Source: Paracoccaceae bacterium
GTDB taxonomy: Bacteria; Pseudomonadota; Alphaproteobacteria; Rhodobacterales; Rhodobacteraceae
Assembly (NCBI GenBank): GCA_965215545.1
Contig: OZ244066.1
Span: 585,358 to 649,357 of the forward strand
DNA length: 64,000 nucleotides
Reading direction: 5' to 3'
Under the pieces are notes generated by a model that was not told the origin of the DNA, did no database searches, and saw only the letters and a list, made by a program, of their open reading frames with translations. The position numbers and the translations under genes are program-made. This document shows positions 1 to 64,000 of this stretch, piece by piece. Position 1 is the stretch's first letter. Each line of letters opens with the position of its first letter.

Positions 1-89
1 ACCACCTCGACGACAAGAAAGATGATCAGACTGGCCGCCAGCAGGCTCACACAGAGCGACAGGCCCTTGACCAGGATCAACCGGATCAT
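1..89 (-). CDS. ABC-transporter permease, N-terminal 29 codons only (gene runs off the left edge)
   Basis: ATG at 89 on the minus strand. MIRLILVKGLSLCVSLLAASLIIFLVVEVV is the hydrophobic N-terminal helix pattern of DppB/OppB-type permeases. Too short to be sure. Confidence 0.35.
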   Translation of the reverse strand, partial: MIRLILVKGLSLCVSLLAASLIIFLVVEV

Positions 90-152
90 GATCCGAAGTC
101 CTGTCCCGGGGGCGTTCCCACCGGACCCCACCCAGACAGATTGAAACGGATC

Positions 153-842
153 TCAGGGGTTGCCATGACACTGCCTGATGGTTTCCCAGGCCTCGTTGAC
201 CGTTCGCAAGCGATCATCGGCAAGACGCAGGGCCTCCCTGGGGACACCGCGGGCCACCAACACATCAGGATGGTTCTCCATGACCTTGCGCTTCCAGGCG
301 GCCCGGATCGCCGCAAAGTCCGCATCCCGCGCCACCCCAAGGGTCTGGTAGGGATCAAGCGTCGTCAGTCCCGCAATCGCGCCAAGGCGCCGCCGGATGT
401 GCTCATCAGGCAGGCGGAAGATCCGACTGATGCGGATGAGGGCGGTTTTTTCACTGTGGGAGAGAACCCCATCGGCCCTGGCAATTGCCACCAGGGCATC
501 AATGACCACCTCGAGCACGGGTTGGCCATGGCCCAGCGAACGGGCAACCATGCGGGCATAGTGCTCATAGCCCAGTGCCGTCCGGCTGGCATAGTTGTAC
601 ACACGTGCCGCATTGGCCATTTCACCACGGGGAATCTCGAACAGACTGCGAAATGTGTCGATTTCCTCACGCGAGACCCGCCCGTCGATCTTGGCCAGTT
701 TGGCACTGAGGGCGATGATGGCGATGGTGAACGACACCTTGCGATCCCGGCTGCCAAGAGCCCGGACCAGTCGCCGACCGATCTGACCACCAGCCATCTG
801 CTGCAGGGACCGCAGGGACTTTTTCCAGGTCAACCCCTTCAT
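153..842 (-). CDS. DjlA-like co-chaperone (TerB-like N-terminal domain + C-terminal J domain)
   Basis: 229-aa ORF. The C-terminus DPYQTLGVARDADFAAIRAAWKRKVMENHPDVL carries the J-domain HPD motif. The N-terminal IAIIALSAKLAKIDGRVSREEIDTF ... VIDALVAIARADGVLSHSEK repeats look TerB-like. Confidence 0.75.
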   Translation of the reverse strand: MKGLTWKKSLRSLQQMAGGQIGRRLVRALGSRDRKVSFTIAIIALSAKLAKIDGRVSREEIDTFRSLFEIPRGEMANAARVYNYASRTALGYEHYARMVARSLGHGQPVLEVVIDALVAIARADGVLSHSEKTALIRISRIFRLPDEHIRRRLGAIAGLTTLDPYQTLGVARDADFAAIRAAWKRKVMENHPDVLVARGVPREALRLADDRLRTVNEAWETIRQCHGNP

Positions 843-1000
843 GTGCGCTCTTCCAATCTGCCCGCCGCCTGGGCCCCCTCTCCCAACTCACCTCCTATTG
901 TCTCCATGGACCAAATGAAACACAATGCCACTCTTGTGACAAGGTCGCTCATCCCCACCACCGGGGATGCCAGGCCCATCATTCGAAAGGAACCGGCCTG

Positions 1001-1468
1001 ATGCCAAAGACACTCTATCTGGCGAATCAATATGGATTCTCAGTCCAGCAGAAGGACCGGCTCCTGCCCGAGATCGCCAACGCACTGGCTGCCCTCGGCA
1101 TTGAGGTCTGGGAACCCTTTGCCCGCAACAACCAGATCGACTTCAGCCGCACCGGCTGGGCCTACGATGTCGGCCAGGCCGATTTCCGTGACGTCCGTGA
1201 CTCCGATGGCATCTTTGCCATCGTCAATGGCTGTCCGCCCGATGAGGGTGTCATGGTTGAACTCGGCATGGCCATTGCACTTGGCAAACCCACCTTTCTC
1301 TTTCGCGATGACTTCCGCCGCTGCACCGACAGCGACTCCTATCCCCTCAATCTCATGCTCTTTACCGGTCTGCCCCGCGAGGGCTGGGAGGCCTACTGGT
1401 ACAGGTCCATCGATGAGATCGCCGATCCCGGCAAGGCCCTGGTCCAATGGATCGCCGCCGGCATCTGA
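1001..1468 (+). CDS. Nucleoside 2-deoxyribosyltransferase-family protein
   Basis: 155-aa ORF. LYLANQYGFS ... DGIFAIVNGCPPDEGVMVELGMAIALGKPTFLF matches the fold signature of this family (conserved Glu in the VELG context). Confidence 0.65.
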   Translation: MPKTLYLANQYGFSVQQKDRLLPEIANALAALGIEVWEPFARNNQIDFSRTGWAYDVGQADFRDVRDSDGIFAIVNGCPPDEGVMVELGMAIALGKPTFLFRDDFRRCTDSDSYPLNLMLFTGLPREGWEAYWYRSIDEIADPGKALVQWIAAGI

Positions 1469-1582
1469 CGACATCCAGGACGCCGCCCCGGATCCTCGCA
1501 ACAGCCCATCGACCGGGCGGACCCCACGCATGGAGGTTATGCCTGCACGGTAAGGGGAATTCCTGCATGCAACAGCGTGTGA

Positions 1583-2482
1583 TCAGGCCTCGAGAGGGAT
1601 GCGCTCACGCTCCTGGTTGAGTTCGTGGACACGGCGGGTGACGCGTTCAAAGGCACGGTTCTCGATCTGGCGAATCCGCTCCTTGCTGACCTTGTATTTC
1701 TGCGAGAGGACCTCAAGCGTGTCGGAAGGTTCCTTGAGGCGGCGGCACAGAAAGATGTCCCGCTCCCGTTCATTGAGAACATCAAGGGCTTCCTGCAGCA
1801 ACTGGCGCCGGTAGACCAGCTGATCCTGTTCGGCATATTCGTCCTCGTGAGAGGGGGAGTCATCCGGGAGCAGATCGATGTATTCAGTTCCACCCTCATC
1901 ATCACCGGAGACCGAAACGTTGAGCGAGCTGTCATGGCCGGAAAGCCGACCGTACATCTGGACAACATCGGACTCGTTCACCTTCAGGATGTCCGCCACC
2001 CGGCGGATCTGGTCCGGGGTCGGGGGCTTGCCATCGACAACACCGACCCTGGCCAAGGTCTTGCGGAGATTGAAGAAAAGTTTTTTCTGGGCCCCGGTCG
2101 TCCCGAGCTTGACCAGGCTGTAGGTCTTGATGATGAATTCCTGCACCTGGGCCCGGATCCACCAGATCGCATAGGTTGCCAGCCGGAATCCCTTGTCGGG
2201 TTGGAAGCGCTTGACCGCCATCATGAGGCCGATATTGGCTTCCGAAATCAGGTCGGGCAGCGGCAGTCCATAGCCACGGTAGTCATTGGCCACACGCGCC
2301 GCAAGCCGGAGGTGGGACGCGACAAGCTGGTGGGCCGCCTCCACATCCCCCTCAACCTCATATCGCTTGGCCAGCGTGTATTCCTTCTCGGCGGTGAGGA
2401 TGGGGTACTTGCGGATGCTGGCGAGGTACTCCTGGATCCCATGTTCCTTGCTTGGTACCGGAAGATTCGAATAGTTGCTCAT
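1583..2482 (-). CDS. rpoH: RNA polymerase sigma-32 (heat-shock sigma factor)
   Basis: 299 aa. Sigma-70 regions 2-4 are present (DLISEANIGLMMAVKRFQPDKGFRLATYAIWWIR). An RpoH-box-like segment is present (QEFIIKTYSLVKLGTTGAQKKLFFNLR). Confidence 0.95.
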   Translation of the reverse strand: MSNYSNLPVPSKEHGIQEYLASIRKYPILTAEKEYTLAKRYEVEGDVEAAHQLVASHLRLAARVANDYRGYGLPLPDLISEANIGLMMAVKRFQPDKGFRLATYAIWWIRAQVQEFIIKTYSLVKLGTTGAQKKLFFNLRKTLARVGVVDGKPPTPDQIRRVADILKVNESDVVQMYGRLSGHDSSLNVSVSGDDEGGTEYIDLLPDDSPSHEDEYAEQDQLVYRRQLLQEALDVLNERERDIFLCRRLKEPSDTLEVLSQKYKVSKERIRQIENRAFERVTRRVHELNQERERIPLEA

Positions 2483-2579
2483 CGGCGCCCTGATTGTCGA
2501 CAGTTCCCGCCAATGATAGGCCCCCGGCAGCCATCTGTCAAGTCACCAGGCACTCTGAATCATTCTAAACATCTGCCTG

Positions 2580-3620
2580 TCATGATGTTCTGTCCTGGTC
2601 ATGCTGCAGCACAGCAAGGAGAGCACACATGTCATCAGGCAATGCAGCCACAAATGTCATCCGCTCACCGCTGACAGGATGATCGAACGACAGCTCGCCG
2701 GCATGCAAGGCCTGCCGCGGGAAAGCCTGCACCACCTCCTGCCATGCCGGGTTGACGTGCTGGGGCAAGGTCGTGGCGCCGGCCCCATAGAGCCGGTCCC
2801 CGATCAGGGGGTGGCCAAGATGGGCCAGATGCACACGGATCTGATGGGTGCGGCCAGTCTCGAGATGGCACCGGACGTGGGAACAGGTGGCCGCTGCCAG
2901 TGACCGGATGCACCGGACATGTGTCACTGCCCGCTTGCCATGGGCGACATGGACGGCATTGCGCAGCCGGTTGTGCCGATCCCGCCCGATGACCCCGGCA
3001 AGCCGGAAGGCTCCGTCCCCCTTGGCTGCAATCCGCATGTTGCGTACCGATCGGGTGCCAAGGGTCCGGAGATCCCCCCGAACGACAGCCATGTAGGTCC
3101 TCCGGGCGGTGTGGGCGGCAAACTGGGCAGTCAATGCCAGCATGGACCGCTCGTGCCGTGCCACGACCAGCAGACCTGTCGTATCCTTGTCGAGACGGTG
3201 GACAAGGCCGGGATCGGTCGCCCTGCCCCCTGATGCGCTCTGGCAATGATGAAGTACGGCGTTCAACAGCGTCCCCCGTCGATGGCCCGGGGCCGGATGG
3301 ACAACCATGCCGGCCCGCTTGTTGATCACCAGGATGTCCTCATCCTCATGGACAATGTCGAGGGGGATGTCCTCGGCGGCAGCGGGAGTCTGTTGATGCG
3401 CTGGCAGCGTGAGATCATAGACCGCGCCGCTGCGGGCCGGCGCAGCACAATTGTTGATGACCACACCGTCGCGGGTGACGCAGCCGCAGCGAATCAGTTT
3501 GCTGATACGGGACCGTGACAGGCTGATCTCCGCTGGCAGGGATGCCGCCAATGCGGTATCGAGACGTCCGGCGGCGCTGTCCCTGATCCGGACAGTCATG
3601 CTGGGTTCGGGGGCCATCAT
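2580..3620 (-). CDS. rluD: 23S rRNA pseudouridine synthase, RluA/RluD family
   Basis: 346 aa with an S4-like N-terminus. Contains ILVINKRAGMVVHPAPGH and the catalytic HRLDKDTTGLLVVAR motif. Confidence 0.9.
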   Translation of the reverse strand: MMAPEPSMTVRIRDSAAGRLDTALAASLPAEISLSRSRISKLIRCGCVTRDGVVINNCAAPARSGAVYDLTLPAHQQTPAAAEDIPLDIVHEDEDILVINKRAGMVVHPAPGHRRGTLLNAVLHHCQSASGGRATDPGLVHRLDKDTTGLLVVARHERSMLALTAQFAAHTARRTYMAVVRGDLRTLGTRSVRNMRIAAKGDGAFRLAGVIGRDRHNRLRNAVHVAHGKRAVTHVRCIRSLAAATCSHVRCHLETGRTHQIRVHLAHLGHPLIGDRLYGAGATTLPQHVNPAWQEVVQAFPRQALHAGELSFDHPVSGERMTFVAALPDDMCALLAVLQHDQDRTS

Positions 3621-3930
3621 GCAGAACGACTACGACCGGAGTGAGGATGAGCGAACCACCCTGAAATGGCTCCGGATTCTCGTGCTGGTCCTGACCGTGA
3701 CCATGATTGGCGGATTTCTGGTCATCGTCGTTCTGTTCATCCTGAAATTCCAGAGTCTCGGGCAGGCCACCCTGCCCCTGCCTGAGGAGATCACCCTTGC
3801 CCCGGGGCAGGAGGCAGCCGGGTTTGTCCAGGGTGACCGCCACTTCTATGTCATTACCCGCAATGATACCATTCGCGTCCATGATGCAGTCACCGGCACG
3901 CTTGTCCAGGAGATCAGGCTGGTTGAGTGA
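3619..3930 (+). CDS. Small single-pass membrane protein (DUF6476-like)
   Basis: The ATG at 3619 abuts the divergent rluD start (CATCATG). There is one TM helix, LRILVLVLTVTMIGGFLVIVVLFIL. The longer start at 3451 would lie antisense inside rluD. Confidence 0.55.
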   Translation: MQNDYDRSEDERTTLKWLRILVLVLTVTMIGGFLVIVVLFILKFQSLGQATLPLPEEITLAPGQEAAGFVQGDRHFYVITRNDTIRVHDAVTGTLVQEIRLVE

Positions 3931-4334
3931 CAGCCTCTCCGGCCCTCGACCACCAGCGGCCCAAGACACTGCAGCGACCGGGAGACACCGGCTTGTCCTG
4001 ATGGCCACAACGCACACGGGGAGTCCGTCCCTGATCCCTGCATGCCGATCGGGTCGTGTCCCGCGTCATGGGAACAGGATCGCGATCCTGGTTGCCTGAT
4101 CATCCAACCCGACAGGATCCTCGCGCAGACCGGTGGCGGTTCCCGGCACCGGATACCGCTCCCGAGAGGATGGCAGGAATGTGGGCGAGGTGGGCAGAGG
4201 CACCCTGTGGAGACCATGGGGACGGTGTATTCGACCGGACAGGACAGTCTGGCCGGTGGGCCTGGACCTGGCGCATGGACACCGATTTCTCCGTTGGCCA
4301 CGGCAGCCCTTGCCATCGGTCGGCTGGACCCTGA

Positions 4335-4592
4335 ATGACCCGGCGTGCCTTGATTGAAATGGCAGAGATGTCGCTGGAGGCCGATGCGAATGCCCGCCGT
4401 GCAAGGGACCAGACGCCCCCGCACCCGGATGTCCGCAAAGGATGGGCTGGTCCTGTTTCGGTGAGACTCGAATCGGGAGCCAGCATCGAGACCCGTGACG
4501 GTGTCGGCTGGACTCCCCTGCATAACGCCGCCCGCGGCGACCTCATCGAGGCGACCCGGCTGATCGCCGCAGGCGGAACTCGAACCGTATGA
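4335..4592 (+). CDS. Ankyrin-repeat fragment (about 2 repeats, probably truncated)
   Basis: ESGASIETRDGVGWTPLHNAARGDLIEATRLIAAGG matches the ankyrin consensus (G-TPLH-AA--G). Only 85 aa, and followed at once by a tRNA-3'-end-like fragment. Confidence 0.45.
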   Translation: MTRRALIEMAEMSLEADANARRARDQTPPHPDVRKGWAGPVSVRLESGASIETRDGVGWTPLHNAARGDLIEATRLIAAGGTRTV

Positions 4593-4972
4593 TTGTTTGC
4601 CTGACTCAGGGTGGCAGAGCGCTGAAAGCGTTCTTGGTGCAGGGGACGGAATCGATGGCATGGGGGCTGCCCGGTGCCGGGCCCAATCTCCCAATTGCCG
4701 CCATTCCCGAAGCCCAGAGCCGGGACAGTCTCGGTCTTACCGCCATCCCGGGACCGACACGGATCTGTCTCGAGACAGGTGATGCGTGGCTCTCTGACCT
4801 GACCGTCCGACCCTGCTGGCCATGACCGGCGATCGTCCGCCTCAATGAACGCCGTACTGGCCGGAGCGGTGTCCCTGTCCGCCAGCCGATCACGGTGCAC
4901 AGGCGTCCGCAGTTGCGCGGTGCGCCCGGGATCCCTAGACTGGCCGGGTCTGACGAAGAGAGGATTGCCGTG

Positions 4973-6753
4973 ATGGCGCTCGCCAGGAAGGAGCTTGCAG
5001 ACTTTGTCAATCGCGACGAGGGCGATGCACCCCCGGTGTTTGTCGGCCGCAAGGATGTCTTGGCCGATATCCTGGCCGCTGCCGACCGGAGTTGGGCCGG
5101 CCTTGACGGGGTACAGGGTCGTGCCAAGGACACCCGGATCATCCAGGGCGCCCCGGGTGCCGGCAAGAGCACCATCCTCGCCGAGTTGGCCCGCCGGGCG
5201 GCGACCGCGGCACCCGACGGTGGAACGACGCAGGTTCTTTCTCTCAATTCTGCCGACATCAACGAACCCATCGACATCCTCCGACCACTGGCGGAGCGGG
5301 TCGATCCCGCCAGGGCCCAGGAGTTCCTGGCCCGGTTCCAGACCACCCGCACTGTGGGCGGCTCGGTGGGAGCATTGCAGACGGCCGTCACCGGCACCCG
5401 CACCACGACCACCACCCCATATGCGCCCGAGCCGACCCTGGCCGCCTTCCGCGACTGGGTGCGGGACACAACGGATAATGGTCTGCAGGGCCCCATCATC
5501 ATCGCCATCGATGAGGCCCAGCGCCTGCGGTATCCGGACACACACCCGGTGGCCAAGGTGCTGCAGGGCCTGCATGACAACACGACTGGCCTGCCCCTGA
5601 CTCTCGGGCTGGCTGGCCTCGGCGACACCGACGCCCGGGCCATGGACATGGGCCTGACCCGGGGCAAGCGCCGCCACGCCATCGGGGGCCTGACCGCCCC
5701 CGAGGTCACCACCCTCTTCACCGGCTTCTGCCGGCATTACGGTCTGGATCCCACCGGCCATGCAGACGCTCTCGAAGCCCTGGCCCGACCCTGCGAGGGC
5801 TGGCCACGCCACCTCCACTTCGCCCTGCAGGCCCTCGGTCGGGCGGTCCTGGCCACCGCAGGCGATCTGAGCGCGGTGGACTGGGAGACAGCCGCCGCCG
5901 AGGCGGCCGCGAGCCGTCTCGACTACTACCGGAGCCAGCAGCGCGGTGCCCTGCAGGCATGCCCGGCGCTCGTCGGGACCGTGCTAGCCGATCTTGCGCC
6001 CGGCCAGCGCCGCCTCCATGTGATCGACTTGATCGAACAGTATGATGGGGCACACCCGGGCCAGGCGTGGCAGGTCCCCGAAGGCATGACACCAAGGTCC
6101 CTGACCGACCATCTTCTCCATCGCGGCGTGCTTCAGGAAGAGCCAGACGGGTCCCTGACTTGCCCCATCCCCTCCTTCCGGTCCTATCTTGTCCGTGACT
6201 GGACCCGCATGGAGGTCGAGACGCTGGACAGCGCGGCAGAGGGCAAGACTCCCGGTGCCCACGCCACCCGAATCCTCGCCGCCACGGAGCCCCACACCGA
6301 GGAGGAGATCAGCCGCTGGGAGGCCTTGGCGACCACCTGGCGGCGGCGGCCGCGGATGCAGCAGCCCTGGCCACCGTCACCGACAGCCCCACCGATGCCG
6401 ACCGGGCCCGCGCGGCCACCCTTCTTGCCACCCTGGCGGCGGCCGGCCCGGCCCCACCTGCAGGTGCAGACAGCCCGACCCTGCCCCGGGTGCTCCCGCA
6501 TGCCGAGAGGGCTGTCGTGGCTCTTGAGGAGAGGGTCGACGTGGTGCGGGGCGCGGCCCAGGCTCTCCGTGATGGCAAGGCCGATCCCGGGCGGGCCGCC
6601 ATACTCGCGGATGTGGCCGGTCTGCCCGGAGAGGCGATGGCCGCCAGCCCAGACGAGCGGCTCGAGTGGGCGATCGCATATCTGGCCGAGGAGAGGCCAG
6701 GGGCGGCGACTCCCGAATCACCGGTGGCGAGCGGGCCTGCGGTGGAAGTCTGA
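4973..6753 (+). pseudogene. P-loop AAA ATPase (AAA_22/ExeA/ORC-like), paralogue 1, frameshifted
   Basis: Walker A is GAPGAGKST and Walker B is IIIAIDEAQ. Collinear with the intact paralogue at 27681-29513. The frame is lost in the (CGG)n run at 6341-6355. The paralogue-matching C-terminus (APPAGADSPTLPRVLPHAERAVVALEERVD...) continues in another frame to the stop at 6753. The start was chosen at ATG 4973 (RBS GAAGAGAGGA) by alignment with the paralogue. Confidence 0.7.
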
Positions 6754-7182
6754 TTTCTGCCACCTTGAATGCCCAACTCACGGAACAGCCAGCCGTACCC
6801 AAGTCCATCGGCGCACGTCTTGGGCGGTACGGTATCCGGCCCGCGGGTGCGGGCACGCCGAGTCGATATCATGGCGCGTTGGAGCCAGTCACTGCCTGTT
6901 GGGCCGACGTCCTGACCGGGCCAGGGACAGACCGACCGGATTGATGCCGCAGTGACCCGGTGGGCGGGGTCCATGCAAGGTCGATGCGAGTCCCCATGAA
7001 CAGGCCAGGTGCAATGAACCACTCCAGGCCACAGGGGCCTGCTGGCAATTCCACCATGCCCGGTTCGGGTGAAGTTGTTTGGTTCTCGATCCGGGACAGG
7101 CCTCTGATCGGAGGGTCGTTCGATCGACGCTCGGATCGAGAAACAATTTGCCAAGCGAGCGGGAAGTGGCGATAATCGTATC

Positions 7183-9201
7183 ATGACCATCCCCGAGGCA
7201 TTTCTTGACGATCTGAAGGCCCGCACCTCCATATCAAGGGTGATTGGGCGATTTGTCAGTTGGGACGACCGCAAATCGAAGCCCGCCAACGGCGATTATT
7301 GGGCCTGCTGTCCGTTCCACAAGGAGAAATCACCGTCATTCCATGTCACCGAAAGCCGGGGTACGTACTATTGCTTCGGCTGTCATGCGAAGGGAAACGC
7401 CTTCACGTTTCTCAAGGCACACCGGAACATGAATTTCCGCCAGTCCATCGAGTATCTCGCCGGACTTGCCGGCATGGAGATCCCTGAGGAAACGCCAGCC
7501 GATCGGGCCAAGGCCGACCAACAGTCCCTGCTGTTGCGCCTGCTCGAGCGGGCCGACCGTTACTATCGGCGCTGCCTGCATGACCCTTCAGGCCGTCTGG
7601 CCCTCGACTACATCCGTTCTCGTGGGTTCCGGCCGGAAACTCTGGAACATTTTGGGGTCGGTTATGCCCCGGCCGGGAGCAAGTTGCTGGAGTTGTGCCG
7701 TTCTGAAGGCATCACTGATGCCCAGCTGATTGATGCGGGCCTGGCTCGGGAGAGCCGGGATGGCGCCGGAGTCTACCCGGTCTTTCGGGATCGCCTGATG
7801 ATACCGATCACCGACCTGAAGGGCCGGACCATTGCCTTTGGTGGCCGGGCAATGCAGGACAGCGTACCAGCCAAGTACCTGAACTCGCCGGCAACCCAAC
7901 TGTTCAACAAGGGCACGGTCCTGTTCAATCACCGGACGGCACGGTCGGCGGCTGTCCAGGAGCAGCGGCTTGTCGTCACCGAGGGCTACCTTGATGTGCT
8001 GGCTCTGCACGAGGTGGGGCTTGTGCGCACGGTGGCCCCGCTGGGGACTGCGATCACTGACAGCCATCTTCAGCAATTGTGGCAGATGCACCCCACCCCG
8101 ATCCTGTGTCTTGATGGGGACGAGGCCGGGCGGCGGGCCGCCACTCAGGCCATGCACCGTGCCTTGCCGCTCCTCAGGCCCGGTGCCAGCCTGGAATTCT
8201 GCATCCTGCCCGATGGTCTTGATCCCGATGACGTGATCCGCCAGTCGGGAGCAGATGCCCTGCACAGGCAGCTCGCCAATGCCGTGCAATTTCAACACTT
8301 CCTCTGGGACAGGTTCGTGGGCGGGCGGCCACTCAAATCCCCGGACCAGCAGGCCAGACTGCGCTCCGAGCTCGGAAAGACCCTGGACCGGATCGAAAAC
8401 ACCAATGTCCGCAAGACCTATCAGTCCTACATCTTCAACCGGGTCTACAACGAAATCCAGAACAAGTTCTCCCGCACCAGGGAACGGGAACAGGGTCTGG
8501 CCACGGCCCGGGATCGGGCGGAAGCGGATCTCACCGAGAGTTATCTGCGGGCGGATCCCCGCTATTTCGATTCAGCCTGTGTTCTGGCACTCTGCCTGCA
8601 CCATCCGGAGCTGATCGATGCCAACATGGCCAGGCTGGAAGGTCTTGCCCTGCCGACAACCCATGACCATCAGCAGATTCTCGCAACTCTTCTGGAGATC
8701 AAGGCGGCAAGAGCAGACCCCCCGGACCTTGAGCGGCGACTGGCCCAGCGTGTGGGGCGGAAATCCCTTGACAGGCTGCTCGGGCTGAAACAGCTGCAGA
8801 TCCATCCGGAGCTCGCCGCGCCCGACCAGGGTGAGGCTGCCGCACAGTTGCTCGAGGATGCGTTGTTCCGGCTCGAGACCATCGCCTGGCATACGGAGTT
8901 GGTCGCCGCCATTGATGCAAGGCCCGCCGATGCGGAATGCGGCCATTCCGCCGAGCAGCTCTATCGGCTCGAGGCCGACATGCATGCGCGACTGTCGGCG
9001 GCCACGGCCGCACAGGATACCGTCATGCTTGGCCATGTGCCTGTCAGCCAGGAGGATCTCCAGCGACTCGATGACGAAATCAACGCCCCCCGCCCCCCGC
9101 GACGGGCCCGGGCGCGATCCCCCGGCAGCGAGACATCCACACGCCAGGCGGTCCCCGAGGACGATCTGGCAGCCCTGGCGGCGGAACTTGGCCAGGCATG
9201 A
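7183..9201 (+). CDS. dnaG: DNA primase
   Basis: 672 aa. CHC2 zinc finger (CPFHKEKSPSFHV..YYCFGCHAKG). TOPRIM (VVTEGYLDVLAL ... CLDGDEAGRRAA). Conserved position upstream of rpoD. Confidence 0.95.
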   Translation: MTIPEAFLDDLKARTSISRVIGRFVSWDDRKSKPANGDYWACCPFHKEKSPSFHVTESRGTYYCFGCHAKGNAFTFLKAHRNMNFRQSIEYLAGLAGMEIPEETPADRAKADQQSLLLRLLERADRYYRRCLHDPSGRLALDYIRSRGFRPETLEHFGVGYAPAGSKLLELCRSEGITDAQLIDAGLARESRDGAGVYPVFRDRLMIPITDLKGRTIAFGGRAMQDSVPAKYLNSPATQLFNKGTVLFNHRTARSAAVQEQRLVVTEGYLDVLALHEVGLVRTVAPLGTAITDSHLQQLWQMHPTPILCLDGDEAGRRAATQAMHRALPLLRPGASLEFCILPDGLDPDDVIRQSGADALHRQLANAVQFQHFLWDRFVGGRPLKSPDQQARLRSELGKTLDRIENTNVRKTYQSYIFNRVYNEIQNKFSRTREREQGLATARDRAEADLTESYLRADPRYFDSACVLALCLHHPELIDANMARLEGLALPTTHDHQQILATLLEIKAARADPPDLERRLAQRVGRKSLDRLLGLKQLQIHPELAAPDQGEAAAQLLEDALFRLETIAWHTELVAAIDARPADAECGHSAEQLYRLEADMHARLSAATAAQDTVMLGHVPVSQEDLQRLDDEINAPRPPRRARARSPGSETSTRQAVPEDDLAALAAELGQA

Positions 9202-9420
9202 CCCCGGACCCACAAGGGCTGGCAGCGACCTGCTGACTGTGGGGTGGAACCGATGGAAATTTTTGTGGCCGGGGCATTGCTGTTGGCAATTGGTGCCCTA
9301 TCTTTAGGTGTGAGGCCGTATGGGTTGAGCAGGAGCGCGGGAGCAGACCGGACCACACTGTCCCGGATCTGCCGGTCAGCCTGATGTCGCAGTCATGACG
9401 GTTCACGGAGGTCAATCGGA

Positions 9421-12400
9421 ATGGAAGAGACGAGTCTGACCGAGGTCACACTGCGGGAGTTGTTCCTGAAGGCCAAGAGTCAGGGCTGCATCGACGAGGC
9501 AGAACTGACATCCCAGTTGCAGGCGATCAATTATGACGCGGGCCAGATCGGCAACATCAAGGACCGGCTCCAGGAGAATGGTGTGTCGATCCTGGCTGGC
9601 GGCGCCAGCGTTGCCGTCAGTGCCGGATCGAGCGGAGCCGGGGACAGCCAGTATGATGGGACCGATCCCTATGACCTGCCAGAAGATTATTCGCTGGAGA
9701 CAGAAAAGGCCCTGAGCCGGGTCATCGACGATTGGTCCGGGTCAATTTATCAGGCCCTGTTCCAGATCCCCCAGGCCTCCACCACCCTGATTGACTGGCA
9801 TGAACGGAGCCAGTGTGGGGATATCCCGCTTGATGCATTCATCGACACACTGGCCGAGGTCCAGAAACGCCCGGGCAAGATTGCCTCGAGCAAGAACGGT
9901 GTCCGGTCCCACAGTTCCATGACGCACATGCTGCAGGACACACGGGGCAAGCTCAGTGATCGGGAACGTCAAGCCCTCGAGCGGGTGCTGACCCGCATCG
10001 CCCGAATCCACGAGGAGTACCGGGGTCTGCATGACCGGCGCCTCGAATATCTGGCCGGTCGAGCCGATCGCTACACCAAGGCCCAGGCCCGTCGCTATCT
10101 GCGGGTCCGGGACGAGCTGCACGAGACGGCGATGAAGATCGCCGTCTCCCGCACGGTCGTGGCCGACCAGATCAAGGATGTGACAACCCGGGTGGCAGAA
10201 ATTCAAGCCGTCGAGACGCGCTGGCTTGAACTGGCGGCCAGGGCCGGCATCAGCACAGGTGACTTCCGGGCGGCCTGGCATGGCAAGGAGCTGGTGCCGG
10301 ACTGGCTTGCCCACCGTGCGGGCAACGGCTCGACTCAATGGCAGAAGCTGGCCCGGCTGGCCGGTAACGAGGCCACCGAACTCGCTGCGAAGATGGAAAC
10401 AGTCTGCCAACAGACAGGCCTTGATCCCGACGAATTCCGGCAACTGGCCGCCAAGGCCACAACAGCCCACACGCAGCTTGAGGCCGCCCGAGCAGAACTC
10501 AGGGACTACTTCCAGCCCGTTCTTGAGGCAATCATTGCCGAAAAGAAGGAGATCCACCCCCGCGAGTCCGGCATCAATGCCAAGGCCCGGGAGGCCTTGT
10601 CCCTCGCCATCGATTCCTACCATCATGACCAAGAGGACTTTTTCGACTTTGCCCAGCAGTTCCTGCGCAATGTGATCGGGATGCCCAGCACCAGCATTTA
10701 TGCCGATGATGCGGAATGGGACTACGACAGCACCCATCTCTACTCCGAGGATGGTGAGGAGATCGTTGATGATGGGGAGCTCGCGCTCGATCGGGACCGG
10801 AGCGACGAGGCCCTGGAGGGCAAGGAAACCGACCGCGGTGAGATTGTCGAATACGCCAGCGGCACGACAGCCCTGGACCGCAGCACGGATCCGGTCCGGA
10901 TGTATTTTCATGAGATGAGTCATGTCGATCTCCTGTCCCGTGAGGGCGAGATCGCCATTGCCAAGCGCATCGAGGCCGGAGAAAAGGAAATCATTGCCGC
11001 ACTCTGCACCAGTCCCCTGACCTACAAGGCCATTGCCGTCTGGTACCAGGAGATCCTGGATGGAGAGGCCTCACTGCGGGATGTCATCGATCTTGAAGCC
11101 ACCTATCACTCCTTCCGCAAGCCACGGGTGCTCGATATGGAGAAAGTGGTGGGCTCGGAGGTCATCAACCGCATCGCCCAGATCGCCGAGCAGGTGGACC
11201 AGCACATGCCCCGCGACAGGTCTTTGCTGAAACTTGAACTGGCGCGGATCCAGAAGAACCAATCGGCCCTGCTCGAGTCGGAAATCCACCATCGGGCGGC
11301 GATTCGGGCCCTGTGCGACTCCTTCGCCCTGCATGAAAACCAGAATTCAATGCTGATCCAGCGGGTCTCCCAGGTCCACAATCGCTATGTGAAGATTGAT
11401 GCGGCCTTGAACCAGATCGCCAATCGTGAAAAGGTCGGGTCGGAATCCCTGCGGCGGATCCTCTACCAGTCTGCCGAGAATCCCGACTGGCTCAAGCAGC
11501 TGGGCAAGCAGGGCGGGACGTTCTGGGCCCAACTGAATCTGAAACTGCGCAACGACCTGCCGGTGCTGATCCGCAAGATGCGCGAATGCATCCGCCAGAC
11601 CAGTCTCACGACATCGGAGCTGGAGATGCTGGCCACGCAGGTGACGGGCTATCGCAAGGCCCTGCAAGGCCGGGCGCGGATGGAATCCGAGATGCATCAT
11701 CATGACATGTTCCTCTACGATGTGGAGGACTGGTTTGCCGGCATCGAATCCGGGGCCCTGGCACTCGATTCCGTCATCAACCTCAGTACGTCCCGTCTTG
11801 GCCAGGACAGGAGTGGTGATTCAGCCACTCCGGCCCTTCACTGTGTACAGGCCTATCGCCGGCAGTTCCGGCAGTTCCGGCAACGCCACACAGCGCGTCT
11901 CGACTACGTCTGTGGCAAGAATGACCGCTTCACGGTCACCCAGCAGCGGCGCCTGGACAGTGACAAGAGTGAACTGCTCGAGATCCTGGCTCCGATTGTC
12001 TTCAAGCGCCACCGGGTGGAGGCCAGCGCCGCCAAACTCGTGGCCAACTGGCAACGGTGGCAGGAACTTGAATCCCGCCTGGCCGCAACGGCCAGGTCCC
12101 ACAAGATCAGCCGCTCCGACTTTTTCAACGCGGTGGCGTCCAATTGCCGCAAGAGTCAATGGCGCACCGTGATCAAGGGGAAGAAGGTGGCCGCCTGGCA
12201 GACGATTGACTGCCGCAAGGGCGGCACGTTTGCGACCCTCATTGCCGACATGCAGGCCTTTGTTACCGACCTCAAGAGCGATCCGGAGTCGTTTCGCAAG
12301 GGCATCTCGGCCAAGCTGATCAACCAGGCCAACCAGGATCCCCTGAAACTCCGTCAGGATCTCGTTACGCAGGTCGGCAGTTCCATGATCCTCGTGGATG

Positions 12401-14661
12401 CCTTTCTTGAGACCTATGTGGAGTTTCGCAAGGGCCACCTGCCACTGTCGGCCATTGTCGATACTGAAGCGATGGGCTTTGAGGACATCACCTGGGAAGC
12501 GGGTCGGAAACCCGGGGCCAAGACCTGCACCCTGCTCAATCAACTCGACCGCCAGGCCAAGCGGTGCCTGGCAGTCAAGGAACAGTTCTCAGTGCGTCTG
12601 CTGGTGGCCAGTGACAGTGGCGACAAGGACCTGGAAGCCAGCAAGATCCTTTATTTCAATGAGTGCGACAGCCTCACCAACCAGTTCCGGAAACTCACGC
12701 TCAGCGCCAACCTGATCGATGTGGTCTGTGACCAGATCCGGGATGTCAACAAGATCCTCGGACGCATCCGGGTCCAGACCCGGAAATTCGCCCAACGCAT
12801 GAGCATTGATCCCGGCGAGATGGATGCCTTCATCGACAGCAACCTGCATGACTCGGGACTCCGGGAACGCAGCGGGCGGCAAACCGGGACCGGCTGGTCA
12901 CGGCTTGCCAGGGAGCTGGCCCTCATCGATGAGGTCAAACGGTTGCGCAAGGAAATCTCTGATGTGGGATTTGAAGCCGGCTTGACCTACCAGACTTTCC
13001 GGCAGCTGTTCCCGGTCGACTGGTTCACCATCAAGGGACTGATCAAGCGTGAAAAACGGGACGCCCTGATCGGGAAATTGACCCAATTGCCCATGACCAT
13101 GTGGGAAATCGCCTCCTGGAATGACAAGCTGGGCACTGACAATGTCGGCCTGGCTGACAAGATCAATATCGAGGCGACCTACGAGAAGTTCAACCGGGCC
13201 GGCATCATCGCCGCTGTCGATGCCACGGACTGGCCCGGTGGCAAGGCCGGGATTCCCACCGATGGCAAGGAGGCCGGGCCGGGCCCGACCGAGGCGGAGT
13301 CCGAGACTGGTCCATCGATTGCGGTCATGGAGGAAGAAATCCGGGATCAGGTGATGAACATGCTCGGGACGATCAGCAACTCGGGCAGGAAACTCAAGGA
13401 AATCCAGATCAAGCGCATTGCCAAGGAAGCCGGCGAGATCACCCGGTTCACCAAGGTCCAGGAAGGCCGCTATATCCGACTCCGCAATGAGATCATCGAA
13501 CAGGTCCAGCAGCTGCACCTGCACCGCCGGCGCACCGAAACCCTGATCAAGCAACTCGAGGCCGTCTCAGCGCATTTCCTGGAACTGCGCAATGAGCTGA
13601 TGCGGCTTGCGGATCGGTGCCGGATCAACCGCAAGGATTTTCGGGATGCCTGGCTTGGCCACGAAATCGAGCCCAACTGGTACGACAAACGGGCCCTGCG
13701 TGGCCGGCGGGGCTGGAATGACCTGATCCACAACCACCGCGACCGGGTCGAGGCGATCCGCAGCGAATACATTGCCTCCTGCAAGCATGTCGGACTGAAA
13801 CTCGGCGGCGGCATTCCGCCCATGACCCATCTCCTGCAGCTCGGGCACCCCCTCACCGGCGCCCTGCGGGCCCCGCATGGCGATCTGGAGTTCAACAGCC
13901 TGATCGCTCGGCTCAAGAAGGGGGAACACGAGGCCAATCTGGCCAAGAATGAAATGATCGAGGCCAATCTGCGTCTGGTGATCTCGATTTCCAAGAAATA
14001 CACCAACAAGGGCCTGCAGCTCCTCGACCTCATCCAGGAAGGCAACATCGGGCTGATGAAGGCTGTCGACAAGTTCGAGTACCGGCGTGGTTTCAAGTTC
14101 TCGACCTATGCCACCTGGTGGATCCGGCAGGCCATCACCCGCTCGATTGCCGACCAGGCCAAGACCATCCGGATCCCGGTCCACATGATCGAGACCATCA
14201 ACAAACTCAACCGGACCTCCCGGCAGCTGCAGCTCGAGCTCAAGCGGGAACCCAATCCCGAAGAGCTCGCCGAAAAACTCGGCATGCCACTCGACAAGGT
14301 CCGCAAGGTCATGAAGATCGCCAAGGAACCCTCCAGTCTCCAGTCGCCGGTCGGTGACGAAGAGGACAGCCAGCTCGGTGATTTCATTGAGGACAAGCAG
14401 GCCATGCTGCCACTTGAGAGCGCCATCCAGAGCAGTCTCAAGGAAACAACCTGCCGGGTCCTTGCCACCCTGACACCCCGTGAAGAACGGGTCCTGCGCT
14501 TGCGGTTCGGCATCGGTGTGCCTTCGGAAAACACCCTTGAGGAGGTCGGACGCGAATTCCAGGTCACCCGCGAACGGATCCGCCAGATCGAGGCCAAGGC
14601 CCTTCGCAAGCTCAAGAACCCCAGCCGGGGCCGCAATCTCCGCACCTATCTGGAGGAATGA
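9421..14661 (+). CDS. rpoD: Primary sigma factor RpoD, abnormally long (1746 aa)
   Basis: Region 1.1 is at the N-terminus. Region 1.2 ([31 protein letters not shown]) is at aa 489-520. Regions 2-4 are near-canonical at aa 1516-1746 ([82 protein letters not shown] ... [28 protein letters not shown]). The extra length comes from repeated non-conserved-region modules (see findings). Confidence 0.95.
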
Positions 14662-14716
14662 CCATGCCTCCACGCCAGACCCGGTTGCTCCGGCAACCGT
14701 TCCCGGGGTCGCCCTG

Positions 14717-15199
14717 ATGCGCTGTCCCTTCTGCAGCGGACCGGAATCGCAGGTCAAGGACACCCGGCCGATCGAGGAGAACGCTGTCATCCGCCGCCGC
14801 CGCTCCTGCCTGACCTGCGGGGGACGTTTTACCACCTATGAACGAATGCAGGTCGGTATCCTCACCGTGATCAAGTCCGATGGCCGCCGCCAGAGTTTCG
14901 ATCGCGAGAAGCTCAAGAAGTCGATTGTCGTGGCCCTGCACAAGCGCAGCATCGGCGGTGAACGGATCAACCAGATCGTCACCGGTCTCATCCGCCGTCT
15001 CGAGGAGGGCGGTGAGACGGAGGTCCCGTCGGAACGGATCGGGCGCTATGCCATGGAGTCCCTCGAGGTCATCGACACCGTTGCCTATGTCCGCTTCGCA
15101 AGCGTCTACAAGAACTTCCAGATGGTCGATGACTTCGAATCCTTTGTCTCGGAAATCCGACCCAGCAGCGAGGCCGACGATGGAGTTGACGAACAGTGA
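14717..15199 (+). CDS. nrdR: Transcriptional repressor NrdR
   Basis: MRCPFCSGPESQVKDTRP...CLTCGGRFTTYE zinc ribbon followed by an ATP-cone. Start at ATG 14717. Confidence 0.95.
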   Translation: MRCPFCSGPESQVKDTRPIEENAVIRRRRSCLTCGGRFTTYERMQVGILTVIKSDGRRQSFDREKLKKSIVVALHKRSIGGERINQIVTGLIRRLEEGGETEVPSERIGRYAMESLEVIDTVAYVRFASVYKNFQMVDDFESFVSEIRPSSEADDGVDEQ

Positions 15200-16277
15200 C
15201 GTGCGCTACATGGACCACGCCCTTGCCCTCGGTCGCCGCCAGCGTGGACAAACCTGGCCCAATCCAGCCGTCGGCTGTGTCCTGGTCAGCAATGACACCA
15301 TCGTCGGCCGGGGCTGGACTGCCAGCGGTGGCCGCCCCCATGCCGAAGCCCAGGCTCTGATCGCCGCTGGCGACCGCGCCCGGGGTGCCACCGCCTACAT
15401 CACCCTTGAACCCTGCGCCCACCAAGGCCAGACACCCCCCTGCGCCGAAGCCCTGATCGAAGCCGGCATCGCCCGGGTGATCACAGCCATGGATGATCCC
15501 GACCCGCGGGTCGCCGGGGCCGGTCATGCCCTGCTTGCCGCCGCCGGCATCTCTGTCACACGATCCTGTCTTGCCCAACAGGCCAGCACCGAACACCATG
15601 GTTACCTGACCCGTTGCCGAACCGGTCGCCCTGCCCTCACCCTCAAACTTGCCCTCTCCTTCGATGGCAAGGCTGCCCTGCATGCCGGCACGCCGACATC
15701 CATCACCGGCTCCGCCACCCAGCGCTTCTGCCATCGCCTGCGCTCGGACCACGATGCCATCCTCGTTGGCCGGGGCACCGTGATCGCCGACAACCCCCGA
15801 CTCACCTGCCGCCTGCCCGGCATCGTGGACCAGCCGATCCGGATCATTCTTGATTCACGCCTGCAGCTGAACCCGGACTGTGCTCTTCTTTCCACTGCTG
15901 CCGACCACCCGGTCTGGATCTGTCATGGTCCGGATGCCTTCCCGGTTCCCGACCGACCGGGTCTGACCCCCATTGCCTGCCAGCCGGATGCCAACGGCCG
16001 GATCGATTGTGCAGACGCCCTTGCCCGGCTCGGCGACCGGGGTCTGACCCACGTCTTTTGCGAAGGCGGACCCCGACTCGCCGCATCCCTCCTTGCGGCC
16101 GATCTCGTCGATACAGTCTATGGCTTCATCGCCGGGACCATCTTTGGCAGCACGGGCCTGCCCGCCATCGGCATCCTGCCCGCCCCCCGGGGATTCACGT
16201 TGCATTCGGTCGAACGCTGCGGAAATGACAGCATCTGCTGCTGGAAGCGAGGTTCGGAGGGTCCAGGGTGCGCATAA
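15180..16277 (+). CDS. ribD: Bifunctional riboflavin biosynthesis deaminase/reductase
   Basis: MDHALALGRR..NPAVGCVLV..HAEAQAL..TLEPCAHQGQTPPC deaminase zinc motif plus a C-terminal reductase domain. Overlaps the nrdR end. Confidence 0.9.
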   Translation: MELTNSDVRYMDHALALGRRQRGQTWPNPAVGCVLVSNDTIVGRGWTASGGRPHAEAQALIAAGDRARGATAYITLEPCAHQGQTPPCAEALIEAGIARVITAMDDPDPRVAGAGHALLAAAGISVTRSCLAQQASTEHHGYLTRCRTGRPALTLKLALSFDGKAALHAGTPTSITGSATQRFCHRLRSDHDAILVGRGTVIADNPRLTCRLPGIVDQPIRIILDSRLQLNPDCALLSTAADHPVWICHGPDAFPVPDRPGLTPIACQPDANGRIDCADALARLGDRGLTHVFCEGGPRLAASLLAADLVDTVYGFIAGTIFGSTGLPAIGILPAPRGFTLHSVERCGNDSICCWKRGSEGPGCA

Positions 16278-16348
16278 CAAGACCGGTTCCCCGCCATCAC
16301 GCTCCGGTGCCCGGCAAGAGGGTTGCCGGGACAGAAGGTGCCTGAGCG

Positions 16349-16945
16349 ATGTTTACCGGCATGATCAGCGAGATCGGCACAGTTGCGTCGATCGACCGCA
16401 CGGGCGACTGGACCATCCGCATTGCCACCGACTCCCTGCGCGAGGGCCTGCAAATTGGTGCCTCGGTCGCCTGTCATGGAATCTGCCTGACGGTTGTGGC
16501 CCTGAGCCCACCGGGCAAGGCCGGCTGGTTCGAAGTGCAGGCCTCCCGCCACACCGCCAGCATCACCAACATCGAGACCTGGCAGACCGGTGTCCCGATC
16601 AATCTCGAACGCGCCCTGCGGGTCGGTGATGAGCTCGGCGGGCATATCGTCACCGGTCACATTGATGGGATGGCCCGCATCCGGTCCCGCACGGAGGCGG
16701 GCCAGTCTGTCCGCTTCCAGCTCGACTGCCCGGCCGGACTGGCCCGGTATCTCCCGGCCAAGGCCTCCGTCGCCCTCAACGGCGTGTCGCTGACCGTCAC
16801 GGATGCCGATCTGGCCGAATTTGGGGTCAACATCATTCCCCATACGCTCAGGGCGACCAGTTTTGGCATCTGTGCGGCCGGCGACTCCCTCAATCTCGAG
16901 ATCGATCCACTGGCCCGCTACGTCGAGAGGTTGCACAACCCATGA
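16349..16945 (+). CDS. ribE: Riboflavin synthase (alpha chain)
   Basis: MFTGMISEIGTV start. Two lumazine-binding repeats (GASVACHGICLTV / KASVALNGVSLTV). Confidence 0.9.
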   Translation: MFTGMISEIGTVASIDRTGDWTIRIATDSLREGLQIGASVACHGICLTVVALSPPGKAGWFEVQASRHTASITNIETWQTGVPINLERALRVGDELGGHIVTGHIDGMARIRSRTEAGQSVRFQLDCPAGLARYLPAKASVALNGVSLTVTDADLAEFGVNIIPHTLRATSFGICAAGDSLNLEIDPLARYVERLHNP

Positions 16946-18069
16946 CCGGGGGGGATGCCACATTGGGTACCGTTGTGCCCATCGAGACACTGATCGAGGA
17001 TGTCCGCAATGGCCGCATGGTCATTCTGGCTGATCATGAGGATCGAGAAAATGAGGGTGACCTGATTATCCCGGCCCAGATGACCACCCCGGATATCATC
17101 AATTTCATGGCTACCCATGGCCGCGGCCTGATCTGTCTGGCCCTGACCGAAGCCCGCATCACGGCCCTCGGCCTGCAGCTGATGACGGCGGTCAACTCAT
17201 CCCGCCACGAGACAGCCTTCACGGTCTCGATCGAGGCCCAGGAGGGGATCACGACAGGAATCTCCGCCCATGACCGGGCCCACACCGTCCAGGTCGCCAT
17301 TGATCCGGCCACCACCGCCAGGGATATCGCCACGCCAGGCCACATCTTTCCCCTCCAGTCCCAGAATGGTGGCGTTCTCGTCCGCGCTGGCCACACCGAA
17401 GCCGGGATCGACCTGGCCCGGCTGGCCGGCCTCAATCCCTCGGCCGTCATCTGCGAGATCCTGAATGCCGATGGCACCATGGCCCGCATGCCGGATCTCC
17501 TGACCTTCTCGAACACCCATGGCATCCATGTCGGGACCATTGCGGATCTCATCGCCTATCGGTTGCAGCATGACCGGACCGTCGATTGCCGTCTGCGCAC
17601 CCCCATCGAGTCCAGCTATGGGGGCACCTGGGATATGCACATCTTCCGCGATGCAATCCAGGCCGTCGATCACCTGGCCCTGACCAAGGGAACAATTGAT
17701 GATGGCGAACCGGTCCTGGTCCGGGTCCACGCCACCAATGCCTTTGCCGACCTGCTTGGCTTCACCCAGCACCGGCAGCACCAGATCCGTGGCGCCATGG
17801 AGCAGATCGCCGCTGCCGGTCGGGGGGTTCTGGTCCTGATCCGCGACACATCTCCCGACCTTGATCCCGGCCTGCATGAATCGCCCCCCACGCTGCGCCA
17901 GTATGGTCTCGGGGCCCAGATCCTCAGCGGTCTCGGTGTACAAAGGATGATTCTGGTGACGAACTCCCCATCCCCCCGGATCATTGCCCTCGCGGGGCAT
18001 GGGCTGACAATCGACGGCACAGTCCCCATCACGCAAGACGACCAATCCCATGTTGCGCACGGCCCGTGA
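16942..18069 (+). CDS. ribBA: 3,4-dihydroxy-2-butanone-4-phosphate synthase / GTP cyclohydrolase II-like
   Basis: 375 aa. DRENEGDLIIPAQ and HGRGLICLAL DHBP-synthase motifs, with a cyclohydrolase-II-like C-terminal half. 4-nt overlap with ribE. Confidence 0.9.
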   Translation: MTGGDATLGTVVPIETLIEDVRNGRMVILADHEDRENEGDLIIPAQMTTPDIINFMATHGRGLICLALTEARITALGLQLMTAVNSSRHETAFTVSIEAQEGITTGISAHDRAHTVQVAIDPATTARDIATPGHIFPLQSQNGGVLVRAGHTEAGIDLARLAGLNPSAVICEILNADGTMARMPDLLTFSNTHGIHVGTIADLIAYRLQHDRTVDCRLRTPIESSYGGTWDMHIFRDAIQAVDHLALTKGTIDDGEPVLVRVHATNAFADLLGFTQHRQHQIRGAMEQIAAAGRGVLVLIRDTSPDLDPGLHESPPTLRQYGLGAQILSGLGVQRMILVTNSPSPRIIALAGHGLTIDGTVPITQDDQSHVAHGP

Positions 18070-18538
18070 AGATCTCGACCGGATCGACTGGTCGCCAATC
18101 ATCCCCGCGAGGATTCTCATCATCGTGGCCGATTACAACACTGCCATCTCCGACATGCTGCTGACCGGCGCCGCCCGCCGCCTCGAATGGCGAATTGCCC
18201 CCCGGATCACCACCGCGCAGGTCTCGGGCGTCCTGGAGATCCCGCCCCTGATCCACCAGAGCCACACCATGCGGCCTCATGACGGGTATCTGGCGCTTGG
18301 CTGTGTCCTGCGCGGCGCCACCGCGCATTTCGATATCGTCGCCCGGGAGTCGGCCCGCGGCCTCACACTGCTTGGGCTCGATGGAGTCCTCATTGCCAAT
18401 GGCATCCTCACCGCCGATACCAGCAACCACGCCCTCGAGCGGGCTGACCCGGACCAGGCCGACCGTGGCGGCGAGGCTGCTGATGCCCTTCTGCGACTGA
18501 TGCTGGCCACCAGGTCACTGTCCCGGTCCGATGACTGA
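18050..18538 (+). CDS. ribH: 6,7-dimethyl-8-ribityllumazine synthase
   Basis: 162 aa. ARILIIVADYNTAISDMLLTGA ... VLEIPPL ... LGCVLRGATAHFDIVARE is the lumazine-synthase pattern. Operon position between ribBA and nusB. Confidence 0.85.
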   Translation: MLRTAREDLDRIDWSPIIPARILIIVADYNTAISDMLLTGAARRLEWRIAPRITTAQVSGVLEIPPLIHQSHTMRPHDGYLALGCVLRGATAHFDIVARESARGLTLLGLDGVLIANGILTADTSNHALERADPDQADRGGEAADALLRLMLATRSLSRSDD

Positions 18539-19037
18539 TGCTGCCCCGATCGACGGGCCGGACCCCTTGCAACATCACACGGCCCGGGCCCGCCGCACTG
18601 CCCGGCTGAATGCCGTCCAGGCCCTCTACCAGATGGAGATCAGTGGCCAGGGTCTTGACTATGTCGTCGAGAACTTCACCCATCAGGGTTCCCTTGGCGA
18701 ACCCGATAACCAGGAAACCCTCTGCGACCAGGTCCTCTTCCGCACCCTCGTGGCCGCCGCTGTTGCCCACCAATCAACCACCGACACTCTCGCAGCTGCT
18801 GCCCTCCGCCAGGACTGGCCACTCGCCAGCCTCGACCCGACCCTCCGAGCCATCTTCCGGGTCGCCACCGCCGAACTCCATGATCGCCAGCGCCCACCCC
18901 GCATCGTCATCCGGGACTATCTTGACATCGCCAGCGCCTTCTTCCCCCAGGGCAAGGAAGTCGGTTTCGTCAATGGCATTCTCGACACTCTCGCCCACCA
19001 CCTGCGCCCCGATGCCTTCAACCATGACCCCGCATGA
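18531..19037 (+). CDS. nusB: Transcription antitermination factor NusB
   Basis: 168 aa. ARLNAVQALYQMEISG ... LRAIFRVATAELH ... VGFVNGILDTLA. Conserved ribH-nusB linkage. Confidence 0.9.
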   Translation: MTDAAPIDGPDPLQHHTARARRTARLNAVQALYQMEISGQGLDYVVENFTHQGSLGEPDNQETLCDQVLFRTLVAAAVAHQSTTDTLAAAALRQDWPLASLDPTLRAIFRVATAELHDRQRPPRIVIRDYLDIASAFFPQGKEVGFVNGILDTLAHHLRPDAFNHDPA

Positions 19038-19220
19038 CAACCGGGCAATCCGCCAGCCCATCGGCCGGAAGGTCTCGAAGATCACGTCACTGTTCAGGGT
19101 CCTGCCCCACCGCCAGACCCTGTCCGCCGGCAGGCTGTTTGACACCGTCTGTCGCATCGCCCATCCACCCACCAGCCAGGACGGCCAAAGCCGCGGCGAC
19201 AGGCAGCCGGCAGGCATCCC

Positions 19221-19512
19221 GTGTCAGGACCCATCGACGATCGTGAGTCATTGGCCAACCCGAGCACCACCCTGACAGCAGCCCTTGCCGACCGCGATGC
19301 CGTGATTGCCGAGCACCGCACCACCGTCGCCGTCCAGGCCGCCCCATCGCCGAACCGGAGCGCCGCCTCGGACTCGACGGTGCGGGCAAAGCCACCGTCC
19401 GTCGCGCCAGCCAAAGAGCAACCGGATGCCGGGCGGCCCGCGGCGCCGTCCCGACCCCATCGCGGACCACGATCCTGATATCTGCACAATCTGTGGCGCG
19501 GGGGACCAATAA
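19221..19512 (+). pseudogene. IS66-family transposase N-terminal remnant (frameshifted, truncated)
   Basis: LTAALADRDAVIAEHRTTV is coiled-coil-like. In a second frame, RRPDPIADHDPDICTICGAGDQ resembles the ...HLPRE..H.P..C.CG.. zinc-finger entry of IS66 TnpC. It stops where the AT-richer islet begins. Confidence 0.3.
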
Positions 19513-19570
19513 TTGGGGGATTTCTCGTAGGCGGGGCAAGATGATGTGGATTGGGGCGTGCCGGGGAGGC

Positions 19571-20992
19571 TTACGGTGAGGTCTGGTCCGGAACAGCACG
19601 ACGGCTCGTTATGAAAGCCTCAGGGTTGTCATTCCCGGCGTGCCCAGCGAACACTTCCAGGCAGTCAAGGAGACAGTGCCTTGCCAGCTGCTCACCAAGT
19701 GCTCGATCATGCGTCCAGTCACAACCCAGACGATCGCTGACACCGTGGAGGAGGCGGCTGCGACCGGGATCGTCGTAGAGTTCATCAATCCTGTTTCTCA
19801 GAGCTTCATCGTAGCTGTCAGGAAGGCAGACCTCCACCAGCTCCCGAATCCCAATTTTCCTCCGCCCCTTTGTGAGGGCATCCAGTGAGGTCATGAAATT
19901 GGCCAGAGCCATTGGGTTGACCTTCTGCCGACATCCTGCATGAAACCACAGCAGGGCCTGATGCAGGGCTGCTGCCATTTTGGGGTGATCGGTAACGGCA
20001 TAGTCAGACCCTTGGACAAACCAATCAATGGCATCACCAGCGGCCTTGAAAACCTGAGCATGGTCGCTGCAGTATTCTGACCATTTTTCCTTTGACATGA
20101 AACTGCCTATGCCGCCCTCGGAATATTCCCACACTGTCCGAAGGGCCCATTCCCTGCTCTGGGAACGTCGGGTCACCGAGGCCTGTTCATGGGGGATATC
20201 ATCCCAGGTCAGACGCATGTCCCTGAGGGCTTTTGATGGCGTCGGGAAACCAAGGGAGATTGCTGTCAATGCCAGATGGGCGGCCATTAGGGCAATATTA
20301 TGCCCCGCCTCCGCCCCCATTGGCCGCTTGACAGTGACACTGCAGACAAAGTCCGCCCCACCCACGGTTCTAGCAATCCTCCCGGCAGACCCGGTGAGGT
20401 TTGCGTCTCCTGATTGCCCGTTCTGCCAATGATCCCTGAGGACCGTGGCATCGTCCAAATCCAAGCGGCCTGCCTCTGCAGTCTGACCAACCCAGTCCAG
20501 TCGCGGTTCAAAGGCGACCGGTCCGATTGCCGGCAAGCCAGGGAAGTCGGAAAGATTGGAGAGATGGCAACCGAACAGGTGGGTTCGGGGGCCAGTGGCG
20601 GCCTTCTCTTCACTCTCGATACTGGCTAACAAAGTTTGATAGAATGTATCGGACGGGATTGTTTTGACGTTATCGGTTGTTGCTACAACATCAGCGAAAC
20701 AGTGGAAAACGATTTCAGTCCATTCCTTGTTTTTGAATGCTGTCTGCCGTTCCTCATTCATCTCTGCGTAAAGAGTTGCGGCAATTTGGGACAACAGTTT
20801 TTGACCGTCCGGGCCGATATAAACCGGTGCGTCGGTGTTTAGCCTCAGCCTGTAAATGTCCCTGAAACGCAGAAGCGTCCAGTCTCCGAACCGGCCATCC
20901 TGCTTGACCCCGACCTCAACCCTTCCACTTGGAAATGGCTTTATAAGAGATTTCAAGTCCTTGAGTTCATCAAGCACGGCAGGAGCGGCCAT
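19571..20992 (-). CDS. Hypothetical about 473-aa protein with a C-terminal Rx4H (HEPN-like) motif
   Basis: Long ORF in an AT-richer patch with no shadow-ORF character. The C-terminus is ...LHQALLWFHAGC...FMTSLDALTKG...RIDELYDDPGRSRLLHGVSD. Start set at Met31 of the 503-aa ORF (MAAPAVLDELKDLK), which leaves an 88-bp divergent intergenic region. Starts at 21082 or 21040 are possible. Confidence 0.6.
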   Translation of the reverse strand: MAAPAVLDELKDLKSLIKPFPSGRVEVGVKQDGRFGDWTLLRFRDIYRLRLNTDAPVYIGPDGQKLLSQIAATLYAEMNEERQTAFKNKEWTEIVFHCFADVVATTDNVKTIPSDTFYQTLLASIESEEKAATGPRTHLFGCHLSNLSDFPGLPAIGPVAFEPRLDWVGQTAEAGRLDLDDATVLRDHWQNGQSGDANLTGSAGRIARTVGGADFVCSVTVKRPMGAEAGHNIALMAAHLALTAISLGFPTPSKALRDMRLTWDDIPHEQASVTRRSQSREWALRTVWEYSEGGIGSFMSKEKWSEYCSDHAQVFKAAGDAIDWFVQGSDYAVTDHPKMAAALHQALLWFHAGCRQKVNPMALANFMTSLDALTKGRRKIGIRELVEVCLPDSYDEALRNRIDELYDDPGRSRLLHGVSDRLGCDWTHDRALGEQLARHCLLDCLEVFAGHAGNDNPEAFITSRRAVPDQTSP

Positions 20993-21080
20993 TAGGTGGA
21001 ATCCTTGTGCAGATTCGGGATAAGGAACACCACTCCCCATTTTGCCCGGGAATACAAGAAAAACCATAGAGCCGACTTGC

Positions 21081-22093
21081 ATGAAACCCGCTCAGATAAC
21101 CAACCCCAAGGACGGACACGACGTCTTTATTCTGGGGGCAGGATTTTCAAAGGCAATCAGCAGGATCATGCCGACACTGGATGAGCTGGGCCAAAAGATC
21201 CGCCAGGAATCTCGTGGTCAGGACGGACCGGGCTATGACATGGCCAAGTGGTGCAACAATGTCGAATTGTGGATGACGGACATGCTGCATGCCCAGCCCT
21301 TTTGCCTGATCTGGTCCACGGCTGCCAAGCGATCGGGCTCTGGACGCGCAAGACCATTGGGAGAATCATTCAGGAGCGCTCGCACCAAGCAACAGAGATG
21401 GCAGCCCCTGCATGGCTCTGTCAATTGACGCGGGCCTGGCAAGACCACAAATCTGTCATTATCACCCTGAACTACGACACCCTTGTCGAACAGGCTGTTC
21501 GACAAAGCACACCCACACGGGGTCTCTACCCTCCCCACTTCGCCGATATCAAGACACGCAGAGGAGAGGCTGTATGGGGTTCAGACAATCAGGCCTTCCA
21601 GTTGCTCAAACTGCATGGATCAGTGAACTGGCACTACTCCGGTCAGGAAGACTTTTATGGAGAGACAATCTTCTACTCTGACGTTGCCGAGTTTGGCCAT
21701 AAGTCCGGTGCATCTTCTTCTGAAACGTTTGAAATAGCTGAAGATAAGATGATGCTCTTGGCCCCTCCGGTTTTTGACAAAACCCCATTCTTCAAGAACG
21801 GGGCCGTCAGAGCCCTTTGGGCACGGGCTGCAGAGGCCCTGCAAACCGCAAAGAGAATCTACCTGATTGGATACTCTCTGCCGGCTTCTGATTTGGGCAT
21901 GCACTCATTCCTCATTCAAAACTGCCCGGAGGAATCTGTTCCCTTTTATGTGATCAACCGTGATGCAGAGGCCCCAAATCACTACCGAAATATCCTCGAA
22001 AGCCGCTGTTCTGTCGACATCAAAGACACGTACATCAGAGTGAATGATCCCGTAGGCCGGTTTGTGAAGGATTACCTGCAAGAACTTCGGTGA
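21081..22093 (+). pseudogene. SIR2_2-type (prokaryotic SIR2/NADase-like) protein, interrupted by one frameshift
   Basis: FILGAGFSKA (GAGxS) lies in frame 0, in the N-terminal piece that starts at ATG 21081. IITLNYDTLVEQA (Asn), LLKLHGSVNW (His) and IYLIGYSLPASD lie in frame 2 (to 22093). The frames meet at the T4 run at 21300-21303. One extra T would give ...HAQPFLPDLVHG.... Confidence 0.75.
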
Positions 22094-22108
22094 AACAGAC
22101 CGGAAGAT

Positions 22109-22538
22109 GTAACTGTTCAGGTTCCTGAGCCAGGAACTGCCGGCCCGCAGCGGCGATCAGCGGAGCGGAGCGGACGCCGACTCTGCGATCCGGTCCATCA
22201 ACCCCTCCGGTGACGCCCGCAGCGTTGCCAGCCGGTCTGCAGCACGGCATGACTCTGGACCCCCTCGGTCCTGCAGACACGGCCGGCGATCGTCGGCTGC
22301 AGCTTGCGGGGGCAGCACGGACAATCCGGATGGCGAAGGTCAGGCTCAAACTGTCCGGCTGCTTCCGCCCCCAGCGCAACGCCGCGGCCTGGTGCCGGAT
22401 CGCCAGCGGCCTGCGTTCAATGGCGGCCCGCGGCTGCCATCCACTTGCTGCCATTGCGATTGCACTGGCCGGACAGGTGGCGCGCATGATTGATCACGAT
22501 GACTGGCCATCTGTACTTGAGAAGGGGTGAGCAGTTAC
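22109..22538 (+). mobile_element. IS66-like internally deleted (MITE-like) remnant with GTAA termini
   Basis: Starts GTAACTGTTCAGGTTCCTGAG and ends ...GAGCAGTTAC (imperfect inverted termini; 5'-GTAA is typical of IS66). It encodes a fragment, RMAKVRLKLSGCFRPQRNAAAWCRIASGLRSMAARG, that resembles the C-terminus of IS66/ISBst12-type transposases. Confidence 0.4.
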
Positions 22539-23036
22539 GACGATGGCCATGTGTGTGCAAGGTGCCGAGAACGGATGCCCCGGGGTCGTGACAGGCATTG
22601 CTGACTGCGATGATTTTCTTCCAGCCGACAATCAGGCATCTCCGGACCCTGATGAACACAAGGACCCATGCCGGGATACGCCATGGTCTCCCGATGTTTG
22701 AACCAGCCCGATCCGGTCAGGGGTCACCGTCATGGCATCAGGGTATCGCGAATGAACAGCGGCAGTATCAGCAGCCTGTGGCAACTCACTGCGCACTGAT
22801 CGATGCAGCGACAATTGCCTCCTCCTTGCATTGCCGTTGGTTGTCGTTGTCGTCATCCATTCTCATCGGCAACTGTCGGCTGCAGCCTGCCTGTTGACGG
22901 TCTGTATCCGTCTCGATCCCGGAAGAAGTCCAGTGAGGCAGGGGCACAGTTGCCTGGACTGGTCGGTCTGGACCACCGGGCCGATCTGGCACATCAGCCC
23001 GGCCTGATATAAGTCACCGGGCGTTACAGAGACTGG

Positions 23037-24761
23037 ATGAGTGCCATGCAGCGGGTCCTGATCACTTCAGCACTTCCTTACATCAATGGAATCAAGCATC
23101 TTGGTAATCTGGTTGGCAGCCAGTTGCCTTCAGATCTCTATGCCCGGTACCTGCGCCAGCGCGGCGTCGAGGTCATGTTCATCTGTGCAACCGATGAACA
23201 TGGGACTCCGGCCGAGATCGCTGCCACCAAGTCTGGAATGTCGGTCGAGGACTACTGTCATGACATGTACAAGACCCAGAAGGCTCTCGCCGACGGGTTC
23301 CTGTTGTCCTTTGATCACTACGGTCGATCCTCGAGCCCGCAGAACCATCGCCTCACCCAACATTTTGCCGGTCGCCTGGCAGCCAACGGTCACATCGTCG
23401 AGATTGAGGATCGCCAGATTTATTCCGTGGCTGATGGCCGCTTCCTGCCTGATCGTTTCGTCCAAGGGACCTGCCCGGCCTGTGGCTATGAGCGGGCCCG
23501 GGGTGATCAGTGTGAAAACTGTACAAAGCAGCTCGATCCCGAGGACCTGATCAACCCGCGATCCGAGATCTCGGGATCCACCGAGCTGGAGATGCGCCAG
23601 ACCCGTCATCTCTACCTCCGCCAATCCCGGTTCCGGGACGAGCTGGATGCCTGGATTGCCTCCAAGACCGACTGGCCGGTCCTCACCACATCCATTGCCC
23701 GCAAATGGTTGCATGACGATGATGGATTGCAGGACCGGGGCATCACCCGCGATCTGGATTGGGGCATTCCAGTCCGATGCGGCACCGAGACCTGGCCCGG
23801 CATGGAGAACAAGGTCTTCTATGTCTGGTTTGATGCCCCGATCGAGTACATCGCCGCCACCGCCGAGTGGGCCGAAGCCAATGGCTTGCCGGACGCGGCC
23901 TGGGAACGTTGGTGGCGCATCGACCGGGGGGCGGATGATGTTCGCTACGTCCAGTTCATGGGCAAGGACAATGTCCCCTTTCACACCCTGTCCTTCCCGA
24001 TCACCATTCTCGGCTCCGGGGAACCTTGGAAACTCGTGGATTACATCAAGTCATTCAACTTCCTCAATTACGATGGTGGCCAATTCTCAACCAGCCTGGA
24101 GCGGGGCATCTTCATGGATCAGGCTCTTGATATCCTGCCCGCTGATACCTGGCGCTGGTGGCTGCTCTCACACGCACCGGAGCATGCCGACAGCGAATTC
24201 ACCTGGGACAACTTTGCCGATACCATCAACACCGACCTTGCCAATGTGCTCGGCAACTTCATCAGCCGGATTGCCGGATTCTGCCGCAATCACTTTGCCG
24301 GTCGTGTGCCAACCCACGGCGACTGGGGACCCCCGGAACGAGACACTGCCGCACGGGTCCAGACCGGGCTCGAAGCCTATCAGGAGACCATGGATGCCAT
24401 TGAGGTCCGCAAGTCAGCCCAGGCCCTGCGGTACCTTTGGACCCTCGGCAACGAGTATGTCCAGTCCGCCGCCCCCTGGACTGCCATCAAGGAAGACCCC
24501 GACCGGGCTGCCACCATCATTGCCTTTGCCCTGAACCTCGCGCGTCTCTACGGGATCATCTCCGCCCCGTTCATCCCTGCAACTGCCGACAGGATTCTCG
24601 CCGGTCTTGGTGCGGACACGGCCCCCTGGCCTGCCGCCGTCTCCGACGCCCTGACCACCCTGCCCGCCGGAACCCCGGTCGCGTTTCCCGACGTCCTGTT
24701 TCGCAAGGTCACCGAGGCCGAAATGACCGGCTGGAAGACACGTTTCGCCGGCAAGGCGTGA
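23037..24761 (+). CDS. metG: Methionine--tRNA ligase
   Basis: 574 aa. [17 protein letters not shown] (HIGH-type), the zinc knuckle [17 protein letters not shown], and an anticodon-binding C-terminal part. Confidence 0.95.
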
Positions 24762-25786
24762 TGCCACCTGTCGTGGTCAAGGATACAGGCCCTGGCCAGA
24801 GTGCACCGGCACCACTTGATCTCACCAAAATCCGGGAACATTTCCATCTCTGGGGCCTGCCGCCATCGTGCACTCCCACTCTCCTCAATCATGCCGAGAA
24901 CATCACTGTCCTCCTCGAGGATGCCGATGGCGGCAAGAGCGTCCTGCGCATCCATCGGCCGGGCTACCAGTCCCGTGCCGCCATCCGCAGTGAGTTCGCC
25001 TGGATCAGGGCCCTGAGGGCCGAGGAGGTCATCAGCACACCGGACATCATTCCCGGCTGCAATGGCCATGCCATCCAGTCCGGGGTCGTCGGCGCCCACC
25101 GGGCCCCTCGGCTCATGGTCCTGTTTGCCCACGTCCCCGGTCACCATCCCGACGAGTCCGGTGACCTTGCCACCCTGTTCCCGATGCTCGGCAGGCTGGC
25201 AGCCCGGTTGCATGACCACGCGGCCCGCTGGCAGCCTCCAGATGACTTCACCCGACCCCACTGGAATCTTGAGCGGGTCCTCGGCCACCGGGCCATCTGG
25301 GGCAACTGGCAGGACGCACCCTTGATGACAGGCCCGATCAGGAACGTTCTCGACCAAGCGGCAACAAAACTCTGCCACCGCCTGCACCGCTATGGAACCC
25401 ATTCCGACCGGTACGGCCTGATCCATGCCGACATGCGTCTTGCCAACATCATCGTGCGGGACAGCACCCGAACCCTCATTGACTTCGATGACTGCGGCTT
25501 CGGCTGGCTGCTGGCGGACTTTGCCGCTGCGACATCCTTCCTCGAACATCTCCCCATGCTCGGTGACCTCTGGACGGCCTGGTCGGCGGGATATCAGGAG
25601 GTGCGTCCCCTGCCTCCCGAGCATCGTTCCGTCGTGCCCTCCCTGGTCATGCTGCGCCGCCTGGCATTGCTCGCATGGATCACCAGTCGGTCCGATTCCT
25701 CCGAGCCCCGCAGACTGGCCCCGACCTTTGCCGCCGACACCGCCGAGATGGCCACCCGCTATCTGGCAGGAACACTGCTGCACTGA
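24761..25786 (+). CDS. Phosphotransferase-family kinase (APH / homoserine kinase type II-like)
   Basis: The ATG overlaps the metG stop (TGATG). Brenner/APH catalytic motif LIHADMRLANIIV and IDFDDCGFGW. Confidence 0.8.
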   Translation: MPPVVVKDTGPGQSAPAPLDLTKIREHFHLWGLPPSCTPTLLNHAENITVLLEDADGGKSVLRIHRPGYQSRAAIRSEFAWIRALRAEEVISTPDIIPGCNGHAIQSGVVGAHRAPRLMVLFAHVPGHHPDESGDLATLFPMLGRLAARLHDHAARWQPPDDFTRPHWNLERVLGHRAIWGNWQDAPLMTGPIRNVLDQAATKLCHRLHRYGTHSDRYGLIHADMRLANIIVRDSTRTLIDFDDCGFGWLLADFAAATSFLEHLPMLGDLWTAWSAGYQEVRPLPPEHRSVVPSLVMLRRLALLAWITSRSDSSEPRRLAPTFAADTAEMATRYLAGTLLH

Positions 25787-25789
25787 TCC

Positions 25790-26127
25790 TGATGTTCGTG
25801 GCGGCCTGGCTTCGCACTCCGGGTTGACGTTCACGGCTGCGGGCAGGCGCCGTTGCAACAGTGTTCCACGTGCATCGATTGTCAGGACAGGCGGCCGCCT
25901 GTCATCCATTCGGGCCGGACGTTGTCCGCAGTGCCGAAGGTGCCCGGCACCACGCGGTGTTGCGAACCGTACTGGACACGGCTGGCCGCCAGAGCTGGAA
26001 CAGGCTGGTGACACTGAGGGGGCAACCGGAGGAGCCAATGGACCAGATCGCAGAGATGGAATCCGCTCCGGCCCGCTGATTCCGGTTCCGGACCGGCAGT
26101 TCCTGTCTCAGGAACCTGAACAGTTAC
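25790..26127 (-). mobile_element. Second, inverted and truncated copy of the IS66-like remnant
   Basis: The reverse complement of 26127-26020 aligns by eye (about 75%) with 22109-22215, starting at the same GTAACTGTTCAGGTTCCTGAG end. Weaker similarity continues for about 300 bp. Confidence 0.35.
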
Positions 26128-26188
26128 GGCTTGGTTCTTGTTCTCTCGCATGGTGTCCTCTGGAGAAACAACACCATGCGGCAGATCC

Positions 26189-27245
26189 ATGCAGAACCTT
26201 GCAGCACTTTTCGAGGGGACCCGTGACCCCCGCACCAGCAATGCCACCCGTCATGACCTGAACGAGATGCTGATGATTGCCCGTCTTTGCATCATGTGCG
26301 GCGGCCTGACATGCACTGACATGGCCTTGTTCGGGCCTTCGAAAGAAGCCTTCTTGCGCCGTTTCCTGACACTGGAGCACGGCATCCCGAGTCACGACGC
26401 CTTGTCTCGTCTGTTCCGCTCCCTGGATCCAGACGGTCGCCAGCGGGCCCTGGTTCGCTTGACCAGGCGTGGGTCCACGCGGCTGGGAACGGGGGTGATC
26501 GCCATTGATGGCAAGACTCTCCGACGATCGTTTGCGGTGGCGGCGCAGCGCACGCCCCTGCATGTCGTCAGATCCTTTGCCGCCGAAGCCCGCCTTGGGC
26601 TCGGTCAGGTCAGGGTCGACGGCAAGGCGGGCAAGATCACGGCCTTCCCCGCATTGCTGGACCTGACCGACCGGATCGTGACAGCGGCTGCAATGCCCAT
26701 GCAACACCGGACCGCAGACGCGATCATCGCGAAAGGTGATAATGATGTCCTGGCGCTCAAGGACAACCAAGAGACACGGCACGACGATATCCGTGTCCGC
26801 ATGGCGGACCCCGAGACGTGGCTGCTCTCGCCGGGCCACGGATATCAACAGGGGTCATGGACGCATGGAGATCCGCACCGCCACAGTCTGCCATGATCCT
26901 TGGCCGATTCAGGACACGCATCACCGGCCTGGCCTGCGGGCTGTCGGGAGGATCACTGCCACGCGGGCGATCAAGGGCCAGCAGAGCCGGGAGACAGGGC
27001 ATTTCCTCCTCAGTCAACCGCTGGACCCGGCGACGTTCCCCACGGCAGTGCGGACGTACTGGACCATTGAAAATTCCCTCCATTGGGGTCTCGATGTGAC
27101 CCGCGGAGAGGACGATCTCCGCAACCGCAGGGATAAAGGGCCGGAGACCCTGGCACCGATGCGGATACGGGCCTTGAACCTTGCACGGATGACCGATGGC
27201 GGGGCCGTCATGTCCATGCGGGCCAAACGCAAAAAAGCCGCCTGA
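26189..27245 (+). pseudogene. ISAs1-family (H-repeat-associated) transposase, frameshifted
   Basis: N-terminal part: MQNLAALFEGTRDPRTSNATRHDLNEMLMIA...IAIDGKTLRRSF...ALKDNQ. The C-terminal part, HGRMEIRTATV...YWTIENSLHWGLDVTRGEDDLRNR, is in another frame. The shift is near 26820-26845. Confidence 0.8.
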
Positions 27246-27339
27246 GATGACACGTTTCTGTTTCAAACGCATCCGTTCTGCAGGACAATTGACGGACACC
27301 GGAGAACCGGCAATGGTTCAAGTGCGATAGCCCTGATCA

Positions 27340-27349
27340 CCCCCCCCCC
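27340..27349. repeat. C10 homopolymer tract
   Basis: Counted directly. It lies between the ISAs1 right end and a 25-codon methyltransferase-like N-terminal fragment. Confidence 0.95.
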
Positions 27350-27680
27350 AACGTTCTCAACCGCACCATATTATGCAAGGACAATCTCGATGTTCTGCGC
27401 TGTCTGAATTCCGGCTGGATTGACCGCCCCCGTGCCACTCCCCTTCCGTCATGTCGGCACCCGGACCCGCTGGTCGGAGATCGATCGGCGCAATGGCCTC
27501 AAGGACAGTGAATCCGCCAACCCGGCGGAGATCAAATCATCGCTGACTGTGTCCTCCTGCCGCCCCGGTGACGGGGTCTGGAGTCCGGCGTCCATCCCTT
27601 GCCAATCCGGGGCGGGATCCCTATGTCGCAAGGGACACCGCTTGTGGCACGACAACTGAGGGAAAGACGCAGATGGGGGA

Positions 27681-29513
27681 ATGGTCCAGATGACGTTGGA
27701 CCGGGCAGGGCTTGCGGAGTTTGTTGACCGTGACGAAGGCGATGAACCCCCGGTCTTTGTCGGGCGGGATCCGGTCTTTGCCGACATTCTAGCCACGGCC
27801 GACCGGAGTTGGATGGACAGGGATGGAGTGCAGGGTCGCGCGAAGGATACCCGCATCATCCAGGGTGCCCCCGGGGCCGGCAAGAGCACGATCCTCGCCG
27901 AGCTGGCAGCCCGCACCAGGGCCGGCGGCGGGGGGACGGGTAGCATCAGGACCGAGGTCCTCACGCTGAGTTCCGGTCGCATCCGCGGACCCATCGACAT
28001 CCTCGGACCGCTGGCGGCACTGGTCGATGCCGCTGCCGCCAAGGACTTCCTGACCCGCTACCAGACGACCTCCAGCCGCGGTGCCCATCTCGGCGCCTTT
28101 GGGTCATCGATCGGGGTCGAACGGGCCACGACCACAACCTCGTATGCGCCCGAGCCGACCCTGACGGCCTTCCATGATTGGGTCCGCGATTCAACGGGGG
28201 GGCTGCCGGGCCCCATCATCATAGCCATCGACGAGGCCCAGAACATGCGGTTTGGCAATGATGATCCCCGCACCAGCCTCTTGCGGTGCATCCATGAGGC
28301 CGACCCGCCCCTGCCGTTCACTCTTGTGCTCGCCGGCCTCGGCGACACCGACACCCGGGCCACGGACATGGGCCTGACCCGGGGCAAGATGCTCCACACC
28401 ATCGGGGCACTGGACCCGAACGAGGTCACCGATCTCACCCATCGGTGGTGCGGGCACTTCGGCCTGGACCCAACTGGCCATGCGGACGCTCTCGCTGCTC
28501 TTGCCGGTCCCTGTGAGGGGTGGCCGCGCCACCTCCACTTTGCCCTGCAGGCCCTCGGTCGGGACATCCTGCGCACCCAGGACGCAGGACCCGGGGCGCT
28601 CGCCGCGGTGGACTGGGAGCGGGTGGCCACAGCGGCGGCTTTCAGCCGCCTCAACTACTATCGGGGCCAGCAGCGCGGCGCCATGGCAGCGTGCGCCGCC
28701 CTTGTCGGTGCCGTTCTGGACGATCTCGGGGCTGCGGCCGCGCCGTCTCTCCTACGCCGTTCCCATGTCATCAACGGCCTCCATCGCCATACCCTGGCCC
28801 ATCCCGATGCCAGCGCGTGGCAGATCCCCAAGGGCATGGATGCCGACTCCCTGGCCGACCATCTCTTCCACCGTGGTGTCCTGCAGGAGACCCCGGATGG
28901 CTCCCTGACCTGTCCCATCCCCTCCTTTCGCTCCTATCTTGTCAGGGAGGCAGCTCGGGTGGAGGTCGGGACGCTCCTTGCCGGCGACCAGGGCCCGTCG
29001 CCGGTCGACCGGGAGGCTGACCGGATCCTGGCTGCCACCGAGCCTCACACCGAGGACGAGATCGCCCGCTGGACGGCCCTGGCATCCACCTGGCGCCGCC
29101 ACTGTGGGGCCCTGGCGACCATCGCCGGGGATACGGCCTGCCTGGCGACCGTCAAGGGTGCCCCCACCGACACCGATCGGGCCCGAGCCACCACTGTCTT
29201 GGCCACCCTCGATGCCGACGGGACGACCCCGCCCGCAGCTGGGGTCGTCCCGGACCTGCCCCACTCTCTCCCACACGCCGAGCGGGCGGCTGCGGCACTG
29301 GAGGGAATGATCGACACGGTCCGTGATGCGGCGAGGGCCATCCGTGATGGTGAGGCCGATCCCTGGCGCGCCGACACACTCGGCGCGGTCGTGAACCTGC
29401 CTGAAGAGGCGGTGGCGGCCAGCCCGGAGGAGCAGCTCGCATGGGCCCTCGAGCACCTGACCGGGGCACCACCGGAGGCACCGGAAGACTCCAGCCCTTC
29501 GATGGATCCCTGA
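27681..29513 (+). CDS. P-loop AAA ATPase (AAA_22/ExeA/ORC-like), paralogue 2, intact
   Basis: 610 aa. Walker A GAPGAGKST, Walker B IIIAIDEAQ, LVLAGLGDTDTRATDMGLTRGK, CEGWPRHLHFALQALG. About two-thirds aa identity by eye with 4973-6753. Confidence 0.75.
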   Translation: MVQMTLDRAGLAEFVDRDEGDEPPVFVGRDPVFADILATADRSWMDRDGVQGRAKDTRIIQGAPGAGKSTILAELAARTRAGGGGTGSIRTEVLTLSSGRIRGPIDILGPLAALVDAAAAKDFLTRYQTTSSRGAHLGAFGSSIGVERATTTTSYAPEPTLTAFHDWVRDSTGGLPGPIIIAIDEAQNMRFGNDDPRTSLLRCIHEADPPLPFTLVLAGLGDTDTRATDMGLTRGKMLHTIGALDPNEVTDLTHRWCGHFGLDPTGHADALAALAGPCEGWPRHLHFALQALGRDILRTQDAGPGALAAVDWERVATAAAFSRLNYYRGQQRGAMAACAALVGAVLDDLGAAAAPSLLRRSHVINGLHRHTLAHPDASAWQIPKGMDADSLADHLFHRGVLQETPDGSLTCPIPSFRSYLVREAARVEVGTLLAGDQGPSPVDREADRILAATEPHTEDEIARWTALASTWRRHCGALATIAGDTACLATVKGAPTDTDRARATTVLATLDADGTTPPAAGVVPDLPHSLPHAERAAAALEGMIDTVRDAARAIRDGEADPWRADTLGAVVNLPEEAVAASPEEQLAWALEHLTGAPPEAPEDSSPSMDP

Positions 29514-29609
29514 GGCCTTGATGGTCTGAATCCCCGGCCTTTTACATCACTTGTCAGACACCTCTTCCAGTCGGTATCTGTTGCAACGACGCCGATGGTC
29601 AGTTGAACA

Positions 29610-30975
29610 ATGATACACTCTCCGAGTGTATTATTTGGGGCCCGTGCCACCCTGAAGAGTCCATGGGCTTGACGCACCCCGCCTCGGCTGTCTGACAGCC
29701 GGCATGCGGCGCGGTCACGCCGTGTGTGACCTCTCCATTGCCAACCGTCAGGACCGGCGTCAGGACCATGACCACGCCACCATCGCCTCCACCGACCGAG
29801 TCGGGTCTGACCACGGTCTCGATAGCGGCGACCGACACCCTCCCCGGACCCACACCCTGGCCCCGCGCCTTTCAACAGGACACTGCTGACTCGGTGTTTC
29901 TGACGTTGTATTCTCGGCTGCATGAGAATCGGTCTTCGACATTACGCCCACGAGACGGTTGACTGGCTGAAGGCGGGGCTTGCGGCCAGTGACTGCACGC
30001 GCACCTTTCTGGCCCGCGGGCTCTGCGAGCGCGAGGGCTGGCGGAACGCGAAGGGCGAGCTGTGTCTTGCCTCGGCCCGGGCCGCCCTTCCGAAACTGTC
30101 CTCGGCCCCCATCGACCGCTGCCGCCGGCAGCGGTCGATGATGGCGACGCACCACCCCCGGGGCGATGCCGGCTGTCCCGGCGGGCGCCTCCGCGACTGG
30201 ATCCGCTCGCCATCGCACGGCATCCTCGGCGGGTTCACCGTCGGTGCCGCTGCCTGGCACCACAGGGCGCGTGACCGCCACATCGGCTGGTCGCAGGCGG
30301 CGCGGGACGCCAACATCGGGCGCGTGGTCAACAACGACAGGTTCCTTTTGCTGCCGGCCCGAGCGCCGCTCGACTGGCTGCTGCTGACCACCGGGGGCGG
30401 GCCCGACGCGGCGAACGTGCTCCGCGTCGTCACATGGTACGAGAAGCGATGGCTGATCGAGGAATGGTTCGCGGCCCTCAAGGTCGGAACGCGGATCAAG
30501 GACCGCAGGCTCAACGCCGGCGCCGACGGTCGTCCACCCCGACGCGATCCATGTCCTCGCCGTGCACATGGCGAAGCCCAGCCACCGCAGGCAGCGCGGC
30601 CCGGACCAGACGGTCGCGGCGTTCGCGGTCAACACCGCACGCCTCGCCGGCTTCATCCCCTCGACAGGGCAACCCACTCCGGGAACCAGGAAACTCTGGG
30701 AAGGATCCCTGATCCTGTCACTCTTCGTCGAACATCACGGGGCCATGCGCGAATACGCAAACACCGAGTCAACAGTGTTACATTGAAAGGGGCGGGACCC
30801 CCCGGATCCGGGGCCAACACGCAGGGGCTGTCGGCATGGCTCTGGCGACCCTCAGCGGGGGGTCCTGTCTGCAGGCGGTCGGCGGTGCCTGGCCACGCGA
30901 GGGCCCGACAGGTGACCGTCCGCGGGGATGGGACCGGCATCCGGCCCCAATTCCCCCTCTCGATCGCGGCCGCTA
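29610..30975 (+). mobile_element. Defective IS4-family-like element with DUF4338-like N-terminal module and long (about 250-300 bp) imperfect TIRs
   Basis: The core TIR motif GGCCCCGCGCCTTTCAACAGGACACTGCTGACTCGGTGTTT (29859-29899) is matched in inverted orientation at 30759-30799. Weaker similarity extends outward on both sides. Boundaries are +/- 30 bp. Confidence 0.5.
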
Positions 30976-30986
30976 ACTGGGACTAG
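29922..30986 (+). pseudogene. Internally deleted transposase remnant (DUF4338-like N-terminus fused to an IS4 YREK C-terminus)
   Basis: ETVDWLKAGLAASDCTRTFLARGLCEREGW and AAAWHHRARDRHIGW..VVNNDRFLLLP are DUF4338-like. VVTWYEKRWLIEEWFAALKVGTRIKDRRL is the Y-R-E-K signature of IS4/Tn5-type DDE transposases. The DDE core is missing. Confidence 0.55.
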
Positions 30987-31554
30987 CGGCCGTCTGGAAG
31001 CAGGCTTGGGCTTGCTCCCGTTGATTGGGCTGACAGTGCCGCCACCGCCCCCATCCGTCACAACCTCGCCATTCCGTTTCCTCAACTCACCAACAACAAC
31101 CTGCGCCACATATGTCTTCGATGAGACCAGGCTCAGGAATGTTGCGGGACTGGGGATCAGGCCGCGGCGGGTGACCTTCCCCGCGTGCAACCAGACCCCA
31201 TGGACAAGATCGCCGTCGGCGAAGTCGACTCGCCGGGTGTCCTGGGTGCCATCGGGGTATCCGTAACCCCTCACGCTGAAACACAGAGTGGCGTTATTCC
31301 AGGCGCCCGGGTAATCTCCAGTGACATCTGACAAGTTGTTGATACCCGTTGTGGTTATGGGGGTAGCGCCTCGAAACGTGACCCTGTCGTGGGCGACATC
31401 ACTCACAAAGAATAGTGAGAAAGTATCTTTCTCCGCCACGCCGTCCGGGCAGGCCGCTTGTCCAATCGTCTGCGCCTCGGCCTCACCCGCGGGCAGGGCG
31501 AGGCCCAGCGTGAGGGCGACCCAGGGCGGGGGTGAGACCGACCGTCAGGCGGTC
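30852..31554 (-). pseudogene. Secreted-protein paralogue disrupted at both ends
   Basis: Downstream of the IS block the minus strand reads FDRLT.., then the signal-peptide end VALTLGLALPAGEAEAQ, then the ORF AEKDTFSLFFVSD.... It needs a frameshift in a C-run near 31525. Its own start and leader lie 4.75 kb away (36317-36345, ATG mutated to ATA). The 3' end runs into the IS4-like TIR. Confidence 0.45.
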
Positions 31555-31681
31555 AAAAAAAGGGGATTATATACTTGAAAACAAGAAATGAAATTAGCCG
31601 ATAAGAATCAAAATGTTATGCTTTGATCACCACCAATGAGCAAAGATAGCTTATGTCAATGATTATATTGGAGTAATCTAG

Positions 31682-32608
31682 GGCCTGTTGACACTCCCCC
31701 GCTCCGCTGCGATCCTGCCCCCCAACGACCGCCCGGAACGGGCGGCATCCCTTGGCAGGAGCCGACCCATGACCCGCGACCGATCCCGTCTTGCCGACCG
31801 CATGTGGCACCGCATCGAGTCTCTCTGTCCCGGCAAGGTCGGCGACCCCGGCGGCACCGCCGCCGCCAACCGTCTCTTCGTCGAGGCCGTTCTCTGGCCC
31901 GGGATCTGAGTCCCCTGGCGCACCGGTTCGCCCGGGCGTGACCGGCCCGCCCGCTGCGGCCCGACCGCCTGATGCACGGCAGGGGAATTCGGTCTTCCAG
32001 CGCTTCCGCCGCTGGGCTAGGAAGGGTGTCTTCGAACGCATTTTCAGGGCGTTATCGGAGGCGTTCGATCTCGAATACGTCGGCATCGACGGCACCATCG
32101 TCACGGCGCACGCCAGGGCCGCCGGCACCCCATCGGGAGCATGACCGGTGGGGGAACCTGCGATCAGGGGATCGGCCGCCCAGAGGGGCGGTCTGACCAC
32201 CAGGATCGTGGCTGTCACCGATGCCCTTGGTTACCTTGTCCACTTCGTCATCCGGCCCGGTCAGGCCCATGACCCCGGAGGCGGCCAGCGGATGGGGGAC
32301 AGACGCGGTGCTGGCGGGCCTCGATGGCGATGCCCTCATTGCCGACACGGCCTTCGATGCCGACAGCCTCCTTGCCGATCGCGAAGCACGCGGCGTCAAG
32401 GCCGCACTCCCGGCCCAACGCAACCGCACGGCGATTCGGGACCATGATCGGGACATGTCTGCCTGGCGGCACCCGATCGAGACCGTCTTTGCCAAACTCA
32501 AGGCGTTCCGGGGGATGGCGATGCGCTTCGACACGACGCTGACAAGCTTCGCGGCCTTCATTGCCCTGGTGGCCGGGGTGATTGCAGCCCGGTACGTGTC
32601 AACAGGCC
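31682..32608 (+). mobile_element. IS5-family element (IS427/IS1031-like), degenerate
   Basis: Inverted ends are GGCCTGTTGACAC / GTGTCAACAGGCC, flanked by CTAG on both sides. The transposase (MTRDRSRLADRMWHRIESLCPGKVGDPGG..., NSVFQRFRRWARKGVFERIF, ...AFDADSLLADREARGVKA...IETVFAKLKAFRGMAMRFD) is split over three frames and has an internal stop. Confidence 0.7.
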
Positions 32609-32612
32609 CTAG

Positions 32613-33497
32613 GCTGTGTACTTAAATATTGACAGATCTGTCTGGAGCTGCGAGAGGAGCCAAAAAACCATCAGGCAGGAGCAGACCCATGAGCGGACAC
32701 CGCCACGACATGACCGATGCCGAGTGGGCGATCCTCCGCTCGGTGCTTCCCCAGAGACACCAGGGACCCCGCCGGATCCATGACCGAAGGGTCATGGATG
32801 GTATCTTCTTCGTGTTGCGCACCGGCATCCCCTGGCGGGATCTCCCCGAACGCTACGGTCCCCACTCGACCTGTTTCAATCGCTACAACCGCTGGAGCAG
32901 GAACGGCACCTGGGCCCGGATCATGCGGGCCCTGGCCGAGCGGACGGATGGTGATGGAGGCCCGGTCGGACCCGTGCGCCTGCGCATGCTGGACTCCTCC
33001 GTCGTGCGGGCCCACAAGCATGCTGCCGGGGCCCGCCGCGACGGCCCGCCGCCGCCGATCGGCCGGAGCCGTGGCGGTCGGACGACCAAGGTCCATCTCG
33101 CCCTCAGCGGGACGGACGCGGTGCAGGCCCTGGTCCTGACCCCGGGTCAGGCCTCGGACTGTGCCCAGGCCGAGGCGCTGCTTGCCGACCTTCAGCCGGG
33201 GACGACCGTCCTCGGTGACAAGGCCCATGATGCCAATGCTGTCGTCCGGTGCATCGAACGGGCGGGGGGCCAGGCGAACATTCCCTCCCGGTCCTGCCGC
33301 AAGATCCCCCGGCCCTTTGACCGCACCCTGTACAAGGGTCGCAATCGGATCGAGCGGTTCTTCGGCAGGATCAAGGAATTCCGTCGCGTTGCCTCGCGCT
33401 ACGACAAGACCGCCCGCAATTTCCTCTCGGCAATCCAGCTGACGGTCAGTCGCTTCCTGCTGCGGGCTCTGGCGAAGCAATTAAATGGGTACACAGC
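32613..33497 (+). mobile_element. IS5-family element, apparently intact, inserted next to the first at the same CTAG
   Basis: Ends are GCTGTGTAC / GTACACAGC, flanked by CTAG (32609-32612 and 33498-33501). Contains one uninterrupted transposase ORF. Confidence 0.7.
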
Positions 33498-33501
33498 CTA
33501 G
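32689..33501 (+). CDS. IS5-family DDE transposase
   Basis: 270 aa from ATG 32689. MTDAEWAILRSVLPQR...RVMDGIFFVLRTGIPWRDLPERYGP (DUF4096-type N-terminus), LDSSVVRAHKHAAG, VLGDKAHDAN, NRIERFFGRIKEFRRVASRYDK. Confidence 0.85.
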   Translation: MSGHRHDMTDAEWAILRSVLPQRHQGPRRIHDRRVMDGIFFVLRTGIPWRDLPERYGPHSTCFNRYNRWSRNGTWARIMRALAERTDGDGGPVGPVRLRMLDSSVVRAHKHAAGARRDGPPPPIGRSRGGRTTKVHLALSGTDAVQALVLTPGQASDCAQAEALLADLQPGTTVLGDKAHDANAVVRCIERAGGQANIPSRSCRKIPRPFDRTLYKGRNRIERFFGRIKEFRRVASRYDKTARNFLSAIQLTVSRFLLRALAKQLNGYTA

Positions 33502-33781
33502 AAATTACTTTTTCAAGTATATAATCCCCAAAAAAAAAGGGGATTATATACCTAAGTGCCACAGTTTCCGACGGCCCGATCCGCCTGAACTGACCGCCAG
33601 ATCCGTCAGGCATCCTTATCCTCCACGACCCTCACTTGCTGGAATGCTGACCGGATCAGGTCAGCAGGCGAGGTGTCAATGCGGACATCCTTGTCCAGTT
33701 CGGCCTTGCTCGGCTGGTAGTCCGATGGCTTGAGGTGGACAGTGGGGCGGGTTTCGGTTTTCTTGGTCATGGTTTTCCTTC

Positions 33782-35196
33782 TTAGAGCCAGTCACGAATC
33801 CGGTCTTCATGGATTGCCTTGCCATTGTACGGATCCCGCATGGGCGGCATGTGGAGACGCCGATCATCAAAATAGTCTTCGATGGACCAGAGGTTCATGC
33901 GCTTGTAGTCCATGATGCCGATACTGCATGTCCCGGCATTGGTGGCTTCACGGATAGCTTCCTTCGAAGTTACCCTGTCGAGCGTGATGTAACAGCCGAT
34001 GGCGGCGTTGTCCCGCTGGATGACATGCAGGAAGTCGTGCAGGTTGCCAAGATTGAACTTGCCGCCTTTGGCTTGAGCCAACGCCAGATCGGAATCCAGA
34101 TCATCAGGGCGAACTGCCAGTTTCCCGCGGCCGTCCACCCCGCCATCGCCGACCTGCTTGGTGTTGGGGGCAAAGCCGGGAAGGCGGGTGACGGCCCAAC
34201 TTTCGAACTGGAACGGGTTGTCCTTGGCCATCAAGCGAGCCGAATACATATCGACCGGGATGCCCTTGGCTGGGATGCTCATACCCATGCGCTTTTGCCG
34301 AATGAGGTCAATGGCAAAGGCGGAGATGTCGATACCAATGAAACGTCGGTTGAGGTTACGAGCGGATTCAACTGCCGTGCCGCACCCGCAGAAGGGATCC
34401 ATGACAACATCGTTGGGGTTGCTGGAAGCACGAATGATGCGGTCAAGGAGTGCAATGGGCTTTTGGGTGGGGTAGCCGACTCGTTCTTTGGATTGAGAGT
34501 TTATGTATGGAATATCCCATACATCGCGCATATTGACATAATTGAAAACGCCCTTATCGTCTTTAAAAAATTCGGCATTTCCTGCTCCATAATTTATGAT
34601 CCCTGGCTTGCGGCTTTTGCTTTTTGTGTAGGCTTTTTCTTTCAGAACATTGAAACATGAATTTGGACCTTTTCCATAAAACAGAATGACATCGTGTTTC
34701 TTGGAAAAATGATTTTTGCCCGCCCCTCCTGTCCGATAATGCCAAATGACTTCATTCCTGAATCCCCCCCCCCCTGCTTGACAATAATTTCGTCCATCAA
34801 GGCTTTCAGGTAGTGTGAGGCTGTCGGGTCGCAGTGCAGGTAGATGGAGCCGGTGGGTTTCATGAGGCGGTGCATCTCTGCCAATCTCTCGGCCATGTAG
34901 GTGAGATAGCCAAGCATACCGCACTCGCCCAGCATGGTATGCAGACCAAGAATGGCGCGATGAGCTGGGTGAGCGATGGCATCCAGCCGGTTGGCCGCTG
35001 CATCATCCCAGACCCATGTGTCGTTGAAGGCGCGGTACTGGGCGTCGATACCCCCGCTTTTGCCAAACAGGACATTGTACTGCGCCTTGGAGTTGAAGGG
35101 CGGGTCGAGATAGATCAGGTCGATGCTCTGATCATCCCAATGTTGCATCCAGTCCAGACAATCTCCGTAGTAGAGTGTGTCCAGGTCGGGACTCAT
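33782..35196 (-). pseudogene. N6/N4 DNA methyltransferase with a C-terminal Mrr-like nuclease-fold domain; out of frame at a G11 tract (phase-OFF)
   Basis: N-terminal ORF: LYYGDCLDWMQHWDDQSIDLIYLDPPFNS (motif IV DPPF). C-terminal ORF: FRNEVIWHYRTGG..., VVMDPFCGCGTAVESA (motif I), GDGGVDGRGKL...LAQAKGG (Mrr-like). The two frames meet at the G11 run (34764-34774). 12 or 9 G would restore ...KQGGGGFRNEV.... The ATG at 35196 overlaps the transposase stop (ATGA). Confidence 0.8.
34764..34774 (-). repeat. G11 (coding-strand) homopolymer tract inside the methyltransferase gene
   Basis: Counted directly (C11 on the plus strand). It is the exact point of the frame change. Confidence 0.95.
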
Positions 35197-36179
35197 GCAG
35201 CGCACTCCTGCGCTCCGCTGTCGAGGCCATTGTCGGCCTTCAGGGCTGCATAGGTCAGCCGCTTGCCCTGCATGCGCTCGACGGTCAGTTCCAGTTGCTG
35301 GATCGTATCGCCCTCGCGCATGTTATGACGGCCAGCGAACTCGTTGATGTAGCGTTGCAGGTGCTTGGGACTCATCTTGTGATAGGTGCCCTTGTAGCCG
35401 CGCTTGAACATCGACCAGAAGGACTCGATGCCGTTGGTGTGGACAAGACCCTTCACATATTCCCCCGATGAATGCTTGACCGACTCGTGATGGAAGCCCT
35501 CGATGCCCTGATAACCCTTGTGGTCGTCGGTGTACAAGTCGGAACCCGGGGCGACTGTCTCGGCCACAAAGCCTTGCAGGGTTGCCTTGTCGGTGCTCTC
35601 GACCGTCCGGGCCACGACCGCATTGGTCTCCCGATCCTTGACCCCGGCAACGATTTCCTTGCCGACTGCCCCGCGTCCGGTCATGTCATCCCGCTTCGAC
35701 TTCGGCATGTTCTTGCGCTTGCCACCCATGTAGGTCTCATCGGCCTCGGCCGGGCCGGTGAAGAGGGGAAGTCCCGCCTCATAGGTCTTGCGGAGGCGGT
35801 GGGCCAGATGCCAGGCCGATTTCTGGGTGATCTCCAAATCCCGATGCAGTTTCATCGAACTGACGCCCTTGAGACTGGTGGTGACCAGATAGGCAGCGAT
35901 GGCCCATGTCTGGTATCCGAGTTTGCTGGACTGCATGACCGTGCCGGTCTTGACGCTGAACCGGGGCTTGTCGGCACAGTCCCGGCAACGATGGGTCATG
36001 CTGTGATGCTTGATGTTGCACTGGACATTGTCCGATCCGCAGTGGGGGCACCGGGGACCATCCGGCCAGACAATCGACTCGATCCATGTGCGGGCAGTTT
36101 CGTCATCGGGGAACATCCTGAACAACCTGGGCAGGCTGATCGTCTTGCGGTAGTGCTTGCCGGGGGCTTCGTGGGCCAT
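35193..36179 (-). CDS. IS1595-family transposase
   Basis: Start at ATG 36179 (RBS AAGGAG). N-terminal zinc ribbon WPDGPRCPHCGSDNV...HRCRDC. DDE-type core ..EADETYMGGK...LYTDDHKGY...HTNGIESFWSMFKRGYKGTYHKMSPKHLQRYINEF. Confidence 0.85.
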   Translation of the reverse strand: MAHEAPGKHYRKTISLPRLFRMFPDDETARTWIESIVWPDGPRCPHCGSDNVQCNIKHHSMTHRCRDCADKPRFSVKTGTVMQSSKLGYQTWAIAAYLVTTSLKGVSSMKLHRDLEITQKSAWHLAHRLRKTYEAGLPLFTGPAEADETYMGGKRKNMPKSKRDDMTGRGAVGKEIVAGVKDRETNAVVARTVESTDKATLQGFVAETVAPGSDLYTDDHKGYQGIEGFHHESVKHSSGEYVKGLVHTNGIESFWSMFKRGYKGTYHKMSPKHLQRYINEFAGRHNMREGDTIQQLELTVERMQGKRLTYAALKADNGLDSGAQECAA

Positions 36180-36316
36180 GGTCAGTCTCCTTGTTGCGAG
36201 TCTGATATATGGCACTTTGCTGTAAATTTCAAGGGGTCAATGGCACCTTTCTCTATTTTTCCCGGCCGCCGGGCCGGAACAAGGCTGGCACTTAGGTATA
36301 TAATCCCCAAAAAAAA

Positions 36317-36447
36317 GGGGGGGGGGGCAGTGTCAAGCGGGTTATGGTCTCTCTCCGGGTTGGGTGGCCACCCGGTGGCACGCAACGGCCACCGGGTGGA
36401 TCATCATGCTGGGACGGCGATAGCACGAGCGGGGGCCGGCTGGCAAG
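36317..36447 (-). repeat. Leader cassette copy 1 (orphaned by the IS insertion): G11 tract + start region + 5'-UTR hairpin
   Basis: 131 nt, near-identical to 37326-37457 (about 6 differences by eye). The start codon is mutated to ATA. Hairpin at 36368-36399. Confidence 0.85.
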
Positions 36448-36812
36448 AGCGGAATCCCGCCCGCATCCGCCGCTAGGGCTGAGTGTCCGCGCCCGCCGTG
36501 CCGCTGCGGGGGCAGTCGGTGTCAGCCAGGCGGCGGTCCCTTGACCCCGTGCCGCTGTCGACGATCGCCTGGCGCCGGGGTGCGCGCGTCGGTCACCAGT
36601 GTCCCCCTGTCGATCGTGCGACCCCCTGTGATGGCCCTGTCGTCGGCTGTCATGGTTCGCTGCCCTGGCGGGGCGGCCCATCGGGGGCAACATGTGCCTG
36701 GCTGGCGCCGGCGTGCGACGAGATCGGCACGGATTGGCAGTGGGCGGGCCAGCAAATGGCCGCAATTCGATGACGACGGGAGACCCGCTTGCAGTGGCCA
36801 CCGCCCCCCGGA

Positions 36813-37355
36813 TCAGTCGTTATCCCGGATGGGAATGCGCAGATGACGGGTCGGGTTGCGCATGATGACGTGGATGGCATTCTCCCCTGTGTCCCGGACA
36901 CTGTTCTCGCGGGGGGTCAGCAGGCCAGACGTAAAGCCTTCGGCCTCGGTCATGGTGTTGCACCGCTTGAACGCGCCGGCAGCCTGCCAGCGGTCGCCCT
37001 GAAGGCCGCTGGCCCCGGCAACATTGTTGGGCAGGCAGTTGGTCGCGCTGGCATCGCACGGGGTGGTGTCGAAAATTTCGGCGCAGAAGGGAATCCGGTA
37101 CTCCCGGGGTGTCTCGAAACTGCCGAAGTTGTCGCAGTTTTCCAGGATGAACTGGATGATCACACCGCCATCAGTACCTTCTGTTGCCGGCGTGCCCGCC
37201 ATCGGGAAGCCCTGGTATAACTTGATATGGGAGGCATTGCACTGTTCGGCCAGCGCCGGGCCGGTCGGCAGGGCCAGGAACAGGGTGACAGCCAGGGCGA
37301 CCGCGAGGGCCGTCAGGCGGTCAAAGGGGGGGGGGGGCAGTGTCAAGCGGGTCAT
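36813..37355 (-). CDS. Cys-rich secreted protein with a poly-Pro (C12-encoded) signal-peptide N-region
   Basis: ATG at 37355 preceded by GGAGAGAG. MTRLTLPPPPFDRLTALAVALAVTLFLALPTGPALA|EQC is a signal peptide. The mature part has 7 Cys. The longer 36813-37604 ORF has no support upstream of this ATG. Confidence 0.6.
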   Translation of the reverse strand: MTRLTLPPPPFDRLTALAVALAVTLFLALPTGPALAEQCNASHIKLYQGFPMAGTPATEGTDGGVIIQFILENCDNFGSFETPREYRIPFCAEIFDTTPCDASATNCLPNNVAGASGLQGDRWQAAGAFKRCNTMTEAEGFTSGLLTPRENSVRDTGENAIHVIMRNPTRHLRIPIRDND

Positions 37356-37457
37356 GGTCTCTCTCCGGTTTGTGTGGCCACCCGGCGGCAAGCAACGGCC
37401 ACCGGGTGGATCATCATGCTGGGACGGCGATAGCACGAGCGGGGGCCGGCTGGCAAG
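37326..37457 (-). repeat. Leader cassette copy 2 (functional): G12 tract + start codon + 5'-UTR hairpin
   Basis: Direct repeat of 36317-36447. G12 at 37326-37337 encodes PPPP in frame. Hairpin at 37378-37409. Confidence 0.85.
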
Positions 37458-37975
37458 GGGGGTGTGGCCGCCGGCGCCTCGGCCCACTTGCCTGGCCCCG
37501 GTGGTCAGGCGGGGGCCGGTCCAGGCGACAGCAGCACCGGTGACCGCGAGGGCGGGGCTGGCCCGGTCAAGCCGGGTGCCGGTGCAGGAACTGTGGGCTG
37601 GCACCGATGAGGTCAGGCGGAAGCCTGGATGGGCCCGGAATTGGCGGACCTGTCGGAACGGTTGGCGGACATGTTCCTTTCATCGGCTGGGGGTCAAGGG
37701 GGTCGGTGCTGCACGGTGCTGGTGCAGGGAGTCATGCAGCGGTCGTCATCGACAGGGCGGACAGGACAGTTGGTTTGAGGGTGGCCGGTAGTGGGGAAGC
37801 GGAAGCGTCCGGGTCGTTCGTTCCAGCGAGGGCGGCAAACCGGGCGGCATCGATATCGGGACGGTCCTCTTCGGTCGCCGGGGACGCGGGAGGGACAGGT
37901 TTCAAGGAGTGCTGTGAACCCATCGTCCACACCGGAGACGATGAGCTCCAGAGCCAACGGGGTCGCCCCACCTCA

Positions 37976-39544
37976 TCAGGGGAGGACAGCTGGCTCCGCC
38001 CGGACTTCGAGAAGGTTGCGGGCGTCGCGCCCGCAGGCGATGGCAACGAGATGGACAGTCTGGCCGTGCTGGGTGTCGGCATAGCCCCGGTCCCGCATCT
38101 GGGCGTGCGCGGCATCAAGGGCCGCCTCGGCACCATCGTGGCTGTCCGCCATCTTGAATTCGAGGATGAAGACCTGGCCGCCGAGATGGATGACCATGTC
38201 GGCCCGGCCATGGCTGGTGGCGGCCTCGGCGTGCACATCGACGCCGATGGCACGGAAGACCATGTGCAGGAGACTGGCATACCAGGCCTCGTAGCGGGCG
38301 AGGTCGCCTGTGGTGTGCCACTGGTAGGGAATGCTGGCCAGCCAGGCCTTGAGGGTCTCGGCGAAGCCTGTGAAGTCATTGGCTTCGAGCCGGTCCCGCA
38401 GGGTGTCCCCCTCATCGAGGGGCACCCGGCCCTGCGGGTTCAGGGCCGCCAGCAGATGATCGTTGAGGCTGAGCTTGACTTCCTGATTGGGATAGTCGAG
38501 CCGGTAGAGGGTGCGGTGGCCCTGGCGGATCTCGTCCGTGATGGTGAGGTAGCCGGTCTGGAACAGCAGGGCCTCGGGGCTGATGGCATCGACATCGAAC
38601 TTCGAGACCAGGGACCGGTCGGCCAGGCATCCCTCCAGGTCCAGGGGGCTGATGGACGTCCTCTTCAACGTCTCGAACAGGAAGGTCGGCGAGCCGGTCT
38701 CGAACCAGTGGGGTTTGAACTCCCGGGTGTCCAGCAGCAACAGCACATCGAAGGGATTGTAGAGGCGCTCTTCACCCAGCCAGCTGTAGCCATTGTACCA
38801 GGTGCGGATCGCCTCGCGATCGAGGCCTGTAAGCTCCGGCGCAAACACCGTGTCGAGATCGGCCTCGGTGTAGCCGCAGAGCGTGGCAAAGCGGGGATCG
38901 AGACTGATGTCCTTGAGGTTGTTCAGGCCCGAGAACAGGCTGACCCTGGAGACCATGCTGATGCCGGTGACGAACACGAAGCGGACATGGGCGGCGCTGT
39001 CCTTGATGATGCCGTAGAAACCCCGCAGATAGTCGCGGTTGGCCCGGGCCCGGGCGGGGTCGTGGAGGGCATCGAGGATGGGCTTGTCGTACTCGTCGAC
39101 GAGGACCACGACGCGCTGGCCGGTCTGGTGATGGAGGCGGTCCAGGAGATTGCGCAGGCGGCGGGGGCCGGTATCCGAAGTGGCGGCTGGTGGGAGGCCG
39201 GCATTCCGCTCAATGGCCTCCAGCTGTTCGATGATGTCGCCTTCGATCTCCTCCGGTCGGTCATACTTGCCATCAAAGCTCAGGCGTACCACCGGGTGGG
39301 TGACCGACCAGTCCCAGTGTGGGTGGATGGCGAGCCCCTGGAAGAGGGCTTCCTCGCCGGCAAACAGGGCCCGGAGCGTGTCGACCAGCAGACTCTTGCC
39401 GAAGCGGCGGGGGCGGGACAGGAAGTAGTGCCGCCCCTCTTCCACTAACCGACCGATAAGGGGTGTCTTGTCGACATAGTAGAACCCCTCGCTTCGGATG
39501 GTCGCAAAATCCTGGATCCCGATGGGCAGGTGTTGGCGGGTCAT
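37976..39544 (-). CDS. AAA-ATPase_like (DUF1703-type) N-terminal domain + PD-(D/E)XK nuclease (PDDEXK_9-type) C-terminal domain protein
   Basis: 522 aa. LPIGIQDFATIRSEGFYYVDKTPLI..YFLSRPRRFGKSLLVDTL.., VVLVDEYDKPI, and the C-terminus SHGRADMVIHLGGQVFILEFK. This is the well-known widespread family. Confidence 0.85.
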   Translation of the reverse strand: MTRQHLPIGIQDFATIRSEGFYYVDKTPLIGRLVEEGRHYFLSRPRRFGKSLLVDTLRALFAGEEALFQGLAIHPHWDWSVTHPVVRLSFDGKYDRPEEIEGDIIEQLEAIERNAGLPPAATSDTGPRRLRNLLDRLHHQTGQRVVVLVDEYDKPILDALHDPARARANRDYLRGFYGIIKDSAAHVRFVFVTGISMVSRVSLFSGLNNLKDISLDPRFATLCGYTEADLDTVFAPELTGLDREAIRTWYNGYSWLGEERLYNPFDVLLLLDTREFKPHWFETGSPTFLFETLKRTSISPLDLEGCLADRSLVSKFDVDAISPEALLFQTGYLTITDEIRQGHRTLYRLDYPNQEVKLSLNDHLLAALNPQGRVPLDEGDTLRDRLEANDFTGFAETLKAWLASIPYQWHTTGDLARYEAWYASLLHMVFRAIGVDVHAEAATSHGRADMVIHLGGQVFILEFKMADSHDGAEAALDAAHAQMRDRGYADTQHGQTVHLVAIACGRDARNLLEVRAEPAVLP

Positions 39545-40519
39545 GGGTCCTGTCCTTCGTTGCAGGTGATGGGTGCTCCGTTATGAGGGCCAGGCATCGG
39601 GGTGGATGGCTGGGGTGTGGTTGTCATTGCCGATCACCTCCGACTGTTTTCAGATGTCCATCCCTGCCGCTCCGGGCCGGATGGGCGGATCGGTCGGGTG
39701 GACGCCGCCAGGGACCCCATCCCCGGGGTCCGGCCGTCAGACAGGGCAACGCCTTGGGGATGGCTCCCGGTTTCAGCATGGCCTGTCATGACCTGCAATC
39801 ATTGCCAGATGTCAACCCGCCTTCCCTGCAGGCAGGACTCGATCCGTGCCAGCCCATCACGGCGGGGCTGGCGAGCGGCACGATCAGGCATCGGTGTCGG
39901 CGGCATAGAGGAGCTGGGCATCGGTCTTGCGGGCATTGATGAGCGCCCGATGGGATCGACATCCGCTCCCGGGGCGGCCGAGCCGACCATGGACCGGGTC
40001 CGGACCCGGTCTCGACGGCAGAGGGTGGCGGTGCGATGGTGGTGCAAGAGCGCAGGCATGGTGGCTCTCCCTCGGTTGTCGTGCCGCAGGCGTTGTCCCC
40101 TGTGACATAGAGGTCCGGCCCGGGCTTGGCAAGGGCTGGGTCACCGGAACACGGGGGTGGTCCACCCGACGGGCCGCTGAGGGATTCCGCCATGGAGGGC
40201 GGCCCGGGTCCGGCTGGCCGGGGTGTCAGTCCCGATCTGGCGGCGTTGGGATCCCGATCAGATGAAGTGTGGATCCCGATTGGACGCCTGGCCGGTCGCG
40301 ATGGGTCGGACAGTCAGTCCCGGTCAGACGACCATGACCCCCTCACACGCATCACCCGCATGGACCGCCGCTGGGGGACATCCCAGCCGATCCTGACCCG
40401 GCGGGTGGCCAGGGCCTGGTGGTAAGGCGGGCCGGGGCGGTGTTCGGCCAACGGTGGGCGGACTCAGAAATCCGGTGCGGGGCTGTCGTCTGGAGAGGGA
40501 CTGGGATCAGGCGTGGGCG

Positions 40520-41085
40520 CTGGACCCTTCGGCAGGCCGATGGCCGAGGACAGTTTCGGAAGGGCGGGCCGAGGCGAGACACAGCTCGCCCTTCGCATTC
40601 CGCCAGCCCTCGCGCTCGCAGAGCCCGCGGGCCAGAAAGGTGCGCGTGCAGTCCCCGGCCGCAAGCCTCGCCTTCAGTCAGTCAACCGTCTCGGAAGCGC
40701 AGTGTCGGAGGCCGATTCTCATGCAGCCGAGGATACGACGTCAGAAACATCGAGTCAGCAGTGTCCTGTTGAAAGGCGCGGGGCCAGGGCGCTGTGGTCA
40801 GTCATCGCCGCCGGGGCCAGGGTGTGGGTCCGGGGAGGGTATCGGTCGCCGGGCAGTGGCGACCACCGGGGGATGCGCGGCGGACGTCCACCGCCATCGA
40901 GACCGTGGTCAGACCCGACCCGGTCGGTGGGGACGAGTGTGGCGTGGTCATGGTCCTGACGCCTCTCTGACCGGTCATGGATGGCGAGGTCATGCCACCC
41001 ATCGACAGGCCTCGCCATGTCCCGGACAGGACAACAGCAACGTCCGGGGGCTGGCAAGAGTATGGTATCTATATGATCGCCATAA
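40520..41085 (-). mobile_element. Solo left end (TIR + first about 70 codons) of the IS4/DUF4338-like element, inverted relative to 29610-30115
   Basis: The reverse complement aligns by eye with 29610-30110, including the core motif at 40745-40785 and the coding fragment ...ARAALPKLSSA.... Boundaries are +/- 30 bp. Confidence 0.5.
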
Positions 41086-41117
41086 GAATCCCCTTTCAAT
41101 TCGCCAGTGCCGGGGTG

Positions 41118-42602
41118 TCAACCCTGAGCGGGCCGGCAACCATGGGGATTCTCCTGAATTGGCCAGATGTCGCGACTCAGGTTGCGATAGCCATTTGTTG
41201 CCGGGTTGCTCGGATACGGTCCGTCGATGGCGACATACAGGATTTTCGAGGCAATCACGGAAAACGCATCGTGGAAGTGATTCGTGGACTTCACAACGAG
41301 CATGGACCGTTCCCTTGGATCGATGCCGAAATTGGCAAACACGTCTGGATGAAAGACCTGGCTGCGCACGGTGTTCAGGATGACGTCGATGCCGCCGACG
41401 TCAATTCGAACACTGTCTCCGAGCGGCACAACACTCTCACCAAAACTCTGAACCGCTTCATGCAGAATGCGGTGCACCCTGACTCTGGCATCAAGCGGCT
41501 CGCCACCTGCGTGCCCCATCTTGCCCCCGAAGCGAAGCTGCAATTCGGTGCCCTCACCCGCTGATATGCATGTGCGAACCGCCATAGGATCCCAGATGGT
41601 CGCCAATGCCGCATTGTCAATCTTGCGACGGATCATCTCGCGCAGAATGATTGTGGAGTCGCCGGGCACACCGCCTCCGGGATTGTCCCACACATCCGCA
41701 ATGACCAGCGGGCCACCCATCCATGCCTCAGCCCTGTCCAGTGCTTCGCCTGGCGAATGGAAAACCGGCCGTGTCCTGCCTCTCATCGAGAACAGCTCGA
41801 GCCCGAGCCTTCTGGCAAGCACGTCGCCCTCGTTCTTCGCATCATCCGTAATCACGATGATCTTGGCTCCAAGGTCGGGCACATCGCCTGCCATGAAACC
41901 ATGGATGACGGAAACGGACAGGATCCTGCCACACCCCTCGAGCGCCTTCAAGGCATCAACAAAGCCGCGCATGGGTTCATGGCTCGTCGGGAAGACATCG
42001 ACAATCCGGCAATCAAAGGTCGAGATCACCGGCATGATGCTCCTGACCGAGGCACGGTCCACCAGATCGATCAGGTTTTCGGCTGTTTCGACGAAGTCCG
42101 TATGAGGAAACTCCTTGAAGACCGTGATCAGGTCGGCATTTTCCACCCGCCTGTCGGACAAGTGGCTGTGCGGGTCGAAGGTGACCCCGATGATCGCATC
42201 ACGTCCGACGATCGCACGAACTGCCTCGATCAGTTCGCCTTCACAGTCGAGACATTCCTGGGACACCATGGCACCATGCAACCCAAGCAGCACGATGTCC
42301 ACCGGCAGCGCGACACGAAGCTCCTTGAGGAGCTGGTCGCGAAGAGTCTCCCAAGTGCGCTGGTTGACAATGCCGCCCGGCTCCGCCCATGTCGCCGTGC
42401 CCTCGATCAATGTCCACCCGATTGCGTCAGCTTTCGCGCGTGCAACCGGGTAGATCGCACTGCACAATGTGGGTGTCGAGGGGTGCGAGCCAGGAGGTGC
42501 AAAGAAACTGTCCTTGAAATCGCGCATGTCCGTCCGCAATGGAGAGAATGTGTTGGTCTCTGTTGCAATCGAGCCCAGGAAGACACGTTTCCGGCTCATC
42601 AT
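41118..42602 (-). CDS. M81-family metallopeptidase (MlrC/microcystinase C-like)
   Basis: 494 aa. RVFLGSIATETNTFSP, VLLGLHGAMV, FDPHSHLS, VIHGFMAGDVPDLG. This is the DUF1485 + MlrC_C architecture. Confidence 0.85.
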   Translation of the reverse strand: MMSRKRVFLGSIATETNTFSPLRTDMRDFKDSFFAPPGSHPSTPTLCSAIYPVARAKADAIGWTLIEGTATWAEPGGIVNQRTWETLRDQLLKELRVALPVDIVLLGLHGAMVSQECLDCEGELIEAVRAIVGRDAIIGVTFDPHSHLSDRRVENADLITVFKEFPHTDFVETAENLIDLVDRASVRSIMPVISTFDCRIVDVFPTSHEPMRGFVDALKALEGCGRILSVSVIHGFMAGDVPDLGAKIIVITDDAKNEGDVLARRLGLELFSMRGRTRPVFHSPGEALDRAEAWMGGPLVIADVWDNPGGGVPGDSTIILREMIRRKIDNAALATIWDPMAVRTCISAGEGTELQLRFGGKMGHAGGEPLDARVRVHRILHEAVQSFGESVVPLGDSVRIDVGGIDVILNTVRSQVFHPDVFANFGIDPRERSMLVVKSTNHFHDAFSVIASKILYVAIDGPYPSNPATNGYRNLSRDIWPIQENPHGCRPAQG

Positions 42603-43405
42603 CCGGTCCTCTTGCCAAGGCGCGGAATCGAGGCCAGAAGCCTTTGCGTATAGGCGTGCTGCGGTGCCTCGAAAATCTGCCGCTTCATTCCGGTTTCGAC
42701 AAGTTTTCCCCCATACATGACTGCGACCCGGTCACTGATGTGGCGGACTGCACCGAGATCGTGACTGATGAACAGCATCGACATGCCGCAGTCACGCTGG
42801 AGCTTCTTTAGCAGGTTGAGAACCTGGGCCTGGATGGAAACATCAAGCGCCGAGACCGGCTCGTCGGCAATGACGAGACGCGGAGTCAGGATCATGACTC
42901 TGGCAATACCGATACGCTGTCGCTGACCGCCGGAGAATTCGTGCGGGTAGCGTTTCATCGAGTCCGCCTCCATCCCCACACGTTCAAGCGTTGCAGCGAT
43001 CCTCGCGCGCGCTGCCGGTCGGTTACGCACAAGTCCATGAATGAAAAGCGGTTCGGCCAGCATCTGCTCGATGCTGAGACGTGGATTGAGTGAGGCAAAT
43101 GGATCCTGAAAAATCATCTGGATATCCCGCCGCAACGGCCGGAATGCGGCCGGCGACAGGGTCAGGATATCCCGCCCGTCGAACAGTGCCGTTCCAGCCG
43201 TGGCCGCTTCCAGATGGGTCAAGGTCCGTCCGACCGTGGACTTGCCACAGCCACTCTCGCCGACCAGGCTGAGAACTTCGCCATTGTGGATGGTGAATGA
43301 AACGCCATCAACGGCCCTGAGCACAGACGTCCTGCGCATGAACCCACCCCGTCCGACACGGAAATGTGTCTTCAGCGCGTGCACTTCCAGCAGGGGATGG
43401 GTCAT
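42599..43405 (-). CDS. Peptide ABC transporter ATP-binding protein (DppF/OppF-like)
   Basis: Walker A GESGCGKST, signature FSGGQRQRIGIA, Walker B LVIADEPVSALD. The start at 43405 gives an ATGA overlap with the upstream gene. Confidence 0.9.
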   Translation of the reverse strand: MTHPLLEVHALKTHFRVGRGGFMRRTSVLRAVDGVSFTIHNGEVLSLVGESGCGKSTVGRTLTHLEAATAGTALFDGRDILTLSPAAFRPLRRDIQMIFQDPFASLNPRLSIEQMLAEPLFIHGLVRNRPAARARIAATLERVGMEADSMKRYPHEFSGGQRQRIGIARVMILTPRLVIADEPVSALDVSIQAQVLNLLKKLQRDCGMSMLFISHDLGAVRHISDRVAVMYGGKLVETGMKRQIFEAPQHAYTQRLLASIPRLGKRTG

Positions 43406-44376
43406 GGTGACGATCCTTGCGGAAAATGACAACGGACGACGTGGGAGGGTGCAACGGCCACAACGTCTGGATCTGTTGTCATGCAGGTTCCCTTTGCCGC
43501 AAAGCAGCGTGGGTGAAAGGCGCAGCCGGGCACTGTTTCGTCCAGCGTCGGCACCCGACCGGGAATGGCATCAAGCCATTCAACATCGCGATCGAGGGCT
43601 GGAATCGAGCCGAGCAGCCCCAACGTGTATGGGTGGCACATGTCTGAAATGAGTGCCGAGGTCGACGCCTGTTCGACTATCCTGCCGCGGTACATGACAG
43701 CAACCGTGTCACACATCTCGGCAACCACCCCCAGGTCATGCGAGATCAGGATGACGGACATGCCGGTCCGTGACTGCAGGTTGCGGATGAGTTCCAGCAC
43801 GTCTTTCTGTACGGTGACGTCCAGTGCCGTTGTCGGCTCGTCGGCAATCAGGAGCTGTGGATCGCAGGCAAGCGCCATCGCGATCATGACCCTTTGCCTC
43901 TGTCCGCCGGACAGCTGGTGCGGAAAACTGTCGATTCGGTGCTTCGGGTCGGGAATGTGCACGAGTTCCAGCAGTTCCAGCACACGTTCCCGCACCTGCC
44001 TTCTGGTCATGCTGCGATGCTGCAGAAGGGCTTCCCGGATCTGGTCACCGACCCGATAGACAGGATTCAGGCTGGTCATCGGTTCCTGAAATATCATGGC
44101 CATCCGCGCGCCCATCACCCGCCGCCGCTCGTCGGGAGAAAGCGCCAGGAGGTCCTGGCCCTGGAATCGAATTGACCCTCCGACAATCCGCACTGGCGAA
44201 CCTTCGAGCAACCCCATGATTGCCAATGCGGTCAGACTCTTGCCGCACCCGCTCTCACCGACGATGCCCAGCGTTTCATTTTCCTCGACGGCAAGTGACG
44301 CCCCTTGCACCACTGGCAGGAATTCGCCGCCCCGGGCGATGCTCAGTTCCAGGTGTCTTATGTCAAGCAAGGCCAT
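43402..44376 (-). CDS. Peptide ABC transporter ATP-binding protein (DppD/OppD-like)
   Basis: Walker A GESGCGKSLT, LSGGQRQRVMIAMAL, LLIADEPTTALD. Has the C-terminal oligopeptide-type extension (CAFHPRC). Confidence 0.9.
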   Translation of the reverse strand: MALLDIRHLELSIARGGEFLPVVQGASLAVEENETLGIVGESGCGKSLTALAIMGLLEGSPVRIVGGSIRFQGQDLLALSPDERRRVMGARMAMIFQEPMTSLNPVYRVGDQIREALLQHRSMTRRQVRERVLELLELVHIPDPKHRIDSFPHQLSGGQRQRVMIAMALACDPQLLIADEPTTALDVTVQKDVLELIRNLQSRTGMSVILISHDLGVVAEMCDTVAVMYRGRIVEQASTSALISDMCHPYTLGLLGSIPALDRDVEWLDAIPGRVPTLDETVPGCAFHPRCFAAKGTCMTTDPDVVAVAPSHVVRCHFPQGSSP

Positions 44377-44379
44377 TGT

Positions 44380-45231
44380 TCAGACCCCCGCAATGTCGCC
44401 CTTGAACCGAGGATCGATGGTGTCACGCAACGCGTCCCCGACAAGGTTCATCGAAAAGACCGAAAGGATGATCAGCGCACCGGGAAAGATCAGCAGCCAC
44501 GGTGCGCGCGTCACATAGATCCGTTCCTCGCTCAACATGTTTCCCCAGCTCGGAACTTCCGGTGGAAGGCCAAGTCCAAGGAAGTCCAGCGCTGCGGCCT
44601 GCAATTGTGCGAAGGCAAAGATGAAACTCGCCTGCACCAGCATGGGGGACATGAGATTCGGCAAGATATGACGGAACAGGATCGACATGTGCCCCGCGCC
44701 GGAACAGATTGCGGCATCCACAAAGACATCACCCTTCAACTTCAGGGTCATGCCAAACACGATCCGGGCCGTTGTCATGGCGTAGACAATGCCAATGACG
44801 ATGATCGTGTTCAGCACGCTGCGCTCGAGGAGCGTCATCAGAACCAGCGCCAGAAGCAATGCCGGGAACGCCATCAGCACATCCACGACTCGCATCAGCA
44901 AATGGCCCAGACGGGCAAAATGGGCGGAAAGCATGCCGATCAGACCGCCAGCAGTCAGGGCGATCAGCACACTGCCCGACCCAATCAGAATCGCCATGCG
45001 CGCACCGTATATGGCCCGGGAAAGCGAATCCCGACCAAAATGATCGGTTCCGAAGAGATGGGGCCAACCGGGTTCGGAAAGGCGAACGAGCGGGTCGAAT
45101 TCCAGCGGGTCGAATGGTGCCAGAAGCGGTGCCCAGAGCGCCGCAATGCCGACGATCAGCAGCCAGCACGCACCGATCATGGCAAGCACGCGACCACGAA
45201 AGACCGGCGCGATTGAAAGAACCGTGCTCAT
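44380..45231 (-). CDS. Peptide ABC transporter permease (DppC/OppC-like)
   Basis: 283 aa, multi-TM. The GTDHFGRDSLSRAIYGAR motif is typical of DppC-type permeases. Confidence 0.9.
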   Translation of the reverse strand: MSTVLSIAPVFRGRVLAMIGACWLLIVGIAALWAPLLAPFDPLEFDPLVRLSEPGWPHLFGTDHFGRDSLSRAIYGARMAILIGSGSVLIALTAGGLIGMLSAHFARLGHLLMRVVDVLMAFPALLLALVLMTLLERSVLNTIIVIGIVYAMTTARIVFGMTLKLKGDVFVDAAICSGAGHMSILFRHILPNLMSPMLVQASFIFAFAQLQAAALDFLGLGLPPEVPSWGNMLSEERIYVTRAPWLLIFPGALIILSVFSMNLVGDALRDTIDPRFKGDIAGV

Positions 45232-46175
45232 TGCAGCGACACTCTCGGATCCAGACTCGCATAGGCAAGGTCCACCAGGAGATTGATGACCATGTAGAAG
45301 ACCACAATGATCAGTATGACGCCCTGGATCACCGGATAATCGCGCCGCAGGATGGATTCCACCACAAGCCGTCCGATGCCAGGCAGGGAAAAGACGGTTT
45401 CGGTCACCACCGCTTCGCTGACCAGTGTCGCGAAAGTGAAGCCGAAAGCCGCGGCAACGGCAATGAGCGCATTGCGGAAGATGTGCCTGATGGTCACCCG
45501 GGCCGGGTGCAGGCCCTTGGCTCTGGCCGTGCGCACATGGTCTTCCCGCGCGACATCAAGCATGGAGGCGCGTATCAGGCGGATGATGAGAGCTGCGTTG
45601 GGTGCCGCCAGGGTCAGGCTGGGCAGAACGAGGTAGCGCAGGTTCGCTGCTCCACCCTCATCGGCTAGCGACGGAAATCCAGAAGAGGGGAACCAGCCCA
45701 GCCCGACCGAGAAGATCAGGATCAGATAGAGCCCCAGCCAGAACGTCGGCACCGAAGCAAACAACATGGCTCCACCAGAGGTCACCTGATCGACCCATGA
45801 TCCGTGACGCATGGCGGCAATGATGCCAACCGGAACCCCGAACACGACAATCCAGAACATGGTCATTGTCGCCAGGAGGATCGAGGTTTCGGCACCGTCG
45901 GCGATGACCGAAAGAACAGGTTCATGAAAGAAGACTGATGTCCCGAGATCGCCCTGCAGGACATTGCCGAGCCACAGAACATACTGCGTCCAAAGCGGTT
46001 CATCCAGACCGAGCGCGCGAGAGAGTTCGGCAACGTCCTCCGGTGTTGCCGTGTCACCCAGAAGGATCGAGGCCGGATCGCCGGGGATCAAGTGAATGAA
46101 CATGAAGACCAGAAACGAGGCGGCCAACAGTGTGGGGACAAGCGTCAGGGCTCTGTTCAAGGCATAGATCAACAT
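45228..46175 (-). CDS. Peptide ABC transporter permease (DppB/OppB-like)
   Basis: 315 aa. IHLIPGDPA and EDHVRTARAKGL (EAA-loop region). Confidence 0.9.
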   Translation of the reverse strand: MLIYALNRALTLVPTLLAASFLVFMFIHLIPGDPASILLGDTATPEDVAELSRALGLDEPLWTQYVLWLGNVLQGDLGTSVFFHEPVLSVIADGAETSILLATMTMFWIVVFGVPVGIIAAMRHGSWVDQVTSGGAMLFASVPTFWLGLYLILIFSVGLGWFPSSGFPSLADEGGAANLRYLVLPSLTLAAPNAALIIRLIRASMLDVAREDHVRTARAKGLHPARVTIRHIFRNALIAVAAAFGFTFATLVSEAVVTETVFSLPGIGRLVVESILRRDYPVIQGVILIIVVFYMVINLLVDLAYASLDPRVSLQ

Positions 46176-46201
46176 GAAACGGCCCGATGAGAGCGGAAAT
46201 C

Positions 46202-46232
46202 GGCCTCCCCGCCTTTCAACGGCGGGGAGGCC
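46202..46232 (-). promoter_or_regulatory. Intercistronic 12-bp GC stem-loop between the binding-protein and permease genes
   Basis: GGCCTCCCCGCC-tttcaac-GGCGGGGAGGCC is a perfect palindrome arm pair. There is no clear U-tract. The position is typical of mRNA-stabilising or attenuating hairpins after ABC binding-protein genes. Confidence 0.5.
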
Positions 46233-46245
46233 GAAGGATTATCAC

Positions 46246-47787
46246 TTATTTTGAAACGTTCCAGAAGTGTGGCCAGATCAGGGTCGCCTCACCGAGGCCT
46301 GCCAGATCAGGCGATGCGATATTGTAGGTATAGACATCACCCGTCTTCATTGTCGGGACCTGCTCGTAGATCAACGCCTGGATCTCGGTCCAGATCGCCT
46401 GACGTTCGGCTGGATCCGAGCTCTCGGTGAACTGCGCCTTCAGGGCGTTTATCTCCTTTGTTGCCCACCAACCGGGATAGCTGTCATTCATGACCGAGAT
46501 CAGGATCGGGTCGGGCACAAAACCATGATGGGTGAAGAACATGTCCCACTGGTCCGGCTGGGCCCGCTTTTCAATCAGGGTGGCCCAGTCATAGACCTGG
46601 AGGTCGATGTTGAATCCGGCCTGTGCCAGCTGCCGGGTGTAGACAATCGCGGTATCGTAGTGGAACGGGTAGTTCGTCGAGACCATGAACTTGATCGGCT
46701 CACCGCCATATCCGGCATCTTCGGCCATGGTGCGGGCGGCATCCGCATCGCCCATGCTGAAGTGCTCGGTGCCGGCTTCCGTGAACCACACGTTGCCCTC
46801 GGGCAGGAACGAACCATTCGCACGCCACAGTCCCTCTGGACCAATGGCCACGTGCAGTGCGGGAACCTTGTCCAGTGCCGTCTGGATCGCGCGCCGCAGG
46901 CCAAAGTTGTCCTGAAGCGGGCCATCCTTGGAATTCATGAACACCAGGCCGAAGATCGGTCCACCGTTCAGGATCGTGACAACCGAGGGATCGGCCTCGA
47001 GGTCGGCGTAGAGATCACCGGGAATGCTCTCGGCATAGTCATAGTCACCGGCCTTCAGGCCAGCCACACGCGTCCCGACGTCAGGAACCGGGATGAACCG
47101 CAGCGCGTCGAATTCGGCCACGCGTGCCCCTCCATAGCCATCTGCCTCGCCTTCAGGCGAGACATAGCCGTCGAACCTCACCAACTCCACATGGCGGTTT
47201 GGTACCCACTCGCTGAACATGTAGGGCCCTGTTCCAACGTAGTTGTCGGGCGCAATCGGCTCCTTGCCAGCGTCTTCGGCAACCGAGGCCGGGTAGATTG
47301 CTGGCCCGCCGTTGATAAAGGCCAGCAGGTTCTTCCAGGGGCCAAAGGGCTGGACAAGCCTGATCGTGATCTCGTGGTCCCCTGTCGCTGTCACGTCCTC
47401 GACATTCGCGAACAGAAGTCCGCCCCGCGACCCGAATTCCCCCCATCGGTTCAGCGACGCGACGACATCCGCTGCTGTCATGTCCTGACCGTTGTGGAAT
47501 TTCACACCGTCCCGGAGCATGATCGTGATCGTCTTCCCATCATCCGAGACTGCCTCGCCGGCGGCGAGCAGGCCAACGGGAGAATTCGAGGCATCGAATG
47601 TGTAGAGTCCCTCGAAGATGTGATGGGCAATCGTGGTTGACAGATCGGACGTGAGAACCTGCTGGTCAAGACTCGGTGGCTCGCCAACGGTCGCATACCG
47701 TAATGTCCCGGCCGCAAGTGCTGCACCGGCAAGCATGGTGCATGCACCCAAGGCAATCGCCGAGCGCAACAGCATTCTACAGTTCAT
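46246..47787 (-). CDS. Peptide/nickel ABC substrate-binding protein (family 5, DppA-like)
   Basis: Start at ATG 47787 (RBS GAGAGGAG). Signal peptide MNCRMLLRSAIALGACTMLAGAALA. Family-5 pattern LRYATVGEPPSLD. Confidence 0.9.
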   Translation of the reverse strand: MNCRMLLRSAIALGACTMLAGAALAAGTLRYATVGEPPSLDQQVLTSDLSTTIAHHIFEGLYTFDASNSPVGLLAAGEAVSDDGKTITIMLRDGVKFHNGQDMTAADVVASLNRWGEFGSRGGLLFANVEDVTATGDHEITIRLVQPFGPWKNLLAFINGGPAIYPASVAEDAGKEPIAPDNYVGTGPYMFSEWVPNRHVELVRFDGYVSPEGEADGYGGARVAEFDALRFIPVPDVGTRVAGLKAGDYDYAESIPGDLYADLEADPSVVTILNGGPIFGLVFMNSKDGPLQDNFGLRRAIQTALDKVPALHVAIGPEGLWRANGSFLPEGNVWFTEAGTEHFSMGDADAARTMAEDAGYGGEPIKFMVSTNYPFHYDTAIVYTRQLAQAGFNIDLQVYDWATLIEKRAQPDQWDMFFTHHGFVPDPILISVMNDSYPGWWATKEINALKAQFTESSDPAERQAIWTEIQALIYEQVPTMKTGDVYTYNIASPDLAGLGEATLIWPHFWNVSK

Positions 47788-48269
47788 GGTCATCTCCTCT
47801 CTCAATGGTTCCATGTGAAAGATCAATTCTGTAAGTTCATTATATTTTGCTTCCAAAACCATCAAGTGAGTTGGATGAATTTCTTTGATATGCAGAAAAA
47901 GAATTCATTTAGTTACTATCAATATTATACTTTTAATCATTATATCATTTATCAAGCAATTCTAGATTACGATACTTACTTTCATATTGGTTACTTCAGG
48001 GTGATCCACGATCCGTCATGATCATGGACCGGGCGGACCCCAAACGGTGCTTCACTGCGAGGTGCAGGCCCCGAAACGGGCATTGGGTCGTGTCTCAGTC
48101 GGAAATGATCTCTTCCTTCCGACCGCCAACCCTGCTGCAGACCGAGAGCCCCACAGCATCCGGAGCCTTGACAGTGATGCCCCGTCAACGACCAAAGACA
48201 TCCTCATGACCCGTTGCCACCCTGACCCTCACTGCCGCGCTGGCCACCCTTGTTGCGTCGGTGACAATA

Positions 48270-48287
48270 TCACCCGTTTTCGGGTGA
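48270..48287 (-). terminator. Possible rho-independent terminator of the 48320-48934 gene
   Basis: On the minus strand: TCACCCG-aaaa-CGGGTGA followed by UAUUGU. The stem is short (7 bp) and the U-tract weak. Confidence 0.35.
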
Positions 48288-48319
48288 CGCTCACGACCCC
48301 GGGATCGGCAGCTGTGTCA

Positions 48320-48934
48320 CTACTGGGTCGACCCGTCGGTCTCGCCCCACTCGTCGAGTGTCGCACAGCCCTTGCCGCCGGTAAACAGGAAGTGGGCGCT
48401 GCCGGCGACACCGTGATTCGATCCTGGATTCAGCCGAAAGTCCTGCACCACCAGCTCACCGGGGCTGCGCTGGATATTGCTGAGATTGCGATTGCTCCAG
48501 ATTTGGGCACCAGCCTTGGGGCGGACCTCGATGAGGTTCGCGCCGAGCACGCCGCCGGCAAAGCCAATTCGATTGGCAGCGGGGTCCTGCCACTGGTTTC
48601 TGTTCGAAGCCGTGGCGCGCCACTCCCGGTTGGAGAATGCCGTCGCCCGGAGATCGCTGGTTGCCTGAATCCAATAGCCAGAGATCTGAAAGCTCGCCCG
48701 CATCACGCTGGGATCGGTGCTCGAGAAGATGATCTTCATGCGGCCGAGCGTGGCGGCCCCACCGTAGCCGTCCACGACCTGGCCGCCGTTGACTGATGCC
48801 ATCCGGACAGTGCATTTGTTGCGGTCGCAGGTAGCCTGGGCGTGCGCCTCACCCGCGGGCAGGGTCAGTGTGAGGGCCAGCAGGGCGGTGGCCAGAAGGG
48901 TCAGGGGGGGGGGCGGGTGGATCAAGTGTCGCAT
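48320..48934 (-). CDS. Secreted protein with a poly-Pro (C10-encoded) signal-peptide N-region
   Basis: RBS GGAGGA. MRHLIHPPPPLTLLATALLALTLTLPAGEAHA|QATC is a signal peptide. The leader style matches the 37355 gene, but the mature part is unrelated. Confidence 0.55.
   Translation of the reverse strand: MRHLIHPPPPLTLLATALLALTLTLPAGEAHAQATCDRNKCTVRMASVNGGQVVDGYGGAATLGRMKIIFSSTDPSVMRASFQISGYWIQATSDLRATAFSNREWRATASNRNQWQDPAANRIGFAGGVLGANLIEVRPKAGAQIWSNRNLSNIQRSPGELVVQDFRLNPGSNHGVAGSAHFLFTGGKGCATLDEWGETDGSTQ
48904..48913 (-). repeat. G10 tract (plus strand) inside codons 7-10 of the 48934 gene
   Basis: Counted directly. Encodes P-P-P-P in frame. Confidence 0.95.
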
Positions 48935-48976
48935 GGAGAATCCTCCAGATCAAGCTGTGGCTGCTCCCTTCTATCA

Positions 48977-48986
48977 GGGGGGGGGG
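48977..48986 (-). repeat. Second G10 tract, 43-52 nt upstream of the 48934 start codon
   Basis: Counted directly. The local context TCA-G10-CGGG duplicates that of the intragenic tract. Confidence 0.95.
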
Positions 48987-49501
48987 CGGGCCGCCGGCAA
49001 GGGGCAATGTTCGGATGGGGCCATGACTGCGCGTGCGCTGGGTGTTGACGATTTTGGCGGTATGTGCCTATGCAGGCAAGGCACTTGTACACGGAAAGGG
49101 GCGCAATATGGTGACCGGGATAATGCGTTTCGGCATCGCCGATGGCACCTGTTGGCCAAGGCAGTCCGGGCGGGTGATGCCGTCTTTGTTTTTCCGGTCA
49201 GTCCCGCCAGCGATGGCAGGATTGCCGCCAACGACATCGCGGAACAGGCGGAACGGGTCATCATGAAGCGTCATTGCCACTCTCGATGCGGCGGATTGCG
49301 AACTGGCCCATGTGGTCGATGTCTGGCTGGACAATCCTCGGGATGTCACGAGTCTCGATGCCGTGTTCGAATGCCATTTCCATGATCACCCACCTGCCCG
49401 CTCAGCAGCCCGGTCCACGCTCGTGGTTGACGCGAAGGTCCAGATGGGCGTGATCACATCCGGCCCCGACGAGCCGGAACGCGGCTGCATGCAACGAGAT
49501 C

Positions 49502-50380
49502 ATGACCAAGATCATTGATGTCATATCGCAGATGCGGAAACTGGATGGCAGGTTTCCCAAGCGCGAACAGCGCGTGGCGGACTTTGTGCTCTCCAGCCTG
49601 GAGCGTGCGCCCCGCCTCACGCAGAACGACATCGCGGAAGCGGCTGATGTCTCCGTCGCGACAGTGAACCGGTTCTGCCAGACCATCGGTTGCGAGGGTT
49701 TCCGGGACTTCAACATCAGACTCGCCCAAAGCGTGGCAGTCAGCCTGCAATATCTCGGTGGGCCAAGCCGCACGGATTCCGAATCCGAGCAACTCGTCAC
49801 GCAGGTCTTTGGCGCCTTTGTCGATACCCTCAACCTGGCACGGTCCCAACTTGACAGCGACGCCGTGCAGCAGGCCGTCTCGGTGCTCGCGGATGCACGA
49901 CGGATCACGTTCATTGGCGTTGGCGGTGGCTCGGCCAATGTTGCTCGCGAAGGTGCAAACAGGTTCTTTCGCCTCGGAATTCACACCGAAGCCCATTCTG
50001 ACGGTTACTTCCAGCGCATGCTTGCCTCGACCCTTTCGGACGGTGACGTGATCTTTGCCATATCTGCGAGCGGCCAGCCGACCGAACTCCTCGACAGCGT
50101 GGCCATCGCCCGACAGTATGGTGCAAAGTCAATCAGCCTGACCAGGACCGGATCGCCCCTCGCCAGATCAGCCGACGTTTCTGTCGAGATCGACATTCCC
50201 GAAGATCAGGACATCTACAAGCCTTCCGCTTCACGGCTGGTCTTCATTGCAATCATCGACGTGCTGGCGGCGGGCACAGCCCGCAAACATCCAGAGTCGG
50301 TCAAGGAGTACATGCGCCGCATCCGCACCTCGATGGTCTCGATCACCGACGATACCGATCCGAAGCCGATTGGTGACTGA
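49502..50380 (+). CDS. RpiR/MurR-family transcriptional regulator (HTH_6 + SIS)
   Basis: 292 aa. FPKREQRVADFVL...LTQNDIAEAADVSVATVNRFCQTIGCEGFRDF (HTH), ITFIGVGGGSANVA...VIFAISASGQPTEL (SIS). Confidence 0.9.
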   Translation: MTKIIDVISQMRKLDGRFPKREQRVADFVLSSLERAPRLTQNDIAEAADVSVATVNRFCQTIGCEGFRDFNIRLAQSVAVSLQYLGGPSRTDSESEQLVTQVFGAFVDTLNLARSQLDSDAVQQAVSVLADARRITFIGVGGGSANVAREGANRFFRLGIHTEAHSDGYFQRMLASTLSDGDVIFAISASGQPTELLDSVAIARQYGAKSISLTRTGSPLARSADVSVEIDIPEDQDIYKPSASRLVFIAIIDVLAAGTARKHPESVKEYMRRIRTSMVSITDDTDPKPIGD

Positions 50381-50592
50381 CCCCGCTGCTTGACTCGTGC
50401 ATCACCTCAGCTGCCAGCATGGAAAGCAATTCATGTGACAGTTGGCACGACCCGGATTGTCAGGGACCGGGCCGCCCTGGTTTGCCCTTCCACAACCGGC
50501 AAGGATGGTGCCGAGCCTGGTGGCGGGGCATCGGTCGCACACCAGCACCCGGACGCAGCCCGGGGCACTGCCGACCGGGCCTGGACAGGGAC

Positions 50593-52263
50593 TCAGAAAA
50601 GACCGTCGATCTGACCGGCGTCATTGAGACGGATGGCTTCGGCCGCTGGAACGCGTGGCAGGCCGGGCATGGTCATGATGGCACCGCAGATGACCACGAC
50701 AAATCCGGCACCGGCGGCCAGGCGAACCTCACGGATTGGAATCGTGTGACCGGTGGGGGCCCCGCGGGCATCAGGGTCGGTCGTGAAACTGTACTGGGTC
50801 TTGGCCATGCAGATCGGCAAGGCACCGTAACCGGCGTCCTGCCATGCCTCGAGCTGGGAGCGAATCCTGGCATCCATGACAATCCCCTCCGCACGGTAGA
50901 TGGTGCGGGCGATGGTCTCGATCTTGTCGATGAGACCGAGACTGTCGGGATAGAGGGGCGTGTAGGCAGCCTGGCCGGATTCCACGAGGGCCGTGACCTT
51001 GTGGGCGAGATCCTCGGTCCCCCGCGACCCCTCGGCCCAATGGCGACAGACCGAAATCCCGTGACCGGTGGCCTCGACATACTGGCGCACGACATCGACC
51101 TCGGTATCGGTATCACCGGTGAAATGGTTGATGGCAACGGTGACCGGGACGCCGAAGTTCTGCATGTTCTCGATATGCCGGCCAAGATTGGCACAGCCCG
51201 CCTCGACGGCACGACAGTTTTCCTCACCGAGCGCGTCCCGCCCGACCCCACCGTTCATCTTGAGGGCCCGGATGGTGGCCACGAGCACAACAGCCCGGGG
51301 TTGGAGACCGGCATGGCGGCATTTGATGTCCATGAACTTCTCGGCACCAAGATCGGCCCCGAAGCCGGCTTCCGTGACGACATAATCAGCAAGTTTGAGT
51401 GCCGTGGTGGTGGCGATGACCGAATTGCAGCCATGGGCGATGTTGGCAAAGGGACCGCCATGCACGAAGGCTGGATTGTTCTCGAGCGTCTGGACAAGAT
51501 TGGGTTGCATGGCCTGCTGCAACAGCACGGCCATGGCCCCATCTGCCTTGATGTCCCGGCAATGGACCGGGGTCCGGTCCCGCCGGTAGGCAACAATCAT
51601 GTTGCCGAGACGCTCCTGGAGATCATCCATGGTCCGGGCCAGGCACAGAACCGCCATCACTTCGGATGCCACGGTGATGTCGAATCCCCCCTCGCGCGGG
51701 AACCCGTTGGCGACACCACCAAGACTGCAGGTGATGGAGCGAAGCGCTCGGTCATTCATGTCCATCACCCGCCGCCAAGTCACCCGCCGGACATCGATCC
51801 CCTCCTTGTTGCCCCAGTAGACATGGTTGTCGATCATGGCGGCCAGGAGGTTGTGGGCGGCAGTGATGGCGTGGAAATCGCCGGTGAAATGCAGGTTCAT
51901 GTCCTCCATGGGGACAACCTGGGCATGGCCACCCCCGGCCGCACCCCCCTTCATGCCGAAACAGGGGCCGAGGGAGGCCTCCCGGATGCAGATGGCCGCC
52001 CTCTTGCCGATCCGGTTCAACCCATCACCGAGACCCACGGTGGTGGTGGTCTTGCCTTCACCGGCCGGCGTCGGATTGATGGCCGTGACCAGGATCAGGT
52101 GCCCGTCCTCCCGATCGGCCAGCGAGTCGATGAATTCAGCTGTGATCTTGGCCTTGTCATGGCCAAAGGGGATCAAGTGCTCGGCCGCAATGCCAAGTTC
52201 CGCCCCGATGTCCTGGATGGGACGTTTGCTGGCCGCGCGGGCAATGTCGATATCGGCTGTCAT
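50593..52263 (-). CDS. fhs: Formate--tetrahydrofolate ligase
   Basis: 556 aa. [33 protein letters not shown], and the typical C-terminus. Confidence 0.95.
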
Positions 52264-52266
52264 CGT

Positions 52267-53193
52267 TCAGTCTCCTTCTTCACCGAGGCGATGGCCCACG
52301 GCCAGACCGGCCTCCCGGGCCCATGTCCCGGCATCGACCTTGCCACCGCCGGTCGGCCGAACCCGCTGCACCTCGATCCTTCCACCGTCGGCCTGGACAT
52401 GGATCGACTCTTCACCGATCGCCGCGACCACGCCCGGTTCACCCTCGCCGGACCGGCATCGTGAATCATAGATCTGCAGTGTCTTGCCCTGCCAGAGCGT
52501 CCAGGCACCCGGCTGGGGATTGGTGCCCCGGATGAGATTGTAGACCGCTGGGGCCGACCGGTCCCACGCAATCCGGGCATCGGCGGCCCGGCACCAGGAT
52601 TCATAGGTGGCCTGGGACTCGTCCTGGGCGACCCGGGGCGGATTGCCGGTCCGGAAGAGATCGCAGACCTCATCAAGGGAGGCGATGGCCGCGGGGTAGA
52701 TGGACTTGAAATAGACATCACCGAGCGTGTCATCAGGCCCGATGGGGCACGCCCGTTGCAGGAGAATGTCCCCCTCATCGAGACCGTCGGTTGGATAGAA
52801 CCAGCTGAATCCGGTTCTGGTGGCCCCCGTGATGATCGGCCAGTTGATGGAGCTGGGCCCTCGGTGCAACGGCAGAAGCGACGGATGAAAGCAGATCGAT
52901 CCCAGACGGGGGATGTCGCGGGCACTTGCCGGCACGAACAGGGTGACATAGGCCATGATCATCAGGTCGGCATTGTACGAACGCATCACATCCAGCACGT
53001 CCCCATCCTTGAAGCCGGTCGGCTGATGGACCGGGAGATTGGCGGCAAGGGCTGCTGTCTTCAGCGGATCCTCCGGTCTGCCATCCCGCTCGGGGGCACA
53101 ATAGACAGCCACAACCTCATCAAGCCCCCGGGCCCGGATCCTCTCGAGGGCCGACCGGCCGAAGGCCTGCTGGCCCATGATGATCAAACGCAT
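52267..53193 (-). CDS. Formyltransferase-family protein (Fmt/PurU-like N and C domains)
   Basis: Start at ATG 53193 (RBS GGAGA). MRLIIMGQQAFG, ICFHPSLLPLHRGPSSINWPII (the HxSLLPxxRG motif of formyltransferases). Confidence 0.8.
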   Translation of the reverse strand: MRLIIMGQQAFGRSALERIRARGLDEVVAVYCAPERDGRPEDPLKTAALAANLPVHQPTGFKDGDVLDVMRSYNADLMIMAYVTLFVPASARDIPRLGSICFHPSLLPLHRGPSSINWPIITGATRTGFSWFYPTDGLDEGDILLQRACPIGPDDTLGDVYFKSIYPAAIASLDEVCDLFRTGNPPRVAQDESQATYESWCRAADARIAWDRSAPAVYNLIRGTNPQPGAWTLWQGKTLQIYDSRCRSGEGEPGVVAAIGEESIHVQADGGRIEVQRVRPTGGGKVDAGTWAREAGLAVGHRLGEEGD

Positions 53194-53218
53194 CTCGGTC
53201 TCCTGTCTCTGTCGCTGG

Positions 53219-54499
53219 TCACGGGGTGCCGCTTTCACCAGGGTCAAGTGTGCCCACAGCCCCGGAATCCACGATGGCCGCCAGATCCGAACCGTCATAA
53301 CCGAGCACATCCCGCAGAATTTCGCCTGTATGCTCACCAAGGAGCGGAGCACGTGTCACCGGCACGGCACAGTCGGACATCTTGATCGGACAGCCAACCG
53401 AGAGGTAGGGGCCCCGTTCGGGGTGGTCGACCTCAACGATCGTCCCCGACGTGCGCAGACCCTCATCAGCGGCCAGTTCCTCCATCGAGAGAATGGGACC
53501 GACGGGAATATTGAGGGGATTGCACGCCTCCATGACCTCGAATTTGGTCTTGGTCCGTGTCCACGCCTCGATCGCGGCGAAGATCACATCAAGCCGGGGC
53601 AGACGGGCGTCGGGCGTGGCATACTCCGGATCCTCCTTCCAGTCCGGTCGGCCGATCAGATCACAGACATTGCCCCAGACCGCGGCCTGGGTGATGAAAT
53701 AGGTATAGGCGTTGGGATCATCCTCCCAGCCCTTGCATCTCAGGATCCGACCGGGCTGTCCGCCGCCGGAATCATTGCCGGCCCGTGGGGTCGCCGCACC
53801 AAAGGGGATGCCCTTGCCGTGCTGGGAGTACTCCCGCAGGGGGCCGGCAGCCAGGCGCTGCTGATCCCTCAGTTTGACCCGACAGAGATTCAGGACACCA
53901 TCCTGCATCGGCGCCAGGATCCGTTGCCCACGCCCCGTGCGCTCACGCTGGAAGAGAGCCGTGACGATCCCGAGGGCGAGATGGAGTCCCGTACCGGAAT
54001 CGCCGATCTGGGCCCCGGTGACCAGCGGCAGACCATCATGGAACCCGGTGGTCGAGGCCGAACCTCCTGCGCACTGGGCCACGTTCTCGTAGACCTTGCA
54101 GTCCTCATATTTGCCCGGACCAAACCCCTTGACCGATGCCATGATCATCCGCGGATTCAACGCCTGGATGCGCCCCCAGCCGAACCCCATGCGATCAAGG
54201 GCACCCGGCGCGAAATTCTCGACCAGCACATCGCAGACCTTGACCAGCCGCTCGAGCACCTCCTGCCCGGTGGCGGATTTGGTATTGAGCGTGATCGAGC
54301 GCTTGTTGTGGTTGAGCATGGTGAAATACAGACTGTCGGCACCCGGTTTGTCGACCAGCTGCCTGCGGGTGGCATCACCGACCCCGGGTCGCTCGACCTT
54401 GATCACATCGGCCCCGAACCAGGCAAGCAACTGGGTACAGGTCGGACCCGACTGGACATGGGTGAAGTCCAGGATGCGAATCCCGTCAAGTGCTGTCAT
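53219..54499 (-). CDS. frc: Formyl-CoA:oxalate CoA-transferase
   Basis: Start at ATG 54499. [39 protein letters not shown] is the family III CoA-transferase N-terminus. Linked to oxc. Confidence 0.9.
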
Positions 54500-54545
54500 G
54501 TCCCTCTCCCCATTTCCCAAGGGTCGGCTGCTTCCGGCATCCGGG

Positions 54546-56279
54546 TCACTTGTACATCGTCTGGCGCTTGGTGCCCGGGGCATACTCGTCGGGATCGATC
54601 CACACATTCACCACGGCACAGTTGCCGGTCCTGGCAATGGCGTCCCGGGCCCGCTGCAGGGCTGGCTGCAATTGGCTCGCCTCACGAACCTCTTCACCGT
54701 AACCACCGATCATCTCCCCGAACCTGCCAAACTCGACATCACCAAGTTTGTTGCCGATATCGCCCCGGTTGGCACCGTATTTGGCAATCTGGCCATAGCG
54801 AATCTGGTTCATCGCTGAATTGTTGCCCACGATGGCGAGATAAGGGGCCCCGAAGCGCTGGGACGTCTCCATGTCGAAGGCCGTCATTCCAAAAGAGCCA
54901 TCTCCGTACAGGCAGACAACTTCCTTGGCAGGATGGGCCAGTTTGGCGGCCATGGCAAATCCGGTGCCGACCCCGAGCGATCCCAGCGCCCCCGGATCCA
55001 TCCACTGGCCGGGTTGCCGGGGCCGGACGGCCTGGGCCGAGATGGTCACCACATCCCCACCATCACCGATATAGATGCTGTCATCGCCCAGAAATTCATT
55101 GATCTCCCAGGCCAGGCGATAGGGATGGATGGGTGACTGATCCGTCGTGAACAGAGGCATCAGGGCCTCAAGTTTGGTAGCCTCGATTGACCGCAGCTCC
55201 TGCATCCACTGGCGGCGCTGCTGCTGCCGATCACGCTTGATCCGTCCCGAAGCGGCATCCACGACCCGGGACAGGATCGCCCCGGGATGACCACTCAATC
55301 CCAGGGTGATGTCGCGGTTCTTGCCGACGGTGCGGTAATCGAGGTCAATCTGCACCAGGGTCGGAACCTGGATCCGGTTCCCATAGCCCATGCGGAAGTC
55401 AAAAGGCGTGCCAACGATCAGGATGACATCGGCGTTCTTGAAGGCATCGGACCGAGTACGATCGTAATGATGGGGGTCACCCTGTTCCATCATGCCCCGG
55501 GCGGCACCATTCATGTAGGCGGGGATGTCGAGCGCCCGCACGAACGCGATGCCGTCTTCATGTGCACGCGAGGCCCAGACCTGTTGACCAAAGAGCACCG
55601 CCGGGCGTTCGGCATTCACCAGGATATCCGCGAGTCGTTCGATGTCGTCTGGGTCCCCCACCGAGCGCACCGACCCCCGATAGCTGCCCGGCGCCGGGAT
55701 CCGGGCCTTGGCAAGGGGGATTTCGGCATCGAGGATATCCCGCGGAATCTCGAGATAGCTGGGCCCATACGCCCCCGAGAAACTCTCCCGCGCCGCCATC
55801 GAGATCATGTCGGCGATCCGCTCGGTGGAATAGACTCCCGAGGCAAACTTGGTGATCGGGGTCATCATGTCGACATGCGGCAGGTCCTGCAGCGAACCCA
55901 TCTTGTGCTGGGTCAGCGAGGACTGCCCCCCGATGTGCAGGATTGGACTTTCGGACCGGAACGCCGTGGCCACACCAGTCACCGCATTGGTGCACCCGGG
56001 CCCGGCAGTGGTGACCACGCAGCCAAGCTTGCCGGTCTGGCGGGCATAGCCATCGGCCGCATGTGCTGCGGTCTGTTCGTGTCGGACATCGACGATCCTG
56101 ATGCCTTCATCGATGCAGCCGTCATAGATGTCGATGATATGCCCTCCGCACAGGGTGAACACCGTATCGACACCTTCGTTCCGCAGAGCCTTGGCAACGA
56201 GCCGACCCCCAGACACGATCGTGTCATCAGTGCTTTTCTTGGCCAGCGTGTCATGGGCCGTGGCTGAGTGTGCTGTCAT
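54546..56279 (-). CDS. oxc: Oxalyl-CoA decarboxylase (ThDP-dependent)
   Basis: Start at ATG 56279 (RBS GGAGGA). [24 protein letters not shown] and the ThDP motif [29 protein letters not shown]. Confidence 0.9.
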
Positions 56280-56280
56280 G

Positions 56281-56988
56281 TCATCCTCCGTTCTGGTCGA
56301 CCCGGCCATCGCCTGAGCGCCAGTTCCTGCTGATATAGGACCCAAGCTGCATCGTATGGTCCCGGACCAGGCGGTCGGCCCGGTCCGCATCCCGCGCCAT
56401 CAGGGCATCGACGATGTTGGAATGGTCGACGATCGATCGATCGGTGCGGGACGTGTCCCGCATGGCATGCCGGCGCACCGGTTCCAGTTTGGCAAAGAGT
56501 TCGTTGCCCATCTCGGTCAGGATCCCACAGCCCGACAGCACCAGGATCCGGCGATGGAACCGGATGTTGTCCCGGGAATATTCATCAATCTGCATGCGGG
56601 CCCGATCCGATGTGTAGCTGCGGCCGATCCGGGCCAGTTCTGCAATGTCCTCATCGCTGGCATGGACGCAGGCCAGCCGTGCCGCCATGCTCTCAAGGGC
56701 CGCCCAGACCGTGACCAGCTCGACCACCTCATCAATGGCCCGGCGTACGACATAGACCCCGCGGCGTGAACGGATCTCGACGATCCCTTCATTCTCCAGC
56801 CGGACAAGGGCTTCACGCAACGGCGTGCGCGAAATACCCAGCTGCGCCGCCATCTCCCGCTCATCAAGTCGCAACGGAACAGCATGGTCATAGATGTCCA
56901 TCGCCAGGATGGCCGTGCGCAGCTCGTCGTAGATCCTGTCCTTCAGCGTCACACCATCAACTGGTTTGAGTGCGATGACATCCCCCAT
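56281..56988 (-). CDS. GntR-family (FadR/FCD subfamily) transcriptional regulator
   Basis: Winged HTH LDEREMAAQLGISRTPLREALVRLENEGIV plus an FCD-type helical C-terminal domain. The stop is 1 nt before the oxc start. Confidence 0.9.
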   Translation of the reverse strand: MGDVIALKPVDGVTLKDRIYDELRTAILAMDIYDHAVPLRLDEREMAAQLGISRTPLREALVRLENEGIVEIRSRRGVYVVRRAIDEVVELVTVWAALESMAARLACVHASDEDIAELARIGRSYTSDRARMQIDEYSRDNIRFHRRILVLSGCGILTEMGNELFAKLEPVRRHAMRDTSRTDRSIVDHSNIVDALMARDADRADRLVRDHTMQLGSYISRNWRSGDGRVDQNGG

Positions 56989-57024
56989 CGGTGCTCCAAG
57001 CCTCCACTTGTGATATTTTTTATG

Positions 57025-57033
57025 TGGTATACC
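57025..57033. promoter_or_regulatory. Candidate GntR/FadR-type operator half-palindrome TGGTATACC
   Basis: Lies in an AT-rich patch 37-45 nt upstream of the gntR-family gene start. It fits the t.GT-N-AC.a operator pattern of the family. Confidence 0.35.
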
Positions 57034-57426
57034 TTATACACATCAATCTGTCAACGTCCCTTGCTCTCCCGACTCCCCCAGAATCCCGCCAAAGCCAGTC
57101 CGGTAACCACCCCCGCTGCCCGGACGCTGTTCGGCTTTCCATTCCAGCGTCCTGCCATGGAACCGGCTTCCCGCCCCAGCCATCCCAATCGTCCGGAACG
57201 TCTTCCGCGGTCGTATGTCCCTGCCCCGTCCATCGCCCCTTGCCGGACCCCGAATCTGCGCATGGCTGTTGACTGGGCAGCCGGTCTGACCTTGATCGGG
57301 GTGTCAGGGGCCGCAACGCAAGCCCCTGCCTTCCTTTGCTGGCCGGGATGCAGTAAGGTCTGTCGCGGGATGGATGGCCGTGGGTTCGCAACTGCAGATG
57401 CCGGCCCCGGCAGACATGGAGTGAAC

Positions 57427-57861
57427 ATGATCCGCTACACGCTGCGCTGTGACAACAACCATGACTATGACAGCTGGTTCCAGTCGAGCGAGTCCTACCT
57501 GCAATTGCGGGATGCGGCGATGCTGTCATGCCCGCTGTGCGGGTCCAGCCAGGTCGAGAAGGCCATGATGGCACCTCAGGTGACCGCCGGCACCCGGTCG
57601 GACGCGGCAACGGAGCAGATTGATCTGGATGCACCCATGAGCCGCTATGAGGAAGCGGTACAGGAATTGCGCAAGACAATCGAGACACACTCCGAGGATG
57701 TGGGCCGGAACTTTGCTCGGGAGGCCCGCGCGATCGCAAGCGGCGAGGCCCCCCGGCGGACAATCCGAGGCGAGTCGCACCACAAGGAGGCCAGGGGGCT
57801 GATTGAGGACGGCATTGCTGTGCTGCCCCTGCCCTGGTCGCATCATGTCAACACACACTGA
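57427..57861 (+). CDS. DUF1178-family protein
   Basis: MIRYTLRCDNNHDYDSWFQSSESY...SCPLCGSSQVEKAMMAP is the characteristic N-terminus of this alphaproteobacterial family. Start at ATG 57427. Confidence 0.75.
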   Translation: MIRYTLRCDNNHDYDSWFQSSESYLQLRDAAMLSCPLCGSSQVEKAMMAPQVTAGTRSDAATEQIDLDAPMSRYEEAVQELRKTIETHSEDVGRNFAREARAIASGEAPRRTIRGESHHKEARGLIEDGIAVLPLPWSHHVNTH

Positions 57862-58007
57862 CAGCCACCACTGACGTGGAACTGGGCCCTTGAGTCCAGA
57901 ACGCACCTGATCCGGCACCGAGATCCGATGCCCTGATGAGGGCTTGCCTTTGGTGGTGGGTCTTGTAGATTCCCCGCAGGTGGACAGGTCAGGGACGTAC
58001 ACATTCC

Positions 58008-59234
58008 ATGACACCGGTGGTGATGAAGTTTGGTGGCACATCCGTCGCCACGATCGAAAAAATGCAGAAGGCTGCCAGTTTCATCAAGCAGGAAGTCGAT
58101 GGCAAGTCACCTGTCATTGCCGTGGTCTCGGCCATGGCGGGCGAGACCAATCGCCTCGCGGACCTGGTCGGTGCGGTCTCCCCGGTCTTTGATGCCAGGG
58201 AGTATGACAGCATTCTTTCAACTGGCGAGACGGTCACCAGCGGCCTCATGGCCATCATCCTGCAGACGATGGGGGTGTCGGCCCGGAGCTGGCTGGGATG
58301 GCAGGTTCCGGTCCGGACGAGTTCGGTGCATGGTGCAGCCCGCATCCTCGGCATTGACCGAGCCCCTCTTGAGGCCCGGTTTGTCGATGGCATGGATGTG
58401 GCGGTGGTGGCCGGGTTCCAGGGGCTGAGTCCCGATGGACGAATCACCACCCTCGGTCGCGGTGGCTCGGATCTGACAGCTGTGGCCTTCGCTGCCGCCT
58501 TTGACCGGGCCCGCTGCATGATCTACACCGATGTGGATGGAGTCTTTACCGCCGACCCCCGGGTGGTGAAGGACGCCCGGAAACTCGGTCGCATTGCCTA
58601 CGAGGAGATGCTGGAACTGGCCTCTCTCGGCTCCAAGGTGCTGCAAACGCGTTCGGTGGAGCTTGCGATGCGCCATCGGGTGCCCGTTCACGTGCTGTCG
58701 AGCTTCACCGGCCGGCCAGGCACACTTGTCACTGATGAGGAAACAGACATGGAAACACGGACGATTTCAGGGATTGCCCACTCGCGCGATGAAGCCAAGG
58801 TGACCCTGCAGTCCGTCGCGGACCGTCCGGGGATTGCCGCAACGATCTTTTCCGCCCTGGCCAGCCACAGCATCAATATCGACATGATTGTCCAGAACAT
58901 TGCCGAGGACAACCGCACCGATATCACTTTCTCCTGCCCGGTGGCCGATGTCGTCAAGGCCAGGACCGCCATCGAGACCTTGCGCGACAATGGCGACCTC
59001 AACCTTGCAGGCCTGAGCTGCGACGAGGCGGTTTGCAAGGTCTCGGTGGTCGGGATCGGCATGCGGACCCAGTCCGGCATCGCCGCCAAGATGTTTACCG
59101 CACTCGGTCGCGAGAACATCAACATCAAGGTGATCTCGACCTCGGAAATCAAGATCTCCGTCCTGGTCGCCAGGAAAGACATGGAACGCGCAGTCCGGAC
59201 CCTGCACGAGGACTTTGGATTGCATCAGCAATGA
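58008..59234 (+). CDS. lysC: Aspartate kinase
   Basis: 408 aa. VVMKFGGTSVA, VVSAMAGETNRL, GRGGSDLTAVAFAAA, and two C-terminal ACT domains. Confidence 0.95.
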   Translation: MTPVVMKFGGTSVATIEKMQKAASFIKQEVDGKSPVIAVVSAMAGETNRLADLVGAVSPVFDAREYDSILSTGETVTSGLMAIILQTMGVSARSWLGWQVPVRTSSVHGAARILGIDRAPLEARFVDGMDVAVVAGFQGLSPDGRITTLGRGGSDLTAVAFAAAFDRARCMIYTDVDGVFTADPRVVKDARKLGRIAYEEMLELASLGSKVLQTRSVELAMRHRVPVHVLSSFTGRPGTLVTDEETDMETRTISGIAHSRDEAKVTLQSVADRPGIAATIFSALASHSINIDMIVQNIAEDNRTDITFSCPVADVVKARTAIETLRDNGDLNLAGLSCDEAVCKVSVVGIGMRTQSGIAAKMFTALGRENINIKVISTSEIKISVLVARKDMERAVRTLHEDFGLHQQ

Positions 59235-61504
59235 TCCAGACCGCCGACATGCCCGATGCGACCCTGGAAACCCGCTCCCAGGACCTGCTTTTACGTCTCA
59301 ATGATGCCTTGGCCAGCGCCGGGGACGGCCAGCAGCGCCTCGACCTGATCACCAATGTCGTTGCCAACACCATCGGGGTGGAAGTCTGTTCCATCTACCT
59401 GCATCTTGATGAGACCACGCTTGAGCTCTGTGCCACGACCGGCCTGCGCTCGGAAGCGGTCCATAGGTCCCGGATCAACACATCCGAAGGTCTCGTCGGC
59501 AGGATTTCACGCGAACGCATCGTCATCAACACCCCGATCGCCAGGGATGAAAGCGGCTTCCTGTATATCGAGGAGACCGGGGAGGAACGCTACTCCTCAT
59601 TCCTCGGTGTGCCGATCCAGCGCCTCGGTCAGATGCTGGGCGTTCTCGTCGTCCAGAGCACCGAGGCCACAGCGTTTGCCATCGATGTGGTCAATACCCT
59701 CGCTGTCGTCGCCACCGTCATTGCCGAGATGCGCGAGACCGGCATCATCACCGGTGAAGGCCAGGCGCTGTCACGCATGCACACCCAACCTGTCACGTAC
59801 ACCGGCATGACCGCCCATGAGGGTCTCGCACAGGGACGGGTGCTCCTCCACGAACCCCGGGTGGTCATCACCAATCCCTTTGCCCGGGATACCCGGGCGG
59901 AACTCCAGCGTCTTAGTGAGGCCATCGCCACCTTGCGAGGCAATGTCGACACCCTGCTCGACGGCACGACCGCGCCCTCCCTCGAACAGCGCGAGATCCT
60001 GGAAACATATCGCATGTTCGCCAATTCACCCGGTTGGGTCAAACGAATGGAAGGCAACGTCCGCACTGGTCTCTCGGCAGAAGCCGCCGTCGAAATGGAG
60101 CAGACCGAGGCCCGCAGTCGCATGGAAAAGTCCTCCGACCCCTATCTGCGCGATCGCCTCCATGACCTCGACGATCTCTTCAACCGCCTGTTGCGCATTC
60201 TCACAGGCAAGGGCCAGACTGCCATCGAGGACATCCCGGATGACCCCATTCTGGTGGCCCGCAACATCGGGCCGGCCGAACTCCTCGATTATGGCCGGAC
60301 CCTCAAGGGAATCATTCTCGAAGAGGGTTCCATCGGTTCCCATGCCACCATCATCGCCCGGTCCATGTCCATCCCCCTGCTGATCCATGTCGCGGGCATC
60401 ACCACTGAAGCCCTCGAGGGTGACACGATCTGCCTGGACGCCGAACGTGGCAGCGTCCACCTGCGTCCCGATGAGCTGATCAGCGAAGCCATCCGCAACC
60501 GCATCGACATGGCTGCTGATGTCGAGGCCGTCTACACCCAGATCCGTGACAAGCCGGCCACAACCCTCGATGGCATCCGCATCGGCCTCATGATCAATGC
60601 CGGCCTGCTCGATGACCTGCCCAACCTCGAGCGCTCCGGCGGCGAAGGTGTGGGTCTGTTCCGGACCGAACTGCGCTTTCTGGCCGCCAACAGCATCCCG
60701 TCACGCACCGAACTGGCCAACCAGTATTCCAGGGTGCTCGATTCGGCCAAGGGACGCCGCGTGGTCTTCCGCACCCTCGACATTGGCTCGGACAAGGTCC
60801 TGCCGTACCTCAAGCGCGACGAAGAGCCCAATCCGGCCCTCGGGTGGCGGGCCATCCGGATCTCGCTCGACAAACCCGGTCTGCTCAGGATGCAGGTCCA
60901 GTCCCTTGTCCGGGGGGCCCGCGGGCGGCCCTTTGCCATCATGTTCCCCATGGTGGCCGGCCTCATGGAATTTCTCGAAGCCCGCGATATTGCCCTTGCG
61001 ACTCTCCAACGCGAACGCACCGCCGGCCAACCCGTCTCTGACGCCATCGAGATCGGCGCCATGCTCGAAACACCCTCGCTGGCCTTCGCCCCGGACCGCT
61101 TCTTTGCCATGACCGACTTTGTCTCCATCGGCGGCAATGACCTCAAGCAGTTCTTCTTTGCCGCCGACCGCCAGAACGAGCGCATCCGCTACCGCTATCA
61201 CAGCCACTTCATCAGCTACCTGTCCTTCATCCGCATGATCGCCGACCGCTGTCATGCCCACGACACCCCCATCAGCTACTGCGGTGAGGATGCCGGTCAA
61301 CCGGCTGTCGCGGTCTGCCTTGCGGCCATGGGTGTCCGCAGTTTCTCGCTGCGCTCCTCCTCCCTCGGCCGCGTCAAATACGCCCTCCACCGCGTCGATC
61401 TCACTGCCATCGCCACCCTCATCACCGACGCCACCCAAGCCGGCAAGACCACCGTCACCGATGATATCAAGGCCTACCTTGACCACGCCGAGGCCGAGAT
61501 CTGA
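59231..61504 (+). CDS. ptsP: Phosphoenolpyruvate--protein phosphotransferase PtsP (EI-Ntr, GAF + EI domains)
   Basis: The ATG at 59231 overlaps the lysC stop (ATGA). Has an N-terminal GAF domain, the catalytic-His region GSIGSHATIIARSMSIPL, and GVGLFRTELRF and ISYCGEDAG motifs. Confidence 0.9.
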   Translation: MIQTADMPDATLETRSQDLLLRLNDALASAGDGQQRLDLITNVVANTIGVEVCSIYLHLDETTLELCATTGLRSEAVHRSRINTSEGLVGRISRERIVINTPIARDESGFLYIEETGEERYSSFLGVPIQRLGQMLGVLVVQSTEATAFAIDVVNTLAVVATVIAEMRETGIITGEGQALSRMHTQPVTYTGMTAHEGLAQGRVLLHEPRVVITNPFARDTRAELQRLSEAIATLRGNVDTLLDGTTAPSLEQREILETYRMFANSPGWVKRMEGNVRTGLSAEAAVEMEQTEARSRMEKSSDPYLRDRLHDLDDLFNRLLRILTGKGQTAIEDIPDDPILVARNIGPAELLDYGRTLKGIILEEGSIGSHATIIARSMSIPLLIHVAGITTEALEGDTICLDAERGSVHLRPDELISEAIRNRIDMAADVEAVYTQIRDKPATTLDGIRIGLMINAGLLDDLPNLERSGGEGVGLFRTELRFLAANSIPSRTELANQYSRVLDSAKGRRVVFRTLDIGSDKVLPYLKRDEEPNPALGWRAIRISLDKPGLLRMQVQSLVRGARGRPFAIMFPMVAGLMEFLEARDIALATLQRERTAGQPVSDAIEIGAMLETPSLAFAPDRFFAMTDFVSIGGNDLKQFFFAADRQNERIRYRYHSHFISYLSFIRMIADRCHAHDTPISYCGEDAGQPAVAVCLAAMGVRSFSLRSSSLGRVKYALHRVDLTAIATLITDATQAGKTTVTDDIKAYLDHAEAEI

Positions 61505-61970
61505 TCAACCCGCACCATCAGGCCTTGCCGGCCCCAACCCCTGCGATGACAAATCGGCGCCCCCGAATGATCGCTGTCGGGAACGCCCGGAGGACAACCG
61601 GGATTCGCAACCCACCGGGACATGCCCAACTGCCGCGCAGGCCTTCGCAGACACGACCACGGACCCAGATGTCACATTGCCATCTGCAGTCATCCTGGCG
61701 CGCTGCCACCTGACGCGATCCCAAGCAACCAGGACAGTCATGGCATGACCCGGTCGACCCTTGCCATGCCCCGCTGCCACTTGAGAAGGCAGATCAAGGC
61801 ACGTCAATCCGGGTCAGAGACCCGCAGCCAGCAACCAGCGGAGATCACGCCTCCCCTGACAGTAGGCAGGGGACAGTCTTCCCATCATCCGGGGCCGGGC
61901 CCAGCGGGCGCGCTGGACTGTCCGACCGAAACCGTGTCCTTGATGGAGCAATTCGGAGACCTGGTGCAGA

Positions 61971-62660
61971 TCAGGCCACATCCGCGTTCGGCTCTCGTGC
62001 TGTCTGTCCACCGGCTGGCGTACCCTGCACCGTCTCCGGTCTGAAGATCTGGTGGTCTTTCAGATCATAACTGGCCTCGAGGTCGTCCGGGACATCCCTC
62101 GGAACCCAGTCATAATCCACCCGTGGTGGCGCGCGACCAGCATCCTCGATCTGTTCAAACAGACCAGTCGCAGAGTCGATGACGCCCATCCTCTCCAGAG
62201 CCACGGCAAACGACCAGGTGGACATCACCCGCATGAATGGGCCGAACCTGATCCGCTGAACACCCTTGTCCTCAAACAGCACCAGTCCGGAGGCCTTGCG
62301 GGACAGTCCATGGGCGAGCTCTTCGGCCAGATCACGAATTGAACGTTCTCCGGCATCCTTGAGTTTCGGGTTCCGGGGCACGCTGGCCCTGCCCCCCGGA
62401 GGGAGTTTCTCACGGAGCCGAAAAATCTCCATCATTGCTGCACCCCAGGCGGTCTCGACCACGCGGACACGATTCCCACCAGTCGCCAACCAGTCCCGAA
62501 GCCGATCCTGATCGGCAGTTCGCAACCGCCCCCCGAGAATTTCAAGCCTGACCGCATCCGTGATCAGGATGGGGCACGCAAATCTGTCGAGAAGGTCCAG
62601 CCGGTCAGCCCGGGCCAGCGAAATGAGTGGGCCAGCATCCGGGATGACGACAACGATCAT
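61971..62660 (-). CDS. PIN-like (DUF3368-type) putative toxin with an extended C-terminal region
   Basis: MIVVVIPDAGPLISLARADRLDLLDRFACPILITDAVRLEIL is the PIN/DUF3368 N-terminal pattern. At 229 aa it is about 70 aa longer than usual. ATGA overlap with the upstream small gene. Confidence 0.55.
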   Translation of the reverse strand: MIVVVIPDAGPLISLARADRLDLLDRFACPILITDAVRLEILGGRLRTADQDRLRDWLATGGNRVRVVETAWGAAMMEIFRLREKLPPGGRASVPRNPKLKDAGERSIRDLAEELAHGLSRKASGLVLFEDKGVQRIRFGPFMRVMSTWSFAVALERMGVIDSATGLFEQIEDAGRAPPRVDYDWVPRDVPDDLEASYDLKDHQIFRPETVQGTPAGGQTAREPNADVA

Positions 62661-62938
62661 GGAACCTTGCGCCCACTTCGATCATCCCCGTCTCTCTCCT
62701 CTTCCCCCCCGTCCGGGCGGCCGAGCAGTTGGCGCAGGATCGGGAGTCCCTCCCGCACCTCGCGTTCGGTTTCCTCTTCGCGGCCCTTGCCTTTCGGCAG
62801 CGGCAGATCGTGACGGGCCATGGCATCAAACAGGTGACTGTAGCCAAGACCCCCGGTGGCCTGAATGGCTTCCTGTGGCCCGATCAGACCCTCGGAATAG
62901 GCCCGCAGGACCTGGGCTGTCGTCGTGTACCGTGCCAT
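62657..62938 (-). CDS. Small antitoxin-like protein (UPF0175-like HTH)
   Basis: ATG at 62938 with a strong RBS (AAGGAGG). MARYTTTAQVLRAYSEGLIGPQEAIQATGGLGYSHLFDAMARHDLPLP, followed by an acidic tail. Confidence 0.5.
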   Translation of the reverse strand: MARYTTTAQVLRAYSEGLIGPQEAIQATGGLGYSHLFDAMARHDLPLPKGKGREEETEREVREGLPILRQLLGRPDGGEEERDGDDRSGRKVP

Positions 62939-64000
62939 CCTGACCTCCTTGCGCCGGTGTCTGTCCTTGTCCTGACAGCGTGCGTCGGCTCCCGACGAAT
63001 GCCCCCGGTCCTCGTGTCCCGGACTCGTCGTGGAGCCTGAAAACTCTTCCCCCTGCATTGGTGGGAGAGTGATGCGGCATCTGGCGAAATACGATGCTCC
63101 ATGAACGCCCGAATGACAATCGGGACCCTTTGGTCCGGTTGATGGCGATTGTCATGTCAGCCCATGGAGTGCGGTCCCGGGCACTTTGTCGAGGACCCGT
63201 GCTGCGCCTGCTGGACAGCGTTTGCCTTGCCCCAATTGCCTCTCATCCCTTCCGGTCCTGTCGGGCAGCCTCCACCTCCGTGGCTGCATCCACATCGGCA
63301 GGGTCGATCCGTTCCTCTGGAAGGCAGGGTCGATCGTCGGGATCGATCCTGCCACGCATTGTGCCCACAGGTTGGAGTCGCCCTTGTGTTGGCCCTGCGA
63401 ACCGCAATGATACGAATTCGAGCCTGTGTCAACGATGGCATTGCGCCCACCCGGCAACCATTCCGATCAGCCGATAGCGGTCCTTGCCATTTTCCATCGC
63501 GCGTCCCGTGCCGATCAGCCGCAGCGGATCGCGGCAGGCACGAGTGGTCATGGCAAAGTCGAGGCCCCGCTGCGTCAGACAGGCATCGTCCCCGGCATCA
63601 CCCCGCTCAAACCCTTATTCCATAGGCCAATGGCCCACATAGATCAACTCGCCCCGGGCTCATTCGCCCCCACTGCCACTGTGAACAACGATCTCCACTG
63701 GCTCAACAGCATGGACATCGCGGAACTCCGTACCTGCTCCAGTTCCTCCAGCCCGCCAAGCAGAAGAAGATCGCCCTCGATACCCTGGTCGATGCACACA
63801 ACGCGACCTGTGTCCGATAAGATCGGTTGGAGATCACGTCCTGCTCACCCGTGTCGGAAGAGCGCTCTTGCGGTCCATGATGCCGTGATGGCTCATCGCG
63901 GCACATGATATCACATAAGATATTTGCTTTCAATGAATGCAAAAAGGGCTTATGATATCATAAAGGACACAGCGTTGGAGGATAGCATGGCGAATATGAC

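Follow-up and report, generated by a model that had tools for sequence, protein, structure and literature searches.

Known Phase-Variable Systems

Contingency loci are familiar textbook mechanisms in pathogens and commensals of vertebrates. In Neisseria PilC, a poly-G tract in the signal-peptide coding part sets an exported protein translationally ON or OFF, and homopolymers occupy the promoter spacers of Bordetella fim and Haemophilus hif. The vlp genes of Mycoplasma hyorhinis combine a conserved promoter with a poly-A tract and a conserved signal peptide with divergent mature regions, and the OMP genes of Helicobacter pylori carry 5' CT repeats or homopolymers, their frame status depending on the strain. 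CTCTT repeats in the leader-peptide coding region of Neisseria Opa switch the reading frame through slipped-strand events, and the Opa paralogs of a genome have conserved 5' ends and are reshuffled mainly by intragenomic recombination (PMC3960869). Neisseria opc has a poly-C run between its -35 and -10 hexamers (PMC3960869).

The locus described here lies in a 64,000-nt stretch of DNA from a Paracoccaceae bacterium (the window). Like Opa, it places a hypermutable repeat within the leader-peptide coding region and has several paralogs per genome with a common leader. The repeat is a mononucleotide C-run of 8-33 nt and not a pentamer, one leader precedes at least three families without detectable homology instead of one family, and the hosts are uncultured marine MAGs rather than a human pathogen. 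Because the mature domains of cargo families 1, 2, and 3 are dissimilar, the genes would work like Opa and stand outside the Opa family. The homopolymeric G/C tract in the signal-peptide coding part recalls PilC, which, in contrast, comprises one or two loci of a single family; we know of no shared cassette on unrelated cargo in that system. As in opc, poly-G in loci L030 and L023 from other MAGs and a second C10 upstream of window gene 48320-48934 lie between putative -35 and -10 hexamers, though this gene, unlike opc, fim, and hif, appears to combine a promoter tract with a coding tract. The vlp genes share the multigene arrangement of a conserved promoter-leader block with a homopolymer switch before divergent surface-protein bodies; their tract, however, is in the promoter, and they encode lipoproteins of one repeat-rich family known in one genus only. 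In H. pylori, too, many genes for exported proteins have repeats in their signal-sequence region, but dinucleotides dominate, the proteins belong to a related OMP superfamily, and no exchangeable promoter-leader cassette is known. A literature search returned nothing on contingency loci in sponge-associated or similar marine symbionts. The proposed process is slipped-strand phase variation of the Neisseria Opa/PilC kind; what is new is the setting and the modular leader.

Anatomy of the Duplicated Cassette

A repeat search and alignment of the window pair 36313-36452 with 37323-37462 as a direct repeat of 140 nt at 94% identity. Five substitutions and one tract-length difference separate the copies, and homology continues for 13 nt beyond an insertion in copy 1 (GACCGCCTGACGG, 31542-31554 = 37310-37322). 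The first-pass annotation, made from the letters, had proposed two direct copies of a block of about 131 nt; the pair stands, and the block is longer. The minus-strand anatomy it described (hairpin leader, RBS, start codon, MTRLTL, C-run) is confirmed by the repeat alignment and the motif coordinates, except that the tract begins at codon 7 and not four codons after the ATG. The elements are as follows.

37323..37462, minus strand: cassette copy 2, with promoter-like region, 5' UTR, SD, ATG, first codons, C12, and TTT
36313..36452, minus strand: cassette copy 1, anatomy as copy 2, start codon mutated to ATA
37428..37456, minus strand: promoter-like region of copy 2; the repeat starts at the -35 hexamer
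37451-37456 (copy 2) and 36441-36446 (copy 1), minus strand: -35-like TTGCCA
37428-37433 (copy 2) and 36418-36423 (copy 1), minus strand: -10-like CTATCG, 17-nt spacer
37378-37409 (copy 2) and 36368-36399 (copy 1), minus strand: hairpin
37359-37366 (copy 2) and 36349-36356 (copy 1), minus strand: SD GGAGAGAG, read from sequence
37353-37355 (copy 2, ATG) and 36343-36345 (copy 1, ATA), minus strand: start codon
37326-37337 (copy 2, C12) and 36317-36327 (copy 1, C11), minus strand: poly-C tract

In both copies the codons TRLTL separate the start codon from the C-run. The C12 of copy 2 (G12 on the plus strand) forms codons 7-10 (PPPP) and is in frame. TTGCCA-17-CTATCG is a candidate promoter for the cassette, given its similarity to TTGCCA-17-TATCAG in L030; a promoter and terminator scan of 36200-37700 with the E. 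coli consensus gave no match. RNA folding of the 5' UTR yields a hairpin (12-bp GC-rich stem, 8-nt loop; MFE -30.6 kcal/mol, z = -1.7), which differs between the copies by one arm change from A-U to G-U. It matches no Rfam family, either at gathering thresholds over the whole window or at E<=1 within 36250-37550. An intrinsic terminator was rejected as there is no U-run, and a REP-like dispersed repeat was rejected as the hairpin is present at just two sites within the window.

Window Genes with Coding C-Runs

Two genes of the window carry in-frame coding C-runs, one behind copy 2 and one elsewhere.

36813..37355, minus strand: intact gene of cargo family 2; ORF of 180 aa, putative secreted protein
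48320..48934, minus strand: third putative secreted-protein gene of this design, cargo family 3, with MRHLIH, C10, signal peptide, and beta-sandwich domain
48904-48913, minus strand: coding C10 of gene 48320-48934, in frame
48971..49000, minus strand: promoter-like TTGCCG, 18 nt, TGATAG upstream of gene 48320-48934, enclosing the second C10
48977-48986, minus strand: second C10, between TTGCCG and TGATAG, with a putative promoter role

That copy 2 heads an intact gene, as had been proposed, is borne out by the ORF and by the 100% identity of its product to database protein P0036. The protein consists of MTRLTLPPPPFDRLT, a hydrophobic region, ALA|EQC, and a 143-aa Cys-containing all-beta domain. 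Its AF2 model (mean pLDDT 81) is a beta sandwich, for which the fold search finds weak matches to Ig-like adhesin domains. When the tract length is varied in simulation, C9, C12, and C15 give products of 179-181 aa and all other lengths stop after 10-14 aa; with C12, the gene is predicted to be ON at present. For gene 48320-48934, the full protein is obtained with C10 and C13 only (3n+1), and the other lengths stop at no more than 28 aa.

The Severed Copy 1

Copy 1 had been read as the head, with an ATA start, of a gene whose body lies at 30852-31554. Resumed homology and the coordinates agree: copy 1 is followed by T8/A8 and then by IS-like DNA, and homology returns after 31555, leading into the body.

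30852..31554, minus strand: body of the pseudogene (cargo family 1) that copy 1 formerly headed
36309..36316, minus strand: T8 run (A8 on the plus strand) adjoining the C-run, the insertion target
33530-33538 (A9) and 31555-31561 (A7): matching A-runs at the insertion borders
33539..36308, unstranded: IS1595-family element B, with perfect 23-nt terminal inverted repeats and A9 and A8 flanks
31562..33529, unstranded: IS-like element A, with perfect 20-nt terminal inverted repeats

An IS1595-type insertion at the junction of the C-run and the T-run had been recognized correctly; the interruption consists, however, of two tandem elements (31562-33529 and 33539-36308) and not of one. Element B encodes a transposase (35193-36215, minus strand) and a split methylase-Mrr gene, with Pfam matches to DDE_Tnp_IS1595 (2.3e-40) and Zn_ribbon_IS1595 (8e-11) and also to N6_N4_Mtase and Mrr_cat. 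Its zinc-ribbon DDE_Tnp_IS1595 transposase and inverted repeats place it in the IS1595 family, with duplication edges that cannot be delimited exactly inside a homopolymer. Insertion by this family produces an 8-bp target duplication. The A-runs add up to 7+9+8 = 24 = 3 x 8, which is consistent with two 8-bp target duplications of an original T8. Element A contains IS5-type transposase ORFs (Pfam DUF4096/DDE_Tnp_1), and alignments show that the two elements have just their 13-nt tips in common (GGGGATTATATAC). The plasmid collection holds no match to the cassette locus or to the IS1595-like element. The pseudogene has also acquired a +1 G frameshift in the signal peptide (31515-31526, by comparison with L028) and a C-terminal frameshift, which leaves the ancestral C-terminus CFQTAASPS* out of frame at 30973-31002.

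One Leader on Unrelated Cargo

Neither BLASTP nor hhalign detects any similarity among the mature domains of cargo families 1, 2, and 3, and in hhalign the family profiles have only residues 1-45 in common. The mature parts are therefore as unrelated as the first-pass annotation held, and a plain segmental duplication extending over the mature regions was rejected. The 3,134,200-bp chromosome that contains the window encodes four MTRLTL-polyPro leaders: window copies 1 and 2, P0018 (MTRLTLPPPL), and P0047 (MTRLTLPPPPLDRLT), the cassettes of the latter two being known from the proteins alone. These leaders precede cargo 1 (copy 1), cargo 2 (P0036 and P0018), and cargo 3 (P0047). The earlier suggestion of one leader with different cargo is strengthened by P0018 and P0047; as both carry the leader, the cassette occurs at more than two sites, and the mature parts are not duplicated. 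Elsewhere, two other genomes have the leader MSFHTIRMFP on each of the three cargo families, and one more genome has MK[T/A]LHNTPPPLAKLA on cargo 2 and cargo 3. Leaders are genome-specific and not cargo-specific. The cargo-2 family accounts for 25 representative clusters among 1.84 billion.

None of the three cargo proteins matches a Pfam family, and fold searches with two AF2 models return generic Ig-like/beta-sandwich matches alone (TM <=0.36). Within the cargo family alignment the cysteines and core motifs are invariant. The N-terminus, as read from sequence, has positive charge, a 16-residue hydrophobic core, and A-x-A before an invariant mature start EQC/QQC, features that would be compatible with Sec export of the cassette-headed proteins. 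A lipoprotein was rejected for want of a lipobox, and a twin-arginine signal because no RR motif is present. With a median of 0.66-0.76, the mature domain shows a high dN/dS, which fits diversifying selection and also weak constraint.

Tract Length across Homologous Loci

The C11/C12 difference in the window proves little by itself, because the copies are paralogs and not alleles. The comparison was extended to 28 cargo-2 and cargo-1 loci from other MAGs, with tract lengths taken from long-read metagenome assemblies. An uninterrupted run of C8-C33 lies 3-10 codons after the leader start in 25 of them; two of the three exceptions have lost the leader, and the third has a promoter G22 instead. 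Thirteen loci are ON and 14 OFF, with individual calls, especially at C18 and longer, possibly off by 1-2 bases because these are long-read homopolymers, whose length is the weakest part of the consensus (the contig names resemble metaMDBG output, which suggests the assembler). The full-length downstream ORF is kept in 12 of the 14 OFF loci. Most tracts are short (C8-C14), and roughly half of these are in frame.

Closely related alleles differ in tract length. L012 (C14) and L013 (C21) come from the same genome and are 100% identical downstream, L010 (C16) and L014 (C24) have flanks about 99% identical in sliding-window MAFFT alignments, and L005 has C8 vs C11 in L009; flank identity across the compared pairs is 97-100%. 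Protein clusters at >=90% identity contain PPP/PPPPP, PPPP/PPPPPP, and PPP/PPPP variants, along with members called from an internal Met. CCC makes up 36-37% of Pro codons elsewhere in these genes vs 100% inside the tracts, and this exclusive usage argues for selection on the nucleotide run rather than on proline. G/C runs of >=10 nt are in excess in the window (6 observed vs 0.89 expected) and runs of >=7 nt are depleted (9 vs 27.7). The run lengths are bimodal, and a chance origin of the long runs is excluded. Among tracts of >=18 nt, 7/7 are multiples of three and the six longest are all OFF, a pattern that simple random switching does not predict.

Repeats of other kinds occupy related leaders. 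In L030 and L023, poly-G sits in the putative promoter spacer (TTGCCA/TTGACA, aacccat, G10 or G22, -10 hexamer), giving a 17-nt spacer with G10 vs 29 nt with G22, and a further leader type has a 13-nt tandem repeat in 14.7 vs 5.4 copies. Across three or four cargo families that are unrelated, and among taxa labelled as Alpha- as well as Gammaproteobacteria, the tract stays at one position. Metagenome scans with the window leader ACCCGCTTGACACTGCCCCCCCC and with the widespread MNQTNR leader gave no matches, and no second strain of the window organism was found in the plasmid collection or the metagenome scans.

Proposed Switching and Its Alternatives

We consider it probable, with good confidence, that the cassette is a reusable expression head whose slippage-prone C-run confers slipped-strand ON/OFF phase variation on secreted-protein genes. 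The head would comprise the promoter, a 5' UTR of about 66 nt with its stable hairpin, the RBS, the start codon, and five codons. The C-run, translated as prolines, would follow the charged N-terminus of a Sec-type signal peptide and precede its hydrophobic core, and would act as a hotspot of slipped-strand mutation. Gain or loss of one or two C's at replication would put the signal peptide and the mature protein out of frame, both wrong frames would reach a stop within 1-4 codons, and a later slip would restore the frame. As such slips would shift and then restore the frame, each gene would flip stochastically between ON and OFF within a lineage. Recombination at or just past the tract may have joined the head to at least three unrelated small secreted all-beta families. 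Copy 1 either was inactive already or lost its activity (ATA start, C11T8 tract reading into a stop); two IS insertions into the neighbouring T-run then split it, and it acquired further frameshifts.

As in contingency loci, the C12, C11, and C10 runs are uninterrupted, lie in the 5' coding region, and are at least about 8 nt long, and in silico the repeat number decides between a full-length product and an early stop. Length polymorphism with conserved flanks is found for the family, the window locus offering a comparison of paralogs alone. The switching proposed in the first-pass annotation is thereby supported by tracts of C8-C33, a ratio of about 1:1 in and out of frame, and proline-number variants >90% identical. 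Switching at high rate in living populations is plausible, as is an adaptive benefit, for example from varying exposed proteins in the host or against phage. The design recurs in dozens of related genes of uncultured marine bacteria that are apparently sponge-associated, and there it most likely works as a stochastic ON/OFF switch.

The C-run could instead act mainly on RNA or protein, through RNA polymerase slippage as a rheostat and/or through EF-P dependence of poly-proline or tuning of the signal peptide, a reading we judge unlikely. Transcriptional slippage does occur on long homopolymers and PPP motifs depend on EF-P; since RNA polymerase would slip on long C-runs, every allele would give a mixture of frames. 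Tracts of up to C21-C33, at which a DNA-encoded frame is hardly stable or meaningful, speak for such an effect, as do the intact downstream ORFs of the six longest, nominally OFF tracts and the fact that poly-C encodes proline in every frame. The dominance of C8-C14 tracts, about half of them in frame, points the other way, together with the preference for the nucleotide run seen in exclusive CCC use and the promoter or 5' UTR repeats of the other leader types, which make no proline. Slippage at this level would moreover complement DNA-level switching instead of excluding it. Sequences that are otherwise identical differ in length by 7-8 nt (C14/C21, C16/C24), far more than errors of +/-1 would give, and it is very improbable that the length differences and the OFF states are assembly or sequencing artefacts in ordinary constitutive secreted proteins with a poly-proline linker. 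Homopolymer length is indeed the main error mode of long-read assemblies, from which all loci come, and the odd 3n bias of the long tracts would fit. Against artefact stand the high coverage (55x to 1367x per contig names), in-frame alleles that differ by whole prolines, bimodal run lengths at a conserved position, and immediate stops in both wrong frames.

Neutral decay deserves equally little credence: leader sharing and tracts would be by-products of weakly constrained genes in IS-rich, recombination-prone genomes, homopolymer accidents being spread by gene conversion. The multiply damaged copy 1, a dN/dS of ~0.7, IS elements inside or beside several leaders, and gene fragments (the L023 3' flank and truncated L011 and L017) would all be expected of such genes. 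Yet one tract position is held across three or four cargo families in Alpha- and Gammaproteobacteria, 12/14 OFF loci show no other damage, cysteines and core motifs do not vary, and three repeat types converge on one gene class. Beyond slipped-strand phase variation itself, we tentatively raise an extension that we regard as possible though doubtful. The promoter-leader-tract block may be a genome-specific 'socket', with the poly-C and a short conserved stretch as a recombination junction at which unrelated secreted-protein genes are plugged in and swapped horizontally among Alpha- and Gammaproteobacteria of one apparently sponge-associated community, creating a shared pool of phase-variable host- or phage-facing proteins. 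We count as support the breakpoints exactly at the tract (L012/L013, L007/L016) or 13 nt beyond it (window), the 99% identical gene units of L010 and L014 in unrelated flanks of different genera, the genome-specific leaders, and the 25 clusters of cargo 2 among 1.84 billion.

Biological Implications

For many of these genes, gene callers place the start at an internal Met, and as a result the annotation of the family, signal peptides included, is systematically wrong. The loci would also serve as markers whose tract lengths can be read directly from existing HiFi data. If the tracts switch, uncultured Alpha- and Gammaproteobacteria of one host-associated community would each keep sets of small secreted beta-sandwich proteins under stochastic ON/OFF control, by means of three different repeat devices and a re-usable leader for unrelated genes. 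Such control would imply strong, fluctuating selection on exposed proteins, for instance through host recognition, phagocytosis, or attack by phages, within a symbiosis that is generally regarded as stable.

Anatomy of the duplicated cassette

The first-pass annotation had reported two direct copies of a block carrying a leader, hairpin, ribosome-binding site, start codon and C-run, and this duplication is real. A repeat search of 30000-39000 identifies 36313-36452 (copy 1) and 37323-37462 (copy 2) as the sole long direct repeat (140 nt, 94% identity), with the same parts in both copies.

Elements of the two cassette copies
37451-37456 and 37428-37433, minus strand: promoter-like TTGCCA and CTATCG separated by 17 nt, copy 2 (motif position)
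36446-36418, minus strand: promoter-like TTGCCA, 17 nt, CTATCG, copy 1 (motif position)
37378-37409, minus strand: hairpin with 12-bp stem and 8-nt loop, copy 2 (RNA fold)
36368-36399, minus strand: hairpin with 12-bp stem and 8-nt loop, copy 1 (RNA fold)
both copies, minus strand: Shine-Dalgarno sequence GGAGAGAG
37353-37355, minus strand: ATG start codon, copy 2
36343-36345, minus strand: start codon changed to ATA, copy 1
37326-37337, minus strand: poly-C tract C12, copy 2
36317-36327, minus strand: poly-C tract C11, copy 1

Pairwise alignment shows that identity starts sharply at CTTGCCAG and extends through the C-run. The block comprises 120 nt upstream of the tract and 16 nt after it, with its 5' edge at the -35-like hexamer of the putative TTGCCA-17 nt-CTATCG promoter. 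RNA folding gives the hairpins minimum free energies of -30.6 and -32.2 kcal/mol (z-scores -1.7 and -2.2), and the single difference in their arms changes A-U to G-U. The hairpin sequence is absent elsewhere in the window, and Rfam contains no family matching the cassette. Both starts are followed by the codons ACC CGC TTG ACA CTG.

Copy 2 heads an intact gene with an in-frame C12, as proposed; the ORF (36813-37355) encodes the same sequence as database protein P0036, which comes from a 3,134,200-bp contig. Its product begins MTRLTL-PPPP-FDRLTALAVALAVTLFLALPTGPALA, then EQCNASH...; the N-region is charged, the hydrophobic core spans 16 residues and A-x-A precedes the mature start. The EQC/QQC mature N-terminus is conserved across the family (cargo 2), and the N-terminal layout suggests Sec-type export of the leader-headed proteins. 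Directly 3' of the stop, 36782-36809 is an imperfect inverted copy of the gene's own first codons and tract (21/28 nt, including the exact 10-mer GACCCGCTTG and a C6/G6 run). Many family members have a TGA TCC GGGG(GG) CGG motif after the stop codon. One possibility for these features is 5'-3' RNA pairing; another is a scar of recombination.

Copy 1 ends in T8, followed by foreign DNA consisting of two IS-like elements.

Insertions behind copy 1
33539-36308: IS-like element with perfect 23-nt inverted repeats, IS1595-type transposase and methylase passenger
31562-33529: IS-like element with perfect 20-nt inverted repeats and IS5-type transposase ORFs, without its own IS1595-type transposase

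The elements lie in tandem within one homopolymeric target, bounded by A7, A9 and A8 runs, and have only the 13-nt tips GGGGATTATATAC in common. Because 31562-33529 lacks its own IS1595-type transposase and holds IS5-type ORFs, it may be mobilized in trans. Beyond the insertion, cassette homology picks up for 13 nt (GACCGCCTGACGG, 31542-31554 = 37310-37322) and leads into the gene body 30852-31554, which bears out the earlier view that copy 1, with its ATA start, is the severed head of this gene (cargo 1). The body carries an extra G in its signal peptide (CTGG[G]TCGCC, 31515-31526) relative to the intact relative L028, and its C-terminus (...CFQTAASPS, stop) is out of frame when compared with P0030-P0032. 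With C11T8, the reconstructed copy-1 head would run into a stop regardless of the other lesions.

The passenger of the IS1595-like element is a gene for an N6_N4_Mtase plus Mrr nuclease domain, split by a coding-strand G11 at 34764-34774 (34642-35205 and 33782-34924, minus strand). Because G12 or G9 would rejoin a single 473-474-aa ORF, the gene is a candidate phase-variable, transposon-borne methyltransferase that would now be OFF. A DruA-like (PF14236) ORF adjoins the cargo-1 gene both in the window (29922-30986) and in another genome (L028 728-1132), and may represent a conserved neighborhood or a common mobile-element remnant. At L001 (2200-2420) and L002 (1432-2408), homologous loci from other genomes, about 90 nt separate the leader ATG from the end of an upstream IS3-type integrase (rve_3) ORF. 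Considered alongside the window insertions, this arrangement suggests either that leaders are hotspots for IS insertion or that IS elements assist in mobilizing the units.

One leader type on unrelated cargo

BLASTP and profile-profile comparison agree with the earlier note that the mature domains of the copy-1 and copy-2 genes are unrelated. The window contains a third leader-headed gene (cargo 3), found through its own in-frame C10.

Third leader-headed gene
48320-48934, minus strand: MRHLIH-PPPP-LTLL..., C10 at codons 7-10
48971-49000: second C10 inside promoter-like TTGCCG-18 nt-TGATAG, upstream of 48320-48934

With a coding C10 and a second C10 in a promoter-like element, this gene may be doubly switched, at transcription and translation. 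Family 3 has five paralogs in the window's chromosome. Another C10 (27340-27349) is intergenic and precedes a 610-aa AAA-ATPase-like ORF (27681-29513) by about 330 nt.

Homolog searches with the three proteins yield three small families that are mutually unrelated by hhalign, except that families 2 and 3 align at residues 1-45, corresponding to leader plus signal peptide. On the window's chromosome, P0018 carries the MTRLTLPPPLDRLT leader on a second cargo-2 gene and P0047 the MTRLTLPPPPLDRLT leader on a cargo-3 gene; at least four genes from three unrelated families therefore share this leader type, which goes beyond a local duplication. The pattern recurs in other genomes, upholding the proposal that one leader is joined to different cargo: MSFHTIRMFP occurs on cargo 1, 2 and 3 (contigs of 4,002,190 and 3,957,200 bp) and MK[T/A]LHNTPPPLAKLA on cargo 2 and 3 (contig of 3,218,294 bp). 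Leader identity thus follows the genome rather than the cargo.

Divergent cargo genes have in common leader blocks that extend 110-150 nt upstream of the tract, and the window block matches these in size. For L014/L018, leaders are 88-98% identical versus 45-82% for the mature part. In sliding-window comparisons, the recombination breakpoints of L012/L013 and L007/L016 fall at the tract: upstream regions are unrelated, and sequences are 90-100% identical from the tract onward. At L023 (about 1950-2060), the C-terminal portion of a cargo-3 gene, resembling window 48420-48600, lies immediately behind the stop codon of the cargo-2 gene, which suggests that one cargo took the place of another's front.

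No Pfam family covers the cargo proteins, and just 25 representative clusters out of 1.84 billion match the cargo-2 profile; distant members also begin with poly-proline. Gene callers start many cargo-2 members at an internal Met (MAEQCNASH...), hiding the signal peptides. AlphaFold predicts an all-beta sandwich for both cargo 2 (mean pLDDT 81) and cargo 3 (mean pLDDT 79). Cargo 2 weakly matches staphylococcal MSCRAMM Ig-like adhesin domains in the PDB (E 5e-4, TM 0.36), and cargo 3 weakly matches generic sandwiches only. Across L001-L024, mature-part dN/dS is high (median pairwise 0.66-0.76, some pairs >1) in ON (tract in frame with the leader start) and OFF (out of frame) loci alike. The cysteines and the C-terminal NPTRxLRIPIxDxD motif of cargo 2 are fixed despite this fast evolution. 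The cargo is plausibly an exposed, fast-evolving binding protein.

Tract length across relatives

Scanning a genome collection with the cargo-2 alignment gave 24 loci, all in MAG records (OZ24... accessions), from Gammaproteobacteria (Arenicellales, Candidatus Poriferihabitans, Pseudomonadales, Ca. Azotimanducus, Ca. Azophilus, Pseudohongiella) and from the alphaproteobacterial Paracoccaceae and Aestuariivita, the taxa being those of the record titles. No second strain of the window's organism was found in the plasmid collection or metagenome scans. Adding loci fetched by exact protein look-up gave 28, and in 25 of these an unbroken C-run lies 3-10 codons past the leader start. Run lengths are 8, 9, 10 (x3), 11 (x3), 12 (x2), 13 (x5), 14 (x2), 16 (x3), 18, 21 (x2), 24 (x2), 27 and 33. 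With the window's two intact genes counted in, the tract is in frame with the conserved leader start at 13 loci and out of frame at 14; 12 of these 14 keep a full-length downstream ORF.

Tract lengths in closely related loci
L010 / L014: C16 / C24, about 99% identical from -127 to +590
L012 / L013: C14 / C21, downstream 100% identical, same genome
L005 / L009: C8 / C11, flanks near-identical (97% around tract)

Within protein clusters at 90% identity, members differ by whole prolines (PPP/PPPPP, PPPP/PPPPPP, PPP/PPPP) or have an internal Met annotated as their start, which is characteristic of out-of-frame alleles. Further runs in the fetched flanks (L011 G13, L026 C10) are leaders of additional secreted-protein genes. 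CCC accounts for only 36-37% of proline codons elsewhere in these genes, so the run is kept as a nucleotide feature. Within the window, G/C runs of >=7 nt are depleted (9 observed versus 27.7 expected) and those of >=10 nt enriched (6 versus 0.89). Copy 2 and 48320-48934 both meet a stop within a few codons in either wrong frame.

All seven leader tracts of >=18 nt (L001, L007, L008, L013, L014, L016, L018) are multiples of three (18, 21, 21, 24, 24, 27, 33), and the six longest are all OFF (post-hoc probability about 1e-3). All tract lengths derive from long-read assemblies, and homopolymer under-calling, transcriptional slippage or another biological cause, and chance are all possible explanations for this bias.

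Two other leaders carry different repeats. MRTLRHMTRR is without a coding tract and has poly-G between its promoter hexamers. MSFHTIRMFP carries tandem copies of a 13-nt unit (CTCTCCACGGGGC or CTCTCACCGGGGC), and this array stops about 20-25 nt short of the ATG.

Repeats of other leader types
L030 1154-1163: TTGCCA-aacccat-G10-TATCAG, 17-nt spacer (MRTLRHMTRR)
L023 1382-1403: TTGACA-aacccat-G22-TAAAGC, 29-nt spacer (MRTLRHMTRR)
L029 990-1180: 13-nt repeat, 14.7 copies, plus 3.8 inverted copies at 1-49
L031 1106-1175: 13-nt repeat, 5.4 copies (different genome from L029)

Since G10 gives a 17-nt and G22 a 29-nt spacer, the poly-G probably provides the switch at the level of transcription, heading the same family of cargo as the coding-tract leaders. 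Three repeat devices converge on one gene class, and it is difficult to account for this other than by selection for hypermutability.

Mechanism and significance

Slipped-strand translational phase variation is the best reading of the coding tract. The C-run had been proposed as such an ON/OFF switch, and comparison supports this: tract lengths differ between near-identical loci, and ON and OFF alleles are mixed. Switching presumably occurs within a population and would confer some benefit there.

Neisseria pilC, Helicobacter OMP genes and the Mycoplasma vlp promoter-leader block are among the closest cases. Neisseria opa and opc also belong to this group: opa has CTCTT repeats where the leader peptide is encoded, and its paralogs are reshuffled through intragenomic recombination, and opc has poly-C in the promoter (PMC3960869). 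The present genes are not members of the opa, opc, pilC, Helicobacter OMP or vlp families, because the genes behind the leader are not homologous to one another (cargo families unrelated by hhalign). They differ from these systems in combining one leader with unrelated cargo families, in their very long tracts and in their occurrence in uncultured marine MAGs, a setting for which we found no report of such switching in the literature. The window cassette is the visible tip of a family-wide system, a finding of solid interest to symbiosis and phase-variation researchers that is directly testable from existing read data.
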